NCBI RefSeq assembly: GCF_964030745.1
Contig: NZ_OZ034918.1
Coordinates: 390,001-422,000 of the forward strand
Length of the DNA: 32,000 nucleotides
Direction: 5' to 3'
Source of the DNA: Candidatus Saccharimonadota bacterium
GTDB taxonomy: Bacteria > Bacteroidota > Bacteroidia > Cytophagales > Amoebophilaceae
The notes under the pieces are model-generated. The model was given only the letters and a program-made list of their open reading frames with translations. It did not search any database and was not told where the DNA came from. Below, piece after piece: positions 1 to 32,000 of the stretch. The position numbers and the translations under genes are program-made. Every line of letters begins with the position of its first letter. The first letter of the stretch is position 1.

Positions 1-418
1 TAATAGCGTAAGAGCTGGTAAAGGGGCCATAATATTTCCCCAAGGGGGGGACAGTTTTACGGGTGATGATCACTTTAGGAAATCGATCATTTGTAATACA
101 TAAATAGGGATAGGTTTTGCCATCTTTTAGTAAGATATTATACCGTGGCTGCAATGCTTTGATCAGGTTGTTTTCTAAAAGAAGGGCTTCATATTCGGAA
201 TGTACAGCGGTATAGGCAATAGAAACAACGTGTGTAACCATACGCGCTGTTTTTAGATTATGTACTTTACCAGCAGTAAAATAATCACTTACCCTTTTTT
301 TTATATTTTTCGCCTTACCTACATAAATAACCTCTTCTTTATGGTTATAGAACAGATAAATACCTGGTAAGGTAGGCAGATGTTGTATATCACTAGGAGT
401 ATAGCGTGGCGTTTCCAT
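1..418 (-). CDS. uvrC: Excinuclease ABC subunit C (UvrC), N-terminal GIY-YIG portion; 3' end runs off the window
   Basis: Hand translation from ATG at 418 gives METPRYTPSDIQHLPTLPGIYLFYNHKEEVIYVGKAKNIKKRVSDYF...EYEALLLENNLIKALQPRYNILLKDGKTYPYL...GKYYGPFTS (GIY-YIG and YGPF motifs). Frame is open to position 1. Absent from the ORF track, probably because it is truncated. Confidence 0.85.
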   Translation of the reverse strand, partial: METPRYTPSDIQHLPTLPGIYLFYNHKEEVIYVGKAKNIKKRVSDYFTAGKVHNLKTARMVTHVVSIAYTAVHSEYEALLLENNLIKALQPRYNILLKDGKTYPYLCITNDRFPKVIITRKTVPPLGKYYGPFTSSYAI

Positions 419-483
419 ACCCTAAAGCTACAAAATCCATAGCTATTTGCATTGGTTAAGCCAAAGATGGGGGGATGATATAC

Positions 484-921
484 CTATCGCTCCATCAAAT
501 CCAACTGGTCAATCAAAGCGGTAACACGTTCGCCTTGGACAACCGAACGGTCAATCAGAAATTTTAAATTGGGTACTTTATGCATTTTACCTGCCACCCT
601 TTTGCCCAATAGCCTTCTAATGGTATTTTTATGGCCATTAATCTTTTGCAATAATGCTTCCTGATCGTTATGCCCCCCCTTTTGAAACCCGATTGCTAAT
701 GGCAATTTTGGTGTCGAAAGAGGGCTATTTAGCGCAAAACTCAGGTAAATTTTTGCCAGACTCAAATCACTACTTAACACAACTGTTGTAACCGAGGCAA
801 ACGCATTGTCCAATAACCTAGGGCTTTCTGCCAGAAACAACATGCCTAACTCTTTTTGAATCATTTTAGCGATTTGCTGTGTTCTCACATTATTAGTAGC
901 TTGTGTCATCTTTTTATGCAA
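484..921 (-). CDS. rbfA: Ribosome-binding factor A
   Basis: Pattern RTQQIAKMIQKEL...VTTVVLSSDLSLAKIYLS...IRRLLGKRV..KVPNLKFLIDRS matches RbfA family architecture. The true start may be the Met at 909, which would remove the overlap with tpiA. Confidence 0.75.
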   Translation of the reverse strand: MHKKMTQATNNVRTQQIAKMIQKELGMLFLAESPRLLDNAFASVTTVVLSSDLSLAKIYLSFALNSPLSTPKLPLAIGFQKGGHNDQEALLQKINGHKNTIRRLLGKRVAGKMHKVPNLKFLIDRSVVQGERVTALIDQLDLMER

Positions 922-1690
922 GTAATGCCATAATCATTTTCACAAATTGATCTGCCTCCAACGAAGCTCCTCCGATAAGCCCACCCGCTACATCAGCACA
1001 ACCAAATATAGCTGCTGCATTTTGGGGATTACAGCTTCCACCATATAAAATGGGGACATTACCGACTCCATAGTGATTCGATAAAATTCCCCTTATAAAG
1101 GTATGCATTTCTGTAATCTCTTCCATCGTAGCTACTTGTCCGGTACCAATCGCCCAAACAGGCTCGTAAGCAATGACTAAGGTTTCTATTTCCTTTGGAG
1201 TAAGGTCCACTAAACTTTCTTGTAATTGTTGCTGAACCATCGCTTTATGGTTACCGCTTCTGCGTGCTGCTAAACTTTCTCCACAGCAAAAAAAAGGTTG
1301 CATACCCGCCTCTAATACCCTTTTGATTTTTTTAGCTAAAAGGGGGTGATCCTCTTTTTGGTAATTCCTCCGTTCACTATGCCCGATCAACACCCCACTT
1401 ACACCTATAGAGGCCAACATCGCAGCAGATACCTCTCCAGTAAAAGCGCCTTCTGCCTCATGGTGACAGTTTTGGGCAAGCAGTTGAATCGACTTCTGGT
1501 CGCCTAGTAAGGCTGCTATAGCTGGCAAATGCAGAAAAGAAGGAGCAATATATAAGGCCAATGCTGTATCACAAATAGCTAGAGGCCTAATCGCTTCCAA
1601 CTGAGGCAACAATTGTTGCATAAAGACAACGGCTTCTTGGACCGTTTTGTACATTTTCCAATTGCCTATAAGGTATTTTTTTTTCATCAC
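914..1690 (-). CDS. tpiA: Triosephosphate isomerase
   Basis: GNWKMY, IGHSERR, AYEPVWAIGTG and ILYGGS motifs; 258 aa. Confidence 0.95.
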   Translation of the reverse strand: MMKKKYLIGNWKMYKTVQEAVVFMQQLLPQLEAIRPLAICDTALALYIAPSFLHLPAIAALLGDQKSIQLLAQNCHHEAEGAFTGEVSAAMLASIGVSGVLIGHSERRNYQKEDHPLLAKKIKRVLEAGMQPFFCCGESLAARRSGNHKAMVQQQLQESLVDLTPKEIETLVIAYEPVWAIGTGQVATMEEITEMHTFIRGILSNHYGVGNVPILYGGSCNPQNAAAIFGCADVAGGLIGGASLEADQFVKMIMALLA

Positions 1691-1698
1691 TGCTTTTA

Positions 1699-2679
1699 TT
1701 ATGTTAGATACAAAACTGCTTTAAGCGCAGCCACTGTTTTGGCTACATTAGGCAAAATAGCCTCTATTAAAGTAGGTGCATAGGGAAGCGGTACATCCAA
1801 GCTATTAACTTTTTGAATAGGGGCATCTAAATAGTCAAAAGCATGCTTTTGGACCTGATAGGCTATTTCAGAAGCAATGGAAGCCAGCGGCCAAGCTTCT
1901 TCTACAATCACCAAACGGTTGGTTTTTTTTACCGACTGAATGATGGTAGAGAGATCCAACGGGCGAACGGTACGCAAATCAATTAATTCTACTGCAATAC
2001 CTTGCGTTTGCATCGCTTGTGCTGCTTCATGTGCCACTTTCATCATTTTGCCAAAAGAAACTAGGGTTACATCTTTGCCCTCTTGTATGAGATTGGCTTT
2101 ACCTATTGGCACTAGATAGGTTTCTGCAGGGACGGCTCCTAAGTCGCCATACATTAATTCGGATTCCATAAAGATTACAGGATCATCATCTCTAATGGCA
2201 CTTTTAAGCAGCCCCTTGGCATCATAGGGAGTCGAAGGAACGACTACTTTAAGTCCTGGGCAGTTGGCATACCAATTTTCAAAGTTTTGAGAATGTTGCG
2301 CACCCAACATACCTGCATTGCCCGTTGGACCTCTGAATACAATAGGTACATGGTATTGTCCACCCGACATGGCATACATTTTCGCAGCTCCATTTACAAT
2401 CTGATCTATGGCTACTAAAGAAAAATTAAAGGTCATAAACTCTATAATAGGACGTAAACCATTCATAGCAGCCCCCACCCCTAGGCCAGCAAAACCCGCC
2501 TCACTAATAGGTGTATCTATTACCCTGTTAGCCCCAAAACGTTCCAACATACCTTGGCTTACCTTATAAGCACCATTGTATGCAGCTACCTCCTCACCCA
2601 TCAAAAAGATCATTTCATCTCTTTGCATTTCCTCTACCATTGCCTCTCGCAATGCTTCTCTAAATTGTATGGTCCGCAT
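1699..2679 (-). CDS. pdhB: Pyruvate/2-oxoacid dehydrogenase E1 component, beta subunit
   Basis: 326 aa with transketolase-like pyrimidine-binding and C-terminal domains (VIDTPISEAGFAGLGVGAAMNGLRPI, FRGPTG..G.LGAQHSQ); typical E1-beta length. Confidence 0.85.
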   Translation of the reverse strand: MRTIQFREALREAMVEEMQRDEMIFLMGEEVAAYNGAYKVSQGMLERFGANRVIDTPISEAGFAGLGVGAAMNGLRPIIEFMTFNFSLVAIDQIVNGAAKMYAMSGGQYHVPIVFRGPTGNAGMLGAQHSQNFENWYANCPGLKVVVPSTPYDAKGLLKSAIRDDDPVIFMESELMYGDLGAVPAETYLVPIGKANLIQEGKDVTLVSFGKMMKVAHEAAQAMQTQGIAVELIDLRTVRPLDLSTIIQSVKKTNRLVIVEEAWPLASIASEIAYQVQKHAFDYLDAPIQKVNSLDVPLPYAPTLIEAILPNVAKTVAALKAVLYLT

Positions 2680-2733
2680 TTCTTACCATTTTATAAAATC
2701 AAATACCCTCTATCAAAGCAAGGGGGGTAATCA

Positions 2734-3519
2734 TTACTTAAGATAGTCCTTTAAAGCACTTCTAATTTCTTGAGCAGATAGGTTGTTTTCCATGGCACCC
2801 TTTCTAGCTATGGATATCTGGCCAGACTCTTCTGAAACAATCAGAACCAACGCATCTGTTATCTCGGTAAGCCCAACAGCTGCTTTATGACGCAATCCAA
2901 ACCGAGCCGCCATATTGGGATGCTCCGTCACAGGCAAGATACACCTTGCTGCCACAATCCTATTGCTATGAATAATCACAGCACCATCATGCAATGGGCT
3001 ATATTTATTAAATATAGCAATCAATAACCGAGCAGAAACTACTGCATTAATCAAATCACCAGATTCTTCGTAGTAGCGCAGGTCTGCATCCTTTGTAAAA
3101 ACGATCAGTGCACCTGTATTGCTTCCCCCTAGTGTTTGAACAGCCTTTACCACTGGTGTTACATCCACTTCACTTTTTTTATGCGCCAACCAAGGAATCA
3201 TTTGCACAATTGTCGCCTTACTGCCCATAAGGGCTGTACCCATGCTAAACAAGAAATGACGGATCTCCCTTTGAAAAAGAATAATGGGAACGATAGGGCT
3301 AGTAAATAGGCTCAAAATAGATGTCAGCACCGTCAGATGTAAAGCCCGAACAATCCAGTAAAAAAAACAGACAACCAAAAAACCCAAAATGCTCTTTACA
3401 GCTATGCTCCCCTTGAGTAACTTATATGCCCAATAGACCAAGCAACCAAATAGCGCCATATCAACGACAAGCCTAAAACGAATGTCCCAGCTCTCAAGAT
3501 ATAATAGGTTCAATGGCAT
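2734..3519 (-). CDS. cdaA: Membrane-anchored diadenylate cyclase (CdaA/DacA type)
   Basis: N-terminal TM helices followed by a DAC domain: TGALIVF, PLHDGAVII, GLRHKAAVGLTE, LIVSEESGQISIA. Confidence 0.85.
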   Translation of the reverse strand: MPLNLLYLESWDIRFRLVVDMALFGCLVYWAYKLLKGSIAVKSILGFLVVCFFYWIVRALHLTVLTSILSLFTSPIVPIILFQREIRHFLFSMGTALMGSKATIVQMIPWLAHKKSEVDVTPVVKAVQTLGGSNTGALIVFTKDADLRYYEESGDLINAVVSARLLIAIFNKYSPLHDGAVIIHSNRIVAARCILPVTEHPNMAARFGLRHKAAVGLTEITDALVLIVSEESGQISIARKGAMENNLSAQEIRSALKDYLK

Positions 3520-3933
3520 GAATTAAATAATTTTTAGATTGACAATCAAAACAGTTTACATAAATCAGGTGTATAAAAATCTATCAGTCAATATGCCCAG
3601 CAAGCTGCTTTTAGACTAAGCTTGTGTTAAAAAAAACGATTTTGTTGCCAACAAAGCAAGTGTAAAAATAACTAAAAAGTTACGAATTGTAAACAATGAA
3701 GCTATATAGAAGGCCTTATTATTTTTAATATTGATAATCAAATTTTATAATCAAAAAAAAGATTTTCTAAAAAACCTTGATGCCTACTGCGCCACAAAAA
3801 ATAGAGGCCAAGAAAGGGGTAAGCATGTTAAATATTTTTATTATAGGTAAATTTTTAGTAAAATTGCCAAGTAGCTGCTGGAATTTCAAGGAATAGGAGG
3901 AGCTTAAAGAGGAATATATTTAACAACATTATT

Positions 3934-5211
3934 ATGCTTAATATGCTTAAAAAGCTCATATTCTACGAAAAGCTATGGTTCATATTAATAGCTTCAGTCC
4001 ATATAATGGGAGGAAATTGTAGATCTACTCGTTCTCTTCCTCTTACCCTTCCTCCTGCTACCCGAATAGAGAATACTCATAAATCAAGCCAAAAAGCTCC
4101 CATTCAGCCAAACCAGCTAGAGGGCGATACAGGCAGTCTACATTCAGACATTAGTGACTCCTCAGGGATCTCTACTGGCAGTTCCGCTTCAGGTTATTCT
4201 AATAGGAGTAGTTCATCAGGAACCTCTAGTGGGTATTATTCCTCAGGAGGGTCAACTTCTCCTCCCCCGCCCCCCTCTCCTCCTCCTACCCCAACCGATT
4301 TTGCAGGACTACCGAATATGGGCAACACATGTTATATGAATGCAGTATTGCAAATTATTGCAGCTTTGTATCCAGATGAAGTGCAAGAACAAAATATTAA
4401 TTATTTAGAAAATTCCAACAATGCAATTAATAATGGTCATTATCCATTAAATCCTGATAAAGTACAGGGCTTTATATCTTCTTTCCCAGAAAAAGCGAAA
4501 AACATCGCCACATCAGGTCAACAATACGATCCTGATGAGTTTATCATGGCGCTTGGTGGAGCAGAACTTTTACATCATATTTGTTATACTGAAAGCTTCC
4601 TTTGTAAAAGAAAAAGAGGCGATGAACAAGTTCTTTATAAAAAAGAGAGCCCTAAGCAACCCGAATACGGATTGCAAGTAAGTCTTAACAGGGAATCTAT
4701 CACGAAACTTAGCCTGAGTGACATGATTGCATCCGGTAGAGAAGAACTAGTGGATGATGAAGGTATATCAATCGATTCATGGGATAGTTACAAGCCCTAC
4801 ACGGGCACTAAATCTTCTTTTCTAAAAGAAAAAGAAAGTCAGCTAACCCCTCAAGAAGGAAATCGTTTAAAACAGTATATCAAACAACAAGTGATCAATA
4901 AACTTCCTGATAAATTATACATACAATTAAAGCGATATACAAACCATAACACAAAAATAGAAGATCTTGTCCATGGAACAATGGAAATTACCATTAAACC
5001 AGATCCTAATAAGGAGGATACTGTGCGGTTTGCTTTAGAGGGATTTATTCTACATAAGGGTACCACGACGGGTGGCCACTATATTGCCTATGTAAAGCGG
5101 AACGGAAAGTGGTATGAAGCGAATGATTCATCCATAAAAACTACTGAGCAGACAGACGTTATAGACGCATCTAAAGAAGCTTACCTATTGTTTTATAGAA
5201 AAAAGCAGTAG
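3934..5211 (+). CDS. Eukaryote-like ubiquitin-specific protease (peptidase C19, USP/UCH) with N-terminal hydrophobic leader and Ser/Gly/Pro-rich linker
   Basis: Cys box GLPNMGNTCYMNAVLQIIAAL and His box GGHYIAYVKRNGKWYEANDSSI...EAYLLFYRKK. Hydrophobic N-terminus (LWFILIASVHIMGG). Low-complexity tract SSGISTGSSASGYSNRSSSSGTSSGYYSSGGSTSPPPPPSPPPTPT. Confidence 0.85.
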   Translation: MLNMLKKLIFYEKLWFILIASVHIMGGNCRSTRSLPLTLPPATRIENTHKSSQKAPIQPNQLEGDTGSLHSDISDSSGISTGSSASGYSNRSSSSGTSSGYYSSGGSTSPPPPPSPPPTPTDFAGLPNMGNTCYMNAVLQIIAALYPDEVQEQNINYLENSNNAINNGHYPLNPDKVQGFISSFPEKAKNIATSGQQYDPDEFIMALGGAELLHHICYTESFLCKRKRGDEQVLYKKESPKQPEYGLQVSLNRESITKLSLSDMIASGREELVDDEGISIDSWDSYKPYTGTKSSFLKEKESQLTPQEGNRLKQYIKQQVINKLPDKLYIQLKRYTNHNTKIEDLVHGTMEITIKPDPNKEDTVRFALEGFILHKGTTTGGHYIAYVKRNGKWYEANDSSIKTTEQTDVIDASKEAYLLFYRKKQ

Positions 5212-5234
5212 GATATAAATCTTTATTAGCAGCA

Positions 5235-5262
5235 TTCTGGCCGCCGATAAACGAATCCGGTG
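5235..5262 (-). repeat. Diverged inverted copy of the dispersed ~28-bp repeat (family B terminus)
   Basis: ttctggccgccgataa is the reverse complement of the ..tatcggcggccagaa core seen at 10508, 10578, 11476 and 26030. Confidence 0.5.
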
Positions 5263-5302
5263 CTTCAGTAAATTATAGTCTTTATAATATCTATTTATCA
5301 AC

Positions 5303-5584
5303 GTGTCCATTCATCACTATGGTTACATTTTTCTGAAAAAGCAAATAACTAACCGAGTACCAGCCCCTTATCTCCTTCGATAAAAAAATGGCGCTCTAGT
5401 AAAACACTAACACCTGAGCGATATGTTTTTTAGCGGATTAGAAAATCATCTGTTTGAAGCCCCGCGTAGCGGGCTGAGTTTACGATTTTCCCGCTGAAAA
5501 ACTTATCGATTCATCTATTTACTATCGGGACAGACTTTTTATCGAAGGAGATAAGGGGACCCAACCACAGGCGTGAATAGATAC
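5303..5584. mobile_element. Long-palindrome MITE, family A, copy 1
   Basis: About 280 bp, near-identical to 10204-10484. Perfect 23-nt inverted repeat ccccttatctccttcgataaaaa (5364-5386) / tttttatcgaaggagataagggg (5536-5558). Arms pair almost end to end around a central GC hairpin gccccgc-gtag-cgggc. No coding capacity. Confidence 0.85.
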
Positions 5585-5843
5585 ACGTTTTTCTGAAAAA
5601 GCAAATAGCTAACCAAGTACCAGCCCCGCGCCTCCTTCGATAAAAAATGGCGCTCTAGTAAAACACTAACACCTGAGCGATATGTTTTTTAGCGGATTAG
5701 AAAATCGTCTGTTTGAAGCCCCGCATAGCGGGCTGAGTTTACGATTTTCCCGCTAAAAAACATATCGATTCAGCTATTTACTATCGGGCCAGATTTTTTA
5801 TCGAAGGAGATAAGGGGACCCAACCACAGACGTGAATAGATAC
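5585..5843. mobile_element. Long-palindrome MITE, family A, copy 2 (head-to-tail with copy 1, lacks ~22 nt of the left terminus)
   Basis: Directly abuts copy 1 and is collinear with it, with scattered substitutions. Ends with the same ..caccacagacgtgaatagatac terminus. Confidence 0.85.
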
Positions 5844-5956
5844 GGTTGATATGTTTTGGATACATTATATATGTATTTAAAGAATAGTAGATAAAAATGT
5901 ATGGCCATATCATATTACTATGACAAGTTTTACGACTTCGGTAAAAGAGCATAACA

Positions 5957-8900
5957 TTACATAGTATTAACATTTAAAATCTGCTCACATATATCTTCCA
6001 TTTCTGTTAACCAGGTTAAAACATTATTTTTTCTAGCCCATGGAATATAAAATTCCATAGTATCTTTAGCAATTCTTTTTTGTTCTTCTGGCTTACGTAC
6101 ATTTATGGTTCTTAGATTATGCAGCCTATCAGCTAGTTTAATCTGAACGACACGAATATCCTTACATTTATTCAATATAACTTGATTGTCTGAATTATCT
6201 AATTTCCATCGGTAACCATGGGTATTATAATGTGTAACCATATCTACTACATAAGCTATATCTGGACCATATTGTAGTTCTATTTGCTCTAATGTGACCA
6301 TTGTATCCTCTACTACATCATGCAATAGAGCAGCCAAAATAGTATTGGCATTCTTTGTAGCCTCTAATACGATCTTAGCTACTTCCATAGGATGGGTATA
6401 GTAAGGGTCACCTGACTTACGTATAGTAGTGCCATGAGCTTTCTTAATAAAGCTAATGGTCTCTTGTATCTTTTGCTCAGTTAAGGTTGTTTTGCTTATC
6501 AATAGACTAATGAGCGCTTTTTCTTGTGCCAAACTTTCATCAGTTTCTGCTACCTTATTAGATAAATCATTTGTATGATATCGCTTAAACTGCATAACTT
6601 TTTTACCATCAACAGGTAATATGTAAAGGCAGGTTAAACTAGTTGCTGTTTCTATGGTTTGCATATATCCTCCATGGGCTTGTACAATTTGTCTACTTTC
6701 TTCTTGATATAAATTATTAATGGTTTTAGGTAAGTAACCTAAAGGAATTTTATCGGTAATTTCATAGGTAGGTAATATTTCTGGGCTGTCTGTTTCGGTA
6801 GATATAGAGAAGGCGAGTGCAGGCAATATAGGAGGTATTAATTGTTTTTCATGATCATTGCGAGTATAGTATGGGTAAGACACCAATGTATTTGTAATTG
6901 TTAGGGTAATGATATCTTCTGTTGCCTTCTTGCTTCTGCAAATATTCCAAAAGTTTATAGTAAATAGTCTTTCCAAAATAGCTGGTTCTGTTAATAAATA
7001 TTTTTCTATGGTTTTATTTTTTAAAAGCAGTTGTATGGGTTTACCTAGTCCTTTGATAGATTCATAAGATTGTAGGATCAGGGAGTCTATTTTAACTTGT
7101 TGAATAGCTTTTGGATCTAAGGTAAAGGTACGCTCTTCCTTAGCTCTTTGTAGTAGGAATCTAGACAAGGTATATAGCTTTTCCCTATGTTTTTCTATCT
7201 GTAGCTTATCTACACTAGTATCCAACGTATCGGCTATATCTTGTACTATTTTCCCGTTATAAGTAGGATCTAATCGATTCCAATTGGCTTGATTATGTAG
7301 AGAGGCTAGCGCGTACTTTTGTTCATAGTGTCTATCTAACGCTATAATTTGTAATTGTTTATTAAACTTGATCCTTATATATCGATACACTAAGCAACTG
7401 AGTAGGATAGTTAACCCTACCATTATTTCTGTAGTTACCAGTCCTTTATAGTTCATAAGGGCTACATGAGGAGGCATCCATTTATATATCAATAATGTGA
7501 CAGATATCATCGCTATTATTATAGTATATGGCAATAATAAGCTACTTAGGCCTACGTTTACTATAAACAATGCGCAGGAAATAGGTGTAAAACAACTTAA
7601 TTTCATATATACGATACCAGAAATAAAAAGGGCTACATATAATAGTATAGGCCACAATCCATACAGTAGACTATTACCTTCTTTCTGATAAATGTGCATA
7701 GCAGGATATAAGGCTATAATTGTTCCTATAGCCATAACAGTTATGTACCAGTAGATGTAGGAATCGAGATAGATTTTTTGTATACATAATAGGGATATAG
7801 AGCTATATATAGTAAGATAAATACCAAATGAAATAAAAATAGAAGTTTGTTTAGGGAAAATATCAGACCAATAAGATATTGTAAAAACAGATTGTATATA
7901 CTGTATTTTTCTTAACCACCAACGTTTCGTCTCTTGATTTTGTAGTATTACAGGACTATAATCTGGAATACCTATCCATCCTGTATTAGGTTTTTTAGGT
8001 AGAAGATAATGTAGAGCAAATGAGATACAAGTACTCATTACAACGAATTTCAATATATCGCTTTGTTCTATAACTTGCTCCTTTACAAATATGATATAAG
8101 CTATTAGTGTGGTACTAATGGCCATACTACATAAAACATTCACAGTACAAGGCTTAAAACCAAAACAGGGTAGAATAAACGGAACGGTAATAACAGTGGT
8201 ATAAAATAGAGCAGATTTATTCAACAATTGTAGAATGCTCGTCGCATAAAATGCAATAAATATGCTAACTATACCTATAGTTACAGCACTTATACGTGCT
8301 ATTTTAAGAGAGGGTGTACGAAATATAGAAAATTTTTTCAATAGAAATGGAAATAGATCATTAGTACATAACACAGATGCAACATGTAAGTCAGAATCAG
8401 CAGTGGACATCAATAAAGCAATAATGCTTGATACCAATAACCCTTTAATACCAGGAAAATAGTCAAGATGTATAACATAGTCCAGTACATGTTGGCCTTG
8501 TATGGGGGTATGCCCACCTATATGCAGCATTATTGCAACAGAAAAAGCAAGTAAGGAAAAAATAATACGTATAACAGCAGTATTACGAAATACTCTAGCT
8601 GCTTGTTGTAGGGAAGAAGACATATAGATGCGCTGAATAAGAGCTGGATTCATAGGAAATAGCATCAAAGCAGCGTAAGCAGTAATTGTGTGCAAAACAT
8701 TATTCCATGTACAAACCTCTATCGGATTAAATTTCGGTATTTGCATCAATGCCTTACAATTATCCCATGGATGATAGGTGTAATGTAGAAGTATAAGAAT
8801 GACGACTGGAAAACAAACAAAAAATAATAAAAATTGACATACATCTGTAAACGCTACAGGTTTAGCACCTCCAAAAGAGGAATAGGTAATAACAATTAAA

Positions 8901-9382
8901 GATAAAATGATTGCCCATAGGATGGGTATATTTTCTACGTCAGGAAATATAATATGGGATATACTAAGGCCAACTTTAAACTGAATAGAAACTATAGCAA
9001 TGGCCATTAGGATTCCAAAGAAAGCGGTTATGATTCGAATGGTTTGGCCGTATAGTATTCCCATAGACTCAGCTACCGAAAGGTGTCCTATAAAGGGCCT
9101 CATTCTTACAATAAGAAATCGAGAGATTAAGTAAAAACCTATGGGAAGGACTAAATCCCTAACTAACGTATACAAACCATTATAGTAGTAAGCATTTAGT
9201 CTGGTTGTTAAAAAACCACCGCCATAAACAGTGGCTATTAAGGAAGCGGTTAACACAACTGTCGGCATTTGTTTATTACCAACTGCATAGTGTTTGAATG
9301 TAGCAACTGACTTGCTACAGTATAAACCTAGTGCCAGTGTAATTACTAAGAATACTATTATGATTAAGCAGTCTATACCCAT
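5957..9382 (-). CDS. Multidomain membrane protein: sodium:solute symporter (SSF/SLC5)-like domain + extra TM block + degenerate histidine-kinase-like region + SpoT/RelA-type HD (p)ppGpp hydrolase domain
   Basis: The N-terminal ~480 aa are polytopic with an SSF-like start (FKHYAVGNKQMP..LTASLIATVYGGGF). The central region has an N-box-like INFWNICRS and an HATPase_c-like end QIVQAHGGYMQTIETATSLTCLYILPV. The C-terminus reads GDPYYTHPMEVAKIV...LAALLHDVVEDT...IKLADRLHNLRT, i.e. HD hydrolase motifs. No synthetase domain. Confidence 0.8.
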   Translation of the reverse strand: MGIDCLIIIVFLVITLALGLYCSKSVATFKHYAVGNKQMPTVVLTASLIATVYGGGFLTTRLNAYYYNGLYTLVRDLVLPIGFYLISRFLIVRMRPFIGHLSVAESMGILYGQTIRIITAFFGILMAIAIVSIQFKVGLSISHIIFPDVENIPILWAIILSLIVITYSSFGGAKPVAFTDVCQFLLFFVCFPVVILILLHYTYHPWDNCKALMQIPKFNPIEVCTWNNVLHTITAYAALMLFPMNPALIQRIYMSSSLQQAARVFRNTAVIRIIFSLLAFSVAIMLHIGGHTPIQGQHVLDYVIHLDYFPGIKGLLVSSIIALLMSTADSDLHVASVLCTNDLFPFLLKKFSIFRTPSLKIARISAVTIGIVSIFIAFYATSILQLLNKSALFYTTVITVPFILPCFGFKPCTVNVLCSMAISTTLIAYIIFVKEQVIEQSDILKFVVMSTCISFALHYLLPKKPNTGWIGIPDYSPVILQNQETKRWWLRKIQYIQSVFTISYWSDIFPKQTSIFISFGIYLTIYSSISLLCIQKIYLDSYIYWYITVMAIGTIIALYPAMHIYQKEGNSLLYGLWPILLYVALFISGIVYMKLSCFTPISCALFIVNVGLSSLLLPYTIIIAMISVTLLIYKWMPPHVALMNYKGLVTTEIMVGLTILLSCLVYRYIRIKFNKQLQIIALDRHYEQKYALASLHNQANWNRLDPTYNGKIVQDIADTLDTSVDKLQIEKHREKLYTLSRFLLQRAKEERTFTLDPKAIQQVKIDSLILQSYESIKGLGKPIQLLLKNKTIEKYLLTEPAILERLFTINFWNICRSKKATEDIITLTITNTLVSYPYYTRNDHEKQLIPPILPALAFSISTETDSPEILPTYEITDKIPLGYLPKTINNLYQEESRQIVQAHGGYMQTIETATSLTCLYILPVDGKKVMQFKRYHTNDLSNKVAETDESLAQEKALISLLISKTTLTEQKIQETISFIKKAHGTTIRKSGDPYYTHPMEVAKIVLEATKNANTILAALLHDVVEDTMVTLEQIELQYGPDIAYVVDMVTHYNTHGYRWKLDNSDNQVILNKCKDIRVVQIKLADRLHNLRTINVRKPEEQKRIAKDTMEFYIPWARKNNVLTWLTEMEDICEQILNVNTM

Positions 9383-9629
9383 AGCTTATCTATATTTTTT
9401 ACGTATTTATGTAAAATACTATAATAAAATTTATTAAATACCTCCATCGCTAGTTTATGCACGGTTCAATAATCATTCTTTTATATTGAAAGATATAGCG
9501 TACATTTACGTTAAGAACGTTTTTCCATGAGGCATTGAAATAAGATACATTACGCATGTAATCATCATGATTTATCAGGTAATAATTTAATTAGGTGCCT
9601 AGTAAGGTTATACACATAAACATAATAAT

Positions 9630-10076
9630 ATGAAAGATTATACTTTACGAGTAACAGCTAGGGCGCTAATAGTAAAAAATAGTCAGTTGTTGCTTGTTAG
9701 CAATGATTATAAAATTTGGCATACACCTGGTGGACACTTAGAACCAAGTGAAATGCTTCCAGATTGCATGGTAAGAGAAGTAAAGGAAGAAACTGGCCTT
9801 GATGTTCAACCAATTCAAATTGTCTATGTTGCAGATTTTTTTGATAAAAAGTATAATATACATAAGGTAGAGGTCTATTTTGCTGCCAAAACATGTGTAA
9901 ATGAGCTTCCTAAAGATTGGTTAGACCAAGATGGCCCGGTTAAAACTGCTCAATTTTTTGATGTTGAAGCCTTAAAAGATATGCATGTTATACCAGCCTT
10001 TTTAAAAACAGGGAAATGGTTAAATTCTGATCTTGATGTTTATCAAAGATCAGAGCGTGGCTCTCTAGTAGTTTAA
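9630..10076 (+). CDS. Nudix hydrolase
   Basis: Nudix box GGHLEPSEMLPDCMVREVKEETGL (GX5EX7REVXEEXGU); 148 aa. Confidence 0.85.
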   Translation: MKDYTLRVTARALIVKNSQLLLVSNDYKIWHTPGGHLEPSEMLPDCMVREVKEETGLDVQPIQIVYVADFFDKKYNIHKVEVYFAAKTCVNELPKDWLDQDGPVKTAQFFDVEALKDMHVIPAFLKTGKWLNSDLDVYQRSERGSLVV

Positions 10077-10203
10077 ATTTTCGTATCCCACCAATGAGCC
10101 TGAAATACGCATAAGTAGGAGCTAACCGAAGGGTCTGCTTTTTTATCAAGAAAAAAGTGGAATAAAATTCATTATTAACCAGTGACGTAAACAGATATTT
10201 TCA

Positions 10204-10484
10204 GTATCCATTCATCACTATGACTACGTTTTTCTGAAAAAGCAAATAACTAACCGAGTACCAGCCCCGCATCTCCTTCGATAAAAAAATGGCGCTCTAG
10301 TAAAACACTAACAGCTGAGCGATATGTTTTTTAGCGGATTAGAAAATCGTCTGTTTGAAGCCCGCGTAGCGGGCTGAGTTTACGATTTTCCCGTTAAAAA
10401 ACATATCGATTCATCTATTTACTATCGGGCCAGACTTTTTATCGAAGGAGATAAGGGGACCCAACCACAGGCGTGAATAGATAC
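10204..10484. mobile_element. Long-palindrome MITE, family A, copy 3, with 8-bp target-site duplication
   Basis: Termini gtatccattca / tgaatagatac are inverted. The element is flanked by the direct repeat tattttca at 10196-10203 and 10485-10492. The interior is collinear with copies 1 and 2. Confidence 0.9.
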
Positions 10485-10507
10485 TATTTTCATTACTTTA
10501 CTGCGTG

Positions 10508-10611
10508 TCCAATTCCTCTATCGGCGGTCAGCAACAAGGGAGGCTTTTATCGACAGCCAGAAACAGAGCGGATCGGATGCCCAATTCCTCTATCAGCGGC
10601 CAGAAATAAGG
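10508..10611 (+). repeat. Cluster of three copies or partial copies of the ~28-bp family B repeat
   Basis: tccaattcctctatcggcggtcag (10508-10531), ttatcgacagccagaaac (about 10546-10563), tgcccaattcctctatcagcggccagaa (10578-10605). Confidence 0.7.
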
Positions 10612-10615
10612 CAAG

Positions 10616-11020
10616 CTACTTATAGTTATCTATATCCCAAGGATTAATGATCTTTAACTCATGCATACTATCAAAATCCTTAGCATTACGTGTAATCAAG
10701 GTTAACTTATGTACCATAGCTGTAGCTGCTATAATAGCATCAGGAAGTTTAATCTTTATTTCTTTCCTGATTTCAACTGTTTTAAGCTTTATGGGCTGTT
10801 CTAGCTCAATAATTGGAGCCTTATTAAGAAATTTATTCAATACCTTTGTTCCATCCGAACTATCTGTTTTCCAACACAATAACTCTAGCTCTGTAACCAC
10901 TGATATTGTCGGGAAACCTGATTTTAGCAATCCATGTATATAATTCCGTACAATCTCTGGAAATTGTTTTTGTAAGTAATAAATGACCGTATTAGTGTCC
11001 CATAAATATTTTACTCCCAT
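10616..11020 (-). CDS. vapC: PIN-domain toxin (VapC-like)
   Basis: 134 aa. N-terminal WDTNTVIYYL acidic motif and DAIIAATA motif typical of PIN. Overlaps the upstream small ORF by 10 nt, as expected for a TA operon. Confidence 0.8.
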   Translation of the reverse strand: MGVKYLWDTNTVIYYLQKQFPEIVRNYIHGLLKSGFPTISVVTELELLCWKTDSSDGTKVLNKFLNKAPIIELEQPIKLKTVEIRKEIKIKLPDAIIAATAMVHKLTLITRNAKDFDSMHELKIINPWDIDNYK

Positions 11021-11247
11021 CCATTTCTAAGTTCTTGAAGCTGTTGATCTAATGCTTCTAATGGTTGCTTATGCATAAGCCCTTCAAAGGGTGCAATCCA
11101 GTTCTTAGATATTATTTTTTTATGCTCTTTAGTGCTTTTATCCAGTTGTATAAGTTGCAATGATTCCAACTCTCTTAGAAGCCCTAATGCTTTATGATTA
11201 ATGATATGTACAGTTACTTTTCGCATAACAGTAAAATTTATATACAT
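11011..11247 (-). CDS. Putative antitoxin partner of VapC
   Basis: Small ORF immediately upstream of and overlapping the PIN gene. The likely true start is the internal Met (MRKVTVHI..) at about 11226. No motif recognised, so the call rests on context only. Confidence 0.5.
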   Translation of the reverse strand: MYINFTVMRKVTVHIINHKALGLLRELESLQLIQLDKSTKEHKKIISKNWIAPFEGLMHKQPLEALDQQLQELRNGWE

Positions 11248-11475
11248 GAATTAAAGGTTATAAATATATAATAAAAACCAATGGATTTAAAGGCTTTTTT
11301 GTACTTCTAAAGTAGCTAAAAGTGAGCAAAACATAGTAGTTTACTACTATAGCATAAGTGCCTTAGCTTAATGATTTATTCGGTGCTTGAAATAAGGAGC
11401 CTTATAGAGGTGGTTAAATATATATAAAAAGGACTATTAGTTTAGCTGGTTTACTTTATTAGGTCTATTTTTATG

Positions 11476-11503
11476 TGCCCAATTCCTCTATCAGCGGCCA
11501 GAA
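11476..11503 (+). repeat. Family B 28-bp repeat, identical to 10578-10605
   Basis: tgcccaattcctctatcagcggccagaa, 28/28 identical to the copy just downstream of vapC. Overlaps the last codons and the stop of the methyltransferase gene. Confidence 0.85.
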
Positions 11504-12267
11504 GCGGGGCAGCAAAACCGTTTCCAATTGTCACATAAAATGGCGGTAGCCGTGGCTGCATTTAAGGAATTGGCCTGGCCATATCTAGGAATCGCAATAG
11601 CCTCAGTAAGGATTGCCTTTACAGCTGGCTGAATTCCATGGGATTCATTCCCAATAACCAATACACCATGGCCTGGAAAGGCAAAATCATGCACAGGCTG
11701 ACCATCTAATGTAGCACCTAAAATAGGTAGTTTCAGCCCCTCTAAATAACGTGGCAAGTCTACATAATGCAAGTTGACCTTTGCAAAAGAACCCATACTC
11801 GCTTGTAGCACCTTTGGATTATATAACTCTACAGTGGTTTGAGAACAGAGTATGGTGGCTATGCCATACCAATCTGCTATACGAATAATAGTACCTAAAT
11901 TACCAGGATCCTGAATGCCATCTAATGCTAGAGTGATGTCAACAGGTGATATAGATGGCTCAGTGGCGCTGGGTATAGCCGCTACTGCTAGCACTTCATG
12001 GTTGTGTACAAAGGAACCTAAACCAGAAAGAACCTCTTTTTTAGTTTCAAATACCTCCGTTTCTTTACGAATAGAAGCAACAATATCCTGATTTGCTACA
12101 AAAAAAGAAGAAGTGCCTACGATGCATTTTATAGCATAACGGGCACTGAGCAATGCTTGGATACTTTTTTTTCCCTCTAAAACAAAAGCAGCCTGCTCTA
12201 AGCGGTATTTTTTAAGTGCCAACTGACGAATGCATGTGGCCTTTTTTTTGCTTAACGTAGGATACAT
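11491..12267 (-). CDS. SpoU/TrmH-family RNA 2'-O-methyltransferase
   Basis: GIQDPGNLGTIIRIADWYG, LVIGNESHGI and IPRYGQANSLNAATATAIL motifs. Confidence 0.85.
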   Translation of the reverse strand: MYPTLSKKKATCIRQLALKKYRLEQAAFVLEGKKSIQALLSARYAIKCIVGTSSFFVANQDIVASIRKETEVFETKKEVLSGLGSFVHNHEVLAVAAIPSATEPSISPVDITLALDGIQDPGNLGTIIRIADWYGIATILCSQTTVELYNPKVLQASMGSFAKVNLHYVDLPRYLEGLKLPILGATLDGQPVHDFAFPGHGVLVIGNESHGIQPAVKAILTEAIAIPRYGQANSLNAATATAILCDNWKRFCCPASGR

Positions 12268-12285
12268 GGTTACAGGCCTACCTTA

Positions 12286-13635
12286 CTACAATAGCTTTTC
12301 GTGAAACATGCCAGCTAGTCGATAGAGTTCAAATTCTGCTTGCTTTACCTTAAAAGCATGTTCTACTACACCGATTTCTGCTTTTTGAGTAGCTTCTTCT
12401 GCTTCATGTAGTTCCAGTAGCTTTACTTGCTTGAGACGGTACTTTTCTCTTATAAAAGCCAGTTTTTGTTTATTTATTTTCAGTTGCTCTTCTGCCACCT
12501 TATGCGCATCTAAGGCATGGCGGTATTGCCATGTTTTATCTTCTAAACGACCCTCTACTGCTGATTGTTGTTGCTGCAATGCAAAGGTTGCATGATCTAA
12601 TGCAATCCTAGCCTTTTGAACCTTTGCAGGCATTAGCAGGAAGGTAAGGATATCTATACTCATGCCAATGCTCCCTCGCCACTGCATAGACTTATCATAC
12701 AGATGCAATGCTCCCTCACCTAAATCATATCGATAACCATTGGAACGAAACCCACCTGATAGGCTGATACAAGAAAGTGGATAGGCCTTAGCCCTACTTA
12801 CCTCGGTTTTGGCTATGTCTACCCGCTTTTTGTGTATGGATTCGTCCAAATCAACCACTTTATCCTTTGTAACCGCTTTCATATCCCATATAGGCTGTAC
12901 AGAAATAGTGGATTGAACCAATGTTTCTGTATGAATGGGTTTACCAAGTATTAAGTTTAAATTGCGACGTTTGCCTTTCAAGGCTTCCTGACGCTCCAAT
13001 AAACTTAACTTTACCTGCTTTAAGGCCAGCTGCGCATCTAAACAATCTATTTTGGAAATGCGGCCTATCTTTAACTTCTCCTCCTCTACCTTTAACCTGG
13101 CTGTGGCAAGCTTGAGTAAATTATTGGATAATTCCCATTTTTTTTGCGCCAATGCTAGTTCATAATAAGCAGTAATGACTTGCTGCAACTCCTTTTCTAC
13201 CGATTTTTTTGCAACGAGCTGATGTATACAATTACTTTGACAATGAATTTTCGTCTGAAAAATTTTATCACATAGTGATGAGAACTCCCATTTTAATGTA
13301 AAAAAAGGCATAGAGTGAATGTACAGTTGTAGGGTCGGTCCTTCCGCGTTACCTTCTTGAGAAGATCCTTTAATACCTGATTGCCAAATATTTTCACTAG
13401 AAACCATAAAGGTAGCTCGAGGAGCCCATATGCGAAAAGTGTCTATTCTATTAGATAGGATTGCTTGCTTTTTAGTCTTTGCAGCAATCTGAATAGGTAC
13501 ATTATCTTTTAGTGCCATCTGTATGGCTTCTTGTAAACTAATGGGCGTTTCTTTGGCTTGGATTTTATTGTAAGCAAAAAGTGTTATACTAGCCATCAGG
13601 CTCAAACGTAACACCAAGTTTTTAATCATTAACAT
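12286..13635 (-). CDS. Outer-membrane efflux protein (TolC/OEP family), paralogue 1
   Basis: Signal-like N-terminus, 449 aa, two coiled-coil-rich repeats. Last gene of the exporter operon. Long blocks are shared with the 28205-29485 product. Confidence 0.8.
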   Translation of the reverse strand: MLMIKNLVLRLSLMASITLFAYNKIQAKETPISLQEAIQMALKDNVPIQIAAKTKKQAILSNRIDTFRIWAPRATFMVSSENIWQSGIKGSSQEGNAEGPTLQLYIHSMPFFTLKWEFSSLCDKIFQTKIHCQSNCIHQLVAKKSVEKELQQVITAYYELALAQKKWELSNNLLKLATARLKVEEEKLKIGRISKIDCLDAQLALKQVKLSLLERQEALKGKRRNLNLILGKPIHTETLVQSTISVQPIWDMKAVTKDKVVDLDESIHKKRVDIAKTEVSRAKAYPLSCISLSGGFRSNGYRYDLGEGALHLYDKSMQWRGSIGMSIDILTFLLMPAKVQKARIALDHATFALQQQQSAVEGRLEDKTWQYRHALDAHKVAEEQLKINKQKLAFIREKYRLKQVKLLELHEAEEATQKAEIGVVEHAFKVKQAEFELYRLAGMFHEKLL

Positions 13636-13653
13636 TTTTAGTAAAATTTTTAT

Positions 13654-14313
13654 TTAGACAATTTTTCCATCTACAATTTCTTGAATATTATTGCATTGCC
13701 GTGCTACCTGAACAGAGTGTGTTACGATAAGAATGGTATTCCCCTCTCTATTCATTTCCTTAAGTAGGGCCATGATTTCATGGGCCGTACTACTATCTAA
13801 GGAGCCGGTTGGCTCATCTGCTAAAATTAAAGGAGGCGCTGTTACCAATGCGCGTGCAATAGCCACTCTTTGCTGCTGCCCACCTGAAAGGGAGCTCGGT
13901 CTGTGACGAACATATGCAGACAATCCAACTTTATCAAGCATGGCCAAGGCACGTTTGCAACACTCGTCTCTGTCTATTCCTTGGTAATAGAGGGGCAAGG
14001 CCACATTTTCTAAAGCCGTTTTAAAGGGAATTAAATGAAACCGCTGAAAGATAAACCCTATTAACTGACTTCTATATTTACTGGCTTTTTGGTTAGAAAG
14101 ATTTTTTACATGGACCCCATTCAGGTAATAGTTCCCACGGTCATAATCATCTAGTATACCAATAATATTCAACAACGTAGACTTACCAGCACCAGATTGC
14201 CCCATTAAGGCAACAAGATCTCCTTTTTCAAGATGAAAATTGATCCCCCTAAGTACTTCTCTAGTAACCGTGCCGTTTTGATAGGATTTATATAAGTCCT
14301 GAATCTGAATCAT
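13654..14313 (-). CDS. ABC transporter ATP-binding protein (MacB/LolD-type NBD)
   Basis: Walker A GQSGAGKST, signature LSGGQQQRVAIARAL, Walker B LILADEPTGSLD. Confidence 0.9.
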   Translation of the reverse strand: MIQIQDLYKSYQNGTVTREVLRGINFHLEKGDLVALMGQSGAGKSTLLNIIGILDDYDRGNYYLNGVHVKNLSNQKASKYRSQLIGFIFQRFHLIPFKTALENVALPLYYQGIDRDECCKRALAMLDKVGLSAYVRHRPSSLSGGQQQRVAIARALVTAPPLILADEPTGSLDSSTAHEIMALLKEMNREGNTILIVTHSVQVARQCNNIQEIVDGKIV

Positions 14314-14314
14314 G

Positions 14315-15445
14315 CTACGTTTCTACAATTAAGTGGTCGGCTTCCGTAAGCCCTTCCTTTACTTCTACATAAATGCCATCTGATAACCCCAACACCACAT
14401 TTTTTTTAACTACTTTACCTTCATGCAAACATTTTACGAAATAGGTAGCGCCTTCCATGTGAACCATGCGCTCTGGAATAGCCAACACATCGTTTGCTTG
14501 CTCTAAAATTACCTCTGCAAGGGCTATATAGCCTGCGCGTAAAGTAACCTTTGACTTTTTAGGTTTTCGTATAACCCCTTCTATTTCAAATTTGGTTTCT
14601 CCTTTTTTTAATGCTTCTTCACTGGCTTTTGGTGAAATTTTGGTTAAAGTAACTTGGAGTTTTTCCTCATTTAAAGCATTTAAGGAGGCTGTAAAGGTCA
14701 TACCTTTGGTGAGATGGACTACATCTAATTCACTTACCTTCGCGGAAAATAAAAACTGATCCATATCTCCAATCACGGCTACTGTGGCTCCAGAAGCCCT
14801 TTCGCTCACTGCCTGCACCATACTGCCCTCTTTAACTGGCAGGTCTAAGATGGTCCCTTTCGTAGTAGCTTTCACAACATTGGCAGCTGCTCCTTTTGTG
14901 GTAGTATAGCCACGCTGACTGATTTCTAACTCCTTCTGAGCTGCAACAACTTTTTCTTTGCTTTGCTCCCACTCTGCTAAAGAGGCTTCATAGGCTTCTT
15001 TAGCCAACATCTTTTTACTAAAAAGTTGCTTGTTTCTTAAGTATTTGGCTCTGGCTTGATTCCGATCAATAGTAGCCAAACGCAACTTGCTTGCTGCAAC
15101 CTGAACTTGTTGTGGCTTAGGTTGTATTTTAATACGGGCAACAGCTGCACCTTGCTGTATATAATCCCCTACCCGTACAAATAGTTTGTCTATAATACCG
15201 GTAACATGCGCCTCTAGCTTAATTTCTTTATGGGGTATAAGGCTACCAGAAAACACTTTTTTTCGAACAATGGTTCTACAAGTAGGCTGTGTGGTTGGAA
15301 CAACTACCTGATCTACGCTCCTCCAAAAGGCTAGTTGATCTAACTTGTTCCATTGGTCTTTATATAGTTTGGCATAAGCAAAAACCCCTCCAGTGAGGAT
15401 ACCAGTGGTTAAAATCAATTTGGTTATTATACGCATTTTATTCAT
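14315..15445 (-). CDS. Periplasmic adaptor / membrane fusion protein (HlyD/MacA family)
   Basis: N-terminal anchor, lipoyl-like hairpins (GIIDKLFVRVGDYIQQGAAVARI), central coiled coil and C-terminal beta domain. 8-nt overlap with the upstream permease. Confidence 0.85.
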   Translation of the reverse strand: MNKMRIITKLILTTGILTGGVFAYAKLYKDQWNKLDQLAFWRSVDQVVVPTTQPTCRTIVRKKVFSGSLIPHKEIKLEAHVTGIIDKLFVRVGDYIQQGAAVARIKIQPKPQQVQVAASKLRLATIDRNQARAKYLRNKQLFSKKMLAKEAYEASLAEWEQSKEKVVAAQKELEISQRGYTTTKGAAANVVKATTKGTILDLPVKEGSMVQAVSERASGATVAVIGDMDQFLFSAKVSELDVVHLTKGMTFTASLNALNEEKLQVTLTKISPKASEEALKKGETKFEIEGVIRKPKKSKVTLRAGYIALAEVILEQANDVLAIPERMVHMEGATYFVKCLHEGKVVKKNVVLGLSDGIYVEVKEGLTEADHLIVET

Positions 15446-16637
15446 TATTTAAAGCATCTACTGGCCTAATGGACAATGCTCTTTTTACAGGGATCATACC
15501 AGCTAAACAACCAGAACACACCAAAACGACTAAGGCATATCCAGGAAATTGAAATTCAAAACGAGCAATACCATATTTTTCAATAATAGGCAACAGATAG
15601 TTATTTACCCATCGAAGGATGGTGATGCCCGCTCCCAAACCTAAGATACCAGAAATCAAGTTAATGGCAACCGATTCGAATAAAATTAAACCGATAATAT
15701 GGCTGGACTTAGCTCCAACTACCTTACGAATAGCCAGTTCTTGTGTACGTTCTTTCACGACCACTAACATCATGTTGCCTACCCCCACTACGCCACTAAC
15801 CAAAAAACAGAAGCTAACCAGCCAAATAAATGCCTGCATCATGATAAACAATAGTTGAAAAGATCGAGCCCGTTTAGATAAACTATGTATATACACTGCC
15901 TGCCTATCTTCCGCATCAAAATGGAGCCGCCTGGCCAAATAGGCGCGCACTTTTTTTTCTACCTGTAGCGGATTTTGTTTGGGCGCTAAGGTAGCAATGA
16001 CAGAATCAACCTGCTCTGCATGGTTGGGGAACAATGCTTTAAATAAACTGCTTGGAATAATGACTTTATCATCATCTATTCCAGCTGTTGCCTCTAATAC
16101 ACCAATCACCGCAAGAACAGTGCCATCTATGGTAATGAACTGCCCAACCGCTTCCTGTCTATCAAATAGGTCAGTTTTCATTTTCAAGCCTAGGATACAA
16201 ACTGGTAGCCTTTGGACTACATCACGTTCGGAGAAAAAACGCCCCGCCACAAGCTCCAAGTATTTCATCTTTTCATACCCAATACGTACACCTAATATAG
16301 GGCTTTTATATAGGTTTTGCCCGTAAGCAACAGAACTATTAGTGCGAAAGACAGGCATGATGTGCTCAAAAACATTCAAATTACTGGCAAGGTCATCTGT
16401 TAATGCTTCTGTCAAATGCATTTGATCTGTTAGCCTGTAACCTGCATAAATGTACAACAAACGGTCACTATAGCGCTGAAATCTTGTAACCATACCATTA
16501 TAAAGTCCAGTGCCTGCCCCTTGTAAAAGCACCAAGATCAACATTGCCCACATCACACCAAACCCGGTAAAAACAGTCCGCATTTTATGGGCTTTTAAAC
16601 TATCAAGAGCCTCTAAAAACAACTGATATCCAAACAT
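15438..16637 (-). CDS. ABC transporter permease (MacB_PCD + FtsX domain), copy 2
   Basis: One N-terminal TM, a large periplasmic domain and a C-terminal FtsX-like 3-TM bundle ending ..PVKRALSIRPVDALNNE. Confidence 0.85.
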   Translation of the reverse strand: MFGYQLFLEALDSLKAHKMRTVFTGFGVMWAMLILVLLQGAGTGLYNGMVTRFQRYSDRLLYIYAGYRLTDQMHLTEALTDDLASNLNVFEHIMPVFRTNSSVAYGQNLYKSPILGVRIGYEKMKYLELVAGRFFSERDVVQRLPVCILGLKMKTDLFDRQEAVGQFITIDGTVLAVIGVLEATAGIDDDKVIIPSSLFKALFPNHAEQVDSVIATLAPKQNPLQVEKKVRAYLARRLHFDAEDRQAVYIHSLSKRARSFQLLFIMMQAFIWLVSFCFLVSGVVGVGNMMLVVVKERTQELAIRKVVGAKSSHIIGLILFESVAINLISGILGLGAGITILRWVNNYLLPIIEKYGIARFEFQFPGYALVVLVCSGCLAGMIPVKRALSIRPVDALNNE

Positions 16638-16646
16638 AAATTATTT

Positions 16647-17861
16647 TTATTTGCTACCCAATGCCTCTACAGGTTTTATATTTACCGCACGTATAGCGGG
16701 TAAGATACCAGCCAAACAGCTTGCCAAAGCAATCAATCCCAACCCCGTCAAGATAAACGAAGGAGGGCAGGTCAAAGTAGCTAGGTAATAGTCTTTGCAT
16801 AATGGGACTAACCATTTATTTAACAACTGGATCAGTCCAAAGCCTGCTACAAAACCAACCATACCCGCCACAAGGGTGACCATAACCACTTCAGCTAAAA
16901 TCATCGCAACAATTTCTATGGAACGGCTTCCCAATACCCTACGAATCGCCATCTCTTGTTTTCTTTCTTGAATGGTTACCAGCATCATATTACTCATAGC
17001 TACAATACCTGTTATCAGCAGACATACCCCTAGTATAGCATTAAAAATAAAAATATTTCTAAAAAAGGCATCAAATTTAGCGGCATGTTTGGCAATACTA
17101 AATAGACTAAGCGCTTGTGGGTTTTTGGCATCAAAGTTCAAATGACGTGCAAAATAAGCGCGAAATTGTGTTTCAGCCACTGCTGGACAGGCATCAGGCA
17201 GTAGGGTCAACCGAATAGCGCTTACATAATTACTACGCTGAGGAAATATCTTTTTAAACAAACTATTGGTAAGCAATATTGCATCAGATTCATGGTAGAG
17301 ACTAGCATCTAACGGATCTAATACGCCTACTACTTTCAGGCCAATGCCTTCCAAAAAAATATACTTCCCAATAGCAGAGGCTGCGCCAAATAACCTTTCT
17401 TTGACAGCTATGCCGATAACACAAAGGTCATCTGCGGCCACAGCATCGCGCGGTGTAAAGAAACGCCCTTCCTGTAGGGATAGATTAGCCAATAGCAGAT
17501 AACAAGGATCGCATCCCAAAATGGATGCATTGATTTTTTTTGTTGCATAGCTGACGTGGCTGCTATGCCACAATATAGGGCTAACATATTGAATCGCATG
17601 AAATGGCTCAGATAAGTTTGTCGCCATGGCTAGTGGAATGGGATGGTGGCTACCGCCGCTTCTGCCTTGCCAAAGGATCATGGTTTTTGTGCCATACTTT
17701 GCAAATGCCTGAGCAACACCATTGTGCACGCCATTGCCAAATGCTACTAGCAACACCAGCATAAAAATAGCCCACAATACACCAAAACCCATAGAAAAGG
17801 TTCGAGCGGTATGGATTTTAAGGCTCTGGCACGCCTCCCTGAAAGGATCTAAAATAGACAT
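16647..17861 (-). CDS. ABC transporter permease (MacB_PCD + FtsX domain), copy 1
   Basis: Same architecture as its neighbour, C-terminus ..PAIRAVNIKPVEALGSK. The two are divergent paralogues. Confidence 0.85.
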   Translation of the reverse strand: MSILDPFREACQSLKIHTARTFSMGFGVLWAIFMLVLLVAFGNGVHNGVAQAFAKYGTKTMILWQGRSGGSHHPIPLAMATNLSEPFHAIQYVSPILWHSSHVSYATKKINASILGCDPCYLLLANLSLQEGRFFTPRDAVAADDLCVIGIAVKERLFGAASAIGKYIFLEGIGLKVVGVLDPLDASLYHESDAILLTNSLFKKIFPQRSNYVSAIRLTLLPDACPAVAETQFRAYFARHLNFDAKNPQALSLFSIAKHAAKFDAFFRNIFIFNAILGVCLLITGIVAMSNMMLVTIQERKQEMAIRRVLGSRSIEIVAMILAEVVMVTLVAGMVGFVAGFGLIQLLNKWLVPLCKDYYLATLTCPPSFILTGLGLIALASCLAGILPAIRAVNIKPVEALGSK

Positions 17862-17954
17862 AAGCCTTTACAATTAGGTTTCAAAAGCGGTCTAATTAAA
17901 ACAGTTGATTGAATTTAATATAAAACTGGCAAATAAATTAATTTCTATGTTGTA

Positions 17955-18857
17955 TCATTTTTCCTCTGCCCTAGGATGGGCTTTTTTGAAAATTTCTTTT
18001 AACCGAGTTAAAGAGTTATGGGTATAGACTTGAGTAGCAGCCAAACTTGCATGACCCAATAATTCTTTAATAGCCTGTAAGTCGGCACCTTTATCTAACA
18101 AATGGGTCGCAAAGGTATGGCGCAATATATGAGGACTATGCTGACTGGCACGTGTAGCGGGGGCCAAATATTTCTTAACAATTCGATAGATAAACATGGG
18201 ATAACAGGGCCTTCCAGCCTCAGTGAGGATGAGCTGAGGAGTAAGGTGATAACCCAATTTTTTTTTTTCCAACAAATAAGCAGTTATTAATGGGCCCAAT
18301 GGCTTTGGAAAAGGAATGATACGCGCTTTATCCCGCTTGCCTATTACCTGAATGGCTTCATCTTTCAGGTTGATGTCTGCCTGGCAAAGGGCTATAAGCT
18401 CAGCCAAACGGATGCCTGTCCCATATAAAAGCTCTAAAATTAACCGATCACGCAGCCCAGAAAAGGTGTTAGAAAATAGATGCTGATCTAAAAAAGATAA
18501 AAGTTCTTTTTCTTGAAAAAAGATAGGCAGTCTTTTTTTCCCTTTTAGACTTTTAAGCACATCGGTAGGAGGATCCAGCATAAAGCCCCTTCTTTGTAGA
18601 AAAGCATAAAAGATACGCAAGGCAGCCATTTTTCTATTAATAGAACGATGGACAAGCCCTGCTTTAGCCAATGCCATTATCCAGCCACGCAGCTCCTGAG
18701 CCGTCACTTCCGTGACTGCTTTTGCAGGTGTTAGCCCGGATAGATAGTCTACAAATTGATATAAGTCGGCCTTATAGGCGAGCACAGTATGGAGACTGGA
18801 ACGCCTTTCTATTGTTAAATAGGCTTCAAAAAGAGAAAGAAAGTGCTGGCTATCCAT
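17955..18857 (-). CDS. xerC: Tyrosine recombinase XerC/XerD family
   Basis: SAM-like N-terminal domain. Catalytic region ARxxE.., HILRHTFATHLL, LLGHASLAATQVYTH (R-H-R-Y). Confidence 0.85.
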   Translation of the reverse strand: MDSQHFLSLFEAYLTIERRSSLHTVLAYKADLYQFVDYLSGLTPAKAVTEVTAQELRGWIMALAKAGLVHRSINRKMAALRIFYAFLQRRGFMLDPPTDVLKSLKGKKRLPIFFQEKELLSFLDQHLFSNTFSGLRDRLILELLYGTGIRLAELIALCQADINLKDEAIQVIGKRDKARIIPFPKPLGPLITAYLLEKKKLGYHLTPQLILTEAGRPCYPMFIYRIVKKYLAPATRASQHSPHILRHTFATHLLDKGADLQAIKELLGHASLAATQVYTHNSLTRLKEIFKKAHPRAEEK

Positions 18858-18912
18858 AAAGGAATTTTTAGCTAGCTTTTTGCTTGATGAAAAAGTATCC
18901 TATGCACCTCCC

Positions 18913-19107
18913 CTACCCGTTGTTGCCATATAGTATCTGATGCTTATACCTCCCTTTCAATTTTTCAGCTTTTCTACGCACCGTTGGTTTGGTATAGGCC
19001 ATACGTTTCCTGGCCTCTTTTAGTATACCTACGCGCTCTACTTTCTTTTTAAATCTTTTAAGCGCTCTATCTACGCCTTCGTTGTCTTTTACTTCTACAA
19101 CAATCAT
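18913..19107 (-). CDS. rpsU: 30S ribosomal protein S21
   Basis: MIVVEVKDNEGVDRALKRFKKKVERVGILKEARKRMAYTKPTVRRK. I start at the internal Met (19107) rather than the track start at 19161. Confidence 0.85.
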   Translation of the reverse strand: MIVVEVKDNEGVDRALKRFKKKVERVGILKEARKRMAYTKPTVRRKAEKLKGRYKHQILYGNNG

Positions 19108-19209
19108 ACACTTCTTTCGTTTGTAATTAAAAATGGTTACGCTATAATTACCTACCCACAAATCTACTCTAAAAACAGAGCAACCACAAGGCTACCCTAG
19201 TAAAATATT

Positions 19210-20907
19210 TTATTTTAACAGAAAAGCTGCTTTTCTTCTGCGCAATGTAGCGATGCATACCATGCACCATAACAGTAAGCAAGCCCATGCAGCAATATGA
19301 CCGATATAATCCCCATGTAAGCTATAAAAAGTCATTTGATTATTGGCATATACTACTGCACGGGTAGCAGCGGCTTCTAAACGGTTGGTTGTGGTGATTA
19401 CCTCTCCACGTTGGTTGATAAATCCAGAAATACCGGTATTGGCTGCGCGCACCACGCTCCTTCGATGTGCTATGGCTGGCAAACGACTATATTGAAAGAA
19501 TTGGTGATATATAGGGGTGTTTCCCCACCAACCATCATTGGTTACCACTGCCAAAAGGTTGGCCCCTTTTCGGACACTACTACCTATAAAAGCGCCATAG
19601 AGCAATTCATAACAAATAATTGGTGCAACCTGTATATGGCCATCTATTGCAAAAATCTTAGCTTCGTTTCCCTTGCCCAAACAAGGATCAAGTCCTCCAC
19701 CAATATGGTCAATTGTTTGTTTAATCCAGGAGAGTATTTTTTCTGGTATAAGATGGAAATAGGGGAGGTATTCTCCACCTGGTAGTAGTTTTACCTTATG
19801 GTATATATCTATTTTTTCTCGATTGTTTAAATAAAAAACACTATTAAAGCGGTCAGTATAGTTTCCTCGTATTTTTTGAGCGGTTTGGGTAGCCTTTATT
19901 AGGCCATAAGTGCAAAAGGAACTGGCGCCGGTTATAAGGTGTAAAGCGGGATAGGTTTCGAGAAACTGAAATACAGGCTGCATCAATAGATAGTTACGCA
20001 GCTGTATCTCTTCTAAATAACAATCAATGGCCGATTCGGGCCACACTACTAAAGCGGTGGTTGGTGTAAGCTGCTCTTTAGAAAGGGCCAACAACCGATT
20101 TATTTGGTATCTATAGGGAACAAAGTATGGAGAGGTGGGGGATTTTTCTGTATAGCTATCAAAATTAGGTTGGACTACCACTGCCTCTACACGCCTTCCC
20201 TTTTCGCTATAGGTGTAATAAATCATTAAGCTTATGGCTATAGGCAGTAGCAACCAGGCCAAAAGCCCCTTGAATAGAGGGGTAGATTTTTTTTCAAAAA
20301 GCAAGTGGTAGAGCAGTATATTTAGGGTCAAAATCCAGAGGGATCCACCAAGTATACCGGTATATGCATACCATTGAATCCATTGGGGCAATGCAGCCAA
20401 TCCATTGCCTAAGTTTAGCCAAGGAAAAGTAAGCTCCCAATGTTCCCAGGAAAGGTGTGCATGTTCCAAGGTGAGCCAGCTGGTTACGAGCCCCAGATAG
20501 CCCACATACAAACCGCCCCATTTTCGCATGTAATAATAGCAAAACCAAGGCAAAGAGAGACAAATCGTATTATAACATACTGCAAAAAGCAAACCTTCAA
20601 AAGCAGCTTTATAAATCCACCAAATGGTTAGCGTATTCCAAAGCAACAGGGTTAAGGCAATAGAGGCTAAACAAAAAAGTTTTTTTTTGGGTGCTATAGC
20701 AAGCAATTTAAAGATTGCTAGGATAGGCACAATGGCTAGACATAGCAGCCACCCAAACCAAAAAGAGCACCAGGACAGGGCAAAGAAACTACTACTCAAG
20801 GCGATTAAAAGCAATAGATAGCGTTTGGAAAATTGTTTGGAAGCAAGTCTTGTAGCAATAGGGTGCATGCATAAAGGATATGGAACAGAAGTCAGATGAT
20901 GCGGCAT
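19210..20907 (-). CDS. lnt: Apolipoprotein N-acyltransferase
   Basis: Polytopic N-terminal half plus a C-terminal CN-hydrolase domain (VVWPESA, KVKLLPGGEY, PIICYELLY, NDGWW). Confidence 0.85.
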   Translation of the reverse strand: MPHHLTSVPYPLCMHPIATRLASKQFSKRYLLLLIALSSSFFALSWCSFWFGWLLCLAIVPILAIFKLLAIAPKKKLFCLASIALTLLLWNTLTIWWIYKAAFEGLLFAVCYNTICLSLPWFCYYYMRKWGGLYVGYLGLVTSWLTLEHAHLSWEHWELTFPWLNLGNGLAALPQWIQWYAYTGILGGSLWILTLNILLYHLLFEKKSTPLFKGLLAWLLLPIAISLMIYYTYSEKGRRVEAVVVQPNFDSYTEKSPTSPYFVPYRYQINRLLALSKEQLTPTTALVVWPESAIDCYLEEIQLRNYLLMQPVFQFLETYPALHLITGASSFCTYGLIKATQTAQKIRGNYTDRFNSVFYLNNREKIDIYHKVKLLPGGEYLPYFHLIPEKILSWIKQTIDHIGGGLDPCLGKGNEAKIFAIDGHIQVAPIICYELLYGAFIGSSVRKGANLLAVVTNDGWWGNTPIYHQFFQYSRLPAIAHRRSVVRAANTGISGFINQRGEVITTTNRLEAAATRAVVYANNQMTFYSLHGDYIGHIAAWACLLLWCMVCIATLRRRKAAFLLK

Positions 20908-21357
20908 AAACTTTTATTAATTATTTTTTTGCAAATGAATGATTAGTATACCTACTTCTTATCAAGCACAAATTCCTTCCACACTACAAATATAGCACTG
21001 CGCTAATTTACAAAAATTAGAAATAAACCTAATGAAGCAAAACTGCACGAAATCGACTGCCTGAATCGGTTCTGCAGCAGAAATATATAACAAGGAACCT
21101 ACAAAAAAAGCAATAATATAGAGAAATATTGCAATATTCTTATTTTTTCTGTACCATTGTAGGAATGAGGTTTTCAGTTAAAAAGGTCATTTCAGACGCA
21201 CACTACTTAGCAACAAAGATCAAAACCATTTAATGTAAGGTTAAGCCTATCAACGGACCGCATTACTGACAGCCTTATAGGCTGCGCCTAGTCCTATTAG
21301 CATGCAAAATGCACCAAAAATTGCCACAAAAAGTATATATATCTTATAAAATATAAA

Positions 21358-21951
21358 ATGAACCTGCAAGTAATTATTCGAAAGTTTAGTTTTATACTTT
21401 TAATATTTGGGTTAAATGGAAACAGGAACTGCACCAGTCAGCAAAAGAATATAAAATTAATTTCTGGTTCCAAGCAACAGGCTATTCAAGCCAGAACAAT
21501 CTCTACTTCCAATCCTACTGATAATCCAAAAGAAACTCCATTAGAAGAAAAAAAGAATGCCCCAGTAGTTATTGATACTAAGCAAAATGATCCCAATAGC
21601 AATGATAAAGCTAAAAACAAAGTAAAAAACGAGCAAAGCAACAGTTCAGATACCAAACCTTGTGCTACCCACAATCGAACTCCTGCATTACATCACTCAA
21701 CAAATAAATCGTTTGATACAAACGCCAAACAACTCAAGGCATCCAGAATAACAGAATCGAGTAATAAAATAAAAATCCTTGATAAGGAAATAAAAAAACT
21801 TAAAAAACAACTAGATCTCTATTACAAATATTGGTTCATAAGATTTCTTACACGAAAAGGGTGGGACACAGAAATACAAAAAAAAATTACGTTAAAAACA
21901 AGCGAGTATCAACAATACCAGCAAATTTTAGCCAAAGAAATGGACCCATAG
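21358..21951 (+). CDS. Hypothetical secreted protein, Asn/Lys/Ser-rich with C-terminal coiled-coil-like segment
   Basis: Hydrophobic leader FSFILLIFGLNG, a long low-complexity polar region, then KIKILDKEIKKLKKQLDLYYKY. No recognisable domain. Confidence 0.4.
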   Translation: MNLQVIIRKFSFILLIFGLNGNRNCTSQQKNIKLISGSKQQAIQARTISTSNPTDNPKETPLEEKKNAPVVIDTKQNDPNSNDKAKNKVKNEQSNSSDTKPCATHNRTPALHHSTNKSFDTNAKQLKASRITESSNKIKILDKEIKKLKKQLDLYYKYWFIRFLTRKGWDTEIQKKITLKTSEYQQYQQILAKEMDP

Positions 21952-22098
21952 GGTAGCCCCTGAGCTAGACCTTTAAAAAAGACCCCATAATTTCCTAACT
22001 GGCAAAATTATTTGTAAATTCGAACATTTGTTACCTACCAAAAGAGATAGATCCATAAGGAATATTATTTCTAGTAGTTTTAAATAAATTATACAAAC

Positions 22099-22293
22099 AT
22101 GGCACATCCAAAGAAAAGATCTTCTGCTTCCAGAAGAGATAAAAGAAGAACACATGTTAAGCTGTCGATGCCCGCTCTTGTCGTTTGTCCTGTTACGGGT
22201 GTAGTACATACGCCCCACCGTGCATTTTGGCATGAAGGAAAAATGTATTACAAGGGAAGGGTAGTGCTGGATAATAATACATCTGCGGCATAG
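22099..22293 (+). CDS. rpmF: 50S ribosomal protein L32
   Basis: [19 protein letters not shown]...[13 protein letters not shown]; typical L32 start and length. Confidence 0.9.
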
Positions 22294-23298
22294 ATGCAGT
22301 GCATCAAACGTGCCTCGATTGCAGGTGTAGCTGGATATGTACCAGATTATGTATTGACCAATAGCGAATTGGAGCAAATGGTAGATACCAGTGATGGATG
22401 GATCACCACGAGAACCGGCATTCAAGAGAGAAGAATCCTAAAAGGAGAAGCTCTTGGTACCTCATTCATGGCGATACAAGCAGTAAAGGATTTGTTGCAA
22501 AAAACAGCTACCGATCCTACTACAATCGACCTGTTGATATGTGCAACCATTACACCAGATAGGATCACGCCTGCTACGGCCAATATAATTGCCCATGCAG
22601 TAGGTGCTACGCATGCTTTTAGCTACGACTTGCAAGCTGCTTGCTCCGGTTTTCTTTATGGACTAGATACAGCCGCTCAGTTTATTGCTGCAGGTAGGGC
22701 CAAACGGGTGGTCGTAGTAGGTGCAGATAAGATGTCTTCTATCACCAATTATACAGACCGGGCTACTTGTATCCTTTTTGGAGATGGCGCAGGTGCCGTA
22801 TTGGTCACAGCAGATGATGGAGATAGTAGGTATGGTATCATAGATACCATATGCAAAACAGATGGCAGCGGCCAAGACCTGCTCTACCAAAAAGCGGGAG
22901 GCAGTAGGCTGCCTGCTTCACATGAAACCGTGGATGCAAAGGCACATTACATCCACCAAGATGGTCAAAATGTATTTAAAGCAGCAGTTACCGCTATGTC
23001 AGATGTGGTGCTAGACATGATGGCACGCCATCACCTTACTGCAACAGATATTACCTATCTAGTTCCCCATCAAGCCAATAAACGCATCTTAAAGCTTGTG
23101 GCAGATCGGGTAGCCATTCCTATGGAAAAGGTGATGCTCAACATTCATAAGTATGGCAATACAACAGCTGCCACCATTCCACTTTGCCTGTGGGATTATG
23201 AACAAAAACTAAAAAAAGGTGATAAATTGATATTAACTGTTTTTGGAGGTGGATTTACCTGGGGCGCCATGTATATGGTCTGGGGATATGATGGGTAA
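22294..23298 (+). CDS. fabH: 3-oxoacyl-ACP synthase III
   Basis: Catalytic triad contexts AACSGFLYGL, VPHQANKRI and GNTTAATIP. The start abuts the rpmF stop. Confidence 0.9.
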   Translation: MQCIKRASIAGVAGYVPDYVLTNSELEQMVDTSDGWITTRTGIQERRILKGEALGTSFMAIQAVKDLLQKTATDPTTIDLLICATITPDRITPATANIIAHAVGATHAFSYDLQAACSGFLYGLDTAAQFIAAGRAKRVVVVGADKMSSITNYTDRATCILFGDGAGAVLVTADDGDSRYGIIDTICKTDGSGQDLLYQKAGGSRLPASHETVDAKAHYIHQDGQNVFKAAVTAMSDVVLDMMARHHLTATDITYLVPHQANKRILKLVADRVAIPMEKVMLNIHKYGNTTAATIPLCLWDYEQKLKKGDKLILTVFGGGFTWGAMYMVWGYDG

Positions 23299-23354
23299 TA
23301 GCCATTAAACAATAGGTGGGGAATTTTAAATAGTAGCAATAAGTTCAAAATATT

Positions 23355-23930
23355 ATGGCAAATACAAGTGATATTAAAAATGGTCTTTGTATTCTATTGA
23401 ATAATGATATCTATAGTGTAGTGGAATTTCAACATGTTAAGCCAGGTAAGGGGGCAGCCTTTGTGCGCACCAAACTAAAAAGTTTAACCAAAGAGCGACA
23501 AATTGACCATACCTTTAATGCAGGCTCGAAAATCCATATCGCACGTATCGAACGCAGACCTTACCAGTTTCTTTATAAAGATGGTACAGGATACACTTTT
23601 ATGCATACAGAAACCTTTGAACAACTGACCATTGAACCATCTCTTATTAATACCCCTCAATTCTTAAAAGAAGGGCAACATGTGGAAATCGTTTACCACG
23701 ATGATGCTGGTACCGTCTTAAAATGTGAACTGCCTCCATCTGTGCTATTGCGGATTACCTATACAGAACCGGGGCTGAAAGGAGATACTGCTACGAAAAC
23801 ATTAAAACCAGCCACTCTAGAAACAGGCGTAGAGGTTAGAGTGCCGCTATTTATTAATAATGAAGACCTTATAAAAATAGATACCCGTACCGGTCTCTAT
23901 ATGGAGCGTGTAAACGAGCAGAAAAAGTAA
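23355..23930 (+). CDS. efp: Elongation factor P
   Basis: [22 protein letters not shown] and three-domain length (191 aa). Confidence 0.95.
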
Positions 23931-23932
23931 GT

Positions 23933-24376
23933 ATGAAAACTACAGAAATTCAAGAGTTGATTGACTTTATTACCAAGTCAGGGTTAGAAGAGGTAAACAT
24001 TGAAACGGAAGCCATTAAAATCCATGTTAAAAGGAGTATTCCCATCCCGGCCCATGTGGCGTCACTTGCGCCCAATACGCTGCCACTACCGTTGCCGACT
24101 CCAGTAACTCCTCCAGAACATAGTGCCAACTATGTAACAATTAAATCCCCAATGATTGGTACTTTTTACCGATCACCCAGCCCTGAAGAAGCGCCATTTG
24201 TCAAAGAAGGCGATCTGGTTGCAAAAGGGAGCAAACTCTGTATTATAGAAGCTATGAAGCTTTATAATGAAATAGAATCAGAAGTGGCTGGAAAAATCGT
24301 TCAGATCTTGGTTGATGATGTCTCTCCTGTGGAATATGACCAACCGCTTTTTGTAGTAGACCCAGTTGCCGGGTAA
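23933..24376 (+). CDS. accB: Acetyl-CoA carboxylase biotin carboxyl carrier protein
   Basis: Pro/Ala-rich linker and biotinylation motif IIEAMKLYNEIESE. Confidence 0.9.
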   Translation: MKTTEIQELIDFITKSGLEEVNIETEAIKIHVKRSIPIPAHVASLAPNTLPLPLPTPVTPPEHSANYVTIKSPMIGTFYRSPSPEEAPFVKEGDLVAKGSKLCIIEAMKLYNEIESEVAGKIVQILVDDVSPVEYDQPLFVVDPVAG

Positions 24377-24408
24377 CCATCGCATCCATCTTTCCAGTTT
24401 GATCTACT

Positions 24409-25764
24409 ATGTTTCAGAAAATATTGATTGCCAACCGCGGAGAAATTGCCTTAAGCATCATTCGGGTGTGCAAAGAAATGGGTATTAAAACCGTTGCCGT
24501 TCATTCTACAGCAGATAGAGATAGCCTTCATGTCCGTTTTGCCGATGAAGCTGTTTGTATTGGACCAGCTGCCAGCCATTTGTCTTATCTTTCTATTCCC
24601 TCCATTATTGCTGCTGCCGAAGTAACCAATGCCCATGCGATTCATCCAGGCTATGGCTTTTTATCTGAAAATGCTAGTTTTGCAAGTATTTGTGCAGAAT
24701 ATGGTATTAAGTTTATTGGTCCTTCCGCGGCAGCCATTAGTAAAATGGGTGACAAGGCTACTGCAAAAGCCACAATGGAGGCTGCTGGCGTGCCCACCGT
24801 GCCTGGTTCCAATGGGCTACTTACATCTGTTGACGAAGGCATCCGCTTGGCTCATGAAATAGGCTTTCCTGTATTACTCAAAGCAACGGCAGGTGGCGGA
24901 GGCAAAGGGATCAAGTTGGTCGATACAGCTGAGGCTTTCCCGCAAAAATGGGTAGAGGCCAGGCAAGAAGCCATCTCCTCTTTTGGTAAAGATGGGCTAT
25001 ATTTGGAAAAATATATAGAAGAACCCCGCCATATTGAAGTACAAATCGTGGCAGATCAATATGGAAAAGTGATCCATCTATCTGAACGAGACTGCTCCAT
25101 CCAACGCAGGCATCAAAAATTGGTAGAAGAATCGCCCTCTCCCTTTGTGACAGAAACCTTACGAGAAAAAATAACAGCAGCAGCTATACAAGGCGTATCT
25201 GCTATAGGGTATGAAGGAGTTGGCACCATGGAGTTTCTAGTGGATAAATACCAAAACTGCTACTTTATGGAAATGAATACCCGCATTCAAGTAGAATATC
25301 TGGTTACAGAGGCAGTTACTGGCTTTAACCTGCTCAAAACGCAAATTGAAATAGCAGCTGGAAAGCCACTAGGTCCATCCAATTTGTATCCGCAAGGCCA
25401 CGCCATAGAGGTTCGTATTAATGCAGAAGATCCCTTTAATGGCTTTCGCCCCTCTCCTGGAAAAATTAACCATATGCATTTCCCTGGTGGATTGGGCATC
25501 ACCATGGCCAGCCATATTTATGCAGGTTATGTAGTGCCTGCGCACTATGATTCTATGATTGCCAAGCTTGTTGTGCATGCAGATACTAGAGTGGATGCCA
25601 TTGCCAAAATGAAACGGGCATTAGAAGAGCTAGTCATAGAGGGTATTCAAACCAATATACCCTTCCACCGTGCTTTGGTAGAAGATGCAGCCTTTCGAGC
25701 AGGCCACTTCACCACCCAATACTTAAATACTTTTGACTTTGCGCTGCTGAAACAAGTAGACTAA
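24409..25764 (+). CDS. accC: Acetyl-CoA carboxylase biotin carboxylase subunit
   Basis: KILIANRGEIA, ATP-grasp GGGGKGI, EMNTRIQVE; 451 aa. Confidence 0.95.
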   Translation: MFQKILIANRGEIALSIIRVCKEMGIKTVAVHSTADRDSLHVRFADEAVCIGPAASHLSYLSIPSIIAAAEVTNAHAIHPGYGFLSENASFASICAEYGIKFIGPSAAAISKMGDKATAKATMEAAGVPTVPGSNGLLTSVDEGIRLAHEIGFPVLLKATAGGGGKGIKLVDTAEAFPQKWVEARQEAISSFGKDGLYLEKYIEEPRHIEVQIVADQYGKVIHLSERDCSIQRRHQKLVEESPSPFVTETLREKITAAAIQGVSAIGYEGVGTMEFLVDKYQNCYFMEMNTRIQVEYLVTEAVTGFNLLKTQIEIAAGKPLGPSNLYPQGHAIEVRINAEDPFNGFRPSPGKINHMHFPGGLGITMASHIYAGYVVPAHYDSMIAKLVVHADTRVDAIAKMKRALEELVIEGIQTNIPFHRALVEDAAFRAGHFTTQYLNTFDFALLKQVD

Positions 25765-25861
25765 AAGCTGAACACTCAATGACGTCAAACTTAAGACATA
25801 AATATTATTGACTATTAAATAGAACAGTATTTTTTACATGGCGTATTGGTATACGCAGCAC

Positions 25862-26049
25862 TTATGGCCACCGATAAAAGATTTAGCGCGCAGTAAAGGC
25901 AATGAAACAATCTATTGTTCAGCGGGAAAAACAGAACTTGCCCACTGCGTGGGCTGCAAACAAGCTGTTTTTCTAATCCGCTGAACAATAGATTGTTTAA
26001 AGACTTCCGCTTTACTGAAGCGCTGCATTCCTTTATCGGCGGCCACAAT
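25862..26049. mobile_element. Small MITE, family B: 94-bp hairpin core flanked by termini that match the dispersed 28-bp repeat
   Basis: Inverted termini ttatggccaccgataaaag (25862-25880) / cctttatcggcggccacaat (26030-26049). Core palindrome aaacaatctattgttcagcgg...ccgctgaacaatagattgttt (25905-25998). Its centre resembles the family A core (agcggattagaaaa..). Confidence 0.65.
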
Positions 26050-26107
26050 AGCTTTTCTTATCATTATCAGCCCCACGTCTCCTTCGATAAAAAATGGCGC
26101 TCTAGTA

Positions 26108-26248
26108 GACCTCTTGCAAAACCTACTTTGTGATGAGCAATTTTTAGGAGAAGTGTAGTTGAGCACCGCAGAATACTTAATGTATTTGAGGAGCATAGAC
26201 AAGCTTCGACACCAAAATTGCCATTAGAAATAGGTTTTGCAAGAGGTC
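26108..26248. mobile_element. 141-bp MITE (family C) nested in MITE copy 4
   Basis: Termini gacctcttgcaaaacctac / ataggttttgcaagaggtc (about 18-nt inverted repeat). tagta is present on both sides but only once in intact copies (..gcgctctagtaaaacac..). Confidence 0.8.
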
Positions 26249-26355
26249 TAGTAAAACACGAACACCTGAGCGATATATTTTCAGCGGATTAGAAAATCGT
26301 TTGTTTGAAGCCCGCTTGCGGGCTGAGTTCACGATTTTCCCGCTTCTAAGAAACT

Positions 26356-32000: not shown

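Follow-up and report, generated by a model that had tools for sequence, protein, structure and literature searches.

Sodium:solute symporter domains that serve as the input to a cytoplasmic signalling module, an arrangement termed a 'transceptor', are known from the CbrA- and CrbS-type SLC5 kinases of Proteobacteria, which carry the SLC5 domain at the N-terminus. CbrA, the best-studied SLC5 kinase, has STAC and PAS domains besides an active kinase with CbrB as its phosphorylation target, and in it transport can reportedly be separated from signalling. Pseudo-histidine kinases of the RetS (and DivL) type retain the DHp and CA domains as a scaffold without normal autophosphorylation, and RetS acts through the binding of another kinase, GacS. 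Driscoll et al. 2017 (PMC5615194) describe lateral spread of the SLC5sbd and SLC5sbd+HK families among Rickettsiales, Amoebophilus, and Cardinium. On the side of alarmone turnover, small alarmone hydrolases (SAHs) are single-domain proteins of about 200 aa, and the RickSpo group falls within the long-RSH groups, its members having lost domains secondarily (Jimmy 2020). Amoebophilus carries 15 RSH genes, listed as a 'Rel[HS] + rickSpo[H] expansion' (Atkinson et al. 2011, PMC3153485), 18 'spoT' homologs have been reported in Amoebophilus, and Brown et al. 2018 counted a 'spoT/sodium cotransporter' family across Cardinium genomes. The combination of domains described below had been taken as undescribed in the first-pass annotation; the HD part and the family are in fact already on record in these surveys, whereas the literature yielded no description of the three-part anatomy with its dead-kinase linker, nor of any function.

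Within the window (the whole stretch of 32,000 nucleotides that was analysed), an uninterrupted ORF of 1141 aa with an ATG start (5957..9382, minus strand) joins in a single polypeptide an SLC5/SSF fold, a 6-TM block, a DHp+CA kinase fold, and a Rel-type HD hydrolase (Table 1). The protein is 100 per cent identical to an NCBI entry from 'Cardinium endosymbiont of Philonthus spinipes'. An unusual fusion with this four-part layout had been proposed at first reading, and all four parts proved right and the fusion genuine. Our preferred reading, which we regard as plausible, is that the binding or transport of a solute is linked to the breakdown of alarmone. More specifically, we infer a one-component 'transceptor' in which solute and Na+ occupancy of the SLC5 domain would gate (p)ppGpp hydrolysis, and give this a probability of roughly 0.5.

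Table 1. Modules of the 1141-aa protein and the divergent neighbouring gene, with positions in the protein and in the window.
Feature	Residues (aa)	Window position	Strand	Basis
SLC5/SSF (sodium:solute symporter) domain, 13 TM helices, LeuT fold	1-462	7997..9382	-	Pfam, NCBIfam, PDB profile, AF2 + Foldseek
Basic cytoplasmic connector, HYLL...GW.GI motif and amphipathic helix (476-508)	463-513	7844..7996	-	AF2, conservation
Second membrane block, 6 TM helices	514-671	7370..7843	-	Hydropathy, AF2 full-length model
DHp-like helical hairpin	672-755	7118..7369	-	AF2 helices 651-704, 706-722, 729-751; Foldseek
CA (HATPase_c)-like alpha/beta domain	756-927	6602..7117	-	hhalign against sister kinases' CA
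Linker, low-confidence loop then helix	928-965	6488..6601	-	pLDDT <50 at 933-939
Rel/SpoT-type HD (p)ppGpp hydrolase domain, without synthetase	966-1141	5960..6487	-	HD_4, TIGR00691, 1vj7
NUDIX hydrolase gene, divergent from the ORF		9630..10076	+	Pfam NUDIX 3.9e-16

The architecture is kept in at least 59 full-length relatives (1109-1193 aa) from independent assemblies and genera, and these come from Cardinium, Amoebophilus, or Cytophagales/Bacteroidota MAGs and from no other source. Many truncated fragments of the family also occur in databases. The sister family consists of the SLC5+HK sensor kinases of Rickettsiales (SSF + HisKA + HATPase_c, about 930 aa), with which the scaffold of residues 1-927 is common: hhalign pairs 1-927 of the HD family with 3-931 of the sister kinases at E=2e-166, and the two share the 13-TM SLC5 domain, the HYLL..GW.GI connector, the 6-TM block, and DHp+CA. 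Because these sisters are bona fide SLC5+HisKA+HATPase_c sensor kinases, the scaffold is by origin a signalling device. Both families have multiplied in obligate intracellular bacteria, with lateral transfer described (PMC5615194), but the Rickettsiales proteins keep their H-box and ATP-binding boxes and end after the kinase, whereas the HD family has lost these motifs and adds a C-terminal Rel-type HD domain. The two halves also occur as neighbours, since a Rickettsia endosymbiont has a split version in which the gene for a 1021-aa SLC5 protein is followed after 123 nt by a 218-aa HD_4 gene. Relative to CbrA, the 6-TM block stands in place of STAC and PAS (neither of which gave a Pfam match in this protein or in 21 family members), there is no phosphotransfer, and the enzymatic output lies on the same polypeptide; of the CbrA-type set of SLC5, STAC, PAS, and active kinase, only SLC5 is found here, the kinase motifs being lost.

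In the transporter domain, Pfam SSF matches aa 32-404 (E=1.6e-4, 21.1 bits against a curated cut-off of 22.8) and NCBIfam PutP aa 7-457 (4.5e-15), with the sss/PutP scores far under their cut-offs, and PF00474 is a precomputed match in nearly all orthologs. A family profile searched against the PDB recovers solved SLC5 transporters (CHT-type 5.8e-28, SiaT 3.5e-27, vSGLT 1.8e-21). The full-length AF2 model (pLDDT 83; around 85-95 over aa 1-460) and Foldseek yield the 13-TM LeuT-type fold of the SSF/SLC5 class (TC 2.A.21), with TM-scores of 0.77-0.83 to CHT1/SiaT and further matches to SGLT1/2, NIS, and vSGLT. The family profile and the modelled fold thus uphold the earlier identification of the N-terminal ~480 aa as SSF/SLC5-like, although the boundary lies near aa 462 and not 480. 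The closest solute matches disagree, with PutP favoured by the sequence model and CHT1/SiaT by structure. The conserved cation-site residues of the class (a Ser/Thr pair on TM9 and an Asp on TM6) are present. T179-D180 and M325-S326-T327-x-D329-S330 are invariant in the HD proteins as well as in the sister kinases, the former aligning with SiaT T181-D182 and the latter (here M325-S326-T327-A-D329-S330) with SiaT A339-S347 and the CHT-type 'VMSSMDSS'; we take those SiaT residues to be the Na2/Na3 sites. The invariance of these segments suggests an SLC5 domain that still cycles.

The predicted topology is N-out/C-in with 19 TM helices, and K/R residues number 14 inside versus 4 outside. The connector loop has 7 K/R residues and is predicted to lie inside, the connector helices appear in the AF2 model, and H458, G468, and W469 are kept in the HD family and the sister kinases alike. 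A second TM block after the SLC5 domain had been annotated, and it is indeed found, with six helices at about aa 513-672; hhalign shows it to be common to the sister kinases. In the AF2 model its last helix (651-704) runs unbroken into the DHp-like helix, such that TM19 and DHp are continuous.

The DHp hairpin and CA fold of a sensor histidine kinase are recovered by hhalign, Foldseek, and AF2 secondary structure. The middle region alone aligns with the cytoplasmic part of the sister kinases at 95.7 per cent probability (E=1e-8), and Foldseek returns a probability of 1.0 to the DHp+CA of RetS, ZraS, and HK853, the top HK structural match being the RetS kinase region (6dk8, E=5e-7). A PDB profile search gives weak HK matches (3a0r, 4.5e-4), and none of 21 family members has a HisKA or HATPase_c Pfam match at E<=1. 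A conserved phospho-acceptor His is absent, the sister-kinase H-box 'EHEGHTP' aligning to 'DPTYN', and the N, G1, and G2 ATP-binding boxes are lost, with neither DxGxG (G1) nor GxGxG (G2), whose positions read T-E/D-T-x and N-N-L-Y-Q. The G1/G2 boxes had already looked degenerate at first reading. Among the other kinase remnants named at that time, the 'N-box' (Asn810, present in 31/59 members) and 'AHGGY...LPV' are in the right places, but the 'SLHNQANW' H-box does not hold, since H696 is His in 8/59 members and Tyr in 23/59. As the proposed H-box His is not conserved, the module is, judged by its motifs, a pseudokinase rather than a weakened kinase; in contrast to RetS, it is covalently joined to an enzymatic output.

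That the two activities are not coupled at all is an unlikely alternative: an ordinary solute importer would share its chain with a constitutive membrane-tethered (p)ppGpp hydrolase, with the kinase remnant an inherited dimerisation scaffold or spacer. The cation-site residues of the SLC5 domain and the HD site are both intact, the kinase motifs have decayed past Pfam detection, and conservation among the modules is lowest in the DHp-like segment, all of which would fit. Yet the pseudokinase is under purifying selection (dN/dS 0.15-0.42 in the DHp-like part and 0.21-0.29 in the CA-like part), and Y873, H903, G905, and P923 of the CA-like domain are invariant across relatives down to 22 per cent identity. 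The modelled continuity of TM19 with DHp is the hallmark of a transducing connection, and none of the family members examined has the HD domain joined straight to the transporter without the kinase-like module. These points speak against the uncoupled reading.

The C-terminal domain matches Pfam HD_4 above threshold (E=7.5e-26, 91.2 bits against a cut-off of 27.2) and has the Rel hydrolase fold of an RSH protein, with RelSeq 1vj7 (residues 16-197) matched at 3e-52 in the PDB profile search and Foldseek matches to Rel/SpoT at an rmsd of 2.3-3.5 A for the best. The motifs RKSGxPY..HP, LLHDxVEDT (here LLHDVVEDT), and KLADRLHNxRT match RelSeq. R987-K-S-G-D-P-Y, H997, H1021, D1022, E1025, D1026, D1085, R1086, and N1089 are all present, and on alignment H997, H1021/D1022, E1025/D1026, D1085, and N1089 are presumably equivalent to RelSeq H53, H77/D78, E81/D82, D144, and N148. 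Nothing follows the HD domain, and of the 687 positions of spoT_relA (TIGR00691) only 4-166 are matched, so a synthetase domain is absent. An intact RelA/SpoT HD hydrolase lacking a synthetase, as first annotated, is thus confirmed, and the non-catalytic HD variants that would have spoken against it are not seen in this protein, in which every assigned hydrolase-site residue is present. The domain is predicted to be a Mn2+-dependent (p)ppGpp 3'-pyrophosphohydrolase. The linker that precedes it is 63-82 per cent identical to those of the three closest Cardinium orthologs. The HD_4 fold and catalytic motifs are shared with the rickSpo SAHs (to which the Amoebophilus homologs were assigned by Atkinson 2011) and with the long Rel-SpoT hydrolases, but a single-domain SAH this is not, the HD domain being the output at the C-terminus of a chain of 1141 aa that has 19 TM helices and three further modules. 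TGS/ACT regulatory domains are absent, which leaves the membrane modules as the only candidates for regulation.

A different substrate for the HD domain in place of (p)ppGpp, such as (p)ppApp, pGpp, or NADPH, is in our judgement improbable; it would tie solute sensing to another nucleotide pool. NADPH is a reported Mesh1 substrate, RSH-type HD domains are promiscuous, and the PDB matches include a (p)ppApp hydrolase (7smg) and a Mesh1-NADPH complex (5vxa). PMC9765508 also describes an orphan small alarmone hydrolase that is metabolically promiscuous. The domain is, however, far closer to long Rel/SpoT enzymes (E about 1e-50, 30-35 per cent identity) than to Mesh1/ppApp hydrolases (1e-10 to 1e-21; Mesh1-like small hydrolases about 1e-18 to 1e-21), and the RKSGxPY, HDxxED, and ADRLHN motifs are unchanged. 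That the best matches are long Rel enzymes fits the placement of RickSpo inside the long-RSH groups (Jimmy 2020).

The catalytic residues are kept in 52-54/59 family members and have been lost in a subclade (P0060, P0061, P0078, P0094, P0099, P0101) that retains the architecture, and hydrolysis is therefore not the sole selected function. Such retention, as if binding or structure matters, would suit a reversed flow of information, to which we give little credence, in which the HD domain is an alarmone sensor whose occupancy or turnover regulates SLC5 uptake, and transport is tuned to the stringent state. Second messengers do regulate transporters directly, as in KimA with c-di-AMP (KimA being among the Foldseek matches). 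The great majority of members that keep every catalytic residue argue otherwise, as does the origin of the scaffold in sensor kinases, where input enters at the membrane part and output leaves from the cytoplasmic part.

The gene had been described as more AT-rich than the neighbouring core genes, and this is visible at silent sites (GC3 of 0.257 versus 0.33-0.41); GC3 is even across the modules, with no compositional seam. An accessory-looking island surrounds the ORF, with PIN and USP genes beside it. Purifying selection acts on every module (dN/dS 0.15-0.42 versus three orthologs), which together with the conserved architecture of the at least 59 relatives indicates neither a fusion artefact nor a pseudogene. 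Two genes joined in assembly or sequencing (an error the first-pass annotation had itself raised) or a decaying gene might be suspected from the low GC3, the island setting, and the truncated fragments in databases, but this reading is refuted for practical purposes by the uninterrupted frame, the full-length homologs, dN/dS well below 1 throughout, and the uniform GC3. At the two closest orthologous loci (L006, L007) a NUDIX gene occupies the same divergent position as here, and from this position an association with the transceptor gene is possible. The adjoining NUDIX of Cardinium sp. TP is only 28 per cent identical, so a functional link is not supported.

Under the preferred reading of solute-gated hydrolysis, the protein would be a polytopic inner-membrane 'transceptor-hydrolase' whose Rel-type hydrolase hangs in the bacterial cytoplasm. 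Binding or translocation of a host-derived solute with Na+ would shift the SLC5 domain into another conformation, and this change would pass through the 6-TM block to dimeric dead-kinase helices in the fashion of a sensor kinase, where the HD active site would be opened or occluded in place of phosphotransfer. The AF2 model is monomeric and gives no information on regulation or dimerisation. Alarmone would come from the symbiont's canonical Rel, and sources of (p)ppGpp are reported in the clade: three Cardinium strains have relA in their core genome (Brown 2018, Suppl. Tables 7-8), and Amoebophilus has Rel[HS] (PMC3153485). With the HD site opened or occluded by solute state, alarmone would be degraded when the nutrient is available and persist when it is not. 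Paralog expansion would then provide a panel of such sensors. One C. hertigii genome has 5 tandem paralog copies, in which SLC5 is the most divergent module (69 per cent identity versus 82-85 per cent for the output modules) with minima at TM3, TM7, TM11, and TM12. The orthologs show the opposite pattern of module divergence, and gene conversion of the 3' halves could also have produced the paralog pattern.

The on/off control of (p)ppGpp hydrolysis is a central question in stringent-response biology, and the locus bears on host-nutrient sensing in obligate intracellular bacteria. It offers a compact case, with a well-understood transporter class as input, a histidine kinase stripped of its chemistry as transducer, and a canonical alarmone hydrolase as output, and expression and assay of the soluble C-terminal 200-470 aa should pose little difficulty. 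Were the coupling real, the protein would be an alarmone hydrolase embedded in the membrane and gated by a ligand, a type of which we have found no description, and it would show how two-component scaffolds can be rewired into one-component enzymes. It could also explain the proliferation of 'spoT' in Amoebophilus, Cardinium, and, as separate genes, Rickettsiales. Tentatively, and at somewhat less than even odds, the Amoebophilaceae (Cardinium, Amoebophilus, and relatives) may have taken an SLC5 sensor-kinase scaffold that moves by lateral transfer and made of it a one-component nutrient sensor that works without phosphotransfer. In such a sensor a dead kinase would gate the Rel-type (p)ppGpp hydrolase mechanically, and tandem paralogs with divergent transporter pockets would read several host metabolites and set the alarmone level at the membrane.

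The C-terminal 176 residues of the 1141-aa protein form a Rel-type HD hydrolase domain (HD_4, E=7.5e-26) that matches residues 16-197 of RelSeq (1vj7) at 3e-52, has the motifs RKSGxPY..HP, LLHDVVEDT and KLADRLHNxRT in common with it, and is close in structure to Rel and SpoT by Foldseek. The match to long Rel/SpoT proteins is better by ∼30 orders of magnitude than that to Mesh1-type small hydrolases, and a synthetase domain is absent from the protein. A RelA/SpoT hydrolase domain without a synthetase, as recognized in the first-pass annotation, is thus borne out, and with all three Rel motifs present its site is intact rather than a non-catalytic variant.

Hydropathy and a full-length AlphaFold2 model (pLDDT 83.3, pTM 0.71) agree on 13 TM helices within aa 3-460, then a cytoplasmic connector of basic character at aa 461-512, and a second set of six TM helices (aa 513-672) that had also been noticed as a block at first reading, followed by a soluble tail of 470 residues. 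The distribution of lysine and arginine (14 inside vs 4 outside) supports a predicted N-out/C-in topology, which would place the soluble tail in the bacterial cytoplasm. The N-terminal domain scores slightly under the Pfam SSF threshold (21.1 bits vs a cut-off of 22.8), and phmmer, run on the PDB with the SLC5 part as a single sequence, returned no match. NCBIfam PutP matches it at 4.5e-15, a 15-sequence family profile matches solved SLC5 transporters in the PDB at 1e-27, and the AlphaFold2 domain fits onto SiaT and CHT1 (TM-scores 0.77-0.83); the domain is an SLC5/SSF fold, and the sodium:solute symporter-like N-terminus proposed earlier holds. T179-D180 and M325-S-T-x-D-S330 are invariant and align to T181-D182 and A339-S347 of SiaT, which we take to be cation sites, and this suggests that the SLC5 domain may retain Na+ binding and cycling.

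Homology to histidine kinases in the middle region is visible only by profile-profile and fold comparison. No Pfam match was found there in any of 21 family members, and BLASTP of aa 672-960 against the sister kinases (SLC5+HisKA+HATPase_c sensor kinases of Rickettsiales) returned no match. With hhalign, the middle region alone aligns to the cytoplasmic part of these kinases at a probability of 95.7% (E=1e-8), profile searching of the PDB yields weak matches to kinases, and Foldseek matches the DHp+CA of RetS, ZraS and HK853 at probability 1.0. In the AlphaFold2 model the final TM helix (651-704) runs unbroken into a helical hairpin, after which an alpha/beta domain occupies 761-923. The H-box of the sister kinases aligns to 'DPTYN' in the target family; H696 in SLHNQANW, the earlier candidate for this box, is kept in only 8/59 members, 31/59 have the N-box Asn, and the G1 and G2 glycine motifs are absent from the kinase-like module, where only Y873, an 'AHGGY' motif, Y920 and P923 are near-invariant. 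The kinase-like remnants and degenerate G1/G2 boxes described at first reading therefore stand and the histidine does not, and kinase chemistry is, to judge by these residues, lost with the fold kept.

At least 59 full-length relatives (1109-1193 aa, 22-78% identity to the query) have the same architecture. Scanning a single genome from each GTDB species returned 431 relatives, and among the best 80 of these 431 loci the matches that reach the HD domain come only from Cardinium, Amoebophilus, Amoebophilaceae, and 'Cytophagales'/'Bacteroidota' MAGs, of which one, 1.45 Mb in size, carries the label Roseivirga. Among the same 80, loci of Rickettsiales match only over the SLC5 + 6-TM (+HK) part, the lone apparent exception (locus L039) being really two split genes. 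In Cardinium sp. TP (locus L003, 11752-16969) the ortholog adjoins a convergent 1204-aa paralog with a weak HD_4 match and a 476-aa SSF-only gene, and differing states of the SLC5-pseudoHK-HD family are there each other's neighbors. Three homologous proteins (P0171 and P0194, 739-741 aa; P0122, 710 aa) run from the connector and 6-TM block through the HD domain without an SLC5 domain, align to query residues ∼458-1137, and could represent either truncated gene calls or a shorter architecture that is real.

The target family descends from sensor kinases. Profile-profile alignment joins residues 1-927 at E=2e-166 to ∼930-aa SLC5 + HisKA + HATPase_c kinases whose named members are Rickettsiaceae. 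These kinases, named SLC5sbd+HK, are reported to have proliferated in Orientia and Occidentia and to be laterally shared with Amoebophilus and Cardinium (Driscoll et al. 2017, PMC5615194). The simplest history has two steps, in which such a kinase first acquired a Rel-type HD domain at its C-terminus and the kinase motifs were then lost from a retained fold. An exhaustive search of aa 940-1141 against 1.84 billion representatives ranked family members at the top, followed by long RSHs of unrelated phyla at 40-47% identity (Mycoplasmatales, Gracilibacteria, Abawacabacteria), and no donor lineage of the HD domain was nameable from it. That long RSHs of scattered phyla come closest outside the family agrees with the placement of RickSpo proteins inside long-RSH groups, with domains lost secondarily (Jimmy et al. 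2020).

A Rosetta-stone argument from Rickettsiales was considered and set aside. The single clear case is L039, from the Rickettsia endosymbiont of Pseudomimeciton antennatum, where the split architecture at 2962-6807 consists of a 1021-aa SLC5 protein without detectable kinase motifs and, 123 nt downstream of its gene and in the same direction, a distinct HD_4 gene encoding 218 aa, with six stop codons intervening. Three more Rickettsiaceae loci have an HD gene no more than 3 kb away, on the other strand. Because rickSpo genes are very abundant in those genomes, such adjacency argues weakly and is possibly due to chance.

The encoded protein matches an NCBI entry of the 'Cardinium endosymbiont of Philonthus spinipes' with full identity, on a contig of 1,093,165 bp, and thus the organism belongs to the Amoebophilaceae (Bacteroidota) and lives as an endosymbiont in an insect. 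Around the gene are core-type genes (tpiA, PDH E1-beta, CdaA, SpoU, MacAB-TolC, XerC/D, Lnt, FabH, AccC) and accessory-looking ones (a eukaryote-like USP deubiquitinase, a NUDIX hydrolase, a PIN toxin, and an IS110 transposase). The AT-richness remarked on by eye is confirmed by a GC3 of 0.257 vs 0.33-0.41 in the flanking core genes. The flanking accessory genes have values of 0.305 (USP), 0.215 (NUDIX) and 0.296 (PIN), and the low-GC3 block that they form with the target at ∼3934-11020 has the appearance of an island that is accessory or was acquired laterally. Rfam search and promoter/terminator scans gave nothing informative.

Features of the window around the target gene
Feature	Coordinates	Strand	Remarks
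CdaA-type diadenylate cyclase	2734-3519	-	DAC + CdaA_N
UCH/USP protein, 425 aa	3934-5211	+	Pfam UCH 4.4e-27
Target ORF	5957..9382	-	ATG start, 1141 codons, uninterrupted
PIN-domain toxin gene	10616-11020	-	Pfam PIN 1e-9
Export cluster: TolC + MacA/MacB-type, two FtsX/MacB permease genes	12286-17861	-	
ORF without Pfam match	21358-21951		GC3 0.288, AT-rich like island genes
IS110 transposase	26356-27699		GC3 0.248, AT-rich like island genes
Second export system: TolC-like OEP gene adjoining C39-peptidase ABC exporter gene	28205-31600	opposite strands	

The NUDIX gene was rejected as a functional partner of the target and taken instead as local synteny. A NUDIX gene is likewise found in divergent orientation next to the orthologs at both of the closest loci (L006, L007), the NUDIX adjoining the Cardinium sp. 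TP ortholog has an identity of only 28%, and no NUDIX is adjacent to the homologous loci in cCpun or Amoebophilus. The CdaA gene is 2.4 kb away from the alarmone-hydrolase gene; cross-wiring between c-di-AMP and (p)ppGpp signaling occurs in Bacillus, and the DarB-Rel complex (8acu) was found among the PDB matches. The USP protein begins with a hydrophobic N-terminus, contains a low-complexity stretch rich in Ser, Gly and Pro, and resembles eukaryote-like deubiquitinase effectors; a Cardinium USP has been discussed as a cytoplasmic-incompatibility candidate (Penz 2012).

A 'Rel[HS] + rickSpo[H] expansion' with 15 RSH genes has been recorded for Amoebophilus, with a membrane or transporter part of these genes unmentioned (Atkinson et al. 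2011, PMC3153485). A separate 'relA' ortholog group belongs to the core of three Cardinium strains and to the set common with free-living Bacteroidetes (Brown et al. 2018, supplementary tables), and on these grounds the clade should have a canonical alarmone synthetase; Brown et al. 2018 also counted a 'spoT/sodium cotransporter' family in Cardinium genomes. PMC3482391 deals with RelA/SpoT toxin domains and nothing else. No paper was found on the dead-kinase transducer, on mechanism, or testing any family member. Given that existence and expansion are published and such papers were not found, the family is catalogued but uncharacterised, and the earlier claim of an undescribed architecture holds for the transducer and mechanism and not for the family itself. 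Set against characterised systems, the protein differs in combining an SLC5 sensor-kinase scaffold, a dead kinase, and an alarmone-hydrolase output on one chain.

By direct comparison or by modeling, the protein has a four-module anatomy, a cytoplasmic output, an intact Rel-type active site, and intact SLC5 cation-site residues. As a gated hydrolase, its SLC5 domain would act as a transporter-receptor whose conformational state would be relayed via the 6-TM block and then via DHp-like helices, probably as a dimer, to the HD domain, which would hydrolyse (p)ppGpp when a host-derived solute is available. We put the probability of this model at about 0.5. The first-pass idea of solute-coupled alarmone degradation is partly supported, the coupling itself being what we infer. 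However, in a subclade with the full 1118-1193-aa architecture (P0060, P0061, P0078, P0094, P0099, P0101) the HD catalytic residues are replaced (HD by YD/YE/HN/HG, ED gone, ADRLHN by AERLYD), and these proteins, of which P0094 belongs to the Cardinium endosymbiont of Sogatella furcifera, look like putative pseudo-hydrolases that keep the architecture. A chain with both predicted sites could also transport and hydrolyse independently, an uncoupled dual function that seems unlikely, and a different nucleotide substrate for the HD domain, with its Rel-type motifs, seems slightly less likely again, while an alarmone-regulated transporter would be rather improbable. An artefact is barely credible, since a sequencing-error fusion or decaying pseudogene is excluded by dN/dS of 0.18-0.26 overall and 0.15-0.42 per module including the dead kinase (Nei-Gojobori, three orthologous genes), which places all modules under purifying selection, and by uniformly low GC3 in every module (0.25-0.29) without a compositional seam, and the fusion, found in so many full-length relatives, is genuine.

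Paralogs of Cardinium hertigii bear on the transporter-receptor part of the gated-hydrolase model. Five tandem same-strand SLC5-pseudoHK-HD paralogs of 1155-1162 aa lie at 310489-333956 of CP029619.1 (locus L002, 2614-21457), and at least 13 from the 1.19-Mb C. hertigii genome are in the homolog list (P0020-P0034). Among these paralogs SLC5 is the most divergent module (mean identity 69% vs 82-85% for output modules), with identity minima in TM3, TM7, TM11 and TM12, of which the first three are presumably pocket-lining helices in the LeuT fold; among orthologs the order is reversed, with SLC5 better conserved than any other module. Gene conversion of 3' halves is an alternative source of the paralog pattern. 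For a gated hydrolase, the pattern fits a putative diversification of ligand specificity, and would be circumstantial evidence that the SLC5 domains of this family serve as transporter-receptors.
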